Made by a program: the position numbers and the translations under genes
In this document: in pieces, positions 1-64,000 of the stretch
Layout: every line of letters starts with the position of its first letter
Position numbering within the stretch: the first letter of the stretch is position 1
Notes under the pieces: model-generated
Databases searched by the model: none
Seen by the model: only the letters and a program-made list of their open reading frames with translations
Told to the model about the DNA's origin: nothing
Origin: Candidatus Saccharimonadota bacterium
GTDB taxonomy: Bacteria > Patescibacteriota > Saccharimonadia > Saccharimonadales > CAIOMD01
Direction of reading: 5' to 3'
Assembly: GCA_018062805.1 (NCBI GenBank)
Contig: JAGORN010000001.1
Location: forward strand, 805 to 64,804
Length of the DNA stretch: 64,000 nucleotides

Positions 1-296
1 TTAGGGGTTAGGGCTTCGTCTAGTTGCTGTTCTGCTTGAGTGATTTGTTCTTGAAGTTCGGCTACTTCTGCTATGGCGAGTTCAGCCAGTTCATCGCCAC
101 CGCCTAGTAAAGCTTCAGCCCCAATAAGCTGGTTCCTCAGTGACTGCAGTTGGTCGTAAAGCTTAATGGTGCTTTCTAGGTAACTTTGCCTTTTAGCTAT
201 TTTAGGGTAGGTTGGGTCGCTGTAAATAGAAGGGTCTTTGAGCTTACTATTAAGCTCGGTTAACTCGTCTTTTAAACTAAGAATTTTATTGTCCAT
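1..296 (-). CDS. prfA: peptide chain release factor 1, N-terminal part (gene continues beyond the window start)
   Basis: Minus-strand ATG at 296-294. My translation is MDNKILSLKDELTELNSKLKDPSIYSDPTYPKIAKRQSYLESTIKLYDQLQSLRNQL...AELQEQITQAEQQLDEALTP, which resembles the RF1 N-terminal (PCRF) region. The position downstream of rpmE is typical. It is absent from the ORF track because it is truncated. Confidence 0.7.
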   Translation of the reverse strand, partial: MDNKILSLKDELTELNSKLKDPSIYSDPTYPKIAKRQSYLESTIKLYDQLQSLRNQLIGAEALLGGGDELAELAIAEVAELQEQITQAEQQLDEALTP

Positions 297-393
297 AAAA
301 CAGAAATGTCATCTTTCAATTACTTATTGTACTCTAAACTCTAGCAAATAGCGCCACTCTTAAGGAGAGTGACGCTAGTTTTTTAAGCAATAA

Positions 394-759
394 CTATTTG
401 TCTTCGGTCTTGGTTTTTTGTTCGCTAGACCTTTCTTTATCTTCAGCGCTTTTTTTGGCTGGCTTTTTAGCAGCTTTTTCGGCTTTAGATATTTTAGCAG
501 CCTTGGCTTTTGCGGCGGCTTCGGCCCTAGCCTTAAACTTGTCGACTCGGCCTTCAACGTCAAGGATCTTTTCTTCGCCAGTAAAGAACGGGTGGCTAGT
601 GCTAGTAATGTGGACAGTCGCTAGTGGGTATTCTTTGCCATCTTTCCACTTAATAGTTTCTTCGGTTTTAATGGTAGATTTTGTCAAAAACGAAAAATCG
701 TTCGACAGGTCTTTAAAAACTACGGGGCGGTAGCTTTTGTCGTGTAGATCTTTTTTCAT
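394..759 (-). CDS. rpmE: 50S ribosomal protein L31 (type B, no Cys motif) with a Lys/Ala-rich C-terminal extension
   Basis: MKKDLH...HITSTSHPFFTGEEKILDVEGRVDKFKAR matches the L31 core. It is followed by a tail of about 45 aa, AEAAAKAKAAKISKAEKAAKKPAKK... Confidence 0.85.
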   Translation of the reverse strand: MKKDLHDKSYRPVVFKDLSNDFSFLTKSTIKTEETIKWKDGKEYPLATVHITSTSHPFFTGEEKILDVEGRVDKFKARAEAAAKAKAAKISKAEKAAKKPAKKSAEDKERSSEQKTKTEDK

Positions 760-1093
760 GGTCTCACTCTGTAGCGTTAGGTATTAAAGTTAGTCGGTTA
801 GCATGTTGCTACGTTGGCATGCAGTCGATTTTTATAACCGTCGTATTGTACCTAAGAAGTTGCTTGGTGTCAATAAAATAACAGAGGTTGATTATTTTGT
901 CGACGGTTAATTTAATACTACAAGTGATCAAGTGCGAACTAAAACGTGGTGGTTCTCGGCTGAAATTGCTAGGGTTGTAAATAATCTTCGTATCTGTTAT
1001 TGTAATTGTTGATTATAAATTTAACGAAGCAACCTTTTTGTAATATCCTCCCCGCTCGGGGTAACAAGTGAAAAGGTGAAGGAGAACAAGGAT

Positions 1094-1819
1094 ATGTCTA
1101 ACGTTGACATTAAGGCCCTACTTGAATCTGGTGCTCATTTTGGCCATAAAACAAGTAAGTGGCACCCAAAAATGGCTAAGTACATTCACTCTAAAAGAGG
1201 GGATAGCCACATTATTGACTTAACAAAAACTGTCGAGGAGCTTGAAGTTGCTCTAAAGTTTTTGGAAGAAACAGCCGCCAGTGGCCGACAAATATTGTTT
1301 GTTGGCACTAAAAGGCAAGCCAAAGACATTATTAAACAAGCTGCTGAAAGTGTTAGCCAGCCTTACGTCGTTAACCGCTGGATGGGTGGCATGCTAACTA
1401 ACACCAATACAATCAATACTAGAGTTAAAAAGCTTAAAGAGCTCGAAACAAAAATGGCAACTGGTGAGCTGGCTGCTAAATATAACAAATTAGAAGTCCA
1501 AAGATACCAAGAACAAATTGACCTAATGAACTTCAATTTTGGGGGTATAAAAGAGCTTAATGGTCGTCCAGGAGCGCTTTTTGTAGTCGATATTCTAGAA
1601 GAAGCTAACGCTGTTAAAGAAGCTAACAAACTTGGTATTCCAGTCGTAGCAATTTTAGACACCAACGCCAACCCCGACTTAGTTAAGTACCCAATCCCAG
1701 CTAACGACGATGCCATCAAGGCAATCCAACTTATAACTGACTACGTGGCTAAGGCAGTTGAAGCTGGACGTGGCAAACACTCTCAAAAAAGCAATAAAGA
1801 AGATAAGGTGGAAAAATAA
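1094..1819 (+). CDS. rpsB: 30S ribosomal protein S2
   Basis: MSNVDIKALLESGAHFGHKTSKWHPKM is the S2 signature. GAAGGAG SD at 1078-1084, 9 nt upstream of ATG 1094. The track ORF starts at an upstream in-frame GTG at 1076. Confidence 0.95.
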   Translation: MSNVDIKALLESGAHFGHKTSKWHPKMAKYIHSKRGDSHIIDLTKTVEELEVALKFLEETAASGRQILFVGTKRQAKDIIKQAAESVSQPYVVNRWMGGMLTNTNTINTRVKKLKELETKMATGELAAKYNKLEVQRYQEQIDLMNFNFGGIKELNGRPGALFVVDILEEANAVKEANKLGIPVVAILDTNANPDLVKYPIPANDDAIKAIQLITDYVAKAVEAGRGKHSQKSNKEDKVEK

Positions 1820-2412
1820 TGGCAGTAGACATTGAAACAATTAAAAGATTACGCGAACTAACTGGTGTTGGTATAACCGATGCCAAAAACGCCCTAGTTG
1901 ACGCTAGCGGTGACTTTGACAAAGCTCTTGAAGCAATGCGCAAGAAAGGTCTAACCAAGGCCGAAAAGCGCGGTGAGCGCGAAGCACGGGCCGGAGTAGT
2001 TGGTAGTTACTTGCACGACAACAGAATTGGCGTTTTAGTAGAAGTAAACTGCGAAACCGACTTTGTCGCTCGGAACGAAAAATTCACTGAAATTGTTAAA
2101 GACGTCGCCATGCACATTGCTGCTAGTAGTCCTGAATACGTCAGTTCCGATGACATTCCAGCCGATGTTAAGAAAAAAGCCGAAGCTGAGTTTAGCGAAA
2201 AAGTAAAAGCAGAAGGCAAGCCAGAAAAAATGGTTCCCCAAATTGTTCAGGGTATGCTGAAGAAACATTTTGCTGAAAAATGTTTACTTGACCAACCCTT
2301 CATCAAAAACCCTGACCAAACAGTCGACCAATATGTAAAAGAGGGAATAGCAATTTTAGGCGAAAATATCGTTATAAGACGCTTTAGCCGAATTGCTCTA
2401 GGCGAGCTCTAG
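1819..2412 (+). CDS. tsf: translation elongation factor Ts (short form)
   Basis: IKRLRELTGVGITDAKNALVDASGDFDKALEAMRKKG is the UBA-like N-terminus and CETDFVARNEKF is the core. TAATG overlap with the rpsB stop. Confidence 0.95.
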   Translation: MAVDIETIKRLRELTGVGITDAKNALVDASGDFDKALEAMRKKGLTKAEKRGEREARAGVVGSYLHDNRIGVLVEVNCETDFVARNEKFTEIVKDVAMHIAASSPEYVSSDDIPADVKKKAEAEFSEKVKAEGKPEKMVPQIVQGMLKKHFAEKCLLDQPFIKNPDQTVDQYVKEGIAILGENIVIRRFSRIALGEL

Positions 2413-2432
2413 AACCTAGTGGTAAATAAACT

Positions 2433-2464
2433 AAAAACTCGGTCACTAGTTGACCGAGTTTTTA
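2433..2464 (+). terminator. rho-independent terminator after tsf
   Basis: CTCGGTCA (2438-2445) pairs with TGACCGAG (2451-2458) across a 5-nt loop, followed by a T-run at 2459-2463. Confidence 0.8.
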
Positions 2465-2568
2465 AATTGTAACCTTAATAACACATTAATATATGTTAAA
2501 ACTATAATTAAAATACACAGATAAGTGTTTAATAGGTACTGCTATTAGTGTAAAATAGGGTCTAATAT

Positions 2569-3270
2569 ATGACTGAGACAAAAAAAGCTGCGGACGGATT
2601 ACATGTTGGCATTATTCTAGATGGCAATAGGCGCTGGGCCAAAGAAAAAGGTAAGCCCAGCTTAGAGGGTCACAGGCGAGGCTACGAGAAATTAAAAGAC
2701 ATTGCAACTCACGCTTTCGATAGGGGTGTAGGGACTTTGTCGGCTTATATCTTTTCTACTGAAAACTGGGACAGAACTAAAAAAGAAGTAAATTATTTAA
2801 TGAACCTAGCTCTCAAGATGGTCACTAAAGACCTAAAGGAGCTAGATGAAAAAAATATCAGAGTTGTATGGCTTGGTACTCCCGAAAAACTGAGTAAAAA
2901 ACTTATTTCAGCACTCAAAAACGCTGAAGATAAAACTAAAAATAACACCGCTGGTACACTTGCTCTTTGTTTCAACTATGGTGGTCAGGTAGAAATAGCC
3001 GAAGCTTTCAAGAAAATATTTAGCGATGGGTACACAGAAGCAGATATAAATGCAGAGCTAATTAGTGAATATTTGTATCAACCGCAAGTGCCACCTGTTG
3101 ATCTAATTATTAGAACTTCTGGTGAACAAAGACTGAGTAATTTTATGTTATGGCGAGCGGCTTACAGCGAACTCTATTTCTCAGATAAATATTGGCCAGA
3201 CTTTAGTACAATAGACTTAGAAGAAGCTTTAGAAAATTATGAAAATCGAAAAAGAAGATTCGGAAAATAG
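2569..3270 (+). CDS. uppS: undecaprenyl diphosphate synthase (isoprenyl transferase)
   Basis: HVGIILDGNRRWAKEKG and IRTSGEQRLSNFMLWRAAYSELYF motifs. Confidence 0.95.
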   Translation: MTETKKAADGLHVGIILDGNRRWAKEKGKPSLEGHRRGYEKLKDIATHAFDRGVGTLSAYIFSTENWDRTKKEVNYLMNLALKMVTKDLKELDEKNIRVVWLGTPEKLSKKLISALKNAEDKTKNNTAGTLALCFNYGGQVEIAEAFKKIFSDGYTEADINAELISEYLYQPQVPPVDLIIRTSGEQRLSNFMLWRAAYSELYFSDKYWPDFSTIDLEEALENYENRKRRFGK

Positions 3271-3279
3271 GAGGAAGTA

Positions 3280-4437
3280 GTGGGTTTATTAATATTTGGT
3301 TTATTTTCTTTTGTGCTACTAGTTGTAGCTCATGAGTACGGTCACTTTTTAGTGGCCAAGAAAAAAGGTGTCGAAGTTGAAGAGTTCGGGGTCGGTTTTC
3401 CGCCAAAAATTTTTGGTCGCAAAATGGGTAAGGGAATTTTTGAAGGCTACTACACCGTTAACCTATTACCGCTTGGTGGCTTTGTTCGTTTGAAAGGCGA
3501 GCACGATGCAGACAAAGAAAAAGGTGCGTTCGGTTCAGTAAGTACTAGCGCCAAGCTCCAAATTATGTTGGCTGGAGTGCTGGTTAACTACCTACTGGCG
3601 GTGGTTTTATTTACGATTGTTGCGTGGGTAGGCATGCCACAGTTAGTGCCAAATCAGTTTAGTGTTAAGTCTAACGAAACAATCAGCCGTAGCGACGTGG
3701 TCAGTAATTTTGTAGACGAAGGTTCGCCGGCCGCTAGCGCTGGAATAGTTTCTGGGGACATTATAAAAAGTATTAACAACCAGTCAATAAGTACCAGCCA
3801 GGAACTAATTGACGCCGCAAAGTCTAACGCTGGTCAAGAAGTTACAATTAGTTTTATTCATAAAGGAGATACTCGGCAGTCGGAAACTACCTTACTTAGC
3901 TCTCAGGAGGTAGAAGCTAGTAAACAAACAGATAACCCCAAAGGCTATTTGGGTGTTGTCCCTACCGAATACAAGCTAGCGACTTACACTTGGGCAGCTC
4001 CTGTCGTGGCCGTCGGTAGCACGGTTCAATTTAGTTGGTTGACCTTAAAAGCAATTGGTAGTTCACTGGCAGCGCTCGGAAAAGCATTTGTTAATGCCGT
4101 AACTGGCGACGGTACAGCCGCCAAGCAAGAAGCATCTAAAGCTAGCGAAAATGTTTCGGGCCCTGTGGGCATATTTGCTATTTTGCAACAGGGAACAGCA
4201 TTAGGTTATCAATTCATTCTATTTGTTATAGCGCTTATTAGTTTAACTCTGGCTATAATGAACTTTTTGCCTATACCCGCTTTAGACGGTGGTCGGGCTT
4301 TTGTGATGCTCCTATTTAGGGCTATGAAAAAACCTTTGACCGCCAAACGAGAAGAACTGATTCACGGAACGGGCTTTGCTCTGTTAATACTCCTATTTGT
4401 TGTCATCACTATTGTAGATGTCCGAAGATTTTACTAA
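3280..4437 (+). CDS. rseP: RIP (site-2) zinc metalloprotease, M50 family with PDZ domain
   Basis: HEYGHFLVAKKKGV (HExxH) and NFLPIPALDGG (NxxPxxxLDG) motifs, multiple TM segments. AGGAGG SD before the GTG start. Confidence 0.9.
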   Translation: MGLLIFGLFSFVLLVVAHEYGHFLVAKKKGVEVEEFGVGFPPKIFGRKMGKGIFEGYYTVNLLPLGGFVRLKGEHDADKEKGAFGSVSTSAKLQIMLAGVLVNYLLAVVLFTIVAWVGMPQLVPNQFSVKSNETISRSDVVSNFVDEGSPAASAGIVSGDIIKSINNQSISTSQELIDAAKSNAGQEVTISFIHKGDTRQSETTLLSSQEVEASKQTDNPKGYLGVVPTEYKLATYTWAAPVVAVGSTVQFSWLTLKAIGSSLAALGKAFVNAVTGDGTAAKQEASKASENVSGPVGIFAILQQGTALGYQFILFVIALISLTLAIMNFLPIPALDGGRAFVMLLFRAMKKPLTAKREELIHGTGFALLILLFVVITIVDVRRFY

Positions 4438-5309
4438 TGAGCGATAAAAATAAAAAACTAGTAGAACCAAACACTAAAAAAGGTACTGTGAAATGGGGTG
4501 CCAAACCGGCTATTTGGCTAACATTTTTAGCCTACATTGTTTCCCAGTTAGCTGTTTTACTGCCTTACGGTTTTGTTTATTTAGTTAATGGCAAAGAAGA
4601 AGCAAGCGTATTTTTCGAGGACAGTGTCTGGGCCTCTTTCTTTTTAATTGCTTTTTCGGCGGTAACCATGGTTTCTGTCATTGTTTTATATTTGAAAAAG
4701 AAAAAACTCAAACTAGCTTCTTTAGGTTTTCGAGCTTTAAAGCCTACCGATTTTGGTTGGTTGATAATTTTTGGTCTAGGTTATTTGATTATTAGCGCTA
4801 CTGTTCTGTCGCTAGCTAGCTTAGTACCTGGTTTTGACCTCAACCAGGAACAAGAACTTGGCTTTGGGGTGGTAGCAGGTTGGCAGTTGGTGGCCGTATT
4901 TATAAGTCTGGTGCTAATTCCACCTTTGGCAGAAGAAATTGTCTTTAGAGGCTTTTTTTACAGGGGCCTAAAGAATCAATTCATTACTAAACAGGTGATA
5001 CTCGCCGGTGTGGTTATGGCTGGCTTGACAGCACTTTTAACAACTAACCCGGCTACCGGTTTAGTAATTATATCTATGAGCTTACTGGCCGTTTTTGTAG
5101 CTAAAAAAAATATCAAACTCGGCTCGGCACTCTTTGTCAGTAGCGTTTTTGGTTTGGTTCACGGGCAGTGGAATGTTGCGCTCGATACTTTTGTACTGTC
5201 TATGGTTATGATTGCTTTGTATGAAAAAACCAACAATTTATGGGCATCGGTTTTACTACATGGCATCAAAAATTTCATCGCCTTTATGGCCCTCTTCGTC
5301 ATCAAGTAA
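4437..5309 (+). CDS. CPBP-family (CAAX-type) intramembrane glutamic protease
   Basis: Polytopic membrane protein with an EEIVFRGFFY motif and a distal FGLVHG...HGIKNF motif. TAATG overlap with rseP. Confidence 0.75.
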   Translation: MSDKNKKLVEPNTKKGTVKWGAKPAIWLTFLAYIVSQLAVLLPYGFVYLVNGKEEASVFFEDSVWASFFLIAFSAVTMVSVIVLYLKKKKLKLASLGFRALKPTDFGWLIIFGLGYLIISATVLSLASLVPGFDLNQEQELGFGVVAGWQLVAVFISLVLIPPLAEEIVFRGFFYRGLKNQFITKQVILAGVVMAGLTALLTTNPATGLVIISMSLLAVFVAKKNIKLGSALFVSSVFGLVHGQWNVALDTFVLSMVMIALYEKTNNLWASVLLHGIKNFIAFMALFVIK

Positions 5310-5399
5310 AAAATAGTTGCTACCGCTAGTAGTTTTTTTATTTGGCATGTCGATATAGCGTAAATTGAGTTACAATTGTTCTTAAAGAAGTTTTTTAAA

Positions 5400-6497
5400 A
5401 TGGAAGAATATATAGAAAATCTCAAAGTTGTTGGCTCTCTAAGTAAATTATTTAGCGATAGCTCAAAGCCATATCTTTATTACAGGGTTGCCGAAAAACT
5501 ATACAATCAAGCTTTCGGGGCTACTGACGTATCTCGTAATGATATAGCTATTGATTCTATTTTTAAGAAAAAAGGCGTTGGTTTAAAAACATTTGTTGGT
5601 CATAATGGCAAAAAATCATATCAAAAAGTTGCTGAGTTTAATGCTTTGAAGGTTGAACTAGATAATATACTAGCTAATAGAGGTCAAAAAGAGTATATCA
5701 AAGCAATATCTAACTATCGCAATGATAGAATAAGTTATGCTCTAGATACATTTGATTTGAATGGTGCGATTTACCACAGTGTAGTACGAGACGTTGGAAA
5801 GTTCAAAATAATCGAAGAGCCTATGCATTTAATACAAGTAGATGATATCCAAAATATTAAAGGCGATAAAATAATCAATTTTGATGACGGCATAGAAGCT
5901 TATAAATATAATGTGTCTAAAAGTACGCTCTTTAAACAATTTAATGAATCTAGCGTCCTAGAAGTTTTTGATGTCAAAATTGTTGACAGCCCGCTAGAAA
6001 CCCTGAAGAAACTAACTCAAAAACTAAAAATTGATAATACCGTTAGTGAGCAGGCGTCTGTTATTCTACCTCTTTACTCTACTAGAACTGGTAAAGTGCC
6101 AGAGCGTAGTGGCCTAAACCAATGGAACGCTGAAGGTAGACCTAGGAATTTATTTGAGATTTACATATCAGTACCTGCATTCATTCACAAAAAATTTCCC
6201 GATTTTTTTCCAGCAAGAGATACTAAATTCTCTTTACTGTTACCTAATAAAAAAGTGGTAAGTGCTAAAATTTGTCAAGATAATGGTAAAGCCTTAATGA
6301 GTGATCCGAATGCTGAATTGGGAGAATGGTTATTTAGAAAAGGATTAAATTTTCAACCAGGAAAGTTAGTTTCACGAGAGATGCTAAATAGGGTAGGGAT
6401 TGATAGCGTAGAAATAACTAAAAAAGACAGTAATGAATATGAACTTAGTTTAAGAAAACTCGGCTCCTTTGATGAATTTGTCGGTATGAATAGTTAA
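5400..6497 (+). CDS. putative type II restriction endonuclease (specificity unknown)
   Basis: Orphan 365-aa protein, tail to tail (10-bp gap) with a C5-methyltransferase gene. About 27-33% GC in sampled 60-nt lines, against about 40-45% in flanking genes. Possible PD-(D/E)XK-like element DIAIDS...GVGLKT. The function is assigned by context only. Confidence 0.5.
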   Translation: MEEYIENLKVVGSLSKLFSDSSKPYLYYRVAEKLYNQAFGATDVSRNDIAIDSIFKKKGVGLKTFVGHNGKKSYQKVAEFNALKVELDNILANRGQKEYIKAISNYRNDRISYALDTFDLNGAIYHSVVRDVGKFKIIEEPMHLIQVDDIQNIKGDKIINFDDGIEAYKYNVSKSTLFKQFNESSVLEVFDVKIVDSPLETLKKLTQKLKIDNTVSEQASVILPLYSTRTGKVPERSGLNQWNAEGRPRNLFEIYISVPAFIHKKFPDFFPARDTKFSLLLPNKKVVSAKICQDNGKALMSDPNAELGEWLFRKGLNFQPGKLVSREMLNRVGIDSVEITKKDSNEYELSLRKLGSFDEFVGMNS

Positions 6498-6507
6498 TAG
6501 TTTACAC

Positions 6508-8064
6508 TCACAGTACCTTCATCATAGATTCAGCAATACGTTCGATGACCGGTACGGTGACCGAGTTTCCTGCTTGTTTATAAAGTGCCGAGTCGGCAAG
6601 ATTTTTAGGTAGCTTGAAGTCGTCTGGGAACCCTTGTAACCTAAAGCACTCCCTTGGAGTAAGTTTTCTGATACCTTTTTTATCTTTAATTATCGGCACG
6701 TTGTGGCCTCCCATTCCCATGTTGGCTGTTAGGGTCGGGCAGACTCCTTTCTTATTCTTTCTAACGTATTGCCTTCTCCATTGATAAACCTGACCTTCTT
6801 CGTTTACATCATTTTTAATTCTATTGTATAGTGGTTTACCATCGTAATAATATTTTTCTCCTACAGTAGCTTCTAAAAGATCTTTAACTTGGGTGGTTAA
6901 ATCAATTTTTTCTGGAAATTGAAATTCCTCAGTTTTAGTTTTGTCTTTGAACCCGACTATATATATTCTTTCTCTATTTTGAGGCACGTTGCCATAATCC
7001 ATACTGTTAAGAACTTTTGTTTTTATATGATAACCAAGTTCTTTTAAAACTTGTTCAATAACTTTGAAAGTGTTGCCATTGTCGTGAGATTTTAAATTTT
7101 TGACGTTTTCCAGCAAGAAGCCAGTAGGTTGCTTTTTTTTGAGTATTTCCGCAATATCAAAAAAAAGGTTACCTCTATCTTTTTCGTCTTTAAAACCCTG
7201 TCTATGGCCTGCAATTGAAAAAGCTTGGCAAGGGAAGCCACCCAGTAATAAATCAAATTTTGGTAGGTCATCTATGTCGATTTTTCGTATATCCTCGACC
7301 GTCAGCTTTGTTGTTTCAAAGTTTAAATCATAGGTATATGAGCACGATTTTTCAAAATCGTTGGCGAAAACGGTTTCAAAACCAGCTTTTTCAAAACCGA
7401 GCCTAATTCCACCAATACCTGCAAATAAATCTAGCGTTTTATACGGCTTCACGGCAGTCTTCGGGGTTTGGTTGTTAATTCTTCTTCTTATTTCATAAAC
7501 AACTCCTCTAACTTCTACTTCTTCCCGAAAAAGAGGCAATAGCGCTTGGTTTGCTGGTTGGAGTCTGAAACCATTAGTTTCTCGGAATAGTTTTTTGAGA
7601 GTCGCTTTTTCGTTGTCGATAATTGCAACGACAGTTTGACCGTTCTGTGCGCTAGACTGTTTTTTAATAATTACCACGTCGCCATCAAAAATTCCCTCGT
7701 CTATCATGCTATCTCCTGCAACATTTAGAGCGAAAAACTCTTCATGCTCTGAGAGGTTATAAGCTTCGATATAATCATTTTCAACTTCTTCATAGACATC
7801 TATTGGCTGACCAGCAGTTATTGTTCCGATAATTGGTACTTTAAGTAGTGTCGGTTCGTTTTTTTCTAAAATTAAGAGCTCGCCATAGTTATCACCTTGG
7901 CTTAGATAGCCTTTTTTAATTAACTCTTTAACGTGCTGATGAACTGTAGAGGGAGATTTAACTCCCATGCTTTCAGCAATTATCTTCAAGGTCGGGGAAT
8001 AGCCATTTTCTAGCGTGTATTGCTCTATGAACTTAAGGGTTTTTCTTTGTTTTGAAGTGATCAT
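6508..8064 (-). CDS. fusion protein: full-length LexA-like repressor (wHTH plus S24 peptidase) joined to a DNA (cytosine-5)-methyltransferase
   Basis: The N-terminus MITSKQRKTLKFIEQYTLENGYSPTLKIIAESMGVKSPSTVHQHVKELIKKGYL is a LexA wHTH. IIGTITAGQP gives the Ala-Gly cleavage site, VAGDSM the Ser nucleophile and ATLKKL the Lys. The C-terminal half has DLFAGIGG (motif I), GFPCQAFSIAG (IV), ENVKNL (VI), QNRERIYIVGF (VIII) and GNSVTVPV (X). It is one uninterrupted ORF. The likely start is Met14 of the track ORF. Confidence 0.85.
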   Translation of the reverse strand: MITSKQRKTLKFIEQYTLENGYSPTLKIIAESMGVKSPSTVHQHVKELIKKGYLSQGDNYGELLILEKNEPTLLKVPIIGTITAGQPIDVYEEVENDYIEAYNLSEHEEFFALNVAGDSMIDEGIFDGDVVIIKKQSSAQNGQTVVAIIDNEKATLKKLFRETNGFRLQPANQALLPLFREEVEVRGVVYEIRRRINNQTPKTAVKPYKTLDLFAGIGGIRLGFEKAGFETVFANDFEKSCSYTYDLNFETTKLTVEDIRKIDIDDLPKFDLLLGGFPCQAFSIAGHRQGFKDEKDRGNLFFDIAEILKKKQPTGFLLENVKNLKSHDNGNTFKVIEQVLKELGYHIKTKVLNSMDYGNVPQNRERIYIVGFKDKTKTEEFQFPEKIDLTTQVKDLLEATVGEKYYYDGKPLYNRIKNDVNEEGQVYQWRRQYVRKNKKGVCPTLTANMGMGGHNVPIIKDKKGIRKLTPRECFRLQGFPDDFKLPKNLADSALYKQAGNSVTVPVIERIAESMMKVL

Positions 8065-8119
8065 ATAGGAATAATATACGAAAAAAACAGAAAAGTGAAG
8101 CATTTTTTATAATACTATA

Positions 8120-8136
8120 AATATTGATTCAATATT
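8120..8136. promoter_or_regulatory. 17-bp perfect palindrome AATATTGA-T-TCAATATT, candidate operator
   Basis: Perfect 8+1+8 inverted repeat, 56 nt upstream of the LexA-MTase ATG. It lies in the divergent intergenic region shared with proS and contains a TTGAAT -35-like hexamer on the minus strand. Confidence 0.4.
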
Positions 8137-8179
8137 GCGTCCAGTTGGTTGTGGTGAGGGTCTGGTATAATTGCTAGAC

Positions 8180-9889
8180 ATGAGAGCAACAAAATTATTC
8201 ACAAAAACTAGTAAAACCGTGCCTGCAGACGAAACTGCTAAAAATGCTCAGTTACTCATCCAGGCTGGTTTTATTCACAAGGAAATGGCTGGGGTTTACG
8301 TATATTTGCCACTGGGCCTTATAGTACTAGAAAAAATTAAGCAAATTGTTCGTGAAGAAATGAATGCGGTAGATAGCCAAGAATTAATGATGACCACTCT
8401 GCAACCAAAAGAACTTTGGGAAAAAACAGACAGATGGGACGACAGCAAGGTTGACAATTGGTTCAAGACCAAACTAGCCAGTGGTGCTGAGCTAGGTGTT
8501 GGCTTGACGCATGAAGAACCAGTCGTCGATGCTGTCAGTCAATACTTAAAATCCTACAAGGATATGCCATTTTCGGTTTACCAAATTCAAAATAAGTTTC
8601 GAAATGAACTGCGAGCTAAAAACGGCTTGCTTAGGGGTCGTGAATTTGTCATGAAGGACGCTTATTCTTTTGCCACCAGCGACCTTCAACATAAAGAAAT
8701 ATATGAGAAAATTGCTTCTGCCTACACAAAAGTTTATGACCGACTAGGAATTGGTGATATTACCTTCAGAACCAAAGCCGACGGAGGCTATTTTACAGAA
8801 AAATTAAGCGACGAATACCAGACCATGAGCCAAGCAGGTGAAGATAAAGTCTTTTTTGTTAAAGAAGATAATATCTATTACAATCAAGAAGTGGCGCCCT
8901 CTAAGGCCCTAGATCTAGATTTAAAAGACGAGCCTTTAGCCGATTTTCAGGAAGTTAAAGCAGAAAATATTATTGGGGCCACTGAGCTTGCCAAGCATTT
9001 TAAATTGCGGCTCGAGCAAACAACCAAGACAATTTTTTACACTTCAGCTAGCGGTAAAATGATTGCCGCGGTGGTTCGTGGTGACTATGATATTAACGAA
9101 ATAAAACTAGCCAGAAGTGCTGGCATTAGTTCGTTGTTGTTAGCCAACGAAGAAACGGTCAAAAAAATAACAGGCGCCAGTGTTGGCTACGCTGGTTTAA
9201 TTAATCTGCCAGCAGAAGTGGATATTTTTGTAGATGAATCTTGCCAAAATTTAATGAATTTTGAAATGGGTACCAATAAAACTGGCTATCATGCAATTAA
9301 CGTGAACTGGGGAAGAGATGTTAAACAACCGGCTCAATACTATGACATAAAAGTTGCCAAAGAAGGCGATATTAACCCTGAGACAGGTAAAAAGTATGCC
9401 ATGCACCGGGCGGTTGAAGTTGGTAATATTTTCCCTCTCGAATCTAAATACACCGATGCGCTCGGTTTATACTACAGCGATCAAAACGGCGATAATCAGT
9501 CGATAATAATGGGTTGTTACGGCATAGGCATCAGTCGCTTAATGGGTGTGCTGGCAGAATTATTTGCCGACGACAAAGGTTTAGTCTGGCCTGAGTCAGT
9601 AGCGCCATTTAAAGTCTTTTTAGCTCAAATTGGCGTAGATGACCAAGTTTCAGCAGAGTGCCAGAAGTTATACGATGAACTAAGTAACGATGCTATTGAA
9701 GTGTTCTGGGACGACCGGCAAGTTCGTCCAGGTGAAAAATTTGCCGACGCTGACCTTTATGGTATTCCTTATAGACTGGTTGTGAGTCAAAAAACTATCC
9801 AATCTGGTGTTTATGAGCTAAAAAAGAGAACCGACAATGACCTCAAAATGATTAATAAAAATGAGTTGTTTAAAATATTGGCAAGCTAG
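8180..9889 (+). CDS. proS: prolyl-tRNA synthetase (bacterial type with editing insertion)
   Basis: MRATKLFTKTSKTVPADETAKNAQLLIQAGFI, FRNELRAKNGLLRGREFVMKDAYSF (class II motif 2) and GCYGIGISR (motif 3). TGgTATAAT at 8163-8171 lies 8 nt from ATG 8180. Confidence 0.95.
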   Translation: MRATKLFTKTSKTVPADETAKNAQLLIQAGFIHKEMAGVYVYLPLGLIVLEKIKQIVREEMNAVDSQELMMTTLQPKELWEKTDRWDDSKVDNWFKTKLASGAELGVGLTHEEPVVDAVSQYLKSYKDMPFSVYQIQNKFRNELRAKNGLLRGREFVMKDAYSFATSDLQHKEIYEKIASAYTKVYDRLGIGDITFRTKADGGYFTEKLSDEYQTMSQAGEDKVFFVKEDNIYYNQEVAPSKALDLDLKDEPLADFQEVKAENIIGATELAKHFKLRLEQTTKTIFYTSASGKMIAAVVRGDYDINEIKLARSAGISSLLLANEETVKKITGASVGYAGLINLPAEVDIFVDESCQNLMNFEMGTNKTGYHAINVNWGRDVKQPAQYYDIKVAKEGDINPETGKKYAMHRAVEVGNIFPLESKYTDALGLYYSDQNGDNQSIIMGCYGIGISRLMGVLAELFADDKGLVWPESVAPFKVFLAQIGVDDQVSAECQKLYDELSNDAIEVFWDDRQVRPGEKFADADLYGIPYRLVVSQKTIQSGVYELKKRTDNDLKMINKNELFKILAS

Positions 9890-9985
9890 GTTGTTTACTG
9901 TATACTACCGTTACCAAAGTGGTGGACGGTATCCTAAAAACAAACCAATAAAACCGTTATTTTCAATAGAAAGAGGGAACAATAA

Positions 9986-10444
9986 ATGAAGAAGTTATAC
10001 AAACTGACTAAAGATGGTGTTAAAGAGTTGCAGGCCGAGCTAGATAAGCTAATTGCCGAGCGACCAGAGATAACTGACCGCATTAAAACAGCTCGCGAAA
10101 TGGGCGACCTCAGCGAAAATGCCGAATACGCATCTGCTCGGAACGAACAGGCTACGGCTGAGGCTCGCATTGCCGAACTTGAGCACATTCTGAAAAACGT
10201 AGAGCTTATAAAGGCGCCTAAGTCAGAAGACACGGTTCATATTGGTTCAAAGGTTAAGCTTAGTGGTGCTAAAGGCGAAAAAACTTTTCAAGTTGTTGGT
10301 ACCGTAGAGGCGGACCCGCTAGAAGGCAAAATTAGCGATGAATCACCAATTGGACAAGCGCTCATTGGTAAAAAAGTTGGCGAAAATGTCGAGATCGTTA
10401 CGCCGACAGAAACCCTAACATATAAAATTATTGAAATTAGCTAA
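9986..10444 (+). CDS. greA: transcription elongation factor GreA
   Basis: GDLSENAEYASARNEQATAEARIAELE is the coiled-coil signature and ISDESPIGQALIGKKVGE the C-terminal domain. Confidence 0.92.
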   Translation: MKKLYKLTKDGVKELQAELDKLIAERPEITDRIKTAREMGDLSENAEYASARNEQATAEARIAELEHILKNVELIKAPKSEDTVHIGSKVKLSGAKGEKTFQVVGTVEADPLEGKISDESPIGQALIGKKVGENVEIVTPTETLTYKIIEIS

Positions 10445-10512
10445 AAAAATCTAAATTCTAAGCTACTTTTTATGGGTTAAGCTAGCTTTGCTCATGTATA
10501 CTATTAAACTAT

Positions 10513-12018
10513 ATGGCTAATTTAAAAGAACTCAGAGACGAGCGCTTAAGAAAGTTAAACGAGCTACGGCAGTTAGGAGTCGACCCTTACCCAGCTAGTG
10601 TTACGAGAACAAACTATAACACCGAGGTTCAGTCTAAATTCGACAAGCTAGAAGGTTCGAATGTAAGTGTAGTTGGTCGTATAAAAAGTATCCGCAAATT
10701 CGGTAAAATAGCTTTCATTGTTATTAAAGACAATAGTGGCGAACTTCAGTTATTTTTGAAAAACGATACCCTAGGCTCTCTGGACCCTGAAACTAGTCAG
10801 TTGGGATTAGAACAGCTTCCACTACTTGATAGTGGCGATTTTATAGAAGCTAGCGGGGAGGTCATAAAAACTCAGACTGGCGAAGTCTCAGTAGCGGTCG
10901 AGAAACTTAGGCTTCTAACGAAGAGCTTAAGACCTTTGCCAACAGACCAAGATGGCTTTACCAACAAAGAAGAGCGAATGCGTCGTCGTTACGTCGACAT
11001 GGCGGTCAATAATAATGTCCGAGATCGGTTTATTAGAAGAAGTAAGTTTTGGCAAGCTACCAGAGATTTTTTGAACCAAAATGGTTTTTATGAAATAAAT
11101 ATCCCTGTTTTAGAGCATACAACTGGTGGGGCAGACGCCAACCCGTTCGTCACCCATATGGATGCCCTTGACCAAGACTTTTACCTAAGAATTAGCCATG
11201 AGTTGCCACTTAAGCGTTTGCTTGGTGGTGGTTACGAAAAAGTTTATGACATTGGTCCACGATTCAGGAACGAAAACTATAGCGATGAACACCTGCCTGA
11301 GCATGTAGCTATGGAGTGGTATGCGGCTTATTGGGACTGGCAAGACGGCATGAAGTTCATGACCGACATGTATAAATATGTACTCAAGGAAACTTTTCAT
11401 TCACTCAAGTTTAAGTTAGGCAATTTTGAAGTTGATCTTGCTAAAGACTGGGAACAGCTAGATTACCAGACTATCATTAAAGAAAAATACGGGGTAGATG
11501 TTTTTAATTGCACTCTAGAAGAAGTGACCCAAGTTCTTAAAGAAAATAATCTCGAAGTTGAAAAATCTGACAATGTAGCAAGAATTATAGACAAGTTATG
11601 GAAAAACATTAGAAAAGACATTGCAGGCCCGGCCTGGTTAATTAACACTCCTAAATTTATTAGTCCGTTGTCTAAAACTAGCTTAGTGAACCCAAATGTC
11701 GTACAGCGTTTCCAGCCTATTATAGCTGGTAGTGAGCTAGGTAATGGTTTTAGTGAGCTCAACGACCCAGTTGACCAGCTAAACCGTTTTCTAGAGCAAC
11801 AAAAAATGCGTGATGCAGGAGACGAAGAAGCAATGATGCTCGATATCGACTATGTTGAAATGCTTGAATACGGCATGCCACCAGCTTGTGGTTGGGGTTT
11901 TTCTGAAAGGGTCTTTTGGGTATTTGAGGGTGTTAGCGCCCGTGAAGGCGTACCATTCCCCCAGCTAAAGAGCGAAATTGACGAAGTTACTAAAGGTATT
12001 TACCCGGACATTTTCTAG
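10513..12018 (+). CDS. lysS: lysyl-tRNA synthetase, class II
   Basis: OB-fold N-terminus, YDIGPRFRNENYSDEHLPEHVAMEWY (motif 2 region), GSELGNGFSELNDP and PPACGWGFSERV. Confidence 0.93.
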   Translation: MANLKELRDERLRKLNELRQLGVDPYPASVTRTNYNTEVQSKFDKLEGSNVSVVGRIKSIRKFGKIAFIVIKDNSGELQLFLKNDTLGSLDPETSQLGLEQLPLLDSGDFIEASGEVIKTQTGEVSVAVEKLRLLTKSLRPLPTDQDGFTNKEERMRRRYVDMAVNNNVRDRFIRRSKFWQATRDFLNQNGFYEINIPVLEHTTGGADANPFVTHMDALDQDFYLRISHELPLKRLLGGGYEKVYDIGPRFRNENYSDEHLPEHVAMEWYAAYWDWQDGMKFMTDMYKYVLKETFHSLKFKLGNFEVDLAKDWEQLDYQTIIKEKYGVDVFNCTLEEVTQVLKENNLEVEKSDNVARIIDKLWKNIRKDIAGPAWLINTPKFISPLSKTSLVNPNVVQRFQPIIAGSELGNGFSELNDPVDQLNRFLEQQKMRDAGDEEAMMLDIDYVEMLEYGMPPACGWGFSERVFWVFEGVSAREGVPFPQLKSEIDEVTKGIYPDIF

Positions 12019-12030
12019 GTAGCTGAAATT

Positions 12031-12693
12031 ATGCTCAAGCAATACAAGAATATTTTTCAACCGAAAAATGAATGGTTGGCTGCTGGTGGAGTACTCGCAT
12101 TTTTAGTGTTTGGTGTATTTTTGTATTATTTTGGTCTGGAGTTTATTTTACTTTTTACACCGGTTATTTTGAGCGTTATTTTAATTCTGATGCTTTATTT
12201 TTGGCACCAGCCATTAAAAATTAAATATTGGTCTTTAGCGATTGTTACAATTTTTGGCTACTTGGTTGAGGTGGTTGGTATAAAAACAGGCTTGCTGTTT
12301 GGAGACTACAGCTATGGAAACTTACTGGGTTGGAAAATCTTCTCAACACCAATAATAATCGGCCTGCTGTGGTTTATTGTCAGCCTAAGTTCCTGGCAAA
12401 TTGCCGGCCTTTATCGTAAAAACAGGTTGATAACTTACGCATTGGCTCTTATTTTACTCATCAGCTTCGACTTAATTTTAGAACAATTCGCTATAAGTTA
12501 TAAGCTTTGGTTTTGGCCTGGTAATGTTGTTCCACTTTACAATTATATTAGCTGGGCAATTGTTGGAATTTTAATATTCGTATTCTATGACAAGTTTCTG
12601 GTGAAAGGTAAATCCCTTAGTCCATTCATCATGCTAGTTTTGCCAATTTTAAGTATTTATATGTGGCTCATGCTAGTGATTAGTTATTTATAG
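12031..12693 (+). CDS. integral membrane protein (about 7 TM helices), function unknown
   Basis: Strongly hydrophobic 220-aa ORF. It might belong to the carotenoid-biosynthesis/DUF422-like membrane family, but I cannot verify that. Confidence 0.6.
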   Translation: MLKQYKNIFQPKNEWLAAGGVLAFLVFGVFLYYFGLEFILLFTPVILSVILILMLYFWHQPLKIKYWSLAIVTIFGYLVEVVGIKTGLLFGDYSYGNLLGWKIFSTPIIIGLLWFIVSLSSWQIAGLYRKNRLITYALALILLISFDLILEQFAISYKLWFWPGNVVPLYNYISWAIVGILIFVFYDKFLVKGKSLSPFIMLVLPILSIYMWLMLVISYL

Positions 12694-12857
12694 TCTCAGT
12701 AATTTCTAAGTATAAGACTATAAATTAGAACCATAAGCGACAAAAAGCTTATAACATTTAGATAGAGTACCAATGAAAAGTAGACCGCAGTTTTTAGTCT
12801 CCTTTAAACTGCGCCTACAGGTACAAAAAAACTAAGTCAATAAGAGGAGGTTAGTAA

Positions 12858-13037
12858 ATGAAGAAGCGAATTGGTAAGCGGATCAGTAGTAACCTAAGGA
12901 CTTTAAAAGAAGATTTGAGGGTGCTACAAAAGCAAGTCACTAAACAGAGTGTTTATGCTAGGCCATATGCGTATGAGAAGAGATATACTAAGCACCGCAA
13001 TAATTTGATTAACGATTACATTGGAGGAAATATATAA
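12858..13037 (+). CDS. small basic protein (59 aa), paralog of the 13356-13523 sORF
   Basis: Not in the ORF track (under 60 aa). AAGAGGAGG SD at 12842-12850. My translation is MKKRIGKRISSNLRTLKEDLRVLQKQVTKQSVYARPYAYEKRYTKHRNNLINDYIGGNI. Its stop TAA overlaps the ATG of the next gene (TAATG at 13035-13039). Confidence 0.6.
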   Translation: MKKRIGKRISSNLRTLKEDLRVLQKQVTKQSVYARPYAYEKRYTKHRNNLINDYIGGNI

Positions 13038-13246
13038 TGAGATGCCCAGTCGACAACAGTCGACTAACCATCATTGACCGGGCTGGGGTAGAGCTTGAGC
13101 TCTGCCCCGATTGCCGAGGTGTTTGGCTAGAGCGAGATGAGTTAGACAAAATCATGGACAACGTTGGTTTATCTAGTAGAAACTTAATTTATTCTTCCGG
13201 TGCCCGCAGGCAAGATAGCTTTGTTTCTGAGCTATTCGATTTTTAA
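13037..13246 (+). CDS. TFIIB-type zinc-ribbon protein (zf-TFIIB-like)
   Basis: CPVD...GVELELCPDCRGVWLERDELDKI and the C-terminal SELFDF are typical of this small zinc-ribbon family. The first knuckle has only one Cys. Confidence 0.65.
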   Translation: MRCPVDNSRLTIIDRAGVELELCPDCRGVWLERDELDKIMDNVGLSSRNLIYSSGARRQDSFVSELFDF

Positions 13247-13355
13247 CTTAAAGAAGTTATTTGGTTAACTAAAGTATATACTATCTTGTTTAGCAGTAGT
13301 TTCATAGTCTACAATTTTAGTACCACTACTAACTAATTTAGTTTGGAGGGCAGGA

Positions 13356-13523
13356 ATGAGACGAAGCGCAGGTAAGCACATCAAAAACCGTTTGCGTCGC
13401 TTAAACGAAGACTTGCAAGTTCTTCAAAAACAGCTTCGCCACAACAGCGTTTATGCTAGAAATAGGCCACAAAATTCACGCCATCTTAAACACCCAAAAA
13501 GGCCCGAAGAATACTTAATTTGA
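13356..13523 (+). CDS. small basic protein (55 aa), paralog of the 12858-13037 sORF
   Basis: Not in the ORF track. GGAGGG SD at 13345-13350. My translation is MRRSAGKHIKNRLRRLNEDLQVLQKQLRHNSVYARNRPQNSRHLKHPKRPEEYLI. I count 20 of the first 36 residues as identical to the other sORF. Confidence 0.6.
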   Translation: MRRSAGKHIKNRLRRLNEDLQVLQKQLRHNSVYARNRPQNSRHLKHPKRPEEYLI

Positions 13524-13558
13524 AATTAGCCAAACTTGTTTTCATGCAAGTTTAAAAA

Positions 13559-13587
13559 TCTCCCTACCGCCCGGGGAGGTTTTTTTG
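13559..13587 (+). terminator. rho-independent terminator
   Basis: TCTCCC...GGGAGG stem followed by a 7-T run (13580-13586). It is preceded by a second hairpin, AAACTTG/CAAGTTT, at 13532-13553. Confidence 0.65.
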
Positions 13588-13636
13588 TACTTCAAAAAGT
13601 ATAGGAGTATACTAACTCTTACTAAGAGAAACAAAC

Positions 13637-14347
13637 ATGAGGCTACATCGTTTTTACATCACTAACATGCACAACCGTTTTGGCCCTATAAGCATGGGTG
13701 AGGTAGTTTGGATTCATGATGAAAAGCTCTTGCACCAATGGGTAAGGGTACTCCGTTTTAGGCTAGGCGATGAACTTATATTATTCAACGACGAAGAAGA
13801 GAGGTTGTATAAAATAGCGGTTATCGAAGAAGGTTCAATTAAGCTAACAATGATGACCGAGCTGAGCCGTAATTTGCCAACAAAACAGGTATATTTATTC
13901 TGGTCTATATTGAAGAAGGATAAAAACGATTGGGTCATCCAGAAGGCGACCGAGTTAGGCGTTCATAAGTTAGTACCAATTTATTCTGAACGTAACGAAA
14001 GGCAGGGGTTCAATGAAGAGCGCGCCAGAAAAATAATCATTGAGGCGGCCGAGCAGTCGGGCCGCGCAGATATACCTGCAATCCGTGAACCTATAGAGCT
14101 GAACGAGGCAATTAACGAATATGTTACAAAAATGCCACTGCTTATTTGTGAGCAACACGAATCAAACCAACTAAGCATTTCGGGAGTCGACAAATTAGGG
14201 GTTTTGATCGGTCCAGAAGGTGGTTGGAGTGACACAGAAAAAGAACTATTTAAGCAACATAGTTTGAACCATATAAATATCAGCCAGTTTACTCTTCGGG
14301 CAGAAACAGCGGCAATTGTAGCTGTAGCGAAGTTAATGAGTGGTTGA
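13637..14347 (+). CDS. rsmE: 16S rRNA (uracil1498-N3)-methyltransferase
   Basis: MRLHRFY N-terminus, PUA-like region and LIGPEGGWSDTE SPOUT knot motif. Confidence 0.88.
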   Translation: MRLHRFYITNMHNRFGPISMGEVVWIHDEKLLHQWVRVLRFRLGDELILFNDEEERLYKIAVIEEGSIKLTMMTELSRNLPTKQVYLFWSILKKDKNDWVIQKATELGVHKLVPIYSERNERQGFNEERARKIIIEAAEQSGRADIPAIREPIELNEAINEYVTKMPLLICEQHESNQLSISGVDKLGVLIGPEGGWSDTEKELFKQHSLNHINISQFTLRAETAAIVAVAKLMSG

Positions 14348-14429
14348 ACTACTAGCACAATATTCAAAAATATGATATAATATAAGAGTTAAGAGGAAGA
14401 TCTTACTAAAAAGGTCTTAGGAGAAGGAT

Positions 14430-14966
14430 GTGAAACTGTTTAAGCCTGAAAAACACCAAGGAGTAGTAGACCCAAATTTGGAAGATTTTTGGTTAGAAGT
14501 CGAAGCTGCCGAGAACAAGAAAAAGCAGGAAATACTAGGCGCAGTAGCAATTTTTAGCGCCGAATTTGAAAAAATTTTACCGCCTGAAAAAAGAGGTTCA
14601 AAAACTCTAGAGCTCGATGAGCAGGGTTCAAGAATTACTTTTTATAGACACGAGTACCAACTAGGTGTGGTGATCTGTAACATGGTTAGCAACGAACGTA
14701 CAACTGTTGAAATTGCTAATTCTGGTAGTGGACTTGGGCAGTATGTTATGAGCCTTGTCTCTAGAAGTTCTAGTCATGAAGAAACAAGGGTTGTTCAACT
14801 AGAGTTCGACAACGAACCGGTTAAACTGCACAGCTATTCTGATAGCCAAGCTAAGCTACCTAACAGTATCCAGTCAGAACACCCTGCTGAACCCATTTAC
14901 GAGGTTATAAACTTAGTTCATTCTTTGAAGCCAAAAGCCGAACAAACCAACCAACCAGCAGCCTAA
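14430..14966 (+). CDS. hypothetical protein
   Basis: 178-aa ORF with an AGGAGAAGG SD and GTG start. It abuts the next gene with no gap. I recognise no motif. Confidence 0.55.
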   Translation: MKLFKPEKHQGVVDPNLEDFWLEVEAAENKKKQEILGAVAIFSAEFEKILPPEKRGSKTLELDEQGSRITFYRHEYQLGVVICNMVSNERTTVEIANSGSGLGQYVMSLVSRSSSHEETRVVQLEFDNEPVKLHSYSDSQAKLPNSIQSEHPAEPIYEVINLVHSLKPKAEQTNQPAA

Positions 14967-15767
14967 TTGTCTGTTACAATTATTGCTAGCATGGCCTGGC
15001 AACAATATAATCAACCATACAAACCTGGTCAAAAGGAAGCTTACAAACTTAGCCGTTCCAAGCTAGAGCTTTTTAGCCAATGCCCGAGGTGTTTTTGGCT
15101 TGATGCTCGTCTTAAAATTAAGCGGCCCTCAACTCCGCCTTTTCAAATTAATAAAGCCATAGACGAGCTGTTCAAAAACGAGTTTGACAGCTATAGGCTC
15201 AAAAAAAAGCCTCACCCATTAATGGTTAAAAATAAAATTGAGGCTATTCCGTTTAGCCACAAGGACTTAAATAAATGGCGGGAAAATTTTACTGGCGTTC
15301 AAGCTCTTCATAAACCAACTAATTTGATTATTTTTGGTGCAGTTGATGATGTTTGGGTCAATAAAGACGATGAACTTATAGTTGTAGATTATAAAGCCAC
15401 CTCTAAAAAAGGGACCGTCAACCTAGATGCCGATTGGCAACAAAGCTATAAACGACAACTAGAAATATACCAATGGTTACTCAAGCGAAACGGTTTTAAA
15501 GTTAGCCCTCATGGTTATTTCGTGTACACTAATGCCGATTCATCACTCAATCAATTCAATGACACTCTAAAATTTGAAACAGTAGTAATAGAACACATTG
15601 GTAGTACCGAATGGGTAGATGACCTAGTTTTAAAAGCCAAAGAATGCCTCGAAGCAGACATGCCTCCAGTTGGTAAAAGCATTATGGGGGGTGACTGCGA
15701 ATACTGCGCTTACGCCCGCCAAAGAACCGAACTAACTCTCAACCACTTAACTAAAACTAAAAAATAG
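14967..15767 (+). CDS. PD-(D/E)XK nuclease, Cas4/RecB-like, with four Cys (possible Fe-S cluster)
   Basis: GAVDDVWV...LIVVDYKATSKK (D...D-x-K), QLEIYQWLL (QxxxY), N-terminal CPRC and C-terminal CEYC. The start may instead be ATG 14991. Confidence 0.7.
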   Translation: MSVTIIASMAWQQYNQPYKPGQKEAYKLSRSKLELFSQCPRCFWLDARLKIKRPSTPPFQINKAIDELFKNEFDSYRLKKKPHPLMVKNKIEAIPFSHKDLNKWRENFTGVQALHKPTNLIIFGAVDDVWVNKDDELIVVDYKATSKKGTVNLDADWQQSYKRQLEIYQWLLKRNGFKVSPHGYFVYTNADSSLNQFNDTLKFETVVIEHIGSTEWVDDLVLKAKECLEADMPPVGKSIMGGDCEYCAYARQRTELTLNHLTKTKK

Positions 15768-15826
15768 TTTCATGAAAAAGTCTTAAGTTCAAAGATTTTT
15801 AAAACTAAAAGAGTTATAATTTAATC

Positions 15827-17113
15827 ATGATAGATATCCAAATAGTTCGGGGCGACCCAGAACAGGTTAAAAAAATAGTCCAACAAAAAGGATACAAGGT
15901 AGACATCGATAAGTTGTTGCAACTAGATAACGACAGAAAAGAACTACTTCTTAGGGTTGAAGCTCTTCGGCAAAAACGTAATGAAGTAGCAACTAAAATG
16001 AAAAATGGACGACCTGATCAAGCATTGATAGACGAAGGTAAAGAACTTAAAGTGCAACTAGCCGAGCAAGAAAAGTACTTAAAAGAGACTGAAACTGAGC
16101 GTTTTTACTTGCTAAAAGATATACCGAACTTGCCTCTAGAAGATGTACCAGTCGGTACCAGTGAAGCAGACAATGTGGTCGATAAAACTTGGGGTGAAAA
16201 GCCAAGACTAGATTTTGAAGTGAAAAATCATTGGCAAATTGCCGAGGCTCATGACTGGATCGACAAAGAAAGAGCTGCTAAAGTCACAGGTAGTCGGTTT
16301 GCCTATATAAAGGGCGAACTCGTCAGGCTCCAGTTTGCAATAATAAATTATGTTTTTGACACGCTAGGTAATGAGCAGTTACTTACAGAAATAATTTCCG
16401 AGAATAATTTGGACATTGAGCCAAAAAGCTTTACGCCAATATTGCCTCCAGTAATGATAAGGGGTGAAATATACGACCAGATGGACAGGCTGGAACCTCA
16501 GGAAGATCGTTATCAGCTTGGCTTCGAGGACGATATGTGGCTCATTGGCAGTGCTGAGCACACGCTTGGTAGTATGTACGTTAACGAATCAATACCTCCC
16601 AAGCAATTACCAATTAGGCTGATTGGCTATTCAACCAGTTTTAGGCAAGAGGCTGGAACTTACGGTCGAGACATGGAAGGTATTATCAGAATGCATCAGT
16701 TCGACAAGCTAGAAATGGAAGTTTTTAGTGATTCTAGCACCGGTTTGTCTGAGCATAAGCTGCTCATCGCTCTTCAGGAGCACATGGTTCAAGCGCTTAA
16801 CTTGCCATATCAGCGGCTACTAAAATGTACGGCCGATATCGGTAAACCAGATGCTCGAGCCGTCGATATTGAGGTTTGGTTCCCGAGCCAAAACAAGTAC
16901 CGCGAAACACACACTGCTGACTATATGACTGACTATCAAGCGCGACGATTAAATACCAAGTCTGACGGAGAATTAGTCCACACTAACGATGCCACAGCTT
17001 TTGCATTGGGGCGAATCATGGCGGCCATTATTGAAAACTATCAAACCAGCGATGGCCAAGTTAACATTCCTTTAGTTTTAAAACCATACTTAAATGGAAG
17101 GGAGATATTATGA
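15827..17113 (+). CDS. serS: seryl-tRNA synthetase
   Basis: N-terminal coiled coil (MIDIQIVRGDPEQVKK...), FRQEAGTYGRDMEGIIRMHQFDKLEM (motif 2) and the class II core. Confidence 0.93.
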   Translation: MIDIQIVRGDPEQVKKIVQQKGYKVDIDKLLQLDNDRKELLLRVEALRQKRNEVATKMKNGRPDQALIDEGKELKVQLAEQEKYLKETETERFYLLKDIPNLPLEDVPVGTSEADNVVDKTWGEKPRLDFEVKNHWQIAEAHDWIDKERAAKVTGSRFAYIKGELVRLQFAIINYVFDTLGNEQLLTEIISENNLDIEPKSFTPILPPVMIRGEIYDQMDRLEPQEDRYQLGFEDDMWLIGSAEHTLGSMYVNESIPPKQLPIRLIGYSTSFRQEAGTYGRDMEGIIRMHQFDKLEMEVFSDSSTGLSEHKLLIALQEHMVQALNLPYQRLLKCTADIGKPDARAVDIEVWFPSQNKYRETHTADYMTDYQARRLNTKSDGELVHTNDATAFALGRIMAAIIENYQTSDGQVNIPLVLKPYLNGREIL

Positions 17114-17496
17114 TCAAAAAATTAGAAATTGCCGGCATCCACACCGATGTCGAGCCAGATGTCAAAAAATATGTCAAAAAAAAGATCGCCAAACTTGATG
17201 GCTACATGCCTAAGCACGCTCGCAAAAGCGCTCATGCCGAAGTAAAGCTCAAAGAAACGAAAGTAAAAGCTCGTAAAGAAGCCACTTGTGAAGTAATTTT
17301 GTTTTTACCAGGCGAAAAAATCCAAGCCAGCGAAACCACTATTAATATGTATGCAGCAATTGACATAGTCGAAGAAAAACTAAAAACTCAGCTCAAAAAG
17401 TATAAAGATGCCCATAAGCGTTCGCCCCAAAAAGAAACTGGTCGAATCCGCCGTGTCTGGCAGAAAATTGCTAAAAGTAGCGCTCAAACAGACTAG
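17110..17496 (+). CDS. hpf: ribosome hibernation promoting factor / RaiA family (short form)
   Basis: HTDVEPDVKKYVKKKIAKLDGY...MYAAIDIVEEKLKTQLKKYK matches the sigma54-modulation/S30EA fold pattern. ATGA overlap with serS. Confidence 0.8.
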   Translation: MIKKLEIAGIHTDVEPDVKKYVKKKIAKLDGYMPKHARKSAHAEVKLKETKVKARKEATCEVILFLPGEKIQASETTINMYAAIDIVEEKLKTQLKKYKDAHKRSPQKETGRIRRVWQKIAKSSAQTD

Positions 17497-17590
17497 AATT
17501 ATACATTTCGTAAGTAATATTGTGTTACAATATTCCCTAGTAATTTGTCTCATATAGACCAAAACGGGAAAGGGTTAAAGAAAGTAGCTA

Positions 17591-20182
17591 ATGAGTAATT
17601 TTGTTAAAAAATTGTTGGGTGATAATCAGAAAGCAACCATTCGACGTATCAAAAAAAGAGTTAATGAAATAAATAAACTCGAGTCAAAATATAAAAAAAT
17701 GTCCGACTCGGCTCTTGCTAAGCAAACCGAAGTTCTAAAAGATAGGCTTAAAAAAGAATCACTCGATAAAATTTTACCTGACGCTTTTGCGGTAATCAGA
17801 GAAGCGGCTTTCCGCCAGCTAGGTCAGCGTCATTTTGACGTCCAGCTGATTGGTGGAATAGTCCTGCATGAAGGTAATGTTGCAGAAATGAAAACCGGTG
17901 AAGGTAAAACTCTAGTTGCTACCGCACCAGTTTACTTGAATGCCCTAACTGGTAAGGGTGCTCATGTAGTAACGGTTAATGAGTATCTAGTACAACGTGA
18001 CGCTGGCTGGATGGGCCAGGTTTATCATTTTCTAGGGCTAACTACTGGGGTTATAATCCCAGATGCCAGCTACATTTATGACCCAGAATTTTTGAATGAC
18101 AATCATTTTGATGAACGCTTTAAGCACTTAAGGCCTTGTACTAGGCAAGAAGCTTATAACGCTGATATAACCTATGGAACAAATAATGAGTTCGGGTTTG
18201 ATTACCTGCGAGACAACATGGTTAGGGAGGTCGACCAACTTCGGCAACGCGAGCTCAACTACGCGATAGTCGATGAAGTTGACTCAATTCTGATAGATGA
18301 AGCTCGAACTCCTCTTATTATTAGCGCTCCAAGCACTGCTAGCGGGCAGGCATACACTCAGTTCGCTAAAATTGCCGCTCAACTTAAACCAGAACACTAT
18401 ACTCTTGACGAAAAACATAAACAGGTAGCTTTAACAGACGAAGGTGTCGACCAAGTCGAAAAACTACTTGGTATTAAAAACTTATATGCCGATGACAACA
18501 TCAGAACCATTTACCATCTCGACCAAGCCTTAAGAGCCCAAACTCTGTTTATTCGCGACAAAGATTACGTAGTAACGAGTGATGGCGAAGTAGTTATTGT
18601 CGATGAATTTACCGGTCGTTTGCTAGCTGGTAGGCGATACAACGAAGGGCTTCACCAGGCTATTGAAGCTAAAGAAAGCGTACCGGTTCAGGAAGAGTCA
18701 ATGACTCTAGCGACCATTTCATTCCAGAACTACTTTCGTTTGTATGAAAAACTAGCCGGCATGACTGGTACTGCTCTAACAGAGAGCGAAGAGTTCCACC
18801 AAATATACAAGCTCGATGTTATTGAAATTCCGACCAACAAACCAATAAAAAGGCAAGATCTACCAGACCGAATATATAAGACAAAAGAAGCTAAAGTTCA
18901 AGCAATTGTCAAACACATTAAAGAGCTCAATGAAAAAGGCCAGCCAGTGCTAATAGGTACCGTTTCCATTGAAAATAATGAAGAAATCGGTTCTGCGCTC
19001 AATAAAGCAGGCATAAAACATGAAGTCTTAAACGCTAAAAACAATGAAAAAGAAGCTTCAATTATTGCTAAAGCCGGTCAAAAAGGGGCTGTTACCTTAG
19101 CAACTAATATTGCAGGTCGTGGTACTGACATTGTCCTAACCGAAGAAACTAAAAAACTCGGCGGTTTGTTTGTACTTGGTAGTGAAAGGCACGAATCGAG
19201 ACGAATTGACAACCAGTTAAGAGGTCGTTCTGGCCGTCAGGGTGACCCGGGCATCACTCAGTTTTACGTTAGTACCGAAGACGATTTGATGCGTATTTTT
19301 GGTGGCGACCGGATTAGAGGTCTAATGGACAGACTAAAAGTAGATGCCGATATGCCACTTGAGAACAGAGTGGTCAGCAAGAGTCTAGAAGGTGCTCAGA
19401 AAAAAGTTGAGGGCTTTAACTTTGACGCTCGTAAAAATGTCGTTAAATATGACGATGTCATGAACCGTCATCGTAAGGTTACTTATGAAACAAGGCGAGC
19501 TCTGCTAGAAAATGCCAATATTGAAGAAAGAATTAAAAAGTTTATCGAAGAAGAAGCCAAAGTTTTATCGTCATTGCCAGGTAATGATGAAAACTATGAA
19601 CAACTAATAACCGAGGTATTTCCGTTCGATGAACCAACCTTAGACCGCTTGTTTGATGCGCCCGCCGACAAATTTGAAAAAGTCCTCGCTCAAGAAGCTA
19701 TGGAACTTTATCAGGCTAGGGAAATGGCTTTCACACCAGAAATTATGCGCATGATCGAGCGCGACGTATACTTTCAAATACTAGACAATTCCTGGATGCA
19801 ACACCTTGAAAGCATGAACCATTTGCGAGAAGGTATCCACTGGGCTAGTGTTGGTCAGCGTGACCCACTAGTTGAATATCGTCGCCGTTCTCAGGCCATG
19901 TTTGAAGAAATGCAACATCAGCTAAGACGAGAAGTCCTAAGAAATCTATACCATGCCGTGCCTTTAGCCCAAGAGCCAAACAACCTTACAATGACCGAAA
20001 CTGAACTAACCAGGGCAGCTAAAAGCTCCGTCGACAATGCCGACCAAATAACCGAAGCTGAACTACTTTCAGAAGAGGACTTTGTAATTAATAAGCCAAA
20101 AAAGCAAGCTGGCGCTAGCTCAAAAAAGAAAAAACAAGCTCGGAAAGCAGAAAGAAAAAACAAGAAAAAGGGTAGGCGCTAG
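17591..20182 (+). CDS. secA: preprotein translocase ATPase SecA
   Basis: MKTGEGKTLVAT (Walker A), DEVDSILIDEARTPLIIS, TNIAGRGTDI and RIDNQLRGRSGRQGDPG. The C-terminus is a Lys-rich tail and has no Cys zinc-finger motif. Confidence 0.97.
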   Translation: MSNFVKKLLGDNQKATIRRIKKRVNEINKLESKYKKMSDSALAKQTEVLKDRLKKESLDKILPDAFAVIREAAFRQLGQRHFDVQLIGGIVLHEGNVAEMKTGEGKTLVATAPVYLNALTGKGAHVVTVNEYLVQRDAGWMGQVYHFLGLTTGVIIPDASYIYDPEFLNDNHFDERFKHLRPCTRQEAYNADITYGTNNEFGFDYLRDNMVREVDQLRQRELNYAIVDEVDSILIDEARTPLIISAPSTASGQAYTQFAKIAAQLKPEHYTLDEKHKQVALTDEGVDQVEKLLGIKNLYADDNIRTIYHLDQALRAQTLFIRDKDYVVTSDGEVVIVDEFTGRLLAGRRYNEGLHQAIEAKESVPVQEESMTLATISFQNYFRLYEKLAGMTGTALTESEEFHQIYKLDVIEIPTNKPIKRQDLPDRIYKTKEAKVQAIVKHIKELNEKGQPVLIGTVSIENNEEIGSALNKAGIKHEVLNAKNNEKEASIIAKAGQKGAVTLATNIAGRGTDIVLTEETKKLGGLFVLGSERHESRRIDNQLRGRSGRQGDPGITQFYVSTEDDLMRIFGGDRIRGLMDRLKVDADMPLENRVVSKSLEGAQKKVEGFNFDARKNVVKYDDVMNRHRKVTYETRRALLENANIEERIKKFIEEEAKVLSSLPGNDENYEQLITEVFPFDEPTLDRLFDAPADKFEKVLAQEAMELYQAREMAFTPEIMRMIERDVYFQILDNSWMQHLESMNHLREGIHWASVGQRDPLVEYRRRSQAMFEEMQHQLRREVLRNLYHAVPLAQEPNNLTMTETELTRAAKSSVDNADQITEAELLSEEDFVINKPKKQAGASSKKKKQARKAERKNKKKGRR

Positions 20183-20188
20183 AACTTC

Positions 20189-21478
20189 ATGCAGCATTGG
20201 GTAGAAGAAGTTAAACTATCTAACGGCGTTGAAGGTCTGCTGATAGATGCTCCGTCAACAAATGTTACTTACATGGACATTGCTTTTAGGGCGGGTTATT
20301 ATTTGTCGCCAGAGGGTAAAATGGACACTGCTCATGTTATGGAGCACTTAGCACTTGGCGCAAATAGATTATTCAAAAAAGCTAGCAATTTCAGCCAAGA
20401 ATTCACCAAGCACGGAGCCTACAACAACGCTTATACAGGCGATTACCACATGGGCTACATTGCCGAATGTGCCGAATTTGAAACAACTAGAATTTTAGAC
20501 CTAATGTGTGTAGCCATTGAATCACCTCTGTTTCTAGAAAAAGATTTCAAGTCGGAAGTAGCCAATGTCCGTGAAGAACTTAAAATGCGAAAAAACTATC
20601 ACGATGTTGAGCTTATGCTAGAGCTTGAAGATGCGCTTGGTTTTGTATCCAAAAGTTATACAACTAGAACTAAGCAGTTATCTAAAATAACTTTAGACGA
20701 TATCAAAAATCATTATCAAACAACTCATTTTTCATCTAACATGAGATTTATTATTGCTGGTCCGCTAGCTAGACATAAAAAAGCAATCATCGACCGTCTT
20801 GAAAACATCGAGCTAAATAAGGGTGACAAGCGAATAGATTTGCCAATTGAAAAGCCGCGCAAGCTCGAAAAGCCGCTCGATATCAAACTAGACGGCCTGG
20901 ACAACGTTTATTATCGTTGGAACTCAGTTTTTAATGGTTTGCTAGATAGGCATGAAAAATATAGCCTGTATGCCGTCCAAGATTATTTGTTTTCGACTTT
21001 TCATTCTAAAGTATTTGGTAAGGCGCGGGAGCGTGGTTTAGTTTACGGCATTGACGGCAGTTACTATCGGTCAAAAAGTAATCATATTTGGGCTGTCACC
21101 GGCCAAGTGCAATCGAACAATTTAGTACCACTTTTCAAGCTAATCACCAAAGAATTGTCCAATATTCAAAAAGGTAAAGTAACTAAAAGCGAGCTAGATG
21201 GAGTCAAGGCATACGAGTGGGGTAGTTTCCAAAAATCTCTACAAACTGTCAGCGCACTGGCCGATTGGTACCAGTACGCATATTTAGTGGGCGATATTAT
21301 TAAGGAATACCCAGCTGTAGAAGAACAAATTTTTTCCGTTAAACCAACTGACATGAAAAAAGTTGTCAATAAAATGCTCGAGTCGCAGGCTTGGGGCATT
21401 GGCTTCATGAGGCAGACGAAAGACAAATCGCCAATTGATCTTGTTTATGAGCAACTAACAAATCATTACCTAGGCTAA
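20189..21478 (+). CDS. M16-family (pitrilysin/insulinase-like) zinc peptidase
   Basis: HVMEHL inverted zinc motif (HxxEH) near the N-terminus. The 429-aa size is typical of the family. Confidence 0.75.
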   Translation: MQHWVEEVKLSNGVEGLLIDAPSTNVTYMDIAFRAGYYLSPEGKMDTAHVMEHLALGANRLFKKASNFSQEFTKHGAYNNAYTGDYHMGYIAECAEFETTRILDLMCVAIESPLFLEKDFKSEVANVREELKMRKNYHDVELMLELEDALGFVSKSYTTRTKQLSKITLDDIKNHYQTTHFSSNMRFIIAGPLARHKKAIIDRLENIELNKGDKRIDLPIEKPRKLEKPLDIKLDGLDNVYYRWNSVFNGLLDRHEKYSLYAVQDYLFSTFHSKVFGKARERGLVYGIDGSYYRSKSNHIWAVTGQVQSNNLVPLFKLITKELSNIQKGKVTKSELDGVKAYEWGSFQKSLQTVSALADWYQYAYLVGDIIKEYPAVEEQIFSVKPTDMKKVVNKMLESQAWGIGFMRQTKDKSPIDLVYEQLTNHYLG

Positions 21479-21481
21479 ACT

Positions 21482-22573
21482 ATGCAAAATTTAAGCCAAC
21501 AACTAGTTAAGCTTCAGCAAGCTGTTGAAAAAGATACTCAAAAAATTGGACTAACAAAAATGATCAGCCAGCTAAAAAAGCTTGAACATGAGCAGACCGA
21601 ACCAAATTTCTGGTCAGATAATTTGAAAGCCCAAAAAATAACCAAACAAATTGCCAGGCTTCACTACCAAATAGACCCGTGGCAAGAAATTAATTTCGGT
21701 TTGCAAGAAGCAATTGAGCTAGCAAAAACAAACGACCCAAGTTTAGAAAATGAACTAACAAAAACCCTGAGCGAGCTCATAAAGCTCTACAATAAGCAAA
21801 AACAGAGTTTACTTTTTAGTGGAAAATACGATGACCATGCAGTTATCATGACAATATTTTCGGGCGCAGGTGGCACCGATGCTCAAGATTGGGCGGCTAT
21901 GCTACTTAGAATGTATTTGCGCTACTGCGAAAAAAACCAAGCTTTTTCTGCCACTGTTGTCGAAGAAGCGGCTGGAGATGAAGCAGGTCTCAAAAAAGCC
22001 ACTATAGAAATTGATGGCCCAATGGCTTATGGTCGCTTAAGAAGTGAGCACGGTGTTCACCGCTTAGTTCGGCTTAGTCCATTTAACGCCGACAATTTAA
22101 GACAAACAAGCTTTGCCAAAGTCGATATACTGCCTAAAATAGATGAACCAGAAGAGGCCATTATTGATCCAAAAGACTTAAAAATAGATGTCTTCAGGGC
22201 CGGTGGCCATGGTGGACAAAGCGTTAATACAACCGACAGCGCGGTTCGCATTACACACTTGCCAACCAATATTACCGTGTCTATCCAAAACGAACGGTCG
22301 CAGTTGCAAAATAAGGAGACTGCTATGACAATACTACGTTCTAAACTAGTTCAACTGCAACTTGAACAGCACCAAGAAAATATTACAGAGCTAAAAGGCC
22401 CTAACGAGCAAGCCGCTTGGGGTAACCAAATTCGCAACTACGTACTGCACCCATACAATATGGTCAAAGATACTCGGACTAAATACGAAACTAGTAATGT
22501 CCAAGATGTACTTGACGGGCAACTAGACGAATTCATAAAAGCATATTTAGAATCTACCTTAACTAAAGGCTAG
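21482..22573 (+). CDS. prfB: peptide chain release factor 2 (single uninterrupted ORF)
   Basis: SPFNADNLRQTSFA (SPF tripeptide region) and RAGGHGGQSVNTTDSAVRITH (GGQ). Confidence 0.93.
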   Translation: MQNLSQQLVKLQQAVEKDTQKIGLTKMISQLKKLEHEQTEPNFWSDNLKAQKITKQIARLHYQIDPWQEINFGLQEAIELAKTNDPSLENELTKTLSELIKLYNKQKQSLLFSGKYDDHAVIMTIFSGAGGTDAQDWAAMLLRMYLRYCEKNQAFSATVVEEAAGDEAGLKKATIEIDGPMAYGRLRSEHGVHRLVRLSPFNADNLRQTSFAKVDILPKIDEPEEAIIDPKDLKIDVFRAGGHGGQSVNTTDSAVRITHLPTNITVSIQNERSQLQNKETAMTILRSKLVQLQLEQHQENITELKGPNEQAAWGNQIRNYVLHPYNMVKDTRTKYETSNVQDVLDGQLDEFIKAYLESTLTKG

Positions 22574-22644
22574 TAGCATTAGGCAAGAACGTCTTTCGAG
22601 TTTTTAGGTTAAAAGGGTGGGTAGTAAATTGAGTATCATAAAAG

Positions 22645-22935
22645 TTAACTTTTCTTAGCAATATACTCACCAAGACGTTGTTCGGCTAAGCTACGTAGCG
22701 TTCGAGCTCCTTCAACACCTCTATGCAAAGAATCTGTCATTTCTGGGTCTTTAATGTTACTACGCTTTAGGGCATAGTCAAACTCTTCTTTTACTTCCAT
22801 ATTGGCTTCAGCTAAATCTTGTTCTAGTCTGTCTAGCGTCGCTTGCTCGTCACTAGTTAGTGGTGGGGCTGGAGCTTGTTTATCGGCCGATGGCTGAGGT
22901 TGTGATGTTCCTTTTAAGGCTTCGAGGATACTCAT
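22645..22935 (-). CDS. hypothetical protein
   Basis: 96-aa acidic ORF on the minus strand. I recognise no motif. Confidence 0.45.
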   Translation of the reverse strand: MSILEALKGTSQPQPSADKQAPAPPLTSDEQATLDRLEQDLAEANMEVKEEFDYALKRSNIKDPEMTDSLHRGVEGARTLRSLAEQRLGEYIAKKS

Positions 22936-23114
22936 TTATTTTTTCCTTTATCATTTTTCTTTTATGAAATTGTTAATATATATTACTACAATAATGTTAT
23001 AAAGTCAATGTTAGTGTATAAATTTATAAAGTTAGGGCTCGAATATAAATCTATATTTTCACTAATTTGGATTTAAAATATATAATAGTTATATAAAAAG
23101 GTAAATTTTGTAGT

Positions 23115-23327
23115 ATGGAATTACAACCAACCGCACCAGAGCGTGACAATCTGACTCTAGCAATTGAACTAGTAAGTACATATAGAGAAATGTTAGAACA
23201 ACCGCTAGATGAAAACGAAACAGCAGAGACTAGGCAACTGAGGGCTGGTAAATTTTATGATGAAAATATCGCTAACGCAGGTTTAGATGACGAGCTAACT
23301 CGGGCTTTTTCTACAGTTTGGGGCTAG
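23115..23327 (+). CDS. hypothetical protein
   Basis: 70-aa acidic ORF. I recognise no motif. Confidence 0.4.
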   Translation: MELQPTAPERDNLTLAIELVSTYREMLEQPLDENETAETRQLRAGKFYDENIANAGLDDELTRAFSTVWG

Positions 23328-23400
23328 CTTAAGCCGCTGACAGCTCGCATATTTGTTGATTTTTGAGTAACAGCTCAATTTTGTTATAATCATAAGAACG

Positions 23401-24081
23401 ATGATATTACTTGACCGCGTCACAAAAACCTATAATAAAAGAGGTAGTGCACTTAAGAGCATCAACCTGCATGTCGAGCCGAAAGAGTTTGTGGTTATTG
23501 TTGGGCAGAGCGGAGCAGGTAAATCGACTCTATTAAAACTGTTAACCCGTGAGGAAAAGCCATCTTCTGGCAAAATTATTGTCGGCGGCATTGACTATTC
23601 GACCTTAAAAGACCGTAAAATTCCATACTTAAGACGTAAAATTGGTGTAGTCTTCCAGGACTTTAAATTGCTACCCAATAAAACAGTTTTCGAAAATGTA
23701 GCTTTTGCACTTGAAATTGTTGGCATGAGTAATAAAGAAATCCAGCACACAATTCCTAAAGTTTTAGAAATTGTCGGCTTAAGTGGCAAAGAAAAAAGTT
23801 ACCCTGGTGAGCTTTCGGGTGGGGAAAGGCAACGGGTGGCTATCGCGCGAGCCGTTGTTAGACAGCCTAAAATTCTAATTGCCGACGAGCCAACCGGAAA
23901 CCTTGACCCAAAACACGCCTGGGACGTTATTGCTGTACTGGAAAAAATTAACCGTTATGGTACCACTGTACTTTTAACCACTCATAACCAAGAAATTGTC
24001 CAAAAACTAAGAAGGAGAGTGGTTACTATTCAAGATGGCCAAATAGTTAGCGATAAAGCTGGTGGAAGGTACAGAAGATGA
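23401..24081 (+). CDS. ftsE: cell division ABC transporter ATP-binding protein FtsE
   Basis: GQSGAGKST (Walker A), LSGGERQRVAIARA (signature) and ILIADEPTGNLD (Walker B). Followed by ftsX with an ATGA overlap. Confidence 0.93.
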   Translation: MILLDRVTKTYNKRGSALKSINLHVEPKEFVVIVGQSGAGKSTLLKLLTREEKPSSGKIIVGGIDYSTLKDRKIPYLRRKIGVVFQDFKLLPNKTVFENVAFALEIVGMSNKEIQHTIPKVLEIVGLSGKEKSYPGELSGGERQRVAIARAVVRQPKILIADEPTGNLDPKHAWDVIAVLEKINRYGTTVLLTTHNQEIVQKLRRRVVTIQDGQIVSDKAGGRYRR

Positions 24082-25001
24082 AGCGTAAGCTAATTACTCT
24101 CCGCCGTATACTTATTGCTGGTGTTAAGAATTTTGTCCGTAATAGTTGGCTAAGTATTGCCGCTATTGCTGTTATGGTGGTTTCTATAATAATTATTTTG
24201 TCATCTATAGTTATGAACGTGGCTACTCAAAACACAATTTCTGAGTTGTCTAAAAACATAAAAGTTGCAGTCTATTTCTTGCCAGAAACTGAAGAAGATC
24301 AAATTTTTCAGCTAAAAAAAGAGTTTGAGTCAGACTCTAGGGTAGCTGAGGTAACTTATATATCTAGCGAAAAAGCCCAAAACGATTTTATTGAAACTAA
24401 CAAAACCGATCAACAGTTACTACAAGGTTTGGCGCTAATTGGTGGCAATAGTTTGCCGGCTTCTTTGGAGGTTAGCGTTAGTGACCTAAGTCTTATTAAT
24501 TCGGTCGCCGATATCGCTAGACAGGATAAATACAAAGACTACATTGAGGACTTAAACGTTGGTAAACAAGATGTCCAGCGAACAATAAATGACGCCGCCA
24601 ATGCTCAACGTTTCATCACCAGGGCTAGTATTATTGCTGCTTCAATTTTTGTTGGCGTCAGCATCCTTATTATTTTCAACACCATTCGAATGGCCATATT
24701 TACCAGGCAAGAAGAGATACGAACCGAAAAACTACTCGGAGCAACACGTAATTACATTAAGGGTCCATTCTTGGTAGAGAGCGCAATATATGGCATTGTT
24801 TCTGGCATCATTGGCTCGTCTATAGTACTAGCAACGGTTCGGGTAATTACACATAGTGATTTCTCCTATACCCGAGATTTCTTCACTGACCCTAAAATTA
24901 TGGCCCTCTGCATCCTCGGCTCGGTTCTTTTTGGTATGATTGTCGGCTATATTTCAAGCTCACTGGCCATAAGTAAATATTTAAGACTAAGGCACTGGTA
25001 A
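24078..25001 (+). CDS. ftsX: cell division permease-like protein FtsX
   Basis: Four TM segments with a large first extracytoplasmic loop. Coupled to ftsE. Confidence 0.88.
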   Translation: MKRKLITLRRILIAGVKNFVRNSWLSIAAIAVMVVSIIIILSSIVMNVATQNTISELSKNIKVAVYFLPETEEDQIFQLKKEFESDSRVAEVTYISSEKAQNDFIETNKTDQQLLQGLALIGGNSLPASLEVSVSDLSLINSVADIARQDKYKDYIEDLNVGKQDVQRTINDAANAQRFITRASIIAASIFVGVSILIIFNTIRMAIFTRQEEIRTEKLLGATRNYIKGPFLVESAIYGIVSGIIGSSIVLATVRVITHSDFSYTRDFFTDPKIMALCILGSVLFGMIVGYISSSLAISKYLRLRHW

Positions 25002-25096
25002 CTAGATGACTTCGATAAGCCCATGTCACGGGCTTGAACCATAAGCGTATTAATGCTATAATGAGGGGGTAAAAAATTAAGCTGCGAAACAAATCA

Positions 25097-26254
25097 ATGC
25101 CAAAAAACAAAAAAATCGGACAAAAAATTGCATTAACCACAGTAGCTGGCGTTTTAGCTTTAACTGTTGCTGTAGCGCCGATATTTTCTTTTAATAACAA
25201 GGACGCTAAAGCAGTTTCGCTTGCAGAGCTAAGGCAACAGGCAAGTTCGCTGAGCGCTCAAATATCTCAAAATAACCAAGCGGCAGCCGAACTGGCCGCT
25301 CAAGGCGAGACCTTGAAAGCGCGGATTGCTGAATTCGACTCTCAAATTAATCAGACCGATATTCAAATTAGGTTAGTGCAGAATAAATTGGCTCAGCTTG
25401 AAATTGAACTTCAAAACGCTCAAAAAGAATTAGATCGCCAAAAAGTACTGTTAAAAGCATCTATTAAAGAGCTTTATAAAAAAGACGATGCTTCGTCTGT
25501 TGAGTTACTAGTTAGTGTTAGTAATTTCAATGAGTATTTCAATAATAAAGCATATTTAAATAAGCTTAAGTCAAGCATTCAAGAGTCTACCGAAAAGGTC
25601 ATAGCTCTAAAGCAACAAATTGAAGGTCAGCGCAATGAACAGGCTAAACTTCTTAAGCAAGAACAAGAGTCTAGAGCTATTTTAGCTCAGGCTCGAGCCG
25701 AGAAAGATCAGCTTTTAGCCGATACCCAAGGCCAGGAAGCTAACTATCGTAACCAAGCAAATTCACTCAGGCAGCAACAAAATCAAGTCATGGCTGCTAT
25801 TGCCGAAAGAATGGCAGCTAGTGGTGTATCAATCATTTCTGGTTCAGGTAATGGTGGCTATCCAGCTAAATGGGCCAACGCCGACTATAACAATCCACCA
25901 ATAGATTCTTGGGGCATGTATGCCCGTCAATGTGTTAGTTACACCGCTTTTAAAGTTTGGCAGTCTGGTAGGCACATGCCTTACTGGGGTGGCCGAGGTA
26001 ATGCTAACCAATGGCCAGGTAATGCTCGAGCCGCCGGTTACGAAGTCGACCGCGACCCACGCCCAGGCGACGTAGCAATCACTTATAATGGAGTTTATGG
26101 CCACGCCATGTATGTCGAGGCCGTCAACGGTCGAACAGTAACGGTTAGCCAGTACAACTACATTGTCAATGGACAATGGGGCCAATATAGCGAAATGACC
26201 TTGTCGGCCGATAATTCGGCACTAGGCCCAATGACCTTCATTACATTTCCGTAA
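25097..26254 (+). CDS. secreted peptidoglycan hydrolase: coiled-coil N-terminal domain plus C-terminal CHAP domain (PcsB-like)
   Basis: Signal/anchor segment, then about 200 aa of Q/A/L/E-rich heptad-like sequence, then CHAP (ARQCVSYTAFKV catalytic Cys, GHAMYVEAV His). It lies immediately downstream of ftsEX. Confidence 0.8.
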   Translation: MPKNKKIGQKIALTTVAGVLALTVAVAPIFSFNNKDAKAVSLAELRQQASSLSAQISQNNQAAAELAAQGETLKARIAEFDSQINQTDIQIRLVQNKLAQLEIELQNAQKELDRQKVLLKASIKELYKKDDASSVELLVSVSNFNEYFNNKAYLNKLKSSIQESTEKVIALKQQIEGQRNEQAKLLKQEQESRAILAQARAEKDQLLADTQGQEANYRNQANSLRQQQNQVMAAIAERMAASGVSIISGSGNGGYPAKWANADYNNPPIDSWGMYARQCVSYTAFKVWQSGRHMPYWGGRGNANQWPGNARAAGYEVDRDPRPGDVAITYNGVYGHAMYVEAVNGRTVTVSQYNYIVNGQWGQYSEMTLSADNSALGPMTFITFP

Positions 26255-26308
26255 TTTTCAACTCTTTTTAAGGCGCAAATAACTATTGTTATGTTAAACT
26301 AGAGCGGT

Positions 26309-27541
26309 ATGAATAATTTTGGGGATTTTCAGAAAACTTCGCCTGTAAAAAAGAAAAAATGGCCGTGGATAATTGGTGGTTTCACCTCTATTTTAGTTGC
26401 TTTTGGGCTTTTTTATTTTGGTATTTTAGTTGGCAGTGGACAAGTCAGCCTTAGCTTCAACCGTGGATCTATTCAAGCTAATCAAGATTTACCTAACAGG
26501 CTTAACTATGACAGCGTTAATGAAGTTTATCGGACATTGAAGCAAAAATACGACGGTAAACTAGATGAAGAAAAATTGATACTAGGTCTTAAAAAAGGAT
26601 TAGTTGAGGCAGCTGGCGACCCTCATACAACCTTCTTAGACGCCGAGCAAGCAGCCGATTTAGAAGAATCGCTGAACGGATCCTTTAGCGGTATTGGTGC
26701 AGAGCTAGGAAAAGACAACGAATACATTACCGTGGTTGCTCCTATAGCTGGTTCGCCAGCCGAAAAAGCCGGGCTGAGACCAAAAGATATTATTGTCACT
26801 ATTGACGACAAAGATGCAGTTGGCATGCCTGTAGATGAAGCTGTTAATAAAATACGAGGTCCTGAGGGCACAAAAGTTAAACTTGGCGTTGTTCGCGGTC
26901 AAGAAAAGTTAACTTTTGACATCGTAAGAGAAACTATTACTATCGCTAGTGTTGAATCTAAGGTACTAGACGGTAACATTGGTTACATTAAAATATCTCG
27001 TTTCGCCGATGATACCAGTAAGTTAACTACCGAGGCAGCTAATGATTTTAAATCTAAGAATGTCAGCCAAGTTGTTTTAGATGTCCGCAGTAACCCGGGG
27101 GGCTACTTAAATTCAGCGGTTGATGTATCTTGTTTGTGGCTTAAAAAAGGGCAGACTGTACTGGAAGAAAAACGAGGTGGGGTGGTCATAAAAGATTACA
27201 ATTGCCAACAAACAGGTGTCTTAAACGGTACAAAAACAGTAGTTCTCATTAACGAGGGTAGTGCTAGCGCTAGCGAAATTACCGCTGGAGCGTTAAAAGA
27301 TAATGGCGCAGCTACTATTATTGGCACCAAATCTTACGGCAAGGGCAGTGTCCAGGAAATGACTAATATGCCCGGGGGTAATATATTAAAGGTAACAGTA
27401 GCTCGTTGGTTTACACCTAATGGCAAGAATATTGACAAAGAAGGAATTATGCCCGATAAAAATGTCGAGCTGACCGATGAAAATATTAAAAATCAACAAG
27501 ACCCACAGCTCGACGAGGCAATAATATTACTAAAACAGTAA
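26309..27541 (+). CDS. carboxy-terminal processing protease, S41 family, with PDZ domain
   Basis: FSGIGAEL, PDZ (GSPAEKAGLRPKDIIVTID), GSASASEITAGALKD (Ser) and SYGKGSVQ (Lys). Confidence 0.9.
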   Translation: MNNFGDFQKTSPVKKKKWPWIIGGFTSILVAFGLFYFGILVGSGQVSLSFNRGSIQANQDLPNRLNYDSVNEVYRTLKQKYDGKLDEEKLILGLKKGLVEAAGDPHTTFLDAEQAADLEESLNGSFSGIGAELGKDNEYITVVAPIAGSPAEKAGLRPKDIIVTIDDKDAVGMPVDEAVNKIRGPEGTKVKLGVVRGQEKLTFDIVRETITIASVESKVLDGNIGYIKISRFADDTSKLTTEAANDFKSKNVSQVVLDVRSNPGGYLNSAVDVSCLWLKKGQTVLEEKRGGVVIKDYNCQQTGVLNGTKTVVLINEGSASASEITAGALKDNGAATIIGTKSYGKGSVQEMTNMPGGNILKVTVARWFTPNGKNIDKEGIMPDKNVELTDENIKNQQDPQLDEAIILLKQ

Positions 27542-27606
27542 TTAATGTTAGTAAATACAGTCATAAAACTTGCTTTTTAGTAGTCAAATAGACTAACATA
27601 AAGCTT

Positions 27607-27999
27607 ATGGAAAACGAAAATCAACAATTGAAGAAAATATTACTTGTAGAAGATGACGATGCTTTAGCGGCCGTCTATGAAACTAGGTTAGACGCCGAAG
27701 GTTTCAAAGTTAAGAGGGTGGCTAACGGTGAAGAAGCACTAGCGGCAGCTTTAGAATTTAAACCAGACTTAATACTGCTAGATGTAATGATGCCTAAAGT
27801 GAGTGGTTTCGATGTACTCGACATACTCAGAAATACACCTGAAACCACAAATGTTCGAATTATTATGCTTACGGCACTAAGCCAGGACGCTGACAAAGAG
27901 CGTGCCCACAGCCTAGGTGTAGATGACTACCTAGTAAAAAGCCAAGTCGTCATTGCCGATGTTGTCGAACGTATCAAGCACCATTTAGGCATTAACTAG
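27607..27999 (+). CDS. single-domain response regulator (canonical CheY-like receiver)
   Basis: ILLVEDDD, PDLILLDVMMP (phospho-acceptor Asp), IIMLTA and DDYLVKS. Confidence 0.88.
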   Translation: MENENQQLKKILLVEDDDALAAVYETRLDAEGFKVKRVANGEEALAAALEFKPDLILLDVMMPKVSGFDVLDILRNTPETTNVRIIMLTALSQDADKERAHSLGVDDYLVKSQVVIADVVERIKHHLGIN

Positions 28000-28102
28000 C
28001 AACAATTTGAACAACTTTATAAAGTTAGCAAAAAGCTCGTTTTAAGCTACAATCTGCTAGCATGTTATTGACAAATATAAAATATGTGTCAAAATATTGT
28101 TA

Positions 28103-28927
28103 ATGAACAATAGTTTTTTTCCAGGAGAGTATCTAGCGGGCGCCTCAAATCATTTATATTCTAATCTTTTTAAATATGAAACAGATTTTTTTTCAATGCC
28201 ACAATATCAAGTCGAAACAGAGGCAACGTTATACAAAGAATACAAAGAAGCTCACCCAAAAGAAGAAGAGCAGTGGTGTCTAGACCAAATTCTGTTTGCT
28301 ATTAGAAAAATTGCTGGCATTATGACTCCTCAGTATCAATTGCCGGAAGATGCTCGTGATGAAGCAAGGAGACTGGGTTCGCCAATTGATGAAGACGGAT
28401 ACTTCAAGCTCGCGAGGTCTGAAATGAGTAGGATATTTTTATTGTCACCATCACAGCGAGGGTCTATGCCGCCTGCGGGTATTCTAAATGAAGAAGATGA
28501 AAAGCGCATTAAGTCAGCGATAAGAGCACAGAATAATGGTTATTTAGTGGGAAAAGTCCCAAATTACATTGAGGATGCTTTTAAAGTTGTTTTCGAAATC
28601 ACCGGCTCAGCAAAAGTAAGAGACGATAGAACAGAATCAGATGAGCAGAAAGGCTTAATACTATGGAAAGGCGTGTATATTGATTCTCCTGTTTATATTG
28701 AGCTTTCTTACGACCTAGCTAGTGGTTACGCAAGAGTTCCGCTTTTTACGGCCATGGCATATGGTTCGGCGATAGGCGATAAAATTATCGATGAACTACG
28801 CCCAAGTGATTGGCGTAAGCTACAAGAAGCCGGTATTTCTTGGGGCAATATTAGCTATGGCGAAAAACAAGGAATTTTTAAACATAGTACGGTTGACGCA
28901 CTAATACAAATGGCCGGAGAAGGTTAG
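28103..28927 (+). CDS. hypothetical protein
   Basis: Long ORF (track start TTG 28097, first ATG 28103). I recognise no motif. Confidence 0.55.
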   Translation: MNNSFFPGEYLAGASNHLYSNLFKYETDFFSMPQYQVETEATLYKEYKEAHPKEEEQWCLDQILFAIRKIAGIMTPQYQLPEDARDEARRLGSPIDEDGYFKLARSEMSRIFLLSPSQRGSMPPAGILNEEDEKRIKSAIRAQNNGYLVGKVPNYIEDAFKVVFEITGSAKVRDDRTESDEQKGLILWKGVYIDSPVYIELSYDLASGYARVPLFTAMAYGSAIGDKIIDELRPSDWRKLQEAGISWGNISYGEKQGIFKHSTVDALIQMAGEG

Positions 28928-28936
28928 CCAGCAACA

Positions 28937-28971
28937 AAATAAACCACTCGTATAAAATGAGTGGTTTATTA
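28937..28971. terminator. bidirectional hairpin terminator between convergent genes
   Basis: AAACCACTC (28941-28949) pairs with GAGTGGTTT (28959-28967), with A/T runs on both sides. Confidence 0.7.
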
Positions 28972-28992
28972 ATAATTTAGAGTTAAAAACTT

Positions 28993-29265
28993 TTATTCGA
29001 CGACTACTTCGGTTCGTTTGGTTGTTTTACCAGTATGTTTTCGGATTGCTCTTTGCTTAAAGCTAACTACACCGTCTTTAGCAGCGTGAATAGTAAAGTT
29101 ACGACTCATAAAAGTACCAGTTCCAGGGATTTTTGTTCGGCCGATTTGCCTAACAATAACTTCGCCTTCACGAACCGCTTGACCGCCAAACCGCTTGACG
29201 CCGAGTCGCTGGCCGGGGCTATCGTGATTATTTTTACTGGTTCCACCAGCTTTAACATGTGACAT
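28993..29265 (-). CDS. rpmA: 50S ribosomal protein L27
   Basis: MSHVKAGGTSKNNHDSPGQRLGVKRFGGQAV...IVRQIGRTKIPG is the L27 signature. Confidence 0.95.
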   Translation of the reverse strand: MSHVKAGGTSKNNHDSPGQRLGVKRFGGQAVREGEVIVRQIGRTKIPGTGTFMSRNFTIHAAKDGVVSFKQRAIRKHTGKTTKRTEVVVE

Positions 29266-29283
29266 AGGGCTCCTTAAATATGG

Positions 29284-30477
29284 TTAGTTCTTTTCTAGTA
29301 CTACTAGCTCTCGACCAACAAACTGATTCTCGCGAATGTATATTAATTCTTTAGCTTTAGCGTACTTAAAATCTATACGATTGTACCCGATTTCACTCAG
29401 TTGGTCAAGAGTTGGCAAGTGTTTGAAGCCATTATTTATTCGCCAGGCTGGCACGGCCAAACAAAGTCTAGTCCCTGGTTTCAGTTGAGAACTTAAGTTT
29501 TGCAGAGTTTTTTTGTGTAATCCATCGGTTTCAGCAAGTAATTTTGATAGCTTCAAGGGGTCGGGCATCATCGAAATTGGGCTGCCAAGGTAAGTTTCAC
29601 CGGCCACTAAATCAATTTTTTGAGGCCAAGAAAAGTTAGTGGCGTCAGCTTTTTCAATATCGACTGAACTTTGGCTAATTCTTTGGAATTTTTCTTTAAG
29701 CCACTCAATATTTTCTTGACTGAAATTAATCATTTTTGAGCTGATATCTGTTCCAACCACTGAATATCCCATTAGAAGTGCTTCTTGCAAAACTACTCCA
29801 GTGCCACAAAAAGGGTCGAGTAGGGTAGATTCCGATAAGTTTTTCTGAGCAGTTAATTTACCATTAGCTAAATTGATTATTGTCTGAGCTAATTTTGGGG
29901 GTAACATTCCGACAAAGGCATCTCGTTTTGGTCGCGCTTGGTCGCGGGCAGTATAGGCTTCAATATCCTGTTCGTAGGTAGTTGTACCAATAAAGTATTT
30001 AGTGCCAGTGGCGTATACGACAACTTCTATACCGGATCTGCCATCTAGCTTATTGTGCAGAACTTGAGCGCTTGAGAGGGCAGAACTTTTATTTGGTACC
30101 AACCGTATGGACTGCCCATTTTTTTTGAGAATTTTCTTCGCCATCAAACCGGTTTTTTCTATATCTTTGTTGCTAACTCGAAGCCCATAAACACTGAGGC
30201 CGATTGTTAACTTACCTTCAGTTTTTTTGCTAGAACAATCTTTAAAAAGATCAACAACTTGGTTTGTTATGTGACCCCAGTTAACATAACTACCCATGGT
30301 AAAAATTTTACCTACTTTAACCACTGAGCCAAGCCTTAGGCTAGCGCGGTAGTCAATTTCAGGTTCTACAAAAGCGCAGTTATCGCTAAAAACAGCAACA
30401 CAATCAGCGCCATACAGACTTTCTAGCTCTGCCAGACCAATTTTTGGTTGGCGTCCAAGAATTGCAAAAGTTTTCAT
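29284..30477 (-). CDS. putative RNA (guanine-N2-type) SAM-dependent methyltransferase
   Basis: LLDPFCGTGVVLQEA (motif I) and VAGETYLG (a degenerate motif IV), preceded by an N-terminal domain of about 180 aa. The target is unknown. Confidence 0.6.
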   Translation of the reverse strand: MKTFAILGRQPKIGLAELESLYGADCVAVFSDNCAFVEPEIDYRASLRLGSVVKVGKIFTMGSYVNWGHITNQVVDLFKDCSSKKTEGKLTIGLSVYGLRVSNKDIEKTGLMAKKILKKNGQSIRLVPNKSSALSSAQVLHNKLDGRSGIEVVVYATGTKYFIGTTTYEQDIEAYTARDQARPKRDAFVGMLPPKLAQTIINLANGKLTAQKNLSESTLLDPFCGTGVVLQEALLMGYSVVGTDISSKMINFSQENIEWLKEKFQRISQSSVDIEKADATNFSWPQKIDLVAGETYLGSPISMMPDPLKLSKLLAETDGLHKKTLQNLSSQLKPGTRLCLAVPAWRINNGFKHLPTLDQLSEIGYNRIDFKYAKAKELIYIRENQFVGRELVVLEKN

Positions 30478-30520
30478 ACAGTTCTTTCAGTATATTACAA
30501 CTAGGTTATAATTAGCTCAT

Positions 30521-31567
30521 ATGTTTTCAAAACGGACGCGCATTATTATAAATGCCATAACTATTGTTGCACTGGCTATCTTGCTGTATTTTTCTTGGTC
30601 CGATATTGTCGACGGGCTAGAGGAGATAGGTGGTGCCAAATGGTCAATCCTGGCTCTAATGATTCCACTTCAGCTACTAAATTTTTATTCAGTTGGCATG
30701 CTCTATAAAGACTATTTCAAGGCTACCGGCCAAAAAAAAATAGGGAATAGGTGGCAGTACTTTAAAATAGCCCTTGAGCTAAACTTTGTAAATCATGTTT
30801 TTCCTAGTGGTGGAGTGGCTGGTTTTTCTTATCTTGGAGTTAGGCTGAAAGCACTTGGTGTTCCGGTTGCACGAACTACTCTAGCTCAAGTCATGCGTTT
30901 TGCTTTAACTTTCATAAGTTTTTTGGTAATATTATTTTTTGGCTTATTTATGCTCAGTTTCGACCAACTGGCCGGTGGAGTGACGCTATATATTGCCTTG
31001 TCAATTGCTTTTTTGACGCTCTTTGGTTCAGCCGTCGGCATTTTTATCATTAGCGACAGCCAACGCATTAAAGCCTTTACTGGTTTCTTACCGAAAGTTG
31101 CCAATGCTTTACTTAAGCCTTTTACTAAAAAAAGAGACCTTATTAATATTCAGAAAGTTGAAACCTTGTTCGAGGACTTACATAAAGATTATGAAAAAAT
31201 TTCAAAACAGCGCTCTAAACTAAAAAAGCCTCTATTTTGGTCGTTCATGATTAACGTGACAGAAGTGGCGACTATTTACGTGGCTTATTTGGCGCTTAGT
31301 CAAGTAATCAACCCAGGAGCGGTTATTTTGGCCTACTCGGTAGCCAGTTTTGCGGGGCTAGTTTCGGTTCTTCCAGGTGGCATTGGTATTTACGAAGCAC
31401 TTATGACTGCTACGCTTGCTAGTGCCGGCGTACCGAGCGCACTGGCCCTTTCAGCAACCCTAATTTACCGTATTTTTACAATCATTATCTTTATTCCAAT
31501 AGGCTTTATACTTTATCAGATGGCAATTAGAAAAGGTCAGGCACAAAAAGTTGAACGAGCAAAGTAA
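30521..31567 (+). CDS. UPF0104 / lysylphosphatidylglycerol-synthase-TM-like (flippase-like) membrane protein
   Basis: Polytopic membrane protein with a C-terminal LPGGIGIYEA motif. It is a paralog of the 46882-47820 gene (PLPGGVVGAEA). Confidence 0.65.
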   Translation: MFSKRTRIIINAITIVALAILLYFSWSDIVDGLEEIGGAKWSILALMIPLQLLNFYSVGMLYKDYFKATGQKKIGNRWQYFKIALELNFVNHVFPSGGVAGFSYLGVRLKALGVPVARTTLAQVMRFALTFISFLVILFFGLFMLSFDQLAGGVTLYIALSIAFLTLFGSAVGIFIISDSQRIKAFTGFLPKVANALLKPFTKKRDLINIQKVETLFEDLHKDYEKISKQRSKLKKPLFWSFMINVTEVATIYVAYLALSQVINPGAVILAYSVASFAGLVSVLPGGIGIYEALMTATLASAGVPSALALSATLIYRIFTIIIFIPIGFILYQMAIRKGQAQKVERAK

Positions 31568-32678
31568 GCTAGTATTTACGCCGACTGACTTTGTGGCAAT
31601 TACTAACCAGGTTTTTGAAACTGCCTTTGGCTTTAGCTACATTGAAGGTGAGCTAGCCAATTTTAGAATTTCTAAAAATAAATGGCTATATTTCGATATC
31701 AAAGATGCGTCTAGCAAAGTTGCTTGCTTTGGTAGCGTCTATGCCATGCCCGGACCGCTAGAAGAAGGAATGACAGTAGTAGTAGGTGGTCGAGCAACCA
31801 TGCATTCTCAATTTGGGTTCAATTTTACCATTCAGTCTATAGCTCCAAGTGGCCAAGGCTCAATCAAAAAAGCGTTTGACCTCCTAAAAGCAAAACTAAC
31901 AGCAGAGGGTCTATTTGAAGAAGCTAGAAAACGAAGTGTACCATACCCACCGAATAACATTGCCCTAGTTACTTCTTTAGAATCGGCCGCGTACGCCGAC
32001 TTTATTAAAGTTTTGTCGCACCGCTGGCCGTTTGCCAACTTAGCTGTATACGATTCGCTAGTTCAGGGCGATCAAGCCCCAACGCAGTTAGTAAATGCTA
32101 TTAATAACGCCAACGCTAACGAGGTGCTAGCAGATGTATTAGTTATTACCCGGGGCGGCGGTTCGGCTGACGACCTGTCGGCTTTTAACGATGAGCGGGT
32201 AGTTAGGGCAGTAGCTTCTAGTCGTATTCCAACTGTGGTTGCCATTGGTCACGAAGTTGACGAAAGCTTGGCCGAGCTAGCAAGCGACAAAAGGGCTAGC
32301 ACTCCTAGTAATGCAGCCGAATTACTTGTACCAGACAGGCAAGCAGAAGCTCGCCAGATTTTGGGGCTAAAGCCACGACTAAGCTCAAGCTTTAAAACTA
32401 TTATTACTTCTAACCTCGAGAACAACCAGCGCTCACTAGAAAATATAAAATCTATTTTTAATGCTAAACTTCGTACCGCTCAAGCTGAACTTGACCTATC
32501 TAAGCACCGACTAAAGCTACTTAACCCGCGCTCGGTTTTAAAAAAGGGCTATTCCGTTGTTAGGCAAACTGGTGGAGCTGTAGTTAAAAATTCAAAAAGC
32601 CTAAATGTGGGCCAAAATATTGAACTAATATTTTATCAAGGTAGTGCTAAAGCAGAAGTTAAGGAGATTTTAAAATGA
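31551..32678 (+). CDS. xseA: exodeoxyribonuclease VII large subunit
   Basis: OB-fold N-terminus (YIEGELANFRISKNKWLYFDIKD), VITRGGGSADDLSAFNDE and VAIGHEVDESL. TTG start overlapping the upstream gene. Confidence 0.9.
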   Translation: MNEQSKLVFTPTDFVAITNQVFETAFGFSYIEGELANFRISKNKWLYFDIKDASSKVACFGSVYAMPGPLEEGMTVVVGGRATMHSQFGFNFTIQSIAPSGQGSIKKAFDLLKAKLTAEGLFEEARKRSVPYPPNNIALVTSLESAAYADFIKVLSHRWPFANLAVYDSLVQGDQAPTQLVNAINNANANEVLADVLVITRGGGSADDLSAFNDERVVRAVASSRIPTVVAIGHEVDESLAELASDKRASTPSNAAELLVPDRQAEARQILGLKPRLSSSFKTIITSNLENNQRSLENIKSIFNAKLRTAQAELDLSKHRLKLLNPRSVLKKGYSVVRQTGGAVVKNSKSLNVGQNIELIFYQGSAKAEVKEILK

Positions 32679-32857
32679 CCAAATTCAATTATGCCACAAA
32701 AAAAAGTCAGCTAGATGAAATAATAAGTTGGTTCGAGTCCGAGGAAATAGACTTTGAAGAAGCTAGTATAAAGTACGAAGAGGCTATCAAAATTATTGAC
32801 GAAATTGAACAGTATCTAAAAGACAAGTCCGCGCAACTAAAAATAGAAGTTAAATAA
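32675..32857 (+). CDS. xseB: exodeoxyribonuclease VII small subunit
   Basis: 60-aa helical protein coupled to xseA (ATGA overlap), with LDEIISWFESEEIDFEEASIKYEEAIKI. Confidence 0.85.
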   Translation: MTKFNYATKKSQLDEIISWFESEEIDFEEASIKYEEAIKIIDEIEQYLKDKSAQLKIEVK

Positions 32858-33348
32858 TGACTTTTTTTCTGGTAGTAGTTTTAATTCTTATTTTTTGTTT
32901 TGGCTTTGTGGTTGCTTTCGGTGCCCCGTACTTACCAACGCTAGGCAAGCAACAACAGCAAGCCCTGGAGCTGCTTGGGCTAAAGCCAGGGCAGACGATG
33001 CTTGAACTTGGCTCTGGTGACGGACGGATGTTAATTGCCACTGCCAAACAAGGCCTTAACGTCGTGGGCTATGAGCTAAACCCAATTTTATATTTTGTTT
33101 CAAAAATAATCTGTTTCCGCTACAGGCATAAAATAAAAATCCATTTTGGTAATTTTTGGCACAAAAAGTGGCCAGAGGCAGACGCTATTTTTGTTTTTCT
33201 GCACTCCCGCTACATGAGTAGACTAGATCAAAAAGTTAAAGCGCGCTATAGCAAAAAACCTATCAAGCTAGTTTCTTATGCTTTTGAAATTCCTGGCAAA
33301 GTACCCCAAAAAACCGAAGGAGCACTCTACTTATACCAGTACAACTAG
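32857..33348 (+). CDS. membrane-anchored class I SAM-dependent methyltransferase (FAM173/ATPSC-KMT-like)
   Basis: N-terminal TM helix, then GAPYLPT...MLELGSGDGRMLIATAKQGLNVVGYELNP. This closely resembles my recollection of the FAM173 lysine methyltransferases. Confidence 0.6.
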   Translation: MTFFLVVVLILIFCFGFVVAFGAPYLPTLGKQQQQALELLGLKPGQTMLELGSGDGRMLIATAKQGLNVVGYELNPILYFVSKIICFRYRHKIKIHFGNFWHKKWPEADAIFVFLHSRYMSRLDQKVKARYSKKPIKLVSYAFEIPGKVPQKTEGALYLYQYN

Positions 33349-33415
33349 TTGACATTTATACAAAAAAATGCTAGTATTTGAGAATAGTTTTAAAATAAAA
33401 AAGGAATAATCAAAA

Positions 33416-33793
33416 ATGAGTAAAAACAAAGAAAAAGTATCGAAAACTACCAAAGCGACACTTGCGGGCTCAGGTGTCTTGCTCGGTGTAAGTATGTTGG
33501 GTGGGCTCGGCGCAATATACGACGTAGATCAGAAAAGTCAAGAAGTTAGTGCCCTACAAGCAAGCCTTGAAAGTTATAGCCCACAAGAACGCCACATCGT
33601 TGAGCCAACCCAGGCAAAAATAGACTATTTAAACGACCTGATTGACCAAGAGGCAAGATTCGCCATAGGTCTACCAGCTTTAGCAGGAATTGCTTTTTTT
33701 AGCATGGCTCATGCCTATAAGTTTTTAAAAGATGAAGAAGCTAGCGCAGAATCGAAAAAACCAGTATATAAAGTGAAAAAAGTTTCGAAATAA
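33416..33793 (+). CDS. hypothetical membrane protein
   Basis: 125 aa with two hydrophobic segments and an AAGGAA SD. Confidence 0.5.
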   Translation: MSKNKEKVSKTTKATLAGSGVLLGVSMLGGLGAIYDVDQKSQEVSALQASLESYSPQERHIVEPTQAKIDYLNDLIDQEARFAIGLPALAGIAFFSMAHAYKFLKDEEASAESKKPVYKVKKVSK

Positions 33794-33836
33794 GTCAGAA
33801 GTTGTTTATAATAAGAGTTAAATAGTAATTAATTTA

Positions 33837-34064
33837 ATGGATAGAAAAATTATGTCAGAAAAAATGATCCCAGAAACTGCTCAATTGATTAATCAAGTAG
33901 GTATCATGCCTGAAACTAACAGAGTTTTAGCTGATGAAGAACGATGGCTTTTAGCTTCTATGAAAAGATGGGAAAAGAACAGAGTGAAACCTGGTTCGCC
34001 CGAATGGGATAGGAATGAGAGTTTACGACGTCAAGCAGAGGCTAATGCCAGAAAACAAATTTAA
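33837..34064 (+). CDS. hypothetical protein
   Basis: 75-aa ORF. I recognise no motif. Confidence 0.4.
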   Translation: MDRKIMSEKMIPETAQLINQVGIMPETNRVLADEERWLLASMKRWEKNRVKPGSPEWDRNESLRRQAEANARKQI

Positions 34065-34123
34065 GCCAACTTCATTTACAGTTGAGCTACCTCTTGCTAT
34101 CAAAATATGTTAGCATAAGAATA

Positions 34124-34903
34124 ATGCAACCTCAGCAACAAACACCAAATACGGTTCAAAACAATCAGTTATACCCGCCAAATCCTTATGCTACGCCCCA
34201 GCTAGCTCCAGCTTCAATGCTGCCTCCTACTCCTAACGGTTTGCCAGCTAATAAACCACCAGTTGGTTTAATAGTCGGTTTAGTTGTTATGACACTACTT
34301 TTTATTGTCAGTGTTGTTCTAGCATTGGTGTTTTATATGCAAGCATCGGACTATAAAAATAACAGCGATCAAAAGTCAGCCTTTGCTGTTGAACAGGCCA
34401 AGGAACAGCAAAAAAAGGAGCTTGAAACAGTTTTTGCCGAAAAAGAGAAAGAACCTCTTGTGAGCTATACTTCGCCAGCCGACCTGGGTAGTGTCTTCAT
34501 AACCTACCCCAAAACATGGAGTGCTTACATAGATGAAAATGCTAGCTCAGGTACGCCCCTTAATGCTTATTTTCACCCTAATTTTGTGCCTACCGAAAAA
34601 GGTAGCTCTGAAAATGCAACCAACTTTGCGCTCAGAGCTCAGGTATTGCAACAAAGCTATAAGCAAGTTAACGACTCATTCGCCCAACAAATTAAAAAAG
34701 GCGAAGCGACGGCTACAGCCTTGACTGGTTTACCTGGTGGCACAACTGGTGTGCGAATAGATGGCAAAATTGATAGCAAGAAAACTGGTTCCGTCATCAT
34801 TATTCCTGTTCGCGACAAAGTACTCAAAATTTGGACAGAGGGCGATGGCTACAAAAATGACTTTAATAATTTTGTAGTTAAAAATCTTAAATTTAACCCA
34901 TAA
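34124..34903 (+). CDS. hypothetical single-pass membrane protein with a Pro/Gln-rich N-terminus
   Basis: MQPQQQTPNTVQNNQLYPPNPYATPQ..., then the TM helix GLIVGLVVMTLLFIVSVVLALVFY, then a domain of about 190 aa on the other side of the membrane. The track ORF starts at an upstream TTG. Confidence 0.55.
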   Translation: MQPQQQTPNTVQNNQLYPPNPYATPQLAPASMLPPTPNGLPANKPPVGLIVGLVVMTLLFIVSVVLALVFYMQASDYKNNSDQKSAFAVEQAKEQQKKELETVFAEKEKEPLVSYTSPADLGSVFITYPKTWSAYIDENASSGTPLNAYFHPNFVPTEKGSSENATNFALRAQVLQQSYKQVNDSFAQQIKKGEATATALTGLPGGTTGVRIDGKIDSKKTGSVIIIPVRDKVLKIWTEGDGYKNDFNNFVVKNLKFNP

Positions 34904-34970
34904 ATAACTAAAAAATGGTATAATAGTTTCATTAACTTATTATTTTTTAGGGTAGGTAAAAAAGAAACGG

Positions 34971-35657
34971 GTGCTTAAGGTGTCTACTAAAACGGGTCAA
35001 AACATAAATTTAGATAATCCACTGTTTTTCGACTTTCAAGATAAATTTTTGCAAATCAAAGCCCTTGCTGAGCGAGGAAACAGTGAGCGCGAAATTGAAA
35101 AAATTAGCCGTCAAGCCTTAAGTACTCTTAGTTTTGTGTTGTTTGCTAGCTATGCTAGCCAGACTCAACTTGAGCTAACTAGCGTTTCGGCGGCTGGAGC
35201 AGTGGCCGATGCGGCCAGCGAGGTTAGGGGTGTTGCTAAACTATTTGGAGTCGATATTGTCATGGACACTAGCCCCAAACTTGACCTAGTCTATTCGCAT
35301 CAACTGGCTATTAAAGCTGCTGTTTTTGGTTTACTATCTGGTGCTTGTACGGCAGCGACCAATAAGCCAGCCACCTCTTTAACTGTTTCAGTGCAGCAGA
35401 CTAACATCAATATTCAGCGAATTGGCATTTTTTCGAGCGACTTAGACATTAGCTTAACTGACATAAATAAAGCTAAAACTTTAGCTAACAGTTCTAGAAT
35501 GTCAGCCCCAAGCTTGTCCTCTGACTCTGGAGCTGGTTTTGTTTTAGCTCAGAAGTTTGTTAGTTTGTTAAGTTCAGAACTGCAGACTTTCTCTCATAAA
35601 GGTCAAAAAGGGGTTGGCTTTTACGTTCCATTAAGTCACCAGCTTAGTCTTGTTTAA
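34971..35657 (+). CDS. degenerate histidine-kinase-like protein (HATPase_c-like C-terminus; no H-box or N-box)
   Basis: The C-terminus SDSGAGFVLAQKFVSLLSSELQTFSHKGQKGVGFYVPL resembles the G1/G2 lid and final strands of HATPase_c. I see no HExxxP-type phospho-His motif, no N-box Asn and no TM segment. Confidence 0.45.
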   Translation: MLKVSTKTGQNINLDNPLFFDFQDKFLQIKALAERGNSEREIEKISRQALSTLSFVLFASYASQTQLELTSVSAAGAVADAASEVRGVAKLFGVDIVMDTSPKLDLVYSHQLAIKAAVFGLLSGACTAATNKPATSLTVSVQQTNINIQRIGIFSSDLDISLTDINKAKTLANSSRMSAPSLSSDSGAGFVLAQKFVSLLSSELQTFSHKGQKGVGFYVPLSHQLSLV

Positions 35658-35662
35658 CTGAC

Positions 35663-36040
35663 ATGGTTTTGCTATTAGTTGAACCAGATATAATTTTAGG
35701 CTCTAGCTACGCTAGTGGGTTAGAGCAAGCATCGTTTAAGGTTATTTGGGCTAAAAATGCCGAGCAAGCAATTCATTCTACCGATGAGCTGAAGCCAGAT
35801 ATAATTGTTTTAGAACCAAAAATTTCCAGCCATAGTGGCATAGAGTTTTTACACGAGCTTCGCTCTTATGAAGATTGGCTTAATATACAAGTGGTCGTCT
35901 ATAGTTCGGTACCGAGTTATGCTTTTGGCTTAGATGAATCTACCTGGCAACAATTTGGAGTAGTCCGTTATTTAGAAAAGGCAAAGACTAGTGTTAAGGA
36001 ACTGGCTGCTATTTGCAATACTATTTTGGAGGATGCATGA
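35663..36040 (+). CDS. atypical (pseudo-)receiver domain protein
   Basis: The receiver layout is conserved, but LLLVEPD replaces the DD pocket and PDIIVLEPKIS has Glu where the phospho-acceptor Asp is expected. Ser (VVVYSS) and Lys (YLEKA) are retained. Confidence 0.6.
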   Translation: MVLLLVEPDIILGSSYASGLEQASFKVIWAKNAEQAIHSTDELKPDIIVLEPKISSHSGIEFLHELRSYEDWLNIQVVVYSSVPSYAFGLDESTWQQFGVVRYLEKAKTSVKELAAICNTILEDA

Positions 36041-36720
36041 GCCGAGTTGTTGACCAAGCAATAGTACTTAGGCGAACCAATTATGGTGAAGCCGACAGAG
36101 TAGTTTCTTTCATAACCAACAATAATGGAAAAGTCTCGGTACTAGCAAGAGGAGTCAGAAAGCCAAAGAGTAAATTGGCCGCTGGCATAGAGCCTTTTTG
36201 CGTCAATGAAATTTGTTTTATGCCGGGCAGGGGCGAACTAAGTACCATAACGAGTGCCAAAATAGTTAAGCATCATACAAATTTTTTAACCGATATTAGT
36301 CGGCTCGAACTGGCCCAGCAAATTTTAAAAACAATAGATAAAAAAGTGGCCGATAATTCTAGCAGTGACTTTTTCGATTTTTTAAAAACGGCGCTAGAAC
36401 AAGTGAATAGTAGCCAAAATATAGGTCTTGTCGAAGTTTGGTGCCTAGTTAAGTTTGCCGATCTGTCGGGTATTGGTTTAAATTTAGCTGAGCAAGTCGA
36501 CACTCAAGCATACGAGGAAAATGCAAAATATTTATTCGACATAGAAAGTGGTGGCTTTTTTATACACCCCGATGGTGTTTATGACCCAGCCCACATTAAA
36601 TATTTAAGGTTAGCCAGAGTCAATTTACCAAGCAAGCTGGCGAGAATAGAAGGGGTCGACAACTTAACGGCCGACCTGTTGCCGGCTTTACGGTCGTTTT
36701 CAAAAATCCACTTAAGCTAA
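36037..36720 (+). CDS. recO: DNA repair protein RecO
   Basis: MSRVVDQAIVLRRTNYGEADRVVSFITNNNGKVSVLARGVRKPKSKLA is a typical RecO OB-fold N-terminus. The ATG overlaps the upstream stop (ATGA at 36037-36040). The track ORF starts further upstream in the same frame. Confidence 0.85.
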   Translation: MSRVVDQAIVLRRTNYGEADRVVSFITNNNGKVSVLARGVRKPKSKLAAGIEPFCVNEICFMPGRGELSTITSAKIVKHHTNFLTDISRLELAQQILKTIDKKVADNSSSDFFDFLKTALEQVNSSQNIGLVEVWCLVKFADLSGIGLNLAEQVDTQAYEENAKYLFDIESGGFFIHPDGVYDPAHIKYLRLARVNLPSKLARIEGVDNLTADLLPALRSFSKIHLS

Positions 36721-37244
36721 CTGAAGCTACAAACAAATTTTATAACTTGTTTTTGACATCAAGTTTGACGAATACAAAACAAAATCTACCATATTAATTA
36801 GAATGAGCAATATTATAGAAAAAGAAAAAACAAAATTGGCAGTGAATCAATCCAAGATTAACAAGGTGAGTCAGTGCCAGATAAAGTTGCGCTGATGTGG
36901 ACCGTTCCAGATTAGGCACTGATAAATGATAACAGAGAAAATGCGATAGCGAGCTTTTGGTCATGGGTGCGTAGCTACTATTTATAGATGAGCAGCTTAG
37001 AAATTGTTAAAGATCAAATGCATACTGATATATTTCATCAGTTTTACAACGTTCCCGTGAAAAAATTGCTACACTAGAAGCTGAAAATGCAAAATTAAGA
37101 GAAGTATTACATACGGTATGTAAATAAGCTTCAAGAAACCGCATGAAGGAATCGAAAACATTTTGGGCCAGCTTAGATTCATAGTATAAAGACAATCAAT
37201 TGAAATAAGTACTAAACATTATATTTGACAAAACATAAAATCTA

Positions 37245-37273
37245 TTGACAAACTAAAAGAAAAAGAGTATTAT
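37245..37273 (+). promoter_or_regulatory. sigma70-type promoter (TTGACA-17-TATTAT)
   Basis: TTGACA at 37245-37250, a 17-nt spacer, then TATTAT at 37268-37273. A second TTGACA lies at 37225-37230. Confidence 0.55.
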
Positions 37274-37327
37274 GAAAAGGTTAATATTCAGAATAATAAT
37301 TAGTATTTGTAAGGACAATTTTTATAT

Positions 37328-37543
37328 ATGGAATCTAATTATAGAATAAAGCAAAACAGATATCACCGTGAATCATTAGGTCAAACAATACACGGCGAAA
37401 AATGGAACTCTATATTAACTCAAGCAGAGCAAGATGAGCATTCTATTATGTCGGCTGCATTAAGTGCTTTTGACCGTGCTGCGTCATCTATGGCTCAAAA
37501 ACGAGAAAACAGAGGACTTAAGCTTGATAAAAAGAATAGATAG
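37328..37543 (+). CDS. hypothetical protein
   Basis: 71-aa ORF downstream of a near-consensus promoter. I recognise no motif. Confidence 0.4.
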   Translation: MESNYRIKQNRYHRESLGQTIHGEKWNSILTQAEQDEHSIMSAALSAFDRAASSMAQKRENRGLKLDKKNR

Positions 37544-37697
37544 TTAAGTATACGAATTAGTCAACACTACGCATAAATGGGCTATAAGCTTCTGATGCGG
37601 TTAGTAGCATTGATTGTATTGGATAGTGGAGCTCAGCTTGGGCTCAATTTTAAATTTAAGATCGTTTATATTGTTTCATAAAGTATAATGTAAATAG

Positions 37698-39080
37698 ATG
37701 AACAATAAAAAAACAACTCTGGAAGATATAGTAAGTTTAGCCAAGCGCCGAGGTTTTATTTTTCAGGGCAGTGAAATTTATGGTGGCCTAGCAGGTACCT
37801 GGGACTACGGCCCTTATGGTCTTATGCTGAAAAAAAATATACTAAATTTATGGTGGCAAATGTTTGTGACCGACCGAGAAGATATTTTCGGTGTAGACGC
37901 GGCTATTTTAATGAACCCCAAGGTGTGGCAGGCTAGTGGCCATGTTGATACTTTTACAGACCCTCTCGTTGAATGCTCTAACTGCAAGGGTCGTTTCAGG
38001 GCCGATAAAATAGACACTTCTAAATGTCCAACTTGCGGACAAAGTGGCACATTTAGTGAACCGAAGCAATTTAATATGATGTTTAAAACATTCGTCGGTC
38101 CTGCAGGTAATGAAGAGATAGCAATTGGTGAACCGTTAGGTGAATCTCATCCTTCAGTTAATTTGAAGGGCAAAAAGGCAATTACTTATGATCCAGGCAG
38201 TATTGCGTATTTAAGGCCAGAAACCGCGCAAGGTATTTTCACTAACTATAAAAATGTCGTCGACACTATTTACCCCGATTTACCGTTTGGTATTGCCCAG
38301 CAGGGCAAGGCATTTAGAAATGAAATAAGCCCAAGAGATTTTATTTTTAGATCTCGAGAATTCGAACAAATGGAAATTGAATATTTTGTTCACCCCGATG
38401 ATTGGCAAGAAGAATTTGAAAAATGGGTAGGATTAGTTAGGGAATGGCTTAGTAAACTAGGTCTTTCGTCCAGCAAAATTAATGAACTTGAGGTGCCCGA
38501 AGATGATCGAGCGCACTATAGCAAGCGTACAATTGACTTTGAGTACGACTATCCTAGTCTTGGCAAGGAAGAGCTGTTAGGTTTAGCTTATCGAACTGAC
38601 TTTGATCTTATGAATATTCAAAACCATAGCGGCAAAAGCGTGGACTACATAATTAAGGTTACCAACCAAAAGATTGTACCCCATGTTATTGAGCCAAGTT
38701 TTGGAGTGGAAAGAACAGTTATGGCTGTATTGTCAGAAGCATATAAAGAAGATGAAATTAACGGTGAAAAGAGGGTTTATCTCGCTTTGCCCGATCATTT
38801 AGCACCTTTAAAATTTGCTGTCAGTCCACTACTTAAAAACAAACCTGAGCTTGTCGCCAAAGCCCGTGAAGTCTATTCTGCTCTTAAGAAAATACATGGC
38901 AATGTGGCTTGGGACGACAACGGCAACATCGGTAAACGCTACCGCCGTCAAGATGAAATTGGCACGCCACGCTGCGTAGTGATAGATTTTGAAACATTAG
39001 AGGATGACACCGTAACTGTCCGCGACCGCGACACCACCAATCAAAGCCGCCTCAAGATTTCCGAATTATTAGAAAGTTAG
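37698..39080 (+). CDS. glyQS: glycyl-tRNA synthetase (dimeric alpha2 type)
   Basis: RRGFIFQGSEIYGGLAGTWDYGPYG, YLRPETAQGIF, FRNEISPRDFIFRSREFEQMEIEYF and IEPSFGVERT. Confidence 0.95.
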   Translation: MNNKKTTLEDIVSLAKRRGFIFQGSEIYGGLAGTWDYGPYGLMLKKNILNLWWQMFVTDREDIFGVDAAILMNPKVWQASGHVDTFTDPLVECSNCKGRFRADKIDTSKCPTCGQSGTFSEPKQFNMMFKTFVGPAGNEEIAIGEPLGESHPSVNLKGKKAITYDPGSIAYLRPETAQGIFTNYKNVVDTIYPDLPFGIAQQGKAFRNEISPRDFIFRSREFEQMEIEYFVHPDDWQEEFEKWVGLVREWLSKLGLSSSKINELEVPEDDRAHYSKRTIDFEYDYPSLGKEELLGLAYRTDFDLMNIQNHSGKSVDYIIKVTNQKIVPHVIEPSFGVERTVMAVLSEAYKEDEINGEKRVYLALPDHLAPLKFAVSPLLKNKPELVAKAREVYSALKKIHGNVAWDDNGNIGKRYRRQDEIGTPRCVVIDFETLEDDTVTVRDRDTTNQSRLKISELLES

Positions 39081-39084
39081 AATT

Positions 39085-39855
39085 ATGTATAAAAATATAA
39101 GTCCAGCAGAGTATAAAGAATTTTTAAATTTACCATCAGACTATAAGGTAGACGGCTTGTTTGTCCACGGTACATGGAATGCTGACCGAGAGGTTAGTAT
39201 TTTGAAAGCGGCCTTAGACCAAACGGAACTTGCTTATGAATTAAAAAAATTTGAAGATTCTTTTTTCTTGAACTTAGGTTACGAGCTTAAAATAAATGGC
39301 AAAGTTATTTGGTTTTTTGTAATTTATGGGGGAGCTTTACTTTCAGAGTATGCTCATTTAGCGACCATCTTTGGATCTAGAAAAAATATATTAATAGGTA
39401 GCTGTGGTGGTTTGAAGAAAGGCGTATATAGTGGCGATATTATTCTGTCAACTGAGAGTAAATCAGATGGCAGTAGCTGTTTTATGTACGATAGGCAACA
39501 TAGCGAACATCAACCCAGTGAGGCATCCATAAGACAGAAGCTAAAGGTTGAACTAGAGAAAAACTTTAAGGTTTTTGAGGGTCCCACCATGACTTGCCAA
39601 GCTATGCTTGCCGAGACAGAAGCTGATGTCAAGGTATGGTCAGAACAAGGTTACTACGGTGTTGAAATGGAAGCTTCTACGCTGTTCGCGGTTTCTAATC
39701 ATTTCGGTGTACCGTCTGCTGCAATTTTACGAGTAGGCGATAATTTAATAGAGAACGAAACTGTCCACTCTGAGTCTTTTGCTAAGAATAAATCTGCAAG
39801 GCTAGAACAAAAGCACGTTCTAAGTAGAGCAGTAATTAGCGAATTAATAAAATAG
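39085..39855 (+). CDS. nucleoside phosphorylase family protein (PNP/UDP-1 fold)
   Basis: GSCGGLKKG, YGVEMEASTLF and LRVGDNL are typical family elements. The substrate is unknown. Confidence 0.6.
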   Translation: MYKNISPAEYKEFLNLPSDYKVDGLFVHGTWNADREVSILKAALDQTELAYELKKFEDSFFLNLGYELKINGKVIWFFVIYGGALLSEYAHLATIFGSRKNILIGSCGGLKKGVYSGDIILSTESKSDGSSCFMYDRQHSEHQPSEASIRQKLKVELEKNFKVFEGPTMTCQAMLAETEADVKVWSEQGYYGVEMEASTLFAVSNHFGVPSAAILRVGDNLIENETVHSESFAKNKSARLEQKHVLSRAVISELIK

Positions 39856-39957
39856 ATTAAGACAAATTTTAACTAGTTTAAAAGGCTAAGTTAGGTTAGT
39901 GGGCAAGCGGTTGAACGCTGGCGCCTAAAAACTTTTCTTAGCCTTTTTTGCACCTCC

Positions 39958-40254
39958 TCAGTTAGGTGGATGGTTGTGGATGTGGATGGTTGGTTGGTTG
40001 TCGTGCCGGTTCCTACGCCGACGGAAGTGCTGGCGAACAGCAAACGCAACTCCGCCAGTGAACAGCAGGGTTACGACGACGGTCCAGAATGGCTTGTTGG
40101 CCAGACCGAACCGCCACAGGTCGGCAAGTAGAAAGACGCCAACGAACAAGCTGACACTAGCAAGCGCCCAGTCAAGAACAGACTTCTTTTTGCGCGACAC
40201 TAGGGCCGCGCAGACCAAAATTCCGACGGCACTGATGACGAAGTATTCCTCCAT
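39958..40254 (-). CDS. small membrane protein (3 TM) encoded in a 55-58% GC patch
   Basis: MEEYFVISAVGILVCAALV...FWTVVVTLLFTGGVAFAV...RRRRNRHDNQPTIHIHNHPPN. GAGAGG SD 7 nt upstream. A sampled line (40021-40080) has 35 of 60 G+C, against about 37% in the neighbouring gene. Confidence 0.65.
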   Translation of the reverse strand: MEEYFVISAVGILVCAALVSRKKKSVLDWALASVSLFVGVFLLADLWRFGLANKPFWTVVVTLLFTGGVAFAVRQHFRRRRNRHDNQPTIHIHNHPPN

Positions 40255-40314
40255 TATTAACCTCTCTAAGTTGGTAAGGTGCTGAAAAAATTATAACACA
40301 CAAATACTATAATA

Positions 40315-40342
40315 TTGACAAAATACAAAAAAAGTGTATAAT
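40315..40342 (+). promoter_or_regulatory. consensus sigma70 promoter TTGACA-16-TGtTATAAT
   Basis: TTGACA at 40315-40320, a 16-nt spacer ending in GTG, then TATAAT at 40337-40342. The downstream gene has an AAGGAA SD. Confidence 0.7.
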
Positions 40343-40380
40343 GTATAGTACAGTTTGAAAATAAAAAAGGAAACCAAAAA

Positions 40381-40602
40381 ATGTCACTAAAAGAATTATT
40401 AAGAGAAGCAAACGGCCCAGAAGCATACGAAGAACTAGCAAGAGTAAGAAGCGAGCGAAAATATTCGACTTATGAACTAGAGTTAATGGAAAGAATAGAA
40501 AAAGCCGATCACAATGGTGACGGTGTTTTAGATCCAGACGATTCGTTAGAGCTTCATCATGGAAATATCCCAGAGCAAAGAAACCCAAAAGACGAAAAAT
40601 AA
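40381..40602 (+). CDS. small protein with a single EF-hand-like calcium-binding loop
   Basis: DHNGDGVLDPDD fits the 12-residue EF-hand loop pattern (D1, N3, D5, G6, hydrophobic at 8, D12). Confidence 0.55.
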   Translation: MSLKELLREANGPEAYEELARVRSERKYSTYELELMERIEKADHNGDGVLDPDDSLELHHGNIPEQRNPKDEK

Positions 40603-40620
40603 ATTATAATCGAGAAAAAG

Positions 40621-41163
40621 ATGGAAACTTATGGTTATAAGAATAAAGAGCCCAAGCAAGTATTTATAGATATTGCAGTGCCGGCAGATGCTGAAGAAAT
40701 TGATAATATAATGAAAGATACTTGGCGGGCAATTTATCTATCGCCAGAAAACGGAGTCAGCCAGCAGTGGCTGGATGAAACGGCTGAAACATTCAGCTCG
40801 GAATATATAGTTGAAAAGTTAGAAAACAATAAAGATAACCCGAACCATCTTTTTATATTAGCTAGAGCTCCAGACGGCCAAATGTTAGGTTTTTTACAAG
40901 GCATAAAAGAGCCCGAGTTTAATGAGCTTCGGTCAATTTATTTGTCTACCGACCAAATTGGCAAGGGAACTGGGGGCTTACTTATGCGCCATTTTCTTAA
41001 TTGGGCAGATAGTACTAAACCCAGCCACTTAGAAGTGGCTTCATATAACAAAAGGGCAACTGGTTTTTATGAACGGTATGGTTTTAAGAAAACAGATGAA
41101 AAGATAGAAAAATTTTTAGGTGTGATACCCCAAACTCGCATGGTCCGCCCACCAATAAAATAA
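40621..41163 (+). CDS. GNAT-family N-acetyltransferase
   Basis: The QIGKGTGGLLMRHF (Q/RxxGxG/A acetyl-CoA loop) and ATGFYERYGFKK motifs. Confidence 0.8.
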   Translation: METYGYKNKEPKQVFIDIAVPADAEEIDNIMKDTWRAIYLSPENGVSQQWLDETAETFSSEYIVEKLENNKDNPNHLFILARAPDGQMLGFLQGIKEPEFNELRSIYLSTDQIGKGTGGLLMRHFLNWADSTKPSHLEVASYNKRATGFYERYGFKKTDEKIEKFLGVIPQTRMVRPPIK

Positions 41164-41284
41164 ACTCTATTTTTTTAGAAACTGAACTATAGAGTTTTGT
41201 AAATGGGTTCATAGTGTCCAAATTGTATTAACATAATCTTTATTGTAAAATTACAGGTAACGGTAATAAAAGGAAAAATTCAAC

Positions 41285-42718
41285 ATGGAAGAAAATAATG
41301 AGCAAGCTCCGCAGCAGCCTAACCCAGAATATCAACAACAATTCCAACAACAAGCAGATATTTATAATGAACAAGAAAATACAGATTATAAGTCAGATTT
41401 GGGTAACCGTTCTTTTACTGAAAAAATTATGTTCACAAAACCTGAACCGCCTATTGAAATGACTGCAGTGGACATGGCCCATGAGGAGGCGCTAACGGTA
41501 GATTCTGTTATAAATAAGGCGGTTGAAGCTGGCTCGGAAGATACGCCTCAAGAAATTGCCGAAACCGTTTTAACTAGTAAAGAATTCGGCCTAAAAACAC
41601 CTGAAGAGCTAGAGAGAAGGGAACGGTTACTTAGAGACGGAACCGAAGCAGTGGCAAAAGTTTATAGCGCGGACATAGATGAATCTTGGGAAGAAGTTGG
41701 AAGAGTAACTAGGAAAATGAGCCCTGAAGATGCTGTTCAAATGCGGATGGCACTAAGAGAACTAGTTAGTGACTATATTGAAACTTGTATTAAGGCTGGT
41801 GACAAAGAAGACCTAACTAAGATTGCGTTAGAAAATAGCATAGACGGTATCGGCGGAGTAGAAGCTTACAAAGATTTTCCAAGAGAAATTATTAACTTAG
41901 AAGCTTTTCAGGGCAAAATGGCTGGGCACATCGAAGATGGCACAAGAAGACAAGGATATACTTTTGAGTCAAACGCTGTGTTAGTTAGAAGCCGAGCTGA
42001 AACGGTGACATCTAATGGTCTAATGGAGCAAGAAGCCCTAAAAGCAGTCATTGAGGGCGAAGTTGTTCAGGCGTTTTGCCAAACAGGCATCGAAGATGGC
42101 ACAAGAAGACAAGGATATACTTTTGAGTCAAACGCTGGGTTAGTTAGAAGCCGAGCTGACTGGGTTAGAGATCAACACCTCATGACTGATGAAATAATAG
42201 ATAAGGTTATTAAAAGTCAGACAATCCAGGAATTTTGCCAAACAGGCATCGAAGATGGCACAAGAAGACAAGGATATACTTTTGAGTCAAACGCTGTGTT
42301 AGTTAGAAGCCGAGCTGAAACGGTGACATCTAATGGTCTAATGGAGCAAGAAGCCCTAAAAGCAGTCATTGAGGGCGAAGTTGTTCAGGCGTTTTGCCAA
42401 ACAGGCATCGAAGATGGCACAAGAAGACAAGGATATACTTTTGAGTCAAACGCTGGGTTAGTTAGAAGCCGAGCTGACTGGGTTAGAGATCAACACCTCA
42501 TGACTGATGAAATAATAGATAAGGTTATTAAAAGTCAGACAATCCAGGAATTTTGCCAAACAGGCATCGAAGATGGCACAAGAAGACAGGGATATACTTT
42601 TGAGTCAAACGCTGTGTTAGTTAGAAGTCGAGCTGATACCGTAACGGCATATGACCTAATGGAAAAGGCTAAGGCTGATGCAATTACTCAGGCGGCCTTA
42701 GATAGCATGCGACGATAG
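41285..42718 (+). CDS. acidic repeat protein with five 53-aa tandem repeats (unknown family)
   Basis: There is no signal peptide. Repeats begin (G/T)(H/G)IEDGTRRQGYTFESNA(V/G)LVRSRA and alternate between two subtypes in the order A-B-A-B-A'. Confidence 0.75.
   Translation: MEENNEQAPQQPNPEYQQQFQQQADIYNEQENTDYKSDLGNRSFTEKIMFTKPEPPIEMTAVDMAHEEALTVDSVINKAVEAGSEDTPQEIAETVLTSKEFGLKTPEELERRERLLRDGTEAVAKVYSADIDESWEEVGRVTRKMSPEDAVQMRMALRELVSDYIETCIKAGDKEDLTKIALENSIDGIGGVEAYKDFPREIINLEAFQGKMAGHIEDGTRRQGYTFESNAVLVRSRAETVTSNGLMEQEALKAVIEGEVVQAFCQTGIEDGTRRQGYTFESNAGLVRSRADWVRDQHLMTDEIIDKVIKSQTIQEFCQTGIEDGTRRQGYTFESNAVLVRSRAETVTSNGLMEQEALKAVIEGEVVQAFCQTGIEDGTRRQGYTFESNAGLVRSRADWVRDQHLMTDEIIDKVIKSQTIQEFCQTGIEDGTRRQGYTFESNAVLVRSRADTVTAYDLMEKAKADAITQAALDSMRR
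41929..42718 (+). repeat. five in-frame 159-nt tandem repeats; 41929-42246 and 42247-42564 form a perfect 318-bp duplication
   Basis: Units start at 41929, 42088, 42247, 42406 and 42565. By direct comparison unit 1 equals unit 3 and unit 2 equals unit 4, base for base. Unit 5 diverges after about 70 nt. Confidence 0.9.
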
Positions 42719-42789
42719 TAGTTTAGTAATTATATAAAAACATTAACATAGAATTTTTAGCTTTTTGCGAATGATATTCGCATTTTGCC

Positions 42790-43539
42790 ATGGATTTTAT
42801 AAATATAGTTATTATTGCTATTAGTGAATTTTTGGTAGCAATATTTAGTTCGGTTGCCCAAGGTGGAGGTAATTATATAATTCTTCCGCTAATGCTAGGC
42901 GTTGATGTTACGCCAGTTGCTGCAAGCGCAGCCTTAACGGTATCTAACCTAGGCTTTAGTAGTGGAAACATATTAGGCCTAAAAGGGGTACATGTAAAAG
43001 ATAAGCAAACCTTGTTAGTCTTAATGGTGCTTGGTAGCCTGACAGGCCTAGGTGTTCCGTTCATATTGGCTCATATGAGTAGCTATTTATATAGCTTAAT
43101 AATAGGAATATTCATTATTTTAATTACCCCTATTATGCATTTTAAGCCTTTTGGCATAGAAAGCACCGAAACTACCAATAAACAAAAAATAAAAGGTTAC
43201 ATGTTACTGGCTCTAATTTTTGTGGTTGCCAGATTTACGCTAGGAGTAGGGGCTTTATTTACTTATGTGCTGAGTCGTTACTGTGGTCATAGCGTTATAG
43301 AAGCTAACTTAACTAGAAAGGTCGCTGGGCTTGTTGGTAGCAGTGTAACTGCGGTTGGTGTAATAGTTGCTGGTTTTGTTAATTGGCCAATAACTATTAG
43401 TTTGACAGTTAGCTCAATTTTGGGTGGTTACATTGGTGCTAGAATTGTCGTGAAAAAAGGTAACGCCTGGACGGCTAAAGTGCTTTCTATAACTATGTTG
43501 GCTAGCGGTGTTATACTTATATTTACAAGCTTAAAATAA
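42790..43539 (+). CDS. TauE/SafE-like anion exporter family membrane protein
   Basis: 249-aa polytopic protein with Gly-rich helices. The family assignment comes from overall pattern only. Confidence 0.5.
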   Translation: MDFINIVIIAISEFLVAIFSSVAQGGGNYIILPLMLGVDVTPVAASAALTVSNLGFSSGNILGLKGVHVKDKQTLLVLMVLGSLTGLGVPFILAHMSSYLYSLIIGIFIILITPIMHFKPFGIESTETTNKQKIKGYMLLALIFVVARFTLGVGALFTYVLSRYCGHSVIEANLTRKVAGLVGSSVTAVGVIVAGFVNWPITISLTVSSILGGYIGARIVVKKGNAWTAKVLSITMLASGVILIFTSLK

Positions 43540-43606
43540 AAGCAAAGAGTAAATATAGAGCAAGTAAGGTTCTGATATTAAAAGGAATACAATATACATA
43601 CGAGAA

Positions 43607-44131
43607 ATGAAACTAGAAGATGTTGACGCTGTAGACAGGGTGAGACAAAATTCTTGGGTAGATAGCTACGAAAGTAAAGAGTACGCTGTAAGCCCTGACT
43701 TAATTAATGATTATTTTGCTTACCGCCGGAAAAAACAGAATAAAGCCGAAAAACTGAATAGAATTAAGGCTGAACTAGATGACATAAATGCATACACCAA
43801 GGTAGCAACTAGTGAAGATGGGCGAGTTGTTGGAATGATTTTTGGCAAAAAAAATTCAGCCACCGAAGCCACTTTGGGAGCTTTGTACTTAGAACCTAGC
43901 TATATTGGTAAGGGTAATGGTAGGTTGCTTATGGACGGTTTTATAGAATGGCTAGGTAAGGGTGTGGAGTGTGACTTGTTTGTGGTTAACTATAATGAGC
44001 GAGCTATAAAGTTTTATGAAAAATATGGTTTTGAAATAGCAAGCACGGAGCCAGCCAAAGAGCTGCACTTAGATGACAGCCACCCCTTAGTGGCTAAAAT
44101 GTTAGTAATAAAAATGATTAGGCAAGGTTAG
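43607..44131 (+). CDS. GNAT-family N-acetyltransferase
   Basis: YIGKGNGRLLMDGF and AIKFYEKYGFE motifs. Confidence 0.78.
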   Translation: MKLEDVDAVDRVRQNSWVDSYESKEYAVSPDLINDYFAYRRKKQNKAEKLNRIKAELDDINAYTKVATSEDGRVVGMIFGKKNSATEATLGALYLEPSYIGKGNGRLLMDGFIEWLGKGVECDLFVVNYNERAIKFYEKYGFEIASTEPAKELHLDDSHPLVAKMLVIKMIRQG

Positions 44132-44138
44132 CAAAAAA

Positions 44139-44771
44139 ATGAGTAAATTTAATAGTAATTTTGTGCCAGAAGTAAGAATTCTATTTTCTGATCTTTTGTA
44201 CTATAACGAATCACAGATTTTGGCTAAAAATTATAAAAAACATGTTAAACCTATAGATTTTTGTAACAATAGAATTAAAGAGTATAGAGACGCATGGGAG
44301 CCGAAGCAAAAAACAATTTTGCTAGGCATGCAAGATATTTACAAGCTAAATTTTTATCGTCCGGTTATAGATTCGATTGTTGCGCCGTTTTTTGCACCCA
44401 TGAGCATTCCAATTATTTTAAATTTTAGGTCAGAGCCCGATGCCTTTATTGATATTCTGACTCACGAACTTTTTCATAATTTATTCAACGATAATCATAA
44501 AGTAAACTACCTAACGAGACATAATTTACTGAATGCATGGAAGGACCTTTTTGGTAAAGACATCGAGCCAAAAGTTTTGGTTCACATTATGGTTCATGCT
44601 GGGCTCAAAGCAATTTATTTAGATGTTTTGAATGAACCTTACAGGCTAGAAAGAGATGTGAGCGAGTGCCAACAGTGGCCAGCATACAAGGCGGCTTGGG
44701 ACTATGTTGAGCAGAATGGTTACAGGGAAATCAACCATACAATTAGAAATTTGTATCAAAAATTCAGTTGA
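44139..44771 (+). CDS. hypothetical protein with an HExxH motif (possible zinc metallopeptidase)
   Basis: LTHELFHNLF is the only recognisable element. Confidence 0.45.
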   Translation: MSKFNSNFVPEVRILFSDLLYYNESQILAKNYKKHVKPIDFCNNRIKEYRDAWEPKQKTILLGMQDIYKLNFYRPVIDSIVAPFFAPMSIPIILNFRSEPDAFIDILTHELFHNLFNDNHKVNYLTRHNLLNAWKDLFGKDIEPKVLVHIMVHAGLKAIYLDVLNEPYRLERDVSECQQWPAYKAAWDYVEQNGYREINHTIRNLYQKFS

Positions 44772-44835
44772 ACTTCAGGTTGGAGGAGCATAGTGCGTAG
44801 ACAGAGAAATGTAACTCTCTAGAATCGTAGGAATT

Positions 44836-45417
44836 GTGAAAAAAACGACAAGTTTAACTGTGCTGAGTAGTTTAGCGGTAATTGCTTTAGTGGCTTCTAG
44901 CGCTAGTGTCGTTCAAGCAAGAGGCAGTAATGGCAATGGAAACGGTATGAACGGAAAAAATCGACAACAACAAATTGTTCAGGCTGACGTTAATGAATCC
45001 CAGAAAAACACGGCTAGCTATATGCTAGAAGAAGAAAAATTAGCCCACGACCTGTACAGCGCCTTTTATGATAAATGGGGAACTAAAATTTTTAGTAACA
45101 TATCAAAGAGCGAAACCAAGCATCAGCAAGCAGTTAGCAGGCTTCTCAGCTCGCTAGGTGTTAATGTTACTGTATCTGACAAACAGGGAGTTTTCACGAA
45201 CTCAGATTTGCAAGCTTTGTATAACAAATTATATGCAAAAGGTATGACCAGCCAAAAAGATGCGCTCGAAGTTGGCAAAATTGTCGAAGAAACTGACATT
45301 GCTGACCTAAAAGATGCTATTTCGAAAAGTACTACCGATGCAGAAAAAAATACTTATAACCGTCTGCTAAAAGGGTCTAATAATCACCTAAAAGCTTTTA
45401 ACAAGCAACTCAATTAA
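44836..45417 (+). CDS. secreted ferritin-like (DUF2202-type) protein
   Basis: Signal peptide MKKTTSLTVLSSLAVIALVASSASVVQA. Paired helices EEEKLAHDLYSAFYDKWG...SETKHQQAV and VGKIVEETDIADL...NHLKAF. Confidence 0.55.
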   Translation: MKKTTSLTVLSSLAVIALVASSASVVQARGSNGNGNGMNGKNRQQQIVQADVNESQKNTASYMLEEEKLAHDLYSAFYDKWGTKIFSNISKSETKHQQAVSRLLSSLGVNVTVSDKQGVFTNSDLQALYNKLYAKGMTSQKDALEVGKIVEETDIADLKDAISKSTTDAEKNTYNRLLKGSNNHLKAFNKQLN

Positions 45418-45476
45418 ACTAGAGTAAAGTTGCAATATTTGTAGTATGAGCATTATTATGTTTTAATTACTTCGTT

Positions 45477-46133
45477 ATGATGTCAGATTTTCGTAAGCAA
45501 AACAACCTCAGAACTAGTAGGGTATTTAACAATACTTTAGCTAGCCTAAAAGATCAGAAAGTACTAGGCTATAAACAACCTTTAGACGAAGTTTATGCCG
45601 ATTTGCATGAAGATAAATATTTTTATCAAACTTTTGTTGGGCAAAGAGATTATGCCAGAAAATATCCGGTACCATTGACTGTGTACGGTGTTTTGCGCGG
45701 TCAAGGAAAACCTGGTTTGAAACCTATAGAAATTGAGATAAACCGAAATGTACAGCAGCCTGAGCAATATAGTTTTCTTCGAGAAGTGCTTGAGTACGAA
45801 GAAGGTCAAGACAAGAATTTGCAAGCTTATATACATAGTAGTCTGGGTCAAACTGCCCTCAGAGAAGTGCCTCTGCCAAGAGGATTATTTGCTGCGCTCG
45901 AAGTTCAAAATACTCAAAGAGGAAAACACAAAGAGGCTGTTTTATTCGTCCCCAAGTCAGTTATTTATAGTATTAAACCCATAAATGAATCTCTACAAAA
46001 TTTAGCTCAAATGAGAGGATCAAACTCCGACAGATTACAACAAACTAATTTCGATTTTGAAAAACTCGAAGTGGTAGCATCTAAGTTAGCTTTGAGTGCA
46101 ATATATAATGCTTTCAGGCCAAAATTGGTGTAA
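45477..46133 (+). CDS. hypothetical protein
   Basis: 218-aa ORF. I recognise no motif. Confidence 0.5.
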   Translation: MMSDFRKQNNLRTSRVFNNTLASLKDQKVLGYKQPLDEVYADLHEDKYFYQTFVGQRDYARKYPVPLTVYGVLRGQGKPGLKPIEIEINRNVQQPEQYSFLREVLEYEEGQDKNLQAYIHSSLGQTALREVPLPRGLFAALEVQNTQRGKHKEAVLFVPKSVIYSIKPINESLQNLAQMRGSNSDRLQQTNFDFEKLEVVASKLALSAIYNAFRPKLV

Positions 46134-46145
46134 AATATTTAGGTT

Positions 46146-46406
46146 ATGAAGACTTTAATTGTAGATGTTCGGGAACCAAGTGAATTTGCCAGAGGACATG
46201 TTGAGGGTGCTGTTAATATACCTCCAAGCCAACTAATGGCTGGTGCACCTCAGCTAAATAATGTGCCAAAAGATACCCAAATTATTCTTTATTGCTTAAG
46301 TGGCTCAAGAAGCAACTCATCTATGCGCTTTTTGCAGGCCATGGGATTTACAAACTTAGTTAACGGCATAAATAAAGACCAAGTCAACAAACTGCTAGGT
46401 AGGTAA
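46146..46406 (+). CDS. single-domain rhodanese-like sulfurtransferase
   Basis: VDVREPSEFARGHVEGAVNIP and the active-site loop YCLSGSRS. Confidence 0.8.
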   Translation: MKTLIVDVREPSEFARGHVEGAVNIPPSQLMAGAPQLNNVPKDTQIILYCLSGSRSNSSMRFLQAMGFTNLVNGINKDQVNKLLGR

Positions 46407-46448
46407 CTTTTTTGACAAAAATAGTCTCTAGAGGTGTATAATCTGTTC

Positions 46449-46829
46449 ATGATAACAGCCAACAGAGAACAACTGACAGTCATTGAAGGCTTGACGGTTT
46501 TCAATGAAGAAATAGCAACAATAGAAAATAAGTCTGAAGCAGATAAATTAGCCCGAGTGGCTATTAGTATGTTTAGTGAACAAGCGGAGCAAGCTTTTTT
46601 AAGTGATGAATATTTGTTCCACTCGTTAAGCTCATTTGTGCTGAAACAAAATCCAGAAACAGGTGCCTTGTCTCAGTGGCGATTTGGCGAGCTTTTACAT
46701 GCAGGAGGCGCAGTTGGCATTGGTTATTTGTCTACAGTGAAAGACGATATTAGGTCGCTTAGCTTACAAGTAGATGCGGCTGGGATTGCTAAACCACCAG
46801 CTAATGAAAACACTGGACCCTTTTTATGA
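46449..46829 (+). CDS. hypothetical protein
   Basis: ORF with TATAAT (46437-46442) 6 nt upstream of ATG 46449. The track ORF starts inside the promoter at GTG 46434. Confidence 0.45.
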   Translation: MITANREQLTVIEGLTVFNEEIATIENKSEADKLARVAISMFSEQAEQAFLSDEYLFHSLSSFVLKQNPETGALSQWRFGELLHAGGAVGIGYLSTVKDDIRSLSLQVDAAGIAKPPANENTGPFL

Positions 46830-46881
46830 AAAAGTCAGTCTACCAATTGAATCGATTATTGAAATAAAGGTAGTTGAATAA

Positions 46882-47820
46882 GTGTCTAAAGAGAATAACA
46901 AAAAGCCGACAAAAAATTGGCGAACCATAGCAACAATTTTAGCGAGCATATTAGCGGCAGGTTTCATTTTGTGGCAAAAAGATTCAATTATCAAAAGTTT
47001 CGACTATATAAAGCAGGCGAGCCCAGAGTGGCTAGCCCTAGCTGTAGTTTTTCATGCACTGTCGGTAGTTTCTGCGGCTGCTGTTTATTGGCAAATTAGT
47101 CTGCGAAAAACAAAGTATTATAATTTGTTAGTTTGCCAAGCAGCTAGTTTATTTACTTCTAGGGTTACACCCGCTGGTGTTGGCGGTTTGGCTACAATGG
47201 GCAAAGTCTTGCAAAATTCTGGCCATAAGGCGGCAGAAATTGGCTTAGTTTTAAGCGCCAATGCTATTGTCACTTTTCTGGGTAACGTTGCGCTGACGCT
47301 GTTTGCTTTACTTATTTCGGGTCGGTCACTAGCCGAAGGTTTTAAAATACCTAAATTTATATTTTTAATACCTTTATTTGTAATAATTATAGCAATCATC
47401 GTCTACACTGTTAAAAGCTTTCGAACTAAGGTGACTAAACTCATTAAAGATATGATTAATACTTTGGGAGAATATAAAACTAAGAAAAAGAACCTATTTT
47501 ATGGTTTTTGCTTTGGCGTATTAACTACTTTTGGCTACATGTTGGCTCTGTGGGCGGCAGGTAATTCAATGGGGGTTCATTTATCTTTCATAGCTACTAT
47601 TGTGACGATATCTCTAGGCACACTCGGAGCGAGTGCTACGCCACTTCCAGGTGGAGTAGTAGGTGCAGAGGCTGCCTTAGCCCTAACTATGACGCAGTTT
47701 GGCGTACCAACTGAGCAAGCCTTGGCTGTCGCATTTGTTTATAGGTTCATAACCTACTGGCTGCCAATATTACCGGGTTACATTATTACCCAGTATGCAC
47801 TGAGGCGCAAAATACTTTAA
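46882..47820 (+). CDS. UPF0104 / flippase-like membrane protein (paralog of the 30521-31567 gene)
   Basis: Polytopic protein with a TPLPGGVVGAEAAL motif near the C-terminus. Confidence 0.62.
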   Translation: MSKENNKKPTKNWRTIATILASILAAGFILWQKDSIIKSFDYIKQASPEWLALAVVFHALSVVSAAAVYWQISLRKTKYYNLLVCQAASLFTSRVTPAGVGGLATMGKVLQNSGHKAAEIGLVLSANAIVTFLGNVALTLFALLISGRSLAEGFKIPKFIFLIPLFVIIIAIIVYTVKSFRTKVTKLIKDMINTLGEYKTKKKNLFYGFCFGVLTTFGYMLALWAAGNSMGVHLSFIATIVTISLGTLGASATPLPGGVVGAEAALALTMTQFGVPTEQALAVAFVYRFITYWLPILPGYIITQYALRRKIL

Positions 47821-47863
47821 AAAAACTTTTTGGTAAAATAAAAAAATAGAGTATCTTGTAAAT

Positions 47864-48370
47864 ATGAGTGAATTTATGGGTTCTGAGAGCTATTGGGATT
47901 CAGACATAGAAACCGCTTTAACCAAAGAAGATGTTAAGGATTTTTCAGAATATTTGAAGGATATAGCTGCTGTTGTCTTGGAAGAGATGATTGACTACTC
48001 TATTGTACCGGGTTCTGTAAGTAGGCGACTAAGTAGCGGACGATTACAGCTTGAAATAAGCGAGGATATAGACTGGCTAGACGAGGCAAGAGATCTTGTC
48101 GATAGTTTCAATACTCAAATTTGCATCAGCGAGGTAGAGGACCTGAAGCAACACGACTACTATGAATATTTGCTTATATCACATACGGTATACGTCGAAA
48201 ATGGCCAACTTAACTACAGATTGAACCATTATCTCATAAATGAGTTCGATGGAGCTTGCAATGAAGTAAAAGATCTGCCAGATAAGACCCCTGGGAAATT
48301 GAAAAAAATGAAAAAGGCTGAAAAACGGGCTTTGTCGGACATAAAAGAGTCCGAGCCCGTGCCTAGTTGA
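47864..48370 (+). CDS. hypothetical acidic protein
   Basis: 168-aa ORF. I recognise no motif. Confidence 0.5.
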   Translation: MSEFMGSESYWDSDIETALTKEDVKDFSEYLKDIAAVVLEEMIDYSIVPGSVSRRLSSGRLQLEISEDIDWLDEARDLVDSFNTQICISEVEDLKQHDYYEYLLISHTVYVENGQLNYRLNHYLINEFDGACNEVKDLPDKTPGKLKKMKKAEKRALSDIKESEPVPS

Positions 48371-48462
48371 GAAAGGTTACAATACCTTAGTAAGTTAATT
48401 GACAAGGTTGTTGAAGAACATGTTGGTTCTGATGCTGAAGACGAGTAATGTAGAATAAATTA

Positions 48463-49026
48463 ATGAACAGAATTTTACCGAAAGAATATAGGCTTGTTCC
48501 TAAAAGCGCAAAAAAAGTATTTGCAGGCGAAATATTCGATATTTACCAATGGAATCAACAGATGTATGACGGCTCGTTAGGGAAGTTCGAAATGGCGAAA
48601 CGAACCGACACTGTTCAAGTACTAGGTATTGATGGCCAGTCACTAATTGTCCTGAACGAACAACAGCCAGACGGCACTAAAAGAGACTTTGGATTACCTG
48701 GTGGGCGGATTGACCCTGAAGATGCCAGCCCGCTAGACGCCGCAAAAAGAGAAATGCTAGAAGAAACTGGCTATAGTTTTAAAAACTGGAAGTTGCTAAA
48801 CGTCAGACAGCCTCAACGCAAAATTGAATGGTTCGTCTATTTATTTGTGGCCTGGGAGTTTGTTGGTATACAGGAACAAAAAATAGATGTAGGCGAGAAA
48901 ATTAAAGTTGTAAAAACGGACTGGCCGACATACCTAAAAAAGGGTAACCCACCGACAATTTACGAAAATAATCTTACAGAGTATAAAAACCTAAGTGGCC
49001 TAATAGAAGCGCCAGAGTTCAAATAA
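48463..49026 (+). CDS. NUDIX hydrolase
   Basis: GGRIDPEDASPLDAAKREMLEETGY fits the Nudix box GX5EX7REUXEEXGU. Confidence 0.85.
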   Translation: MNRILPKEYRLVPKSAKKVFAGEIFDIYQWNQQMYDGSLGKFEMAKRTDTVQVLGIDGQSLIVLNEQQPDGTKRDFGLPGGRIDPEDASPLDAAKREMLEETGYSFKNWKLLNVRQPQRKIEWFVYLFVAWEFVGIQEQKIDVGEKIKVVKTDWPTYLKKGNPPTIYENNLTEYKNLSGLIEAPEFK

Positions 49027-49069
49027 AAGCGATAGACTAATACATAACGAGTTATAAAAATTTTAAAAA

Positions 49070-49564
49070 TTAACTAAGTTCTGGTTCAAACGGGTTAGTT
49101 AAATCGTCTAGGTCACCGAAGTTTTGTTTATCTTGGAGGGCAGTATAAATAGAGTCGATGGCGTGTTGTTCTTGCTCAGAAATTCCATCTACGCTGTCGG
49201 CGGTGGCGTTTGCTATATGTAAAATCAGGTCCTTAAATGGCTCTAGCTTAGAAGGGTCTTTTTTTCTTAGTATGTCGAGCGATGCGTCTATGGCTTGCAG
49301 AACAGGCACTTCCATAGCACCGGCACTTCTTGGTAAGTAGTCTGGTACTCGACTTTTAAAATCTTCTTCATCGCACAGCTCGCGAAAAAATTTATCTCTG
49401 TTGTTTTCTTCATGATGATTAATTATATTTTCGGCAGCTCTTTTAGCCTTCCAGCTTTCAAAAAAGTTCGGTGTTAGTTTTCTGACAAAAAAACCTGTAC
49501 CAATAACAGCGGTTTGCATAGTGTTCCATTCTGGGTAGGTATAGTCTGCTCTGGTAGTGCTCAT
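49070..49564 (-). CDS. hypothetical protein
   Basis: Minus-strand ORF. I prefer Met15 of the track ORF (MSTTRADYTYPEW) because TATACT (49578-49573) lies 8 nt upstream. Confidence 0.5.
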   Translation of the reverse strand: MSTTRADYTYPEWNTMQTAVIGTGFFVRKLTPNFFESWKAKRAAENIINHHEENNRDKFFRELCDEEDFKSRVPDYLPRSAGAMEVPVLQAIDASLDILRKKDPSKLEPFKDLILHIANATADSVDGISEQEQHAIDSIYTALQDKQNFGDLDDLTNPFEPELS

Positions 49565-49643
49565 TACATAAAAGTATAAACCAATATAACTATAGGGAAT
49601 GCACATTTTTAAAATTACCGAAATTTGGTCATAATATAGTTAT

Positions 49644-50948
49644 ATGGGAAAAAAGCGACTACATAAAGAAGAAATAATAAAAATAGAAAAGCTCGTTCAC
49701 GGTGGGCAAGGTCTTGGTGAGGCAGAAAATGGTAAAAAAATTTTTGCTTGGGGAGCATTGCCGGGTGAAACAGTAAAAGTTAAAGTAGTAAAAAATAAAA
49801 AAGACTGGGCAGAAGGCTTCGTTGTAGAGATAATTGAGGCTAGCCCAGATAGAATTGAGCCTGAAGAATCAAACATATATTTAGCAACAAGCCCGTGGCA
49901 GATTTTGAACTACGAAGTCGAGGGTCAATATAAGCAAACAATACTTGCAGAAACCTTCAGACGAGAGGGCTTACAAGTAACATGGAAAGAATTTTACCAG
50001 CCAGCTCAGGCCTTAGGTTACAGAAACAAAATGGAATATAATTTTTGGTATTTTACCGAAACTAAGCAGGTTAGCTTGGCTTTACACCAAAGAGGAAGCC
50101 ACCAAAAAATTGCCGTTAAAGGCAGTATGCTAGCGACTGAGGCCATAAATGAAGCTGGCCAAGCGCTAATTAATTACATAAATGACCAAGGAATTGAGTC
50201 TAGACCTTTAAAAAGCGTTATACTCCGTAGCGACCAGTCTGGAAAGGTTGGCATCTGCCTATTTGTAAATGACCCTGGTGTTGCCTCTGCTTTTAGTGGT
50301 TTTGAATACCCAAATTCTATCTTTGAAATAATTTATTCTAACCCTAAAAGTCCAGCATCTGTAACGACAGAGGTTTTAAAAGAAAGCAATGAAACTTTAG
50401 TAGATAGTTTACTAGGAAAGAGGTTTAAGTATTCAACGAGGTCATTTTTCCAGGTTAATATTCCGGTTTACGAAAAAGTTTTAGAAATAATTGCTCGTGA
50501 AATAAAACTTACGAGCATTAAAAAGGTTGTAGATTTATATAGCGGGGTAGGAAGCATCGGGCTTAGTGTAATTGGCGACAATCATGACCTAACTATGGTA
50601 GAGACAAGCCAAGAAAGTACCGACCAAGCTAAAATCAATATGTTAGGTAGAAAAAATTGCCATGTCGTAACCACCACGGCCGAGGCGGCTTTAGAATATA
50701 TAACAGGTAATGAAGTAATTGTTGTCGACCCGCCCCGAGTTGGTTTACATAAAAAAGTCACCGAAAAACTACTGGATGCCAAGCCACCAAAAATAATTTA
50801 CCTAAGTTGTAATCCGGCCACTCAAGCTAGAGATATAAAGGCACTAGTTAATGGTGGCTATGAAGTCGTTAGCGCCCAAGGCTTCAACTTTTTCCCTCGA
50901 ACCCCCCATATAGAGTCTCTGGTAGTTCTAAAAAAGCATAATAATTAG
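49644..50948 (+). CDS. rlmD: TrmA/RlmD-family RNA (uracil-C5)-methyltransferase with N-terminal TRAM domain
   Basis: TRAM-like N-terminus (IEKLVHGGQGLGE...), DLYSGVGSIGL (SAM motif I), VVDPPRVGL and YLSCNPAT (catalytic Cys). Confidence 0.8.
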   Translation: MGKKRLHKEEIIKIEKLVHGGQGLGEAENGKKIFAWGALPGETVKVKVVKNKKDWAEGFVVEIIEASPDRIEPEESNIYLATSPWQILNYEVEGQYKQTILAETFRREGLQVTWKEFYQPAQALGYRNKMEYNFWYFTETKQVSLALHQRGSHQKIAVKGSMLATEAINEAGQALINYINDQGIESRPLKSVILRSDQSGKVGICLFVNDPGVASAFSGFEYPNSIFEIIYSNPKSPASVTTEVLKESNETLVDSLLGKRFKYSTRSFFQVNIPVYEKVLEIIAREIKLTSIKKVVDLYSGVGSIGLSVIGDNHDLTMVETSQESTDQAKINMLGRKNCHVVTTTAEAALEYITGNEVIVVDPPRVGLHKKVTEKLLDAKPPKIIYLSCNPATQARDIKALVNGGYEVVSAQGFNFFPRTPHIESLVVLKKHNN

Positions 50949-51041
50949 TAAAATTCGCTATTTTATACCCCAGGGGGTTTAAGGTTAAGCTAAAACTTGC
51001 TATAATTATAAATACCATTCTCTACACCCTAAGGAGAAAAA

Positions 51042-51185
51042 ATGATTAAGCTGTTTGCACGTGTAACCCACGTACTCAGCAAGTCATCTTCGGTGGACAT
51101 TGCGGCAAAGCGCGACGAACAGCGCGCTCAGTCAGCGATTCACCATGCACACTGGCTGATTGTAACTCAACGGCCGTACCGCTAA
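51042..51185 (+). CDS. 47-aa small protein in a GC-rich patch
   Basis: Not in the ORF track. TGcTATAAT at 50998-51006 and AAGGAG SD at 51031-51036. My translation is MIKLFARVTHVLSKSSSVDIAAKRDEQRAQSAIHHAHWLIVTQRPYR. I count 55-57% G+C over 51061-51180. Confidence 0.4.
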   Translation: MIKLFARVTHVLSKSSSVDIAAKRDEQRAQSAIHHAHWLIVTQRPYR

Positions 51186-51211
51186 ACTAAGCGGAGTTGT
51201 GTGCGACCTCA

Positions 51212-51340
51212 GAAAAGGTGGGAGCCTACAACAGGCTCCCACCAAAAGGAGAGTGAAAAGTATAACTTCGGCCACAGCGGCTTTCTTGCTAGCGGTGTTA
51301 ACACGCCCTGGCACAAAAACTGAGCCCGTGGCCTTTCACC
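51212..51340 (-). ncRNA. candidate structured small RNA of about 130 nt (class unknown)
   Basis: On the minus strand there is an extended -10, TGgTATTAT, at 51353-51345. Nested long-range pairings follow: GGUGAAAG/CUUUUCAC, GGCCAC/GUGGCC and GGCU/AGCC, with an apical GCGUG-UUAA-CACCGC hairpin. A 10-bp GC-rich hairpin (51243-51217) comes next, followed by UUUU on this strand only. Confidence 0.3.
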
Positions 51341-51412
51341 TAGTATAATACCAACTTTCTTGTAATTTAATCGAAAACATGCTATAGTAATAGCATAAAT
51401 CAGTAAACAAAA

Positions 51413-52279
51413 ATGTCAGAAAATCAACACAACCAAATACCTCAGACGGAGGCTACAACTCCTCAGCTATATAACTGCATTGAAATTATTACCGAAACGG
51501 TTAAAAGTGATGATTACATTTTGAATAGACTAAATAATTTGCAGGCAACTGATATGCAAGATGAGCCCGAAGCCATATATGGTTCTGGGCACAGTATAAG
51601 TGCTTTCATAACACCTGAAGTTAAAATCTATTCAGACGCCATGCTTTTGTCAAAGCCATACCATTTAGACGATGAGTCAATTTACTACGACTTACCAGAG
51701 GCGCTCAAGCTAGTTAAGCAAAAATTTGATAATGAATCTGAGCTTACTCCAGAAGATAGGGCTTTTAATATTGCTCTTTACGCAGTTCACTATGTGCAGT
51801 TCAAGTATTTTAATAACACGGTCGGTGGTAGCCCAAAAGATAGGGCCGGCCTAATGGCTGACATTCTTGACCTAGATGAAGTCGATTTTACTGACGACGA
51901 GGCAATTACTGAAGAAAAAAAAGTGTCTATAAGGGATTTGAAAAATAATGCCATGTGCATGGAGAGGGCAGCAGTCTGTCATAATTTATTTGTTTACTTA
52001 GGAATAGATTCAGTACTCAAAATTGGTGATCTTACTGTTAATGACAACAATGAAAACAGTGAATTTCATGCGTGGGTAGAAATCAAAAAGGCCGATGGTA
52101 CAGTTTATATTTTTGACCCGCAGAACCCACATATAGTTACAAATGAACATGGCCAGCTAGTTGGAGCGAAGCCGTTAGTCTTCAAGATTTCAGATGCTAT
52201 GCATGTGTCTACTCAATGGACTCATAAGAATGGACAAGGAGATGTCATTAGGTCTAACAATCTGTTATATAAAAACTAA
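51413..52279 (+). CDS. transglutaminase-like cysteine protease superfamily protein
   Basis: NAMCMERAAVCHNLFVYLGI...EFHAWVEIKKADGTVYIFDPQN fits the Cys...His...Asp core pattern (C-x-aromatic/L-x-LG-I, HAWVE, DP). Confidence 0.6.
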   Translation: MSENQHNQIPQTEATTPQLYNCIEIITETVKSDDYILNRLNNLQATDMQDEPEAIYGSGHSISAFITPEVKIYSDAMLLSKPYHLDDESIYYDLPEALKLVKQKFDNESELTPEDRAFNIALYAVHYVQFKYFNNTVGGSPKDRAGLMADILDLDEVDFTDDEAITEEKKVSIRDLKNNAMCMERAAVCHNLFVYLGIDSVLKIGDLTVNDNNENSEFHAWVEIKKADGTVYIFDPQNPHIVTNEHGQLVGAKPLVFKISDAMHVSTQWTHKNGQGDVIRSNNLLYKN

Positions 52280-52313
52280 ACTAGCAAACTAATAGGTAGT
52301 ATAATTTAGGTTA

Positions 52314-53561
52314 ATGGCTAAAAATAAGTTTTATTGGGGTGCTAGTACGGCTGCTCATCAGGTAGAGGGTGGGTTAGTTAACCAGTGGACTCAGTGGGAA
52401 CTGGCTCATGCTCATGAACTAGCTAAAACGGCTAGGTCTAGACTTAGTTACTTACCTAATTGGCCAAAAATTAAAGCCGAAGCAACCGACCCTAATAATT
52501 ATGTGTCTGGCGCTGGTGTAGAGCACTTTAAAAGATTCCAAGAAGATTTCGACCTACTAACACAGCTTAATTTGAACAGCTTTCGTTTTACCATTGAATG
52601 GTCCAGGCTAGAACCTAATGAGGGCGAGTGGAATGAAAGTGCTTTTAGGCACTACAAAAACTACATTTTGGAACTAAGAAAAAGAAACATCGAGCCATTT
52701 TTAAATATTTGGCACTGGACGGTACCTGTTTGGTTTGCCGAAAAAGGTGGTTTTGCAAGTAGAGCAAACCTTAAATATTTCGATAGATTCATTCAAAAAG
52801 TGACCAGCGAGTTACTTGATGAAGTCAAGTTTGTAATTACGCTAAATGAACCAAATGTTTATATGGGCATGAGCTACAGCGATGGCGTTTGGCCACCTCA
52901 AGAGAAAAATCGTTTTAAAGCACTTTGGGTTTACAACAATCTGAAAATTGCCCACAAGCGGGCCTATAAAATTATAAAAGCTCATAAACCGGCTGTTCAA
53001 ATAGGGGTTGCCCAGCAAATTGCCAACATCCAGGCTTTTAGACCTGACTTTTGGCTAGACGAGTTAGTAGTTAAAATTATGCGTTACGGTTGGAACTGGT
53101 GGTGGCTTAATAGAATAAAACGGCAAATGGATTTTGTGGGTGTTAATTATTATTTCACCGACTACTACAAAGGTTTCCAAAAAATTAACCCGGCTAAACC
53201 TGTTAGCGACCTCGGCTGGTACATGAACGCCGCCGGAATTTTGCCATTATTGCAACGCATTGCCCATCATTACCCTGGTAAGCCAATAATTATTACCGAG
53301 AACGGGGTGGCCGATGCAGACGATAAATTCCGCAAAGGCTGGTTGGCTGAGACTATGGAGGCTATTGAGACAGCTCAGTCACAAGACATACCAATTATTG
53401 GTTATTTGCACTGGAGTTTACTCGACAATTTTGAGTGGGCCTACGGCTGGTGGCCCAAGTTTGGTTTGGTAGAAGTGGATAGGGCTAACGGTATGAAAAG
53501 AACCATCCGACCCAGTGCCATTTGGTGGGCAAGCTACATACATAAAAACTATATTGACTAA
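52314..53561 (+). CDS. glycoside hydrolase family 1 (beta-glucosidase-like)
   Basis: FYWGASTAAHQVEG, FRFTIEWSRLEP, TLNEPNVY (acid/base Glu), IITENG (nucleophile Glu) and LLDNFEWAYG. Confidence 0.9.
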   Translation: MAKNKFYWGASTAAHQVEGGLVNQWTQWELAHAHELAKTARSRLSYLPNWPKIKAEATDPNNYVSGAGVEHFKRFQEDFDLLTQLNLNSFRFTIEWSRLEPNEGEWNESAFRHYKNYILELRKRNIEPFLNIWHWTVPVWFAEKGGFASRANLKYFDRFIQKVTSELLDEVKFVITLNEPNVYMGMSYSDGVWPPQEKNRFKALWVYNNLKIAHKRAYKIIKAHKPAVQIGVAQQIANIQAFRPDFWLDELVVKIMRYGWNWWWLNRIKRQMDFVGVNYYFTDYYKGFQKINPAKPVSDLGWYMNAAGILPLLQRIAHHYPGKPIIITENGVADADDKFRKGWLAETMEAIETAQSQDIPIIGYLHWSLLDNFEWAYGWWPKFGLVEVDRANGMKRTIRPSAIWWASYIHKNYID

Positions 53562-53608
53562 AAATCTATTTTAGTGTAAAATATAACAATATAAATCGAA
53601 AATAAAAA

Positions 53609-54436
53609 ATGACATGCACCGACCTTGAACCACAATCTAGTAATGTTACCGAAATAAAGACAACGAACGATATCGGAACTCATATTACTCTTGATATGGA
53701 AAGTGCCCATAACTCAGAGAATACCCATAAAGTATGCTTAGTTGTTGGGGGGTTCTTATCTACTGCAGATACTAACAGTCCTTTTAGGAGGGCATTTGTT
53801 GAGGAAGCAGGAATTGACACGGCAACTATGGACTACTCTGAAGTTCCTCTTAGTAAAACTCTTAGAACAGACGAAGTTAGAGTAGAAGATGTAGAGGCGG
53901 CAATTAGAGCGTTAGGTGAACTTAAGTCAGAGATAATAATAGTTGCACATTCAATGGGGGCGGCCATTACCCTTGATACTGTACTTCAGCTTGACGGCGA
54001 GTTAAGAAGTAAAATTAAAGCAATTGTAATGGCTAATGGCGCTGGGCTCATAGAGGACGATGGTTTAAAAATTTTAGCTAGGGTCGCGAAGGCATACAAA
54101 GATGGAAAAGAAAGTGGTAAGGGCTTTGGAGAAAAAGCGTTGGGGAAAAAAAGAACAATTAGGAGCTTAGCATCAAAAGCAATTAGGTTAACCGCTGACG
54201 CAATTAACGCAGCACGCAATAAATCGATACGCGAGATTGAGCGTCTAGCAGATTTAGGTATTCCTGTAATTAATATAGTTTCTCAGTATGATACTGTGTT
54301 CCCCGATGAGCTTGTTCATGAATCTGTCAAAAACTCACCATTTTATGCTCAGGCATCGATGGTTGGTGCTAGTCATTTCACGCCATCTGAAGAGCCCCAG
54401 AAATTGGCTAGAGTCGTGAAGGGAATGTTAGGTTAG
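53609..54436 (+). CDS. alpha/beta-fold hydrolase
   Basis: VAHSMGAA (GxSxG nucleophile elbow) and a C-terminal GASHF (His). Confidence 0.7.
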   Translation: MTCTDLEPQSSNVTEIKTTNDIGTHITLDMESAHNSENTHKVCLVVGGFLSTADTNSPFRRAFVEEAGIDTATMDYSEVPLSKTLRTDEVRVEDVEAAIRALGELKSEIIIVAHSMGAAITLDTVLQLDGELRSKIKAIVMANGAGLIEDDGLKILARVAKAYKDGKESGKGFGEKALGKKRTIRSLASKAIRLTADAINAARNKSIREIERLADLGIPVINIVSQYDTVFPDELVHESVKNSPFYAQASMVGASHFTPSEEPQKLARVVKGMLG

Positions 54437-54486
54437 CTCAGTTCTTAGTAGTGGCGACATAAAGAAAAAAGCGTTAGAGAAATGAC

Positions 54487-54515
54487 TTGACAAAAAAGCT
54501 AATAAGTAGTATAAT
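54487..54515 (+). promoter_or_regulatory. consensus sigma70 promoter TTGACA-17-TATAAT giving a leaderless mRNA
   Basis: TTGACA at 54487-54492, a 17-nt spacer, then TATAAT at 54510-54515. ATG 54524 is only 8 nt downstream. Confidence 0.7.
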
Positions 54516-54523
54516 TGTTGATT

Positions 54524-54751
54524 ATGGAAAATATTAGCACTCAAGATGCAAAAACAGGTCAAAGTCGACAAGATGTCATTGATCGCATAACAGAATCTAG
54601 AGCTTATAAATTATCACCAGCTTTTGCCGCATTAGTAATGGCCGGCGTAGTGGCTATTGGTATTGGCAAAGGGTTGTCCGATGAGAGCAATCACCCCCCT
54701 ACAAAGCCAGATAAGCAAGTTACTGTAGTAATCGAAGACCCAGGTCAATAA
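54524..54751 (+). CDS. hypothetical small membrane protein
   Basis: MENISTQDAK... with one TM helix (FAALVMAGVVAIGIG). Confidence 0.5.
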   Translation: MENISTQDAKTGQSRQDVIDRITESRAYKLSPAFAALVMAGVVAIGIGKGLSDESNHPPTKPDKQVTVVIEDPGQ

Positions 54752-54942
54752 AGCGAGAAATATCATGAATTTATATTACACCGATACACCAATGGGTGGT
54801 TTTTTAGGTATGCTTGATTTTTTGTGTGTACTCATGGTGAAACTTTTTTATCAACCAAACAACTACCTTAAAGTATCCAAAACTCTTGACAAAGGTAGCC
54901 AGGAGGCGTATACCAGGTGCTATATAAGCAAAGGACACAAAA

Positions 54943-55479
54943 ATGTCAGCTGAAAAAATTGAAAATCAACCGGTTTTAGGAGTAATTGAAGTAAGCCCGC
55001 CAAGAATTGACACCGAGCCGGGAGTGCCGATCGATGTTTTACAAGAATTGGAAGAAACATTTGCTGAAGCATCTGCTGGTATAATTGACTTAGTAGAGCC
55101 GAAAGTAGTTGAGGCAGAAAATGAGTTCGATAAAGTGGCAGCCTATTACGATTGGCAAAAACGATGTCAGGAAGCTCGGGCTCTTGGTATTGATGAAAAT
55201 AGTAGTTGGCGAGACATCGAAGCCAAAAAAAGAGAAAATAGCAGAGTGCAAGCTGCTAAAAGCTTAGGTTTGGAGGCAACTGCCTCATATTGGGAAATTG
55301 CTTATCACCAAGACATAGCGAGTAAGCGTAGATTTGCAGAACAACAAAAACGGGGCATACCTGATGAAAAAGACTGGGTTGTTCCTGACCAAGATAAACT
55401 ACGACCTGAATTAGCAAGTAGGATTACAGAGATATATAAAAATTACAATAAACCCAGTAGAACTCGATACGAGGAATAG
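54943..55479 (+). CDS. hypothetical protein
   Basis: 178-aa acidic/helical ORF with an AAGGA SD. Confidence 0.5.
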   Translation: MSAEKIENQPVLGVIEVSPPRIDTEPGVPIDVLQELEETFAEASAGIIDLVEPKVVEAENEFDKVAAYYDWQKRCQEARALGIDENSSWRDIEAKKRENSRVQAAKSLGLEATASYWEIAYHQDIASKRRFAEQQKRGIPDEKDWVVPDQDKLRPELASRITEIYKNYNKPSRTRYEE

Positions 55480-55532
55480 AAAAGGCTCAAGTATCAAGCC
55501 GTTCGTCATATTTTTAAGTATAATAGCTACCA

Positions 55533-56537
55533 ATGCCTAACTTAATTGATCCGAAGATAGCGGTTATTGGTGGCGGTACTGGTAGTTTTACTATTTTAAG
55601 TGGGCTTAAGCATTATTCTAAGAATATTTCAGCGATTGTGAATATGGCTGACGATGGAGGCTCTACGGGTCAATTAAGGGACGAACTGGGGGTTTTACCG
55701 CCTGGGGATGTTCGCCAGTGCTTGGTGGCTTTATCTAACTCACCTAAAATGAGAGATCTTTTTAATTATCGGTTTGACAGCGGAAGTTTAGATGGTCATG
55801 CTTTTGGCAACCTATTTTTAACAGCTCTCGAAAAAATGACTGGTAGCTTTGCCGAAGCAATTGATGTTGCTGATGAAGTTTTGAATGTTCAGGGTAGAGT
55901 TATCCCAGTAACACTAGACTCTGTTAAGTTAGTCATGAAAACTAAAAATGACGCAAAAGATATAATTGGTGAGTACCAAATAGGCAACATGAACTTTAAC
56001 CTTAGCCAAAAGCGACCAAAACTCGAGTTAGCACCTAAGGCAAAATTAAATCCAGAGGCTAAGAAAGCATTATTTGACGCAGATATGATTGTTATTGCTC
56101 CGGGTAATTTGTATGGGAGCCTGGCACCTGCTTTGCTAGTAGATGGTATGGCCGAGGCCTTAACGATGGCAAAAGCAAAAATTATTTTTGTATGTAATTT
56201 AGTAACAAAACCGGGCCAGACCGATGGCTTCATGGTTGATGATTTCGCTAGCGAACTTGAGCGATTTGTAGGAAAGCAATTTATTGACTTGGTTCTTTTT
56301 AATACCGAGGAACCGAGCAAAAATCTGGAAGCAAGGTACATAAAAGATGCTGAGTATATGGTTGGGTATAGCCTATTAGCTAAAAAGAGCAAACATTATA
56401 AAGTCAGGGGCTCTAATTTACTCGCAAAAGAGCTACCTAAGACTAATTCCGCCGACAAGATCCAGCGCACAAGGTCTTACATTCGTCATGACCCCGATTT
56501 AGTAGCCAGAGAACTTATGAATATTTACGGAGAATGA
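55533..56537 (+). CDS. yvcK: YvcK / CofD-like (UPF0052) gluconeogenesis-morphology factor
   Basis: IAVIGGGTGSFTILSGLK, NMADDGGSTGQLRDELGVLPPGDVRQCLVALS and IAPGNLYGSLAP. Confidence 0.88.
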   Translation: MPNLIDPKIAVIGGGTGSFTILSGLKHYSKNISAIVNMADDGGSTGQLRDELGVLPPGDVRQCLVALSNSPKMRDLFNYRFDSGSLDGHAFGNLFLTALEKMTGSFAEAIDVADEVLNVQGRVIPVTLDSVKLVMKTKNDAKDIIGEYQIGNMNFNLSQKRPKLELAPKAKLNPEAKKALFDADMIVIAPGNLYGSLAPALLVDGMAEALTMAKAKIIFVCNLVTKPGQTDGFMVDDFASELERFVGKQFIDLVLFNTEEPSKNLEARYIKDAEYMVGYSLLAKKSKHYKVRGSNLLAKELPKTNSADKIQRTRSYIRHDPDLVARELMNIYGE

Positions 56538-56608
56538 ATTGTTTTTGACAATAGTAATTCACGGGAGTAGGCTAGGGGTATAGTAAATTTAAAAAAAAGG
56601 AGACAAAA

Positions 56609-56806
56609 ATGACGACCATGGCACAAAAATTTGAGCTTAGTCCAACAACTACACACGAAAGGTTCGAAGCCATTGTGGCCGGCCTTGGTAATGTTGCTGG
56701 TCGTGCAGCTCCACTAACAAAAGAGGAGCTCCGAGCCTTAGATAATGAAAGAGAAGACGCACGGTATCATCAACTATTAGGTGATATTGTTTTGTCAGTT
56801 AACTAG
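56609..56806 (+). CDS. hypothetical protein
   Basis: 65-aa ORF with an AAGGAG SD, followed by a strong terminator. Confidence 0.5.
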   Translation: MTTMAQKFELSPTTTHERFEAIVAGLGNVAGRAAPLTKEELRALDNEREDARYHQLLGDIVLSVN

Positions 56807-56829
56807 TTTATTAACTGTATATTTGCAGT

Positions 56830-56865
56830 ATATGCTCCTTAAGTTTTTAAGGAGCATATTTATTT
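56830..56865 (+). terminator. rho-independent terminator
   Basis: Perfect 13-bp stem ATATGCTCCTTAA/TTAAGGAGCATAT with a GTTT loop, followed by TTATTT. Confidence 0.8.
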
Positions 56866-56958
56866 AAAACGCTATATATGGTGTTTAATGAACGAGTTAC
56901 GAACGAAATGTGGAAAACAGACTAAGAAGAAGCACGATTTTTGAAAAAAGTACTTGCA

Positions 56959-57006
56959 GTGGGTAATTGTGGGTAGTATGATGTTGTCAGTGGGTAGCAG
57001 TGGGTA
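56959..57006 (+). promoter_or_regulatory. four direct GTGGGTA repeats, candidate MraZ operator overlapping the dcw promoter
   Basis: GTGGGTA at 56959, 56969, 56990 and 57000, so start-to-start spacings are 10, 21 and 10 nt. A possible TTGCAG(56954)-17-TATGAT(56977) promoter is embedded. Confidence 0.6.
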
Positions 57007-57051
57007 ACACCACCACAAAACAAAAAACCACTAAAAAGCAGATTTAATAAA

Positions 57052-57411
57052 ATGGCCACCGTAGACTATTTCGAACGAAAGCTTGACGACAAGCGAAGGC
57101 TGACAATTCCAGCCGAGGTTCGAGATGAGTTCAAAAGCGGTGTAGTCGTGACTCGCGGCTTTGGCAATTATCTGCACATGTACTCACAAGTCGTTTGGGA
57201 ACAAAAAGTAGAACCCGAACTAACAGGCCACATTCTCGACGAGAAGGTAGCCGACTTAAATGTACAGTTTCGCACCGGAAAGGTTGCGAGTGCTCTAGAT
57301 GAGAAACAGGGCAGAATTACCCTGGAGCAACATCACATAGAGTATGCAGGCATTGCAAAAGAAGTTATTGCGGTCCGGGCTGGAGCCTATTGGCGAATTC
57401 AAGCCAAATAG
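57052..57411 (+). CDS. mraZ: transcriptional regulator MraZ (short, 119 aa)
   Basis: Two AbrB-like halves: LDDKRRLTIPAEVR and LDEKQGRITLEQHHIEYAGI. It is the first gene of the dcw cluster. Confidence 0.8.
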   Translation: MATVDYFERKLDDKRRLTIPAEVRDEFKSGVVVTRGFGNYLHMYSQVVWEQKVEPELTGHILDEKVADLNVQFRTGKVASALDEKQGRITLEQHHIEYAGIAKEVIAVRAGAYWRIQAK

Positions 57412-57748
57412 TTTGCTTTTTGCAGTCACCTTAACAATTTAATAACAAAAACCGAATCGACTCGAGATTAGCGATTCGGTAGTCAACAGTTATTCATGGG
57501 GAACAACTATAAAGATCCCTCGTACCTTACTCAAAGTCAAAACACCTCCCAAAACTCCACCTCACACATAAGTCTCTCAAAACTTTTTAACGAAACTCCA
57601 GTTGGCATTACAAGCAAATTTTTCAAATTCGCGTTTGAATACAAAGCAGTCAACATTAAGGAATCGTTAACACACAAAAACAAAAACAACAAAAAAACAA
57701 AAAGTTGGCTACTGAATCGGTGACCTTGCAAAAACAAAAATAAAAAGT

Positions 57749-58645
57749 ATGCATGAACCAGTATTAATTAAAGAAGTTATTTCTATACTCAAACCTCAGA
57801 TGGGTGAGTCTCTATTAGACGCAACTGCGGGCTACGGGGGTCATTCGTCTGAAATTTTGAGTATAACAAATAGCTACACTGAATCGGTGCTGGTTGATCG
57901 CGACAAAAAGGCGCAAGATTACTTAGCAACCAAATTTGCTAGCAATGATATTAAGTTTATGAGGATGGACTTTTTATCAGCTGCGAAAAAGCTAGCAAGT
58001 GAAGGAAAGCAATTTAATCTGATATTAGCTGATTTAGGCGTATCGTCACCGCACCTTGACATAGCGAGTCGTGGGTTTAGTTTTAAGCTCGATGGGCCTC
58101 TAGACATGAGAATGGATCAGTCGCAAGAACTTAGTGCGTCAACCATAGTCAATGAATGGAGCGAAGAAGAGCTTAGCCGAATAATAAAAGATTATGGCGA
58201 AGAACCTATGCATCGGAGAATTGCTAAGAGCATTATTGAGGGTAGGCCTTTTGGCAGTACCGAGCAACTCGCAGAAACTATAGCTAACGCAGTAAATAAG
58301 AAGTACAGTAAGAAACATCCGGCAACAAAAACCTTTCAGGCGCTCAGAATAGCGGTCAACGATGAACTTGGTCAGCTTAGGCAAGCTTTACCTTTGTGGG
58401 TAAAACTATTAAAACCTGGCGGACGAATAGCAATCATTTCGTTTCACAGTTTGGAAGACAGAATAGTCAAAAATTTTTTCAAACAACTAGGAGGCGACCG
58501 TTACGACGCTGAACTTACAGTCTTAACTAAAAACCCTGTTACTGCTAGTGGCCAAGAATTAGTTTTCAATCCGCGTTCTCGAAGCGCAAAACTTCGGGTC
58601 GCCGCAAAAATAAAAACAACAGAAAGGACCAGTGATGCGAATTAA
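57749..58645 (+). CDS. rsmH: 16S rRNA (cytosine1402-N4)-methyltransferase
   Basis: MHEPVLIKEVI, DATAGYGGHS, DLGVSSPHLD and ISFHSLEDRIVK. Confidence 0.95.
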   Translation: MHEPVLIKEVISILKPQMGESLLDATAGYGGHSSEILSITNSYTESVLVDRDKKAQDYLATKFASNDIKFMRMDFLSAAKKLASEGKQFNLILADLGVSSPHLDIASRGFSFKLDGPLDMRMDQSQELSASTIVNEWSEEELSRIIKDYGEEPMHRRIAKSIIEGRPFGSTEQLAETIANAVNKKYSKKHPATKTFQALRIAVNDELGQLRQALPLWVKLLKPGGRIAIISFHSLEDRIVKNFFKQLGGDRYDAELTVLTKNPVTASGQELVFNPRSRSAKLRVAAKIKTTERTSDAN

Positions 58646-58772
58646 AATCTCTGGTCGATCGGTATCACACAAAGTACAAGTACACGTACTTTAAGTGACT
58701 CCAGCCACCTGCGCTACCTTCAACAGTAGCGCAGGGACCAAAACAAAAATAAAAACGAAAAATATAAAAAAT

Positions 58773-59120
58773 ATGACATACGGAAAAAATGTATCGCTTT
58801 CACGAGCCAGTGCGTACCAGAAAAATCGCAATGTGGTTAGCATTAGCACAAGTAGACCGTCACTCGGCCCAGTGACCAATATAATTGTTCTAATACTGGT
58901 CGCTTGCTTGCTTGGGCTAGTTTATTTGACCCAAGTAACTAAAACTAATGCTCTTGGTTATAAGGTGAGTGAACTTAGCAGTAAACAAGTCGAGCTCAAA
59001 GAAGAATATGCCAGTCTCGAAGTTGATGCTCAGCGCTTGCAAAGCCTAGACAGAATTAAAAACAGTCAAACCGCTCAAAACATGGTCGAAACCAAGCCCA
59101 CAGCTTTTGTTAACAATTAA
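58773..59120 (+). CDS. ftsL: FtsL-like cell division protein
   Basis: Short basic N-terminus, a single TM helix (IIVLILVACLLGLVYL), then a coiled coil (KVSELSSKQVELKEEYASLEVDAQRLQS). Its position between rsmH and ftsI supports the call. I prefer the first ATG at 58773 over the track start. Confidence 0.65.
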   Translation: MTYGKNVSLSRASAYQKNRNVVSISTSRPSLGPVTNIIVLILVACLLGLVYLTQVTKTNALGYKVSELSSKQVELKEEYASLEVDAQRLQSLDRIKNSQTAQNMVETKPTAFVNN

Positions 59121-59187
59121 CTCCATTTAAGCCTGTCTCGAGTAAGTTTAACTATTCATAGAGTAGAATGGTATAATTATAGGGTAG

Positions 59188-60960
59188 ATGCAGTATGTTA
59201 AGCTAAATAAAAACAGCCAAAATAATTTGGACAATAACAGCGGTGCTAGTCATTTAAACGGCAGGACTAATTTAATTAAGTTCATACTAATTGGGCTTGG
59301 TTTTTTGCTAATTGGCAGGCTTTTTTACATCCAAATTATTAAACACGACTACTACCAAGGGCAGGCTCTAGCTGAACATGTCAAAAAATATGAAATACCG
59401 GCTAAGCGGGGGCTGATTTATGCCATGGACGGTGATAAAAAGGTTCCTATAGTTTTAAATGAAGATAGGTATGAAATTTATGCTGACCCGCAGTTTGTTG
59501 AAAATAAAGCTGAAGTTGCCAAGAAAGTATCTGAACTTACGGGCCTAGACAAGGTCGATATCGAGAAAAAGTTGAATAATGAACAGTCAAGATATGTAAT
59601 TTTAGCTAAAAAAGTGACAGCCGACCAAAAAGATAAAATTTTGTCACTCAAAGACGAAGGGGTTGGAGCTAAAGAAATAAGTATACGAAACTACCCGCAA
59701 GGTGAATTTGCTTCGCAACTTCTAGGTTTTGTTAATGACGATCAGCAAGGACAATATGGCATAGAACAGTCTCTAAACGATGTCTTAGCAGGTAAAAGTG
59801 GCCAGTTGAAGGCAATAACCGACATCAGGGGAGTGCCACTAGCTGTTAATAACGATAATATTCAAAGACAGCCTCAAAATGGCCAAAATGTTAATTTAAC
59901 TATAGATATTGGCATGCAAAAAATTACTGAAGATGCATTGGCTGGAGCAATTACTAGGACTAGAGTCTCTAAGGCATCGGCAGTTTTAATCGATGCCGAC
60001 AATGGGCAGGTTAAAGCAATGGCTAATTTACCTAGTTTTAACCCTACCGATTACCAAAAAGTGACTGATGCCAGTTTGTTTAGCAATTTGGTGGTTAGTG
60101 GTGCTTGGGAGCCGGGCTCAGTGATGAAGCCACTTATACTCGGTGCTGCATTGAATGAAGGTACTTTGAACCCTACTAGTACTTATTATGACTCGATGAG
60201 TGTTCAGGTGGACGACCGAACTATTAATAATTCGTATCCCTGGGGAGCTAGAACTTATAGTGTTCAAGATGTTATTACTAAGTCTTTAAACACAGGCGCG
60301 GTTCATATTTTAAAGTCACTTGGTAGCGGTGATATAACCGATAAAGCTCGCCAAACATACTATAAATACTTAACTGACCGCTATCGTTTTAACGAGCCAA
60401 CAGGAGTTGAGCAAACAGGCGAGTCGGCCGGCAAAGTTATTGGCCCAGACGAAGGTTATGGCCTAAGAGTCCGTTACGCTAATATGTCGTTTGGCCAAGG
60501 TCTGACTGTTACGCCAATCCAATTAGCTAGTGCCTATGCTAGTCTCGTAAATGGTGGTAAGTACTACCAGCCCACTTTGATAGAATCTGTAGAAAATGAA
60601 GTTAAAAAACCTAGTTTATTGAATTCTAGTGTGGTATCGCCCACGACGAGCAGTGAAGTTAAAAATATCTTAAAAACTGCTCTTGAGACCAACAATAAAG
60701 CTGCTATTAGGCCAGGTTATGCCCTGGGCGCAAAAACGGGAACGGCTGAAATTGCCGATGGTAGCGGAAACTATAAAACCGATGCCTATAATGGAGTATA
60801 TGTCGGTTTTATATCTGGCCAAAATAAAACTTACATCTTACTTGTCAGATTAGATGAGCCAAAAAGCGCTCGTTTTGCTAGCTCTGAAGCAGCTACAACT
60901 TGGACTGAAATTAGCAACAAGCTACTAGATTCATATTCAATTAAACCGAACGGTAATTAG
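59188..60960 (+). CDS. ftsI: class B penicillin-binding protein (FtsI-type transpeptidase)
   Basis: N-terminal TM anchor, PGSVMKP (SxxK), a possible SLN element (SLNTGA) and KTGTAE (KTG). Confidence 0.9.
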   Translation: MQYVKLNKNSQNNLDNNSGASHLNGRTNLIKFILIGLGFLLIGRLFYIQIIKHDYYQGQALAEHVKKYEIPAKRGLIYAMDGDKKVPIVLNEDRYEIYADPQFVENKAEVAKKVSELTGLDKVDIEKKLNNEQSRYVILAKKVTADQKDKILSLKDEGVGAKEISIRNYPQGEFASQLLGFVNDDQQGQYGIEQSLNDVLAGKSGQLKAITDIRGVPLAVNNDNIQRQPQNGQNVNLTIDIGMQKITEDALAGAITRTRVSKASAVLIDADNGQVKAMANLPSFNPTDYQKVTDASLFSNLVVSGAWEPGSVMKPLILGAALNEGTLNPTSTYYDSMSVQVDDRTINNSYPWGARTYSVQDVITKSLNTGAVHILKSLGSGDITDKARQTYYKYLTDRYRFNEPTGVEQTGESAGKVIGPDEGYGLRVRYANMSFGQGLTVTPIQLASAYASLVNGGKYYQPTLIESVENEVKKPSLLNSSVVSPTTSSEVKNILKTALETNNKAAIRPGYALGAKTGTAEIADGSGNYKTDAYNGVYVGFISGQNKTYILLVRLDEPKSARFASSEAATTWTEISNKLLDSYSIKPNGN

Positions 60961-61017
60961 TGGTATAATTATGACTATAATAAAAGCAATATAAACACCA
61001 CGTAAGCAAGGATAAGC

Positions 61018-62058
61018 ATGAGCGATTTAGATTTTGCCACCCAAACAACGACTATAGAGGCGATTTTTTTACTGGGACTAATGGGTTTTGCTGTCAGTAT
61101 GCTAATTACGCCAATTTATACTTATATATCTTACAAGTATCAGTGGTGGAAGAAGCCACGGACAACAACTTTAACTGGCGAAAAAGCAACTGAATTTCAA
61201 AAACTTCACGCAGCTAAACATAGACGTAATATTCCGACGATGGCTGGCCTAATTGTAATAATTGGCGTAAGTTTAGTTACATTAATTTTTAACTTATCTC
61301 GCGAACAAACATGGCTACCGCTGGCTGCTATGGTAGCAGCAGGGCTAGTTGGGCTGCTAGATGATTATATCAATATTAAAGGAGATGGTAAGGGAGTCGC
61401 TGGCCTGCGCAGCAAGATAAAGTTTTTGCTGGTAGCCGCCGTCGCTTTAGTTGCTGGTTGGTGGTTTTATGCTAAGTTAGACATTAATTCTTTTTACTTT
61501 CCGGGCGCTGGCGATGTCTCCATTGGCTGGTTAATTGTACCGCTGTTTATGATGGTCGTTATTTCAACTGCTAATGCAGTCAATATTTCTGACGGGCTAG
61601 ATGGGCTTGCAGGAGGTTTGCTGGCTACGTCTTTTGCCGCTTATGCAGTTATCGCACTACTGCAAGGTAGAAACGGGGTTGCCGCTTTTTGTATGACGGT
61701 TGTCGGCTCGTTGCTAGCTTACGTTTGGTTCAACATTTATCCAGCCCGATTTTTTATGGGCGATGTGGGTAGTTTTGCGCTAGGTATGGCGCTTGGTGTA
61801 GTGGCCATGATTACGGACACTCTAGTTTTACTACCAATTATTGGAATTGTTTTTGTTGCAGAAGCAGGCTCGGTTATTATTCAGACTATATCTAAAAAGC
61901 TGCGGAACGGTAAAAAAATATTTCGTATCTCTCCGGTCCATCATCATTTTGAAGCAATAGGCTGGCCAGAAACAAAAGTGACGATGCGTTTTTGGGTTAT
62001 AGGCCAGGTTGCTGCAGTTACAGGCTTAGTTCTAGCTATTGTTGGAGGTTTCATTTAA
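61018..62058 (+). CDS. mraY: phospho-N-acetylmuramoyl-pentapeptide transferase
   Basis: GLLDDYI, NAVNISDGLDGLAGG, PARFFMGDVGS and PVHHHFE. Confidence 0.95.
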   Translation: MSDLDFATQTTTIEAIFLLGLMGFAVSMLITPIYTYISYKYQWWKKPRTTTLTGEKATEFQKLHAAKHRRNIPTMAGLIVIIGVSLVTLIFNLSREQTWLPLAAMVAAGLVGLLDDYINIKGDGKGVAGLRSKIKFLLVAAVALVAGWWFYAKLDINSFYFPGAGDVSIGWLIVPLFMMVVISTANAVNISDGLDGLAGGLLATSFAAYAVIALLQGRNGVAAFCMTVVGSLLAYVWFNIYPARFFMGDVGSFALGMALGVVAMITDTLVLLPIIGIVFVAEAGSVIIQTISKKLRNGKKIFRISPVHHHFEAIGWPETKVTMRFWVIGQVAAVTGLVLAIVGGFI

Positions 62059-63290
62059 TGAGCCAAGTCCGTCCTTATAACGGCGGAAGAAATTCATTAG
62101 TCGCCGACGAGCAATACACCAGAAGGCACCGACCTGATTTTATGCTTTTAATTTTAGCCCTCATTTTACTGGGCGCTGGCTTGGTGGTGATGTATTCAAT
62201 TAGTCCAGCTCTAGCAGCCCAGGGTGGAGATGTTAGTGATAACTATTTTGTAACTAGGCAGTTTACAGCCATCATTTTAGGAGTTATGGCTTTTTTTGCA
62301 GTAGCTAAAATACCTTTGAAAAATTGGCAGAAGTGGCAAAAGCCCTTAATTATTTTGACTATCTTACTTTCGCTAGCAACCATTGCCTTCGGGGGTCTAG
62401 CAAATAGGTGGATTCAGTTTGGCTTCTTCTCGTTCCAGCCCGTTGAATTAGTTAAATTTATATTAATTATTATGCTAGCTGGTTTTTTAGCCAACCTTGC
62501 AAGGGCAGGCGACTTAAACGACTTCAAGAAGCTGAAGCCCTTAGTCATTGTCACGGCTATTTTTGCGGTAATAATTGTTGTTTTGCAAAGAGACCTAGGC
62601 TCGGCAATTGTGCTGGCGGCCATTTGTGGGGTTATGGCGTTTATGGCCGGTCTACCCATGAAAAAACTTTTAATTGCCATATTAATAGGTCTGTCTCTTA
62701 TTGCCATAGCTATTTCAAGCACACCTTATAGGCGAGATAGGCTAATGACTTTTATAAGCCCAGAAAGTGACTGCCAAAACGACGGCTACCATGCCTGCCA
62801 GGCCTTAATTGCTGTTGGCTCAGGTGGTCTGATGGGCCTTGGGCTAGGTAGAAGCGTTCAGGCCTATGGTTATTTACCAGAGGCAGAAAATGACTCTATT
62901 TTTGCTATTTTTGCCGAAAAATTTGGTTTCATAGGAGTGGTAACTTTAATAGGCATTCTCGGTGCCCTACTTCTTAGAATATTAAATATTATGCAAAGAG
63001 CGCCAAATTTATATTATCAGTTGATTTGCGTCGGTGTCTTTGCTTGGCTGGCGGTGCAAGCGTTTATAAATATTGGCGCGATGGTTGGGTTACTACCTTT
63101 AAAAGGGATTACTTTACCGTTTGTTAGCTACGGTGGCACAAGTTTGATATTTTCAATGGCCGCTTTGGGCCTTGTCTTTAATGTATCTTATTATACTCAT
63201 ATGCGACTACCAAATTCGCCCCAAACAGGCCGAGCGAATGCTAGCGGTAATGCTCCAAGACGCTTAACAAATGCTGTTAGCACAAGGTAG
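62058..63290 (+). CDS. ftsW: SEDS-family peptidoglycan glycosyltransferase FtsW/RodA
   Basis: FQPVELVKF, LQRDLGSA, PEAENDSIFA and GITLPFVSYGGTS. The ATG overlaps the mraY stop (TAATG at 62056-62060). The track ORF start at 61992 is an upstream in-frame artefact. Confidence 0.9.
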   Translation: MSQVRPYNGGRNSLVADEQYTRRHRPDFMLLILALILLGAGLVVMYSISPALAAQGGDVSDNYFVTRQFTAIILGVMAFFAVAKIPLKNWQKWQKPLIILTILLSLATIAFGGLANRWIQFGFFSFQPVELVKFILIIMLAGFLANLARAGDLNDFKKLKPLVIVTAIFAVIIVVLQRDLGSAIVLAAICGVMAFMAGLPMKKLLIAILIGLSLIAIAISSTPYRRDRLMTFISPESDCQNDGYHACQALIAVGSGGLMGLGLGRSVQAYGYLPEAENDSIFAIFAEKFGFIGVVTLIGILGALLLRILNIMQRAPNLYYQLICVGVFAWLAVQAFINIGAMVGLLPLKGITLPFVSYGGTSLIFSMAALGLVFNVSYYTHMRLPNSPQTGRANASGNAPRRLTNAVSTR

Positions 63291-63296
63291 CGGTAA

Positions 63297-64000
63297 ATGG
63301 AAAATAAGCAGATTAAAATAATTGTTACTGGCGGTGGTACGGCTGGTCATGTCACTCCCTTGCTAGCAGTGGTAGACGAGCTTAAGCATCAAGCACCAAA
63401 CAGTGTCATTCGCTATATTGGTCAAGGTTCTGACAGAAAGTCTAAGCAGCTTATTGAGTCTAATAAAAATATCGATAAACAGTACAATATTTTTGCTGGT
63501 AAGTTGCGTCGTTTTCATGGCCGAAGCCTTAGTTGGTATTTGAGTCACCCGAGCTTAATTTTAAGGAATATAAGAGATATCTTGTTGGTTGTAATTGGCA
63601 TCTTGCAGTCACTTTATTACCTGATAGGCTGGCGACCAGCAGTTGTATTTGTAAAAGGTGGTTTTGTTGGCTTGCCGGTTGGTTTAGCGGCTGGCTTATT
63701 GCGAATAAACATCGTTACTCACGACAGTGATTCTTTACCTGGACTAACGAACAGAATACTGTCGAAATTTGCAAAAAAATCCGCTGTGGCTATGCCAAAA
63801 GAAGTTTACGCTCAGTATTATAGACAAGAATCTACCATTGAAACTGGGGTACCTGTTGACCAGAAATACTTTCATAGTAAAAGCGCTAAACAGACAGATT
63901 TATTGCGCAGTAAATATAAAATATCTAAAAATACTAAAGTACTTACCTTTGTAGGAGGTAGCTTAGGCGCAGTCCGTCTTAATGATGCCTTGCTAGCTGT
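63297..64000 (+). CDS. murG: undecaprenyl-PP-MurNAc-pentapeptide-UDPGlcNAc GlcNAc transferase MurG (5' part; runs off the window end)
   Basis: My translation is MENKQIKIIVTGGGTAGHVTPLLAVVDELK...VFVKGGFVGLPVGLAAG...VLTFVGGSLGA. It contains the G-loop GGGTAGH typical of MurG. It is absent from the track because no stop lies within the window. Confidence 0.85.
   Translation, partial: MENKQIKIIVTGGGTAGHVTPLLAVVDELKHQAPNSVIRYIGQGSDRKSKQLIESNKNIDKQYNIFAGKLRRFHGRSLSWYLSHPSLILRNIRDILLVVIGILQSLYYLIGWRPAVVFVKGGFVGLPVGLAAGLLRINIVTHDSDSLPGLTNRILSKFAKKSAVAMPKEVYAQYYRQESTIETGVPVDQKYFHSKSAKQTDLLRSKYKISKNTKVLTFVGGSLGAVRLNDALLA

What the first reader, a model, noticed from the sequence alone, without database searches (positions are those of the whole stretch)
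5400..8136. Type II R-M pair whose C5-methyltransferase is fused to a complete, cleavage-competent LexA
The 6508-8064 (-) ORF encodes a full LexA homolog. It has the wHTH, the Ala-Gly cleavage site in IIGTITAGQP, the Ser nucleophile in VAGDSM and the Lys in ATLKKL. This is joined in frame, through a linker of about 20 aa, to a complete 5mC methyltransferase (motifs I, IV, VI, VIII and X). It sits tail to tail with an orphan 365-aa gene, the presumed endonuclease.

Both genes are markedly AT-rich compared with the flanking housekeeping genes: a sampled 60-nt line of the endonuclease gene is 27% GC, against 45% in a sampled line of rseP. That suggests a horizontally acquired module inserted between the CPBP protease gene and proS.

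Some methyltransferases are known to carry short N-terminal HTH autoregulatory regions. I am not aware of a whole RecA-responsive LexA with an intact S24 autoprotease fused to a methyltransferase. Such a fusion would physically couple R-M expression or methyltransferase localisation to the SOS signal, because self-cleavage would detach the DNA-binding head from the enzyme. Alternatively, this may be the cell's only LexA.
Basis: partly seen in the sequence, partly recalled or inferred. Interest (0 to 1): 0.8.

Follow-up and report, generated by a model that had tools for sequence, protein, structure and literature searches.

The report
LexA repressor fused to restriction-system methyltransferase
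A mobile restriction-modification module in a Saccharibacteria-like genome makes its protective DNA methyltransferase as one protein with a complete LexA repressor, a design that recurs across the candidate phyla radiation (CPR) and probably ties methyltransferase supply to DNA damage.

Summary
ORF 6508-8064(-) encodes 518 aa: a LexA winged helix, an S24 autoprotease with Ala84-Gly85, Ser119 and Lys157, a roughly 12-aa linker, and a complete M.HhaI-like C5 methyltransferase.

It is not an artefact. The module is base-for-base identical in six independent assemblies. At least 84 distinct full-length relatives at 60-67% identity keep every catalytic residue of both enzymes.

The gene lies tail to tail with an NgoFVII-family restriction gene. 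Relatives sit in unrelated genomic contexts and pair with six unrelated partner families, so this is a mobile Type II R-M module.

A tandem direct repeat (TTTCKNN, period 10-11) fills the promoter spacer of the fusion gene in 78 of 83 loci. It co-varies with the recognition helix, which argues for autorepression.

The closest relatives of the LexA part are fused to every class of DNA methyltransferase, with BsoBI- and Alw26I-type partners.

Damage-triggered self-cleavage that derepresses the methyltransferase is inferred, not shown. I found no published description. The catalytic fold of the endonuclease, and whether the genome has another lexA, remain open.

The parts
6508..8064 (-). LexA-C5 methyltransferase fusion gene (518 aa; stop codon TGA at 6508-6510)
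   Evidence: Pfam and NCBIfam domains. At least 120 clusters share the same three domains. There are 84 distinct full-length relatives. The sequence is identical in six assemblies.
7885..8064 (-). LexA winged helix-turn-helix (aa 1-60); recognition helix STVHQHVKEL
   Evidence: LexA_DNA_bind at 2-56. Aligns with LexA structures 3k2z and 7b5g. Helix residues co-vary with operator half-sites.
7810..7815 (-). Ala84-Gly85 self-cleavage site
   Evidence: Ala in 82 of 84 and Gly in 84 of 84 relatives. Invariant in 49 other LexA-methyltransferase fusions. Aligns with the E. coli LexA cleavage site VAAGEP. Coordinates checked.
7480..7836 (-). S24 autoprotease and dimerisation domain (aa 77-195), with Ser119 (7708-7710) and Lys157 (7594-7596)
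   Evidence: Peptidase_S24 at 5.8e-25. Ser and Lys are invariant in 84 of 84 relatives. Coordinates checked.
7444..7479 (-). Poorly conserved linker (aa 196-207)
   Evidence: Mean column conservation is 0.30, against 0.76 and 0.83 for the flanking domains.
6511..7443 (-). C5 cytosine DNA methyltransferase domain (aa 208-518); catalytic Cys279 at 7228-7230
   Evidence: PF00145 at 1.7e-98. Matches M.HhaI over its full length, 1.8e-63. Motifs I, IV, VI, VIII and X are invariant in 84 of 84 relatives.
8071..8099 (-). Promoter of the fusion gene: -35 TTCACT (8094-8099), 17-nt spacer, -10 TATTAT (8071-8076). The ATG lies 6 nt after the -10, so a leaderless mRNA is likely.
   Evidence: Promoter scan. 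The same layout occurs in Saccharibacteria relatives. Coordinates checked.
8077..8093 (-). Putative LexA operator: tandem direct repeat TTTCTGT-ttt-TTTCGTA (period 10) filling the promoter spacer
   Evidence: A TTCK-(10/11)-TTCK repeat occurs in 78 of 83 distinct upstream regions, against 5.8% of random windows. Half-site and recognition helix co-vary. The motif occurs nowhere else in 558 kb of flanks except at another LexA-like gene.
5376..6497 (+). NgoFVII-family restriction endonuclease gene (373 aa from TTG 5376, or 365 aa from ATG 5400); C-terminal B3-like DNA-recognition domain
   Evidence: RE_NgoFVII_C at 4e-12. 2,696 homologues, some named NgoFVII family restriction endonuclease. AlphaFold2 (AF2) model at pLDDT 91.6 matches R.NgoAVII at 1.7e-10 and BfiI. 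Homologues begin with 'MF', as the TTG start would. Lowest GC of 60 ORFs.

Best explanation
This is a mobile Type II restriction-modification module. It has a 5-methylcytosine methyltransferase, probably specific for GCNGC or GCSGC, and an NgoFVII-family endonuclease.

The methyltransferase is made as one polypeptide with a complete Patescibacteria-type LexA at its N-terminus. The LexA part dimerises through its S24 domain. Its two winged helices bind a tandem direct repeat that fills the spacer between the -35 and -10 of the gene's own promoter. The protein therefore represses its own synthesis and holds methyltransferase at a set level. This step is strongly supported by comparative evidence.

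Inferred step. When RecA-coated single-stranded DNA appears (damage, self-restriction, or incoming DNA), the S24 domain cuts at Ala84-Gly85. The DNA-binding head falls off, the promoter opens, and more methyltransferase is made. This would be a damage-triggered 'restriction alleviation' for a Type II system.

Second inferred step. In the convergent arrangement seen here, stronger methyltransferase transcription may also run into the endonuclease gene and damp it.
For: Domains and residues are intact, and the catalytic residues of both enzymes are invariant in 84 relatives.

Conserved pairing. The downstream partner, usually convergent, falls into six unrelated families: Bsp6I-like 24, NgoFVII_C-like 18, PDDEXK_5 9, and three unknown families (16, 11 and 10). 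Vsr or a serine recombinase is sometimes upstream, and the genomic contexts are unrelated.

Operator.
- It is present in 78 of 83 loci against 5.8% background.
- It occupies exactly the 17-nt promoter spacer.
- Half-site variants change together and track the recognition helix: STVH[QE]H with TTCGG/TTCGT, STAH[YH]Y with TTCTA, STAHHH with ATCGAA.
- It is found only at LexA-type genes within 558 kb of flanks.

Generality. All 49 long relatives of the LexA part keep A-G, S and K. Their C-terminal parts include N6_N4, Dam-like, Eco57I/MmeI-type, N6 and C5 methyltransferase domains. Two examples sit next to BsoBI-type and Alw26I-type endonuclease genes.

Site avoidance. GCWGC is the 7th most under-represented of 1,024 pentamers in the window (ratio 0.67), and GCSGC has ratio 0.83.

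Literature. LexA proteins that bind direct repeats are known, in Alphaproteobacteria and Balneolaeota. PMC7739468 also cites the unread Patescibacteria study (Sanchez-Osuna 2017) for direct-repeat LexA motifs. Methyltransferases with fused repressor domains are known (SsoII, Ecl18kI, EcoRII).
Against: No experiment or transcript data supports this; cleavage and RecA dependence are inferred from conserved residues only.

recA is not in the 64-kb window.

In four relatives the endonuclease gene lies downstream in the same direction. Derepression there would raise both enzymes, which does not fit simple restriction alleviation.

In E. coli, LexA fragments are degraded after cleavage (own knowledge). 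Cleavage could therefore lower methyltransferase rather than raise it.

The window's first half-site is a weaker variant (TTTCTGT).

The methyltransferase specificity is inferred from partner families and mild site avoidance, not measured.
Confidence: 0.6

Rival explanations
1. The LexA module is only a dimerising autorepressor, like the N-terminal domain of M.SsoII. It sets methyltransferase level and timing after transfer to a new host. RecA-dependent cleavage plays no physiological part.
For: Autorepression is the only step backed by comparative data. Fused repressor domains without any protease do this job in SsoII, Ecl18kI and EcoRII.
Against: The Ala-Gly site, Ser and Lys are invariant or nearly so in 84 C5 fusions and 49 fusions to other methyltransferases, while the hinge and linker drift freely. 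Residues needed only for cleavage would not be kept if dimerisation were the sole function.
Confidence: 0.2
2. This protein is the organism's main or only LexA and governs an SOS regulon. The methyltransferase domain and the restriction gene are secondary additions.
For: It scores above the curated cut-off of the lexA equivalog model, and NCBI names relatives 'transcriptional repressor LexA'. The operator is a direct repeat, the motif type that PMC7739468 attributes to Patescibacteria LexA by citation. Stand-alone CPR LexA genes have the same operator layout. No stand-alone Saccharibacteria LexA appeared among the hits to the LexA part.
Against: Distribution is patchy: 296 of 185,579 species representatives. 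Genomic context differs from genome to genome and includes recombinases and defence genes. Two LexA-type genes lie 5 kb apart on one contig. No further operator was found in the 64-kb window or in 558 kb of flanks. The rest of this genome could not be searched.
Confidence: 0.12
3. Suicide switch. Cleavage after damage or phage attack exposes the S24-methyltransferase fragment to proteolysis. Methylation then lapses and the endonuclease kills the cell, as in abortive infection or post-segregational killing.
For: In E. coli both LexA fragments are degraded after cleavage (own knowledge). R-M modules can behave as addiction systems (PMC3874152). Close stand-alone LexA relatives sit beside Shedu-type and PLD-type nuclease genes in defence contexts.
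Against: Cleavage also derepresses synthesis of new full-length protein, which works against loss of methylation. There is no evidence for a degradation signal. Genome demethylation needs replication and is slow compared with a phage cycle.
Confidence: 0.08
4. Artefact: two separate genes (lexA and dcm) joined by a sequencing or assembly error.
For: None found.
Against: The 2.9-kb module is identical in six independent assemblies. At least 120 protein clusters and 80 species-level loci have the same uninterrupted architecture. One decayed copy (L094) shows what a broken version looks like.
Confidence: 0.01

Closest known systems
Dual-function C5 methyltransferase-repressors (M.SsoII, M.Ecl18kI, M.EcoRII, M.MspI)
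   Same: A DNA-binding domain fused to the N-terminus of a C5 methyltransferase of a Type II R-M system binds an operator at its own promoter and autoregulates (PMC3978073, PMC2760811, PMC12707154).
   Different: Their regulatory region is short (about 70 aa in M.SsoII) with no protease and no known signal input. The operator lies between divergent R and M genes and also controls R. Here the regulator is a whole LexA (about 195 aa) with an intact self-cleavage apparatus, the operator is a tandem direct repeat inside the promoter spacer, and R and M are convergent.
LexA, the SOS repressor (TIGR00498; structures 3k2z, 1jhh, 3jso)
   Same: Same two domains in the same order, same Ala-Gly, Ser and Lys, and an operator on its own promoter. 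LexA proteins that bind direct repeats are documented (PMC8565304, PMC7739468).
   Different: Canonical LexA is about 200 aa, stands alone and controls a chromosomal regulon. This one carries a 311-aa enzyme on its C-terminus, travels with a restriction gene, and has no detectable target other than its own promoter.
DNA-damage-responsive regulators of immune operons (CapH/CapP, CapW/BrxR, CapK/CapS)
   Same: A repressor of a defence locus is inactivated by a DNA-damage or ssDNA signal. In CapH/CapP this happens by proteolysis (10.1101/2022.04.27.489752, PMC11662680, PMC13373217).
   Different: Those are separate regulator genes from unrelated families, upstream of immune operons such as CBASS and Thoeris. 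Here the sensor-repressor is covalently part of the protective enzyme of an R-M system. PMC13373217 does not mention LexA.
Restriction alleviation of Type I systems after DNA damage
   Same: The proposed outcome is the same: less risk of self-restriction while unmodified DNA is made during repair (PMC12707154).
   Different: The known mechanism is ClpXP proteolysis of HsdR or assembly control. It does not involve transcription of the methyltransferase or LexA.
R.NgoFVII, R.NgoAVII and BfiI restriction endonucleases
   Same: C-terminal B3-like DNA-recognition domain (Pfam PF20731; Foldseek TM about 0.7 to the NgoAVII B3 domain).
   Different: The Pfam N-terminal domain model RE_NgoFVII, a PLD-type nuclease domain (own knowledge), is not detected in this protein or in 49 homologues. 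The whole-chain TM-score is only 0.3.

Membership tests
LexA (TIGR00498) | N-terminal LexA-type winged helix-turn-helix | tested here: met
   PF01726 at 7.6e-14 over residues 2-56. Aligns to 3k2z over 2-195.
LexA (TIGR00498) | S24 domain with Ser-Lys dyad and Ala-Gly cleavage site | tested here: met
   PF00717 at 5.8e-25. A84-G85, S119 and K157 are conserved in 82-84 of 84 relatives.
LexA (TIGR00498) | Whole-protein score above the curated equivalog cut-off | tested here: met
   156.2 bits against a cut-off of 110.95.
LexA (TIGR00498) | Operator on its own promoter (autoregulation) | tested here: met
   Conserved tandem repeat in the promoter spacer, co-varying with the recognition helix. Binding itself was not tested.
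LexA (TIGR00498) | RecA-stimulated self-cleavage | not testable with these tools
   Needs purified protein or in vivo induction.
LexA (TIGR00498) | Controls a regulon of DNA-repair genes | tested here: inconclusive
   No second operator in the 64-kb window or in 558 kb of flanks. The rest of the genome is unavailable.
C5 cytosine DNA methyltransferase (PF00145 / TIGR00675) | Motifs I (FxGxG), IV (PCQ), VI (ENV), VIII (QxRxR) and X (GNSV) in order, with a target-recognition region | tested here: met
   All are present and invariant in 84 of 84 relatives. Full-length match to M.HhaI at 1.8e-63.
C5 cytosine DNA methyltransferase (PF00145 / TIGR00675) | Methylates a defined sequence | not testable with these tools
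   GCNGC or GCSGC is inferred from Bsp6I-like and NgoFVII-like partners and mild site avoidance.
Type II restriction-modification system | Adjacent methyltransferase and endonuclease genes that travel together | tested here: met
   The pair is conserved in unrelated contexts, and the partner is swapped among six families.
Type II restriction-modification system | Partner has a nuclease catalytic domain | tested here: inconclusive
   The B3 recognition domain is clear. The N-terminal 225 aa has no Pfam or PDB sequence match. Invariant E32, D48, D52, K63, K76, E79 and H126 could form an active site.
SsoII-type methyltransferase-repressors | Short N-terminal HTH region with no other domain, and an operator between divergent R and M genes | tested here: not met
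   The regulator here is a two-domain LexA of about 195 aa. The genes are convergent and the operator lies only at the M promoter. It works like this class but is not a member.
NgoFVII-family endonuclease | N-terminal RE_NgoFVII (PF09565) domain plus C-terminal B3-like domain | tested here: inconclusive
   The C-terminal domain is met. The N-terminal Pfam domain is not detected in 50 of 50 members. NCBI nevertheless names homologues 'NgoFVII family'.

The most novel reading that the evidence does not exclude
LexA-methyltransferase fusions are an undescribed, CPR-wide way of wiring Type II restriction-modification systems of every methyltransferase class into the SOS signal. RecA-triggered self-cleavage removes the repressor head from the enzyme it regulates. 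The result would be damage-induced methyltransferase overproduction, a Type II form of restriction alleviation. Because the operator may be the lineage's own LexA box, such modules could plug into, or stand in for, the host SOS circuit when they move.
Probability: 0.4. Interest if true: 0.85.

Novelty: new variant of a known kind. Interest (0 to 1): 0.75.

Why it matters
R-M systems must balance killing foreign DNA against cutting their own genome, and known controls (C proteins, fused HTH domains, antisense RNA) sense only the system's own products.

A methyltransferase that is itself a cleavable LexA would give Type II systems a direct input from DNA damage. Such an input has been documented for Type I systems, by proteolysis, and for some abortive-infection operons.

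The design recurs with C5, N4/N6, Dam-like and Eco57I/MmeI-type methyltransferases and with many endonuclease families. That points to a general rule in the candidate phyla radiation (CPR), whose members have tiny genomes and few regulators.

It also gives a compact, testable model protein and a natural set of matched operator and recognition-helix variants for studying how LexA reads direct repeats.

Tried and rejected
- **Palindrome as operator.** The perfect 17-bp palindrome at 8120-8136 upstream of the gene first looked like the operator. It is absent from all related loci, so I dropped it in favour of the conserved tandem repeat.
- **Single-sequence AF2 of the endonuclease.** It failed (pLDDT 33). 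I repeated it with a 50-sequence alignment (pLDDT 91.6).
- **Sequence and profile searches of the endonuclease against PDB.** They found nothing meaningful. A relaxed Pfam scan of 50 homologues found no PLD or other nuclease domain.
- **Other LexA, S24 or RecA genes in the window.** None found.
- **More operators.** I searched the window and 558 kb of flanks. Only chance-level hits appeared; one lies inside a NUDIX gene at 48467-48483 and was judged coincidental.
- **Viral contigs.** Only the methyltransferase domain occurs there, with no LexA fusion.
- **An empty insertion site.** Among strains with the identical CPBP protein, all six places shown carry the module, so none was found.
- **Literature.** Six searches aimed at the fusion found no description of it. 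The 2017 Patescibacteria SOS paper is not held.
- **Rfam and tRNA scans of the window.** Both were empty.
Full report
**What is there.**
The window has a 1,557-nt ORF on the minus strand (6508-8064). A plus-strand ORF (5376 or 5400 to 6497) converges on it with a 10-bp gap.

Pfam assigns three domains to the 518-aa product: LexA_DNA_bind (2-56), Peptidase_S24 (77-189) and the C-5 DNA methylase domain (208-515, 1.7e-98). NCBIfam scores it above the curated cut-off of the lexA equivalog model (156 against 111 bits) and of dcm.

The LexA part aligns end to end with Thermotoga and E. coli LexA structures. This places Ala84-Gly85, Ser119 and Lys157 on the cleavage site and catalytic dyad. The methyltransferase part aligns over its whole length with M.HhaI (1.8e-63). 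Only the linker is shorter than stated, about 12 aa.

**Not an artefact.**
Bases 5310-8170 are identical in six contigs assembled independently from six samples. A word-indexed search returned at least 120 protein clusters of 511-548 aa with the same three domains at 63-70% identity.

A scan of one genome per species found 296 loci. The best 80 all cover residues 1-518 at 60-67% identity. They come from Saccharibacteria, Paceibacterota, Moranbacteria, Uhrbacteria, Magasanikbacteria, Shapirobacteria, Staskawiczbacteria and other CPR groups.

In 84 distinct full-length proteins:
- Gly85, Ser119 and Lys157 are invariant, and Ala84 is kept in 82.
- All methyltransferase motifs are invariant.
- The hinge and linker are free to vary.

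Both enzymatic activities therefore appear to be under selection.

**It is a restriction-modification module, and a mobile one.**
The window's neighbour carries the NgoFVII C-terminal B3-like DNA-binding domain. It has 2,696 homologues, several of which NCBI names 'NgoFVII family restriction endonuclease'.

An AF2 model built on 50 homologues (pLDDT 91.6) matches R.NgoAVII (E 1.7e-10), its B3 domain bound to DNA (TM about 0.7) and BfiI. The N-terminal 225 residues, presumably catalytic, have no sequence match to PDB or Pfam, including the NgoFVII N-terminal domain model. The nuclease fold is therefore likely but not shown.

Across related loci the gene immediately downstream of the fusion is nearly always convergent. 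It falls into six unrelated families:

| Partner family | Loci |
|---|---|
| Bsp6I-like | 24 |
| NgoFVII_C-like | 18 |
| Unknown family A | 16 |
| Unknown family B | 11 |
| Unknown family C | 10 |
| PDDEXK_5 | 9 |

Vsr, the usual companion of 5mC methyltransferases (own knowledge), or a serine recombinase sometimes lies upstream. Wider genomic contexts are unrelated: ribosomal protein genes, glycosidases, defence genes.

In the window the endonuclease gene has the lowest GC of 60 ORFs (33.1%, z = -3.4). The fusion gene ranks sixth.

By my recollection Bsp6I cuts GCNGC and NgoFVII cuts GCSGC. In the window GCWGC is the 7th most under-represented of 1,024 pentamers (0.67), and GCSGC has ratio 0.83. 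This is weak support for a GCNGC-type specificity.

**A conserved operator.**
The 90 nt upstream of the fusion genes share a promoter whose 17-nt spacer is filled by a tandem direct repeat. An example is TTGACT-TTCGGTttttaTTCGGT-TATAAT. In Saccharibacteria the form is TTCACT-TTTCGTAtttTTTCGTA-TATAAT.

In the window the layout is as follows:
- -35 TTCACT at 8094-8099
- repeat TTTCTGT-ttt-TTTCGTA at 8077-8093
- -10 TATTAT at 8071-8076
- ATG six bases further on, which suggests a leaderless mRNA

A TTCK-(10 or 11)-TTCK repeat occurs in 78 of 83 distinct upstream regions, against 5.8% of random windows from the same loci. The five exceptions include paired variants such as ATCGG and TTCAG.

The two half-sites change together, and they change with the recognition helix:

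| Recognition helix | Half-site |
|---|---|
| STVH[QE]H | TTCGG / TTCGT |
| STAH[YH]Y | TTCTA |
| STAHHH | ATCGAA |
| STVHYH | TTCGAT |

In 558 kb of flanking DNA the locus-specific operator recurs only at one other LexA-type gene. It is not found upstream of the endonuclease genes or elsewhere in the 64-kb window.

Direct-repeat LexA boxes are documented for Alphaproteobacteria (GTTC-N7-GTTC, also period 11) and Balneolaeota. The same review sentence cites the Patescibacteria study for direct-repeat motifs (PMC8565304, PMC7739468).

Binding inside the spacer would block RNA polymerase. Autorepression is therefore the best-supported functional step.

**The phenomenon is general.**
An exhaustive search with the LexA part alone gave 192 cluster representatives at E <= 1e-30. 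Of the best 150, 39 are 390 aa or longer, with LexA at the N-terminus.

I took 49 hits longer than about 265 aa. All have LexA_DNA_bind plus S24, with invariant Ala-Gly, Ser and Lys. Pfam families matched in their C-terminal parts were (a protein can match more than one):

| Pfam family | Members |
|---|---|
| N6_N4_Mtase | 28 |
| D12/Dam-like | 7 |
| Eco57I-type | 7 |
| N6_Mtase | 5 |
| MmeI_Mtase | 4 |
| C5 | 3 |
| TaqI_C | 2 |

Two contexts were read:
- A LexA-N6_N4 fusion converges on a BsoBI-type endonuclease gene. It has the same repeat operator.
- A LexA-Eco57I-type fusion is followed by a second C5 methyltransferase and an Alw26I-type endonuclease gene.

Close stand-alone LexA genes in CPR also sit next to nuclease or defence genes (PLDc_2; GIY-YIG plus a Shedu SduA_C protein) and carry the same operator layout. 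One apparent stand-alone copy is a decayed fusion.

**How it most likely works.**
Shown by sequence and comparison:
- a Type II R-M module;
- a methyltransferase covalently joined to an intact LexA;
- a co-evolving operator in its own promoter.

Inferred:
- The S24 domains dimerise.
- The protein represses its own gene.
- RecA bound to ssDNA triggers cleavage at Ala84-Gly85.
- The wHTH is released and transcription rises.
- The extra methyltransferase protects unmodified DNA generated by repair, recombination or self-restriction.

The conserved convergent layout with no terminator, and often overlapping stop codons, suggests that methyltransferase transcription may also interfere with endonuclease expression. 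This is speculative and does not apply to the four co-directional cases.

Rivals are listed separately: a pure autorepressor, the cell's main LexA, and a suicide switch.

**Comparison with what is known.**
Functionally the closest class is the dual-function methyltransferase-repressors (SsoII, Ecl18kI, EcoRII). These lack a protease domain and have divergent genes. This protein fails that family's defining features but works like it, with an added signal input.

It meets every sequence-level criterion for LexA. It differs in being fused, mobile and apparently limited to its own promoter.

Damage-responsive control of defence loci is known for CapH/CapP, CapW and CapK/CapS, and restriction alleviation is known for Type I systems. 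Neither involves LexA or a fused methyltransferase.

A 2025 review of R-M biology does not mention LexA at all, and six targeted literature searches found no description of the fusion. The 2017 Patescibacteria SOS paper could not be read, so an earlier passing mention cannot be excluded. Databases already hold these proteins under the name 'transcriptional repressor LexA'.

**Verdict.**
It is one member of a large, apparently undescribed family. I rate it a new variant of a known kind, with interest 0.75.

Three points remain open:
- RecA-dependent cleavage and its consequence for methyltransferase level.
- The catalytic fold of the endonuclease.
- Whether the genome has another lexA.

Noticed in passing
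L011-L090 and L106, about 60-80 nt upstream of the fusion start codons; absent from window 8065-8194: A 9-mer identical to the DnaA-box consensus (TTATCCACA, usually as TGTGGATAA) lies just upstream of the -35. It is exact in 29 of 81 distinct upstream regions (background 0.8%) and within one mismatch in 48 of 81 (background 5%). It suggests a second, replication-linked or other regulatory input to these methyltransferase genes. The window's copy lacks it.
   Followed up: partly
window 8120-8136: A perfect 17-bp palindrome (AATATTGA-A-TCAATATT on the coding strand) lies about 20 nt upstream of the -35 of the fusion gene, between it and the divergent proS. It is not conserved in any related locus. 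Function unknown, possibly chance in AT-rich DNA.
   Followed up: partly
L007 6001-7603 and L008 432-2034 (same contig as a LexA-Dcm fusion, 5 kb away): A 278-aa LexA with an 80-aa C-terminal extension overlaps the start of a NOV_C (DUF3883-type) gene. It carries the same TTTTCGTAT x2 operator. LexA modules in Saccharibacteria thus also front non-methyltransferase genes.
   Followed up: partly
L091 1815-3554; L092 1480-4369: The closest stand-alone CPR LexA genes lie next to a PLDc_2 protein (convergent) or next to a GIY-YIG protein and a Shedu SduA_C nuclease (divergent). They have the same direct-repeat operator. LexA-type control of defence genes may be common in CPR.
   Followed up: no
L094 3640-6132: A decayed copy of the module: a 182-aa LexA ORF, then a 51-aa fragment, a 166-aa methylase fragment and a truncated 183-aa NgoFVII_C ORF, with a Vsr fragment upstream. 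It shows that some 'stand-alone LexA' annotations are broken fusions.
   Followed up: no
L011-L090, downstream partners (for example L019 5569-6627, L015 5568-6413, L023 5571-6614): Three families of convergent partner genes (16, 11 and 10 loci; about 190-417 aa) have no nuclease-related Pfam match; only one member gave a sub-threshold HTH_17 hit. By position they are candidate new restriction endonuclease families cognate to one methyltransferase.
   Followed up: no
window 5376 versus 5400: Homologues of the endonuclease start with 'MF' about 9 residues before the window's ATG. The in-frame TTG at 5376 would give MFLKKFFK.... The endonuclease may therefore start at a weak TTG codon.
   Followed up: partly
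L095-L099 (IMG/VR viral contigs, several labelled as giant-virus MAGs): The methyltransferase domain alone (residues about 184-518, at 46-64% identity) occurs on viral contigs without any LexA part.
   Followed up: no

Follow-up and report, generated by a model that had tools for sequence, protein, structure and literature searches.

A narrowly distributed Saccharibacteria protein with a probably copy-number-variable array of predicted helical repeats

Size-variable tandem-repeat proteins occur in small-genome, host-dependent bacteria, as exemplified by the TRPs of Ehrlichia, the ankyrin VNTRs of Wolbachia and the Vlp/Vsa proteins of Mycoplasma, and are known there as secreted proteins or surface lipoproteins. 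They share with the protein described here an acidic character and in-frame tandem repeats that vary in number between strains, but have no relation to it in sequence or fold. The alpha-solenoids, represented by armadillo and HEAT proteins and by designed helical repeat proteins, resemble our array in consisting entirely of helices, three to a unit, and in having stacked repeats with a variable loop at the surface, whereas their units span 42 residues (ARM) or about 40 (HEAT) rather than the 53 seen here. The closest analogue appears to be the Periscope Proteins, among them SasG/Aap, Rib, Sgo_0707 and CdrA, which reside at the cell surface and carry signals for export and anchoring (Whelan et al., 2021; PMC8201768), although such surface signals are missing from our protein.

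In the Periscope Proteins, as in the protein studied here, an N-terminal non-repeat domain precedes a tandem array of long, near-identical folded repeats, the number of which differs between close strains, apparently through intragenic recombination, and neither array can be resolved by short-read assemblies. Among the features that define the class, we recovered the high DNA identity of long repeats (2 x 318 nt at 100%) and the variation in repeat number between close strains (from 1 to 7 units, at the level of assemblies), but not the location at the cell surface. Furthermore, the protein differs from the Periscope Proteins in that its three-helix units belong to an undescribed family, and in that two old subtypes alternate, with homogenised heads, instead of one uniform unit being repeated.

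The gene is located at positions 41285-42718 on the forward strand of the window, the 64,000-nucleotide stretch of a Candidatus Saccharimonadota genome that was analysed here, and all features of the gene given below lie on the same strand. According to the list of open reading frames it encodes a protein of 477 amino acids, with a conserved N-terminal domain followed by five repeat units; its entry in NCBI nr has no name and is assigned to a 66,780-bp contig. An earlier note on this DNA had described the protein as acidic and signal-less, and both properties were borne out: the pI is 4.61, the maximum Kyte-Doolittle score in a 19-residue window is 0.88, and the hydropathy scan revealed no signal peptide, transmembrane segment or other hydrophobic stretch. 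Likewise, the C-terminus carries no wall or membrane anchor, and the N-terminus is acidic and rich in Q and E. By reading the sequence we located a Shine-Dalgarno-like AAGGA (41270-41274) 10 nt 5' of the ATG. A consensus scan marked a weak promoter-like element, TTCATA-18-CATAAT (41208-41237), but such sites were no more numerous than in shuffled sequence, and the promoter call is therefore weak evidence. An AT-rich inverted repeat, AAACTCTAT-(18 nt)-ATAGAGTTT, at 41162-41197 begins inside the stop codon of the upstream GNAT gene and may be a weak terminator; it was not called by the consensus scan.

The N-terminal domain (amino acids 1-215; 41285-41929) consists of a Q/E-rich start, which is probably disordered, and a helical domain in which the motifs AVDMAHEEAL, EFGLKTPEEL and KDFPREIIN are invariant in two alignments. 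With a dN/dS of 0.05-0.1 the domain is under strong purifying selection.

The array that follows was recovered by two programs. Tandem Repeats Finder reported, for 41929-42636, a period of 159 (4.5 copies) as well as a period of 318 (2.2 copies, 99% matches), and a repeat finder returned four in-register copies placed 159 nt apart. The identical 318-bp tandem copies announced in the earlier note, 41929-42246 and 42247-42564, matched base for base in a direct comparison; together they form a perfect 2 x 318-nt tandem duplication, (AB)2, at 41929-42564. The exact period-318 run is in fact 342 nt long (41929-42270 equals 42247-42588), and a chance origin of a perfect 318-nt repeat is impossible. 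In codon phase, however, the units start at 41930 and not at 41929. Unit 1 (41930-42088) is of subtype A and unit 2 (42089-42247) of subtype B, both of 53 amino acids and with a DNA identity of 73.6% to each other; unit 3 (42248-42406) is an exact copy of unit 1, and unit 4 (42407-42565) an exact copy of unit 2. The array is closed by a terminal unit, T, of 50 amino acids (42566-42715), which begins with the same head as the other units but has a distinct capping tail, …LMEKAKADAITQAALDSMRR, that contains no Cys and is conserved across all alleles. The unit order is thus A-B-A-B-T. It had previously been read as five 53-residue units in the order A-B-A-B-A'; the first four stand, while the fifth is not an A unit, since only its head is common to the others and it ends in ...DSMRR. 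For the same reason the FCQTG-type motif with its Cys, which had been attributed to the end of all five units, concludes only four of them and is absent from T.

Variation in the number of units was found among close relatives in public assemblies from this lineage and its sisters, where arrays of 1, 2, 3, 4, 5, 6 and 7 units occur. The corresponding homologues are 262/265, 318/319, 371, 424, 477, 530, 583 and 590 amino acids long, with steps of 53 amino acids. Beside the A-B-A-B-T array of the window itself, an N-domain identical to that in the window precedes arrays of the form A-T (P0028 on 4 contigs, and P0030), A-A-T (P0001/L006, the flanks of which match the window at 99.9% and 99.2% identity) and A-B-T (P0026 on 8 contigs); a further A-B-T allele, P0032, has one N-domain substitution relative to the window. 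A sister haplotype is represented by T alone (L020), B-T (L019), A-T (P0031), A-B-T (P0002, in 10 samples assembled at k=141) and A-B-A-B-A-B-T' (NCBI MCB9839591.1, on a 230-kb contig). A more distant lineage contains A-B-T, A-B-B-T, A-A-B-T and A-A-A-B-B-T, and in another lineage there are seven 54-residue units, with an identical array in two JGI samples. Some of these alleles come from low-coverage or small-k assemblies and are possibly mis-threaded, such as A-A-T, which stems from a 5x SPAdes contig. Judged from the assembled sequences, the window allele appears as the (AB)2 state of a series of which (AB)1 and (AB)3 are found in other assemblies.

At this level of assemblies, the suggestion in the earlier note that the repeats are a hotspot of copy-number variation agrees with what we see, including arrays of 2, 3 and 5 units behind one and the same N-domain. 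Its further suggestion of phase or size variation can be upheld for size only: every unit is a multiple of 3 nt (159 or 162 nt), so on/off phase variation is excluded and it is the length of the protein that changes, rather than its expression state. All fetched alleles with a complete array are open in frame. In a separate observation, one metagenomic allele (L025:3001-3577; WBZL01010684.1) lacks about 62 nt of the N-domain sequence, located between nt 269 and 329 when counted along the L007 gene, which leads to a frameshift and a stop at 99 amino acids; the contig ends where the array begins, and the allele could represent a pseudogene variant or an assembly error.

The units themselves are mosaics. 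The head of about 72 nt, together with the 15 nt that end the preceding unit, is nearly identical throughout an array, and the middle of the unit defines the two subtypes. Head sequences agree at 94-97% within an array (97-100% among the five units of the window) but only at 71-76% between lineages. For the tails, on the other hand, identity is 75% across lineages inside one subtype, but falls to 44-49% when the A and B units of one array are compared. The comparison of the window allele with L007 illustrates the pattern, with differences at unit positions 24 and 33 that recur in each of the two units compared, A and B. The homogenisation extends to synonymous sites. Hence the heads appear to be under concerted evolution, by gene conversion or unequal exchange, and the A and B tails seem to be old paralogous subtypes common to several lineages. 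The idea that recombination maintains the homogeneity of the repeats, raised as an option in the earlier note, thereby finds support in heads that are identical within a gene, synonymous sites included, and different between lineages. The zero divergence between the two copies in the window also points to a recent event.

The allele comparisons support a mechanism that acts on the junctions between units, where the final 15 nt or so of one unit and roughly the first 50-72 nt of its successor are the same throughout a gene. Homologous recombination out of register, or slippage during replication, within these common sequences would lead to gain or loss of 159-nt units or of 318-nt A-B doubles, and gene conversion would keep the heads identical. 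In L019, an allele of the sister haplotype, a B tail follows an A-type head (Val at unit residue 17), and the N-domain matches the one in the A-B-T allele L007 at 100% identity; this unit is exactly what a single misaligned crossover, falling in nt 50-72 of neighbouring heads, should produce. A recA gene is present in the genome to which the window belongs (G000), and a recO-family gene was found at the matching position of a syntenic locus (L001). As a side note, recA in G000 is split by a 100-N run, C12:28197-28296 (L037:1348-1878), which is flanked by the parts encoding the N- and C-terminal portions of RecA and by a recX-like gene. The locus offers a clean natural example of mosaic concerted evolution, in which homogenised heads and two old tail subtypes are combined in a single unit.

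Selection is also distributed unevenly along the unit. In codons 3-18, which correspond to the loop and the start of helix 1, dN/dS is 0.5-0.6, as compared to 0.12-0.16 elsewhere in the unit. Residues 3-18, approximately, evolve fastest between lineages and yet are the same across all units of one protein. Six loop types were distinguished: DGTRRQGYTFESNAVL, AGTTLYPNRFDWSAEA, QGSARPGYTFESNARE, EPTKSYNAESLRTAIPF, APTSNGNFDWAAKEI and NATRRATDTFESNARL; the allele of the sister species G012 (L003) has loop type APTSNGNFDWAAKEI. A different loop type is present in L018, which shares 99.4% DNA identity with L020 in the N-domain. The N-domain dS of this pair is 0.03 whereas the repeat dS exceeds 1, a saturated distance. 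The cassette in L018 thus came in by recombination and did not arise by mutation in place.

Structure prediction with AlphaFold2, based on an alignment of 11 sequences, gave a pLDDT above 90 for residues 210-477, approximately, and below 50 for the N-domain; for the array alone (residues 205-477) the pLDDT was 93.9 and the pTM 0.85. In the model each unit is composed of three helices of about 17, 8 and 16 residues. When two models were compared by Foldseek with the PDB and with BFVD, a library of viral structures, no match reached E<0.001, and the TM-scores were nearly all at or below 0.3, with a best value of 0.40 in the PDB. The best Foldseek rows were designed helical repeat proteins and armadillo/HEAT-type proteins, among which the designed armadillo proteins had E-values of 0.08-0.12 and a TM of about 0.15. 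There was no ARM or HEAT profile match in Pfam and no superposition at TM>0.5. A profile search of PDB sequences yielded nothing below E=0.1, and NCBIfam, PHROGs and PADLOC produced only weak matches, inflated by the duplicated units and lost in the 2-unit allele. The predicted array is thus a helical repeat of the general alpha-solenoid kind without a specific solved analogue.

In a word-indexed search of 5.8 billion proteins, relatives were collected in 10 clusters, while an exhaustive HMMER search of 1.84 billion representatives found 13; almost nothing was added when the distant members were used as a profile in the word-indexed database. The gene is present in 2 of 23 species genomes in the family and in 2 of the 401 sampled in the class, and the sole relative in a collection of species-representative genomes comes from an uncultured Candidatus Saccharibacteria bacterium. 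Three other species of the genus are without the gene. Distant relatives from other metagenomic bacteria (P0012-P0021 and L026) are 19-28% identical to the window protein and have the same N-domain motifs (DxAHEEAL, EFG.K and MPxE[IV]) and the same repeat architecture, with 2-4 helical repeats of about 50 amino acids that contain a G[LI][ML] motif ('GLM' repeats). These repeats have diverged from each other, with no recent duplication, unlike those of the window protein. The N-domain and the repeat architecture thus appear to be old, and the homogenised, variable array seems peculiar to the lineage of the window and its sisters. A literature search on tandem-repeat proteins in Saccharibacteria found nothing relevant. 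We conclude that this is an undescribed, very narrowly distributed family of helical-repeat proteins, restricted in its variable form to a few Saccharibacteria lineages.

In the close relatives the gene is preceded by the gene for a GNAT acetyltransferase and followed by TauE, whereas the distant relatives have unrelated contexts and no conserved neighbourhood. The neighbourhood offers no hint of the function. The sister species differs from the window in both flanks, with a gene for a 241-amino-acid multi-pass membrane protein, possibly EamA-like, inserted between the GNAT and repeat-protein genes (L003:948-1673, as compared to 41164-41284 in the window), and without the downstream TauE gene, which indicates that the surroundings of the repeat-protein gene are themselves variable. 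A distant member of 440 amino acids with three diverged repeats (L026:2680-4002; OBEQ010813890.1) was seen once directly after rpsL and rpsG, a position that is occupied by fusA in most bacteria.

Our interpretation of the locus as a real, in-frame coding VNTR with a variable number of copies, changed by recombination in the shared heads, seems likely to us from the sequence comparisons, but has to be weighed against the quality of the assemblies. The duplication in the window could be an artefact, in which case the true array would be A-B-T, an array of another length or a mixture of forms, and the assembler would have threaded a loop too often or too few times. The window is part of the largest contig (66.8 kb) of a draft genome of 694,595 bp that is 87% complete and comprises 49 contigs with six 100-N gaps, which suggests a scaffolded short-read assembly. 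Furthermore, A-B-T is the common form behind the identical N-domain, on 8 contigs. All unit boundaries have about 64 nt in common before a V/G SNP is reached, and about 86 nt before the tail that distinguishes the subtypes, so that assemblers with k below that length must guess the path; k-mers of 55-77, as used in de Bruijn graph assemblers, cannot order units that share ~64-86 nt. The expectation that the array is a trouble spot for assembly was confirmed by contigs that stop at or within it (L021, L023, L024 and L025) and by a gap inside the array of the sister species. At k=141, arrays with duplicate units are expected to break contigs, and such breaks were seen. The gap in the sister species is a 100-N scaffold gap (L003:2402-2501; CAZJDP010000030.1) placed exactly inside a unit head, where both sides continue one unit, ATCGAAGCTCCCACT|TCAAACGGT. 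Against an artefact in the window, a second and independent assembly from NCBI likewise contains the B-to-A junction, as (AB)3. Given reads across that junction, (AB)2 would be the minimal path, which would make a collapse likelier than an over-expansion; if such junction reads exist, under-counting would be at least as likely as over-counting in the window array. We therefore consider an artefactual duplication possible but not the better explanation, and would attach a similar, limited doubt to the exact (AB)2 arrangement, which depends on the path taken by the assembler through the loop. The locus is variable in copy number whether or not (AB)2 is right for the window. A-B-T was assembled independently in 10 samples with k=141, above the ~86 nt common to each boundary. 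Copy numbers at this locus are nevertheless not to be trusted in short-read metagenome-assembled genomes.

Other alternatives concern the identity, the variability and the location of the array. The 5-unit protein scores above the Pfam cut-offs for ToxB_N (31.3 bits against 25) and AcrF2 (28.2 bits against 27), but these scores are sums over duplicated units, in the same way as the PHROG and PADLOC matches are inflated, and the signal is gone in the 2-unit allele P0004, which has no Pfam match at E<=0.01, and in all 13 family members. It is extremely improbable that the repeat is one of these domains, and the view that it is no known domain was sustained, as no match survived in the Pfam, NCBIfam, PDB, viral-structure, PHROG and PADLOC searches. 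We also considered the possibility that the loops are diversified by a diversity-generating retroelement or another targeted mutator. Genomes of the candidate phyla radiation (CPR) often carry diversity-generating retroelements, and the loop is strikingly variable between near-identical backgrounds. However, no RVT_1 or other reverse transcriptase match was obtained in the 87% complete genome, and the substitutions affect all four bases, not adenines alone, with synonymous sites saturated too, which points to import of a diverged cassette instead of mutagenesis in place. This origin of the loop variation is largely refuted, and we give it next to no weight. More credible, though still unlikely, is a Periscope-type surface protein or secreted epibiont effector that is exported without a signal peptide and whose repeat number sets the reach or valency towards the host. 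Near-identical folded tandem repeats, length variation at the level of strains and an N-terminal domain before the array fit the Periscope class (PMC8201768), and the protein is acidic, varies between strains and has a hypervariable loop, with a whole repeat cassette imported into a near-identical N-domain background. The lack of a signal peptide, transmembrane segment and wall anchor, which extends to the distant relatives, and the lack of secretion genes nearby argue against it.

Turning from location to function, our best proposal, put forward tentatively, is that the array acts as a rod or scaffold for binding, adjustable in length and in valency, with N identical sites, and that the conserved N-domain provides a constant function. 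The putative partner could be a host, phage or self protein. A more specific and distinctly speculative version, to which we attach less credence than to an exported protein, is that the array serves in nature as a modular scaffold for recognition. In that case every unit would present the same hypervariable loop and helix start, cassettes would be swapped and valency tuned by copy number, and the protein would be a strain-specific determinant of the interaction with the host bacterium or with phages. If true, this would add a new type of variable binding protein, with a conceptual parallel in the repeat systems of TALEs or of variable lymphocyte receptors.

As obligate epibionts, the Saccharibacteria have very few genes that vary between strains, and only a minority of the factors behind their host specificity are known. 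The repeat-protein gene appears to display one of the clearest signatures of rapid, recombination-driven variation in length and cassettes, and its helical fold is confidently predicted and unmatched. This combination makes the gene a candidate for differences in interactions at the level of strains, and a potentially useful marker for strain typing.
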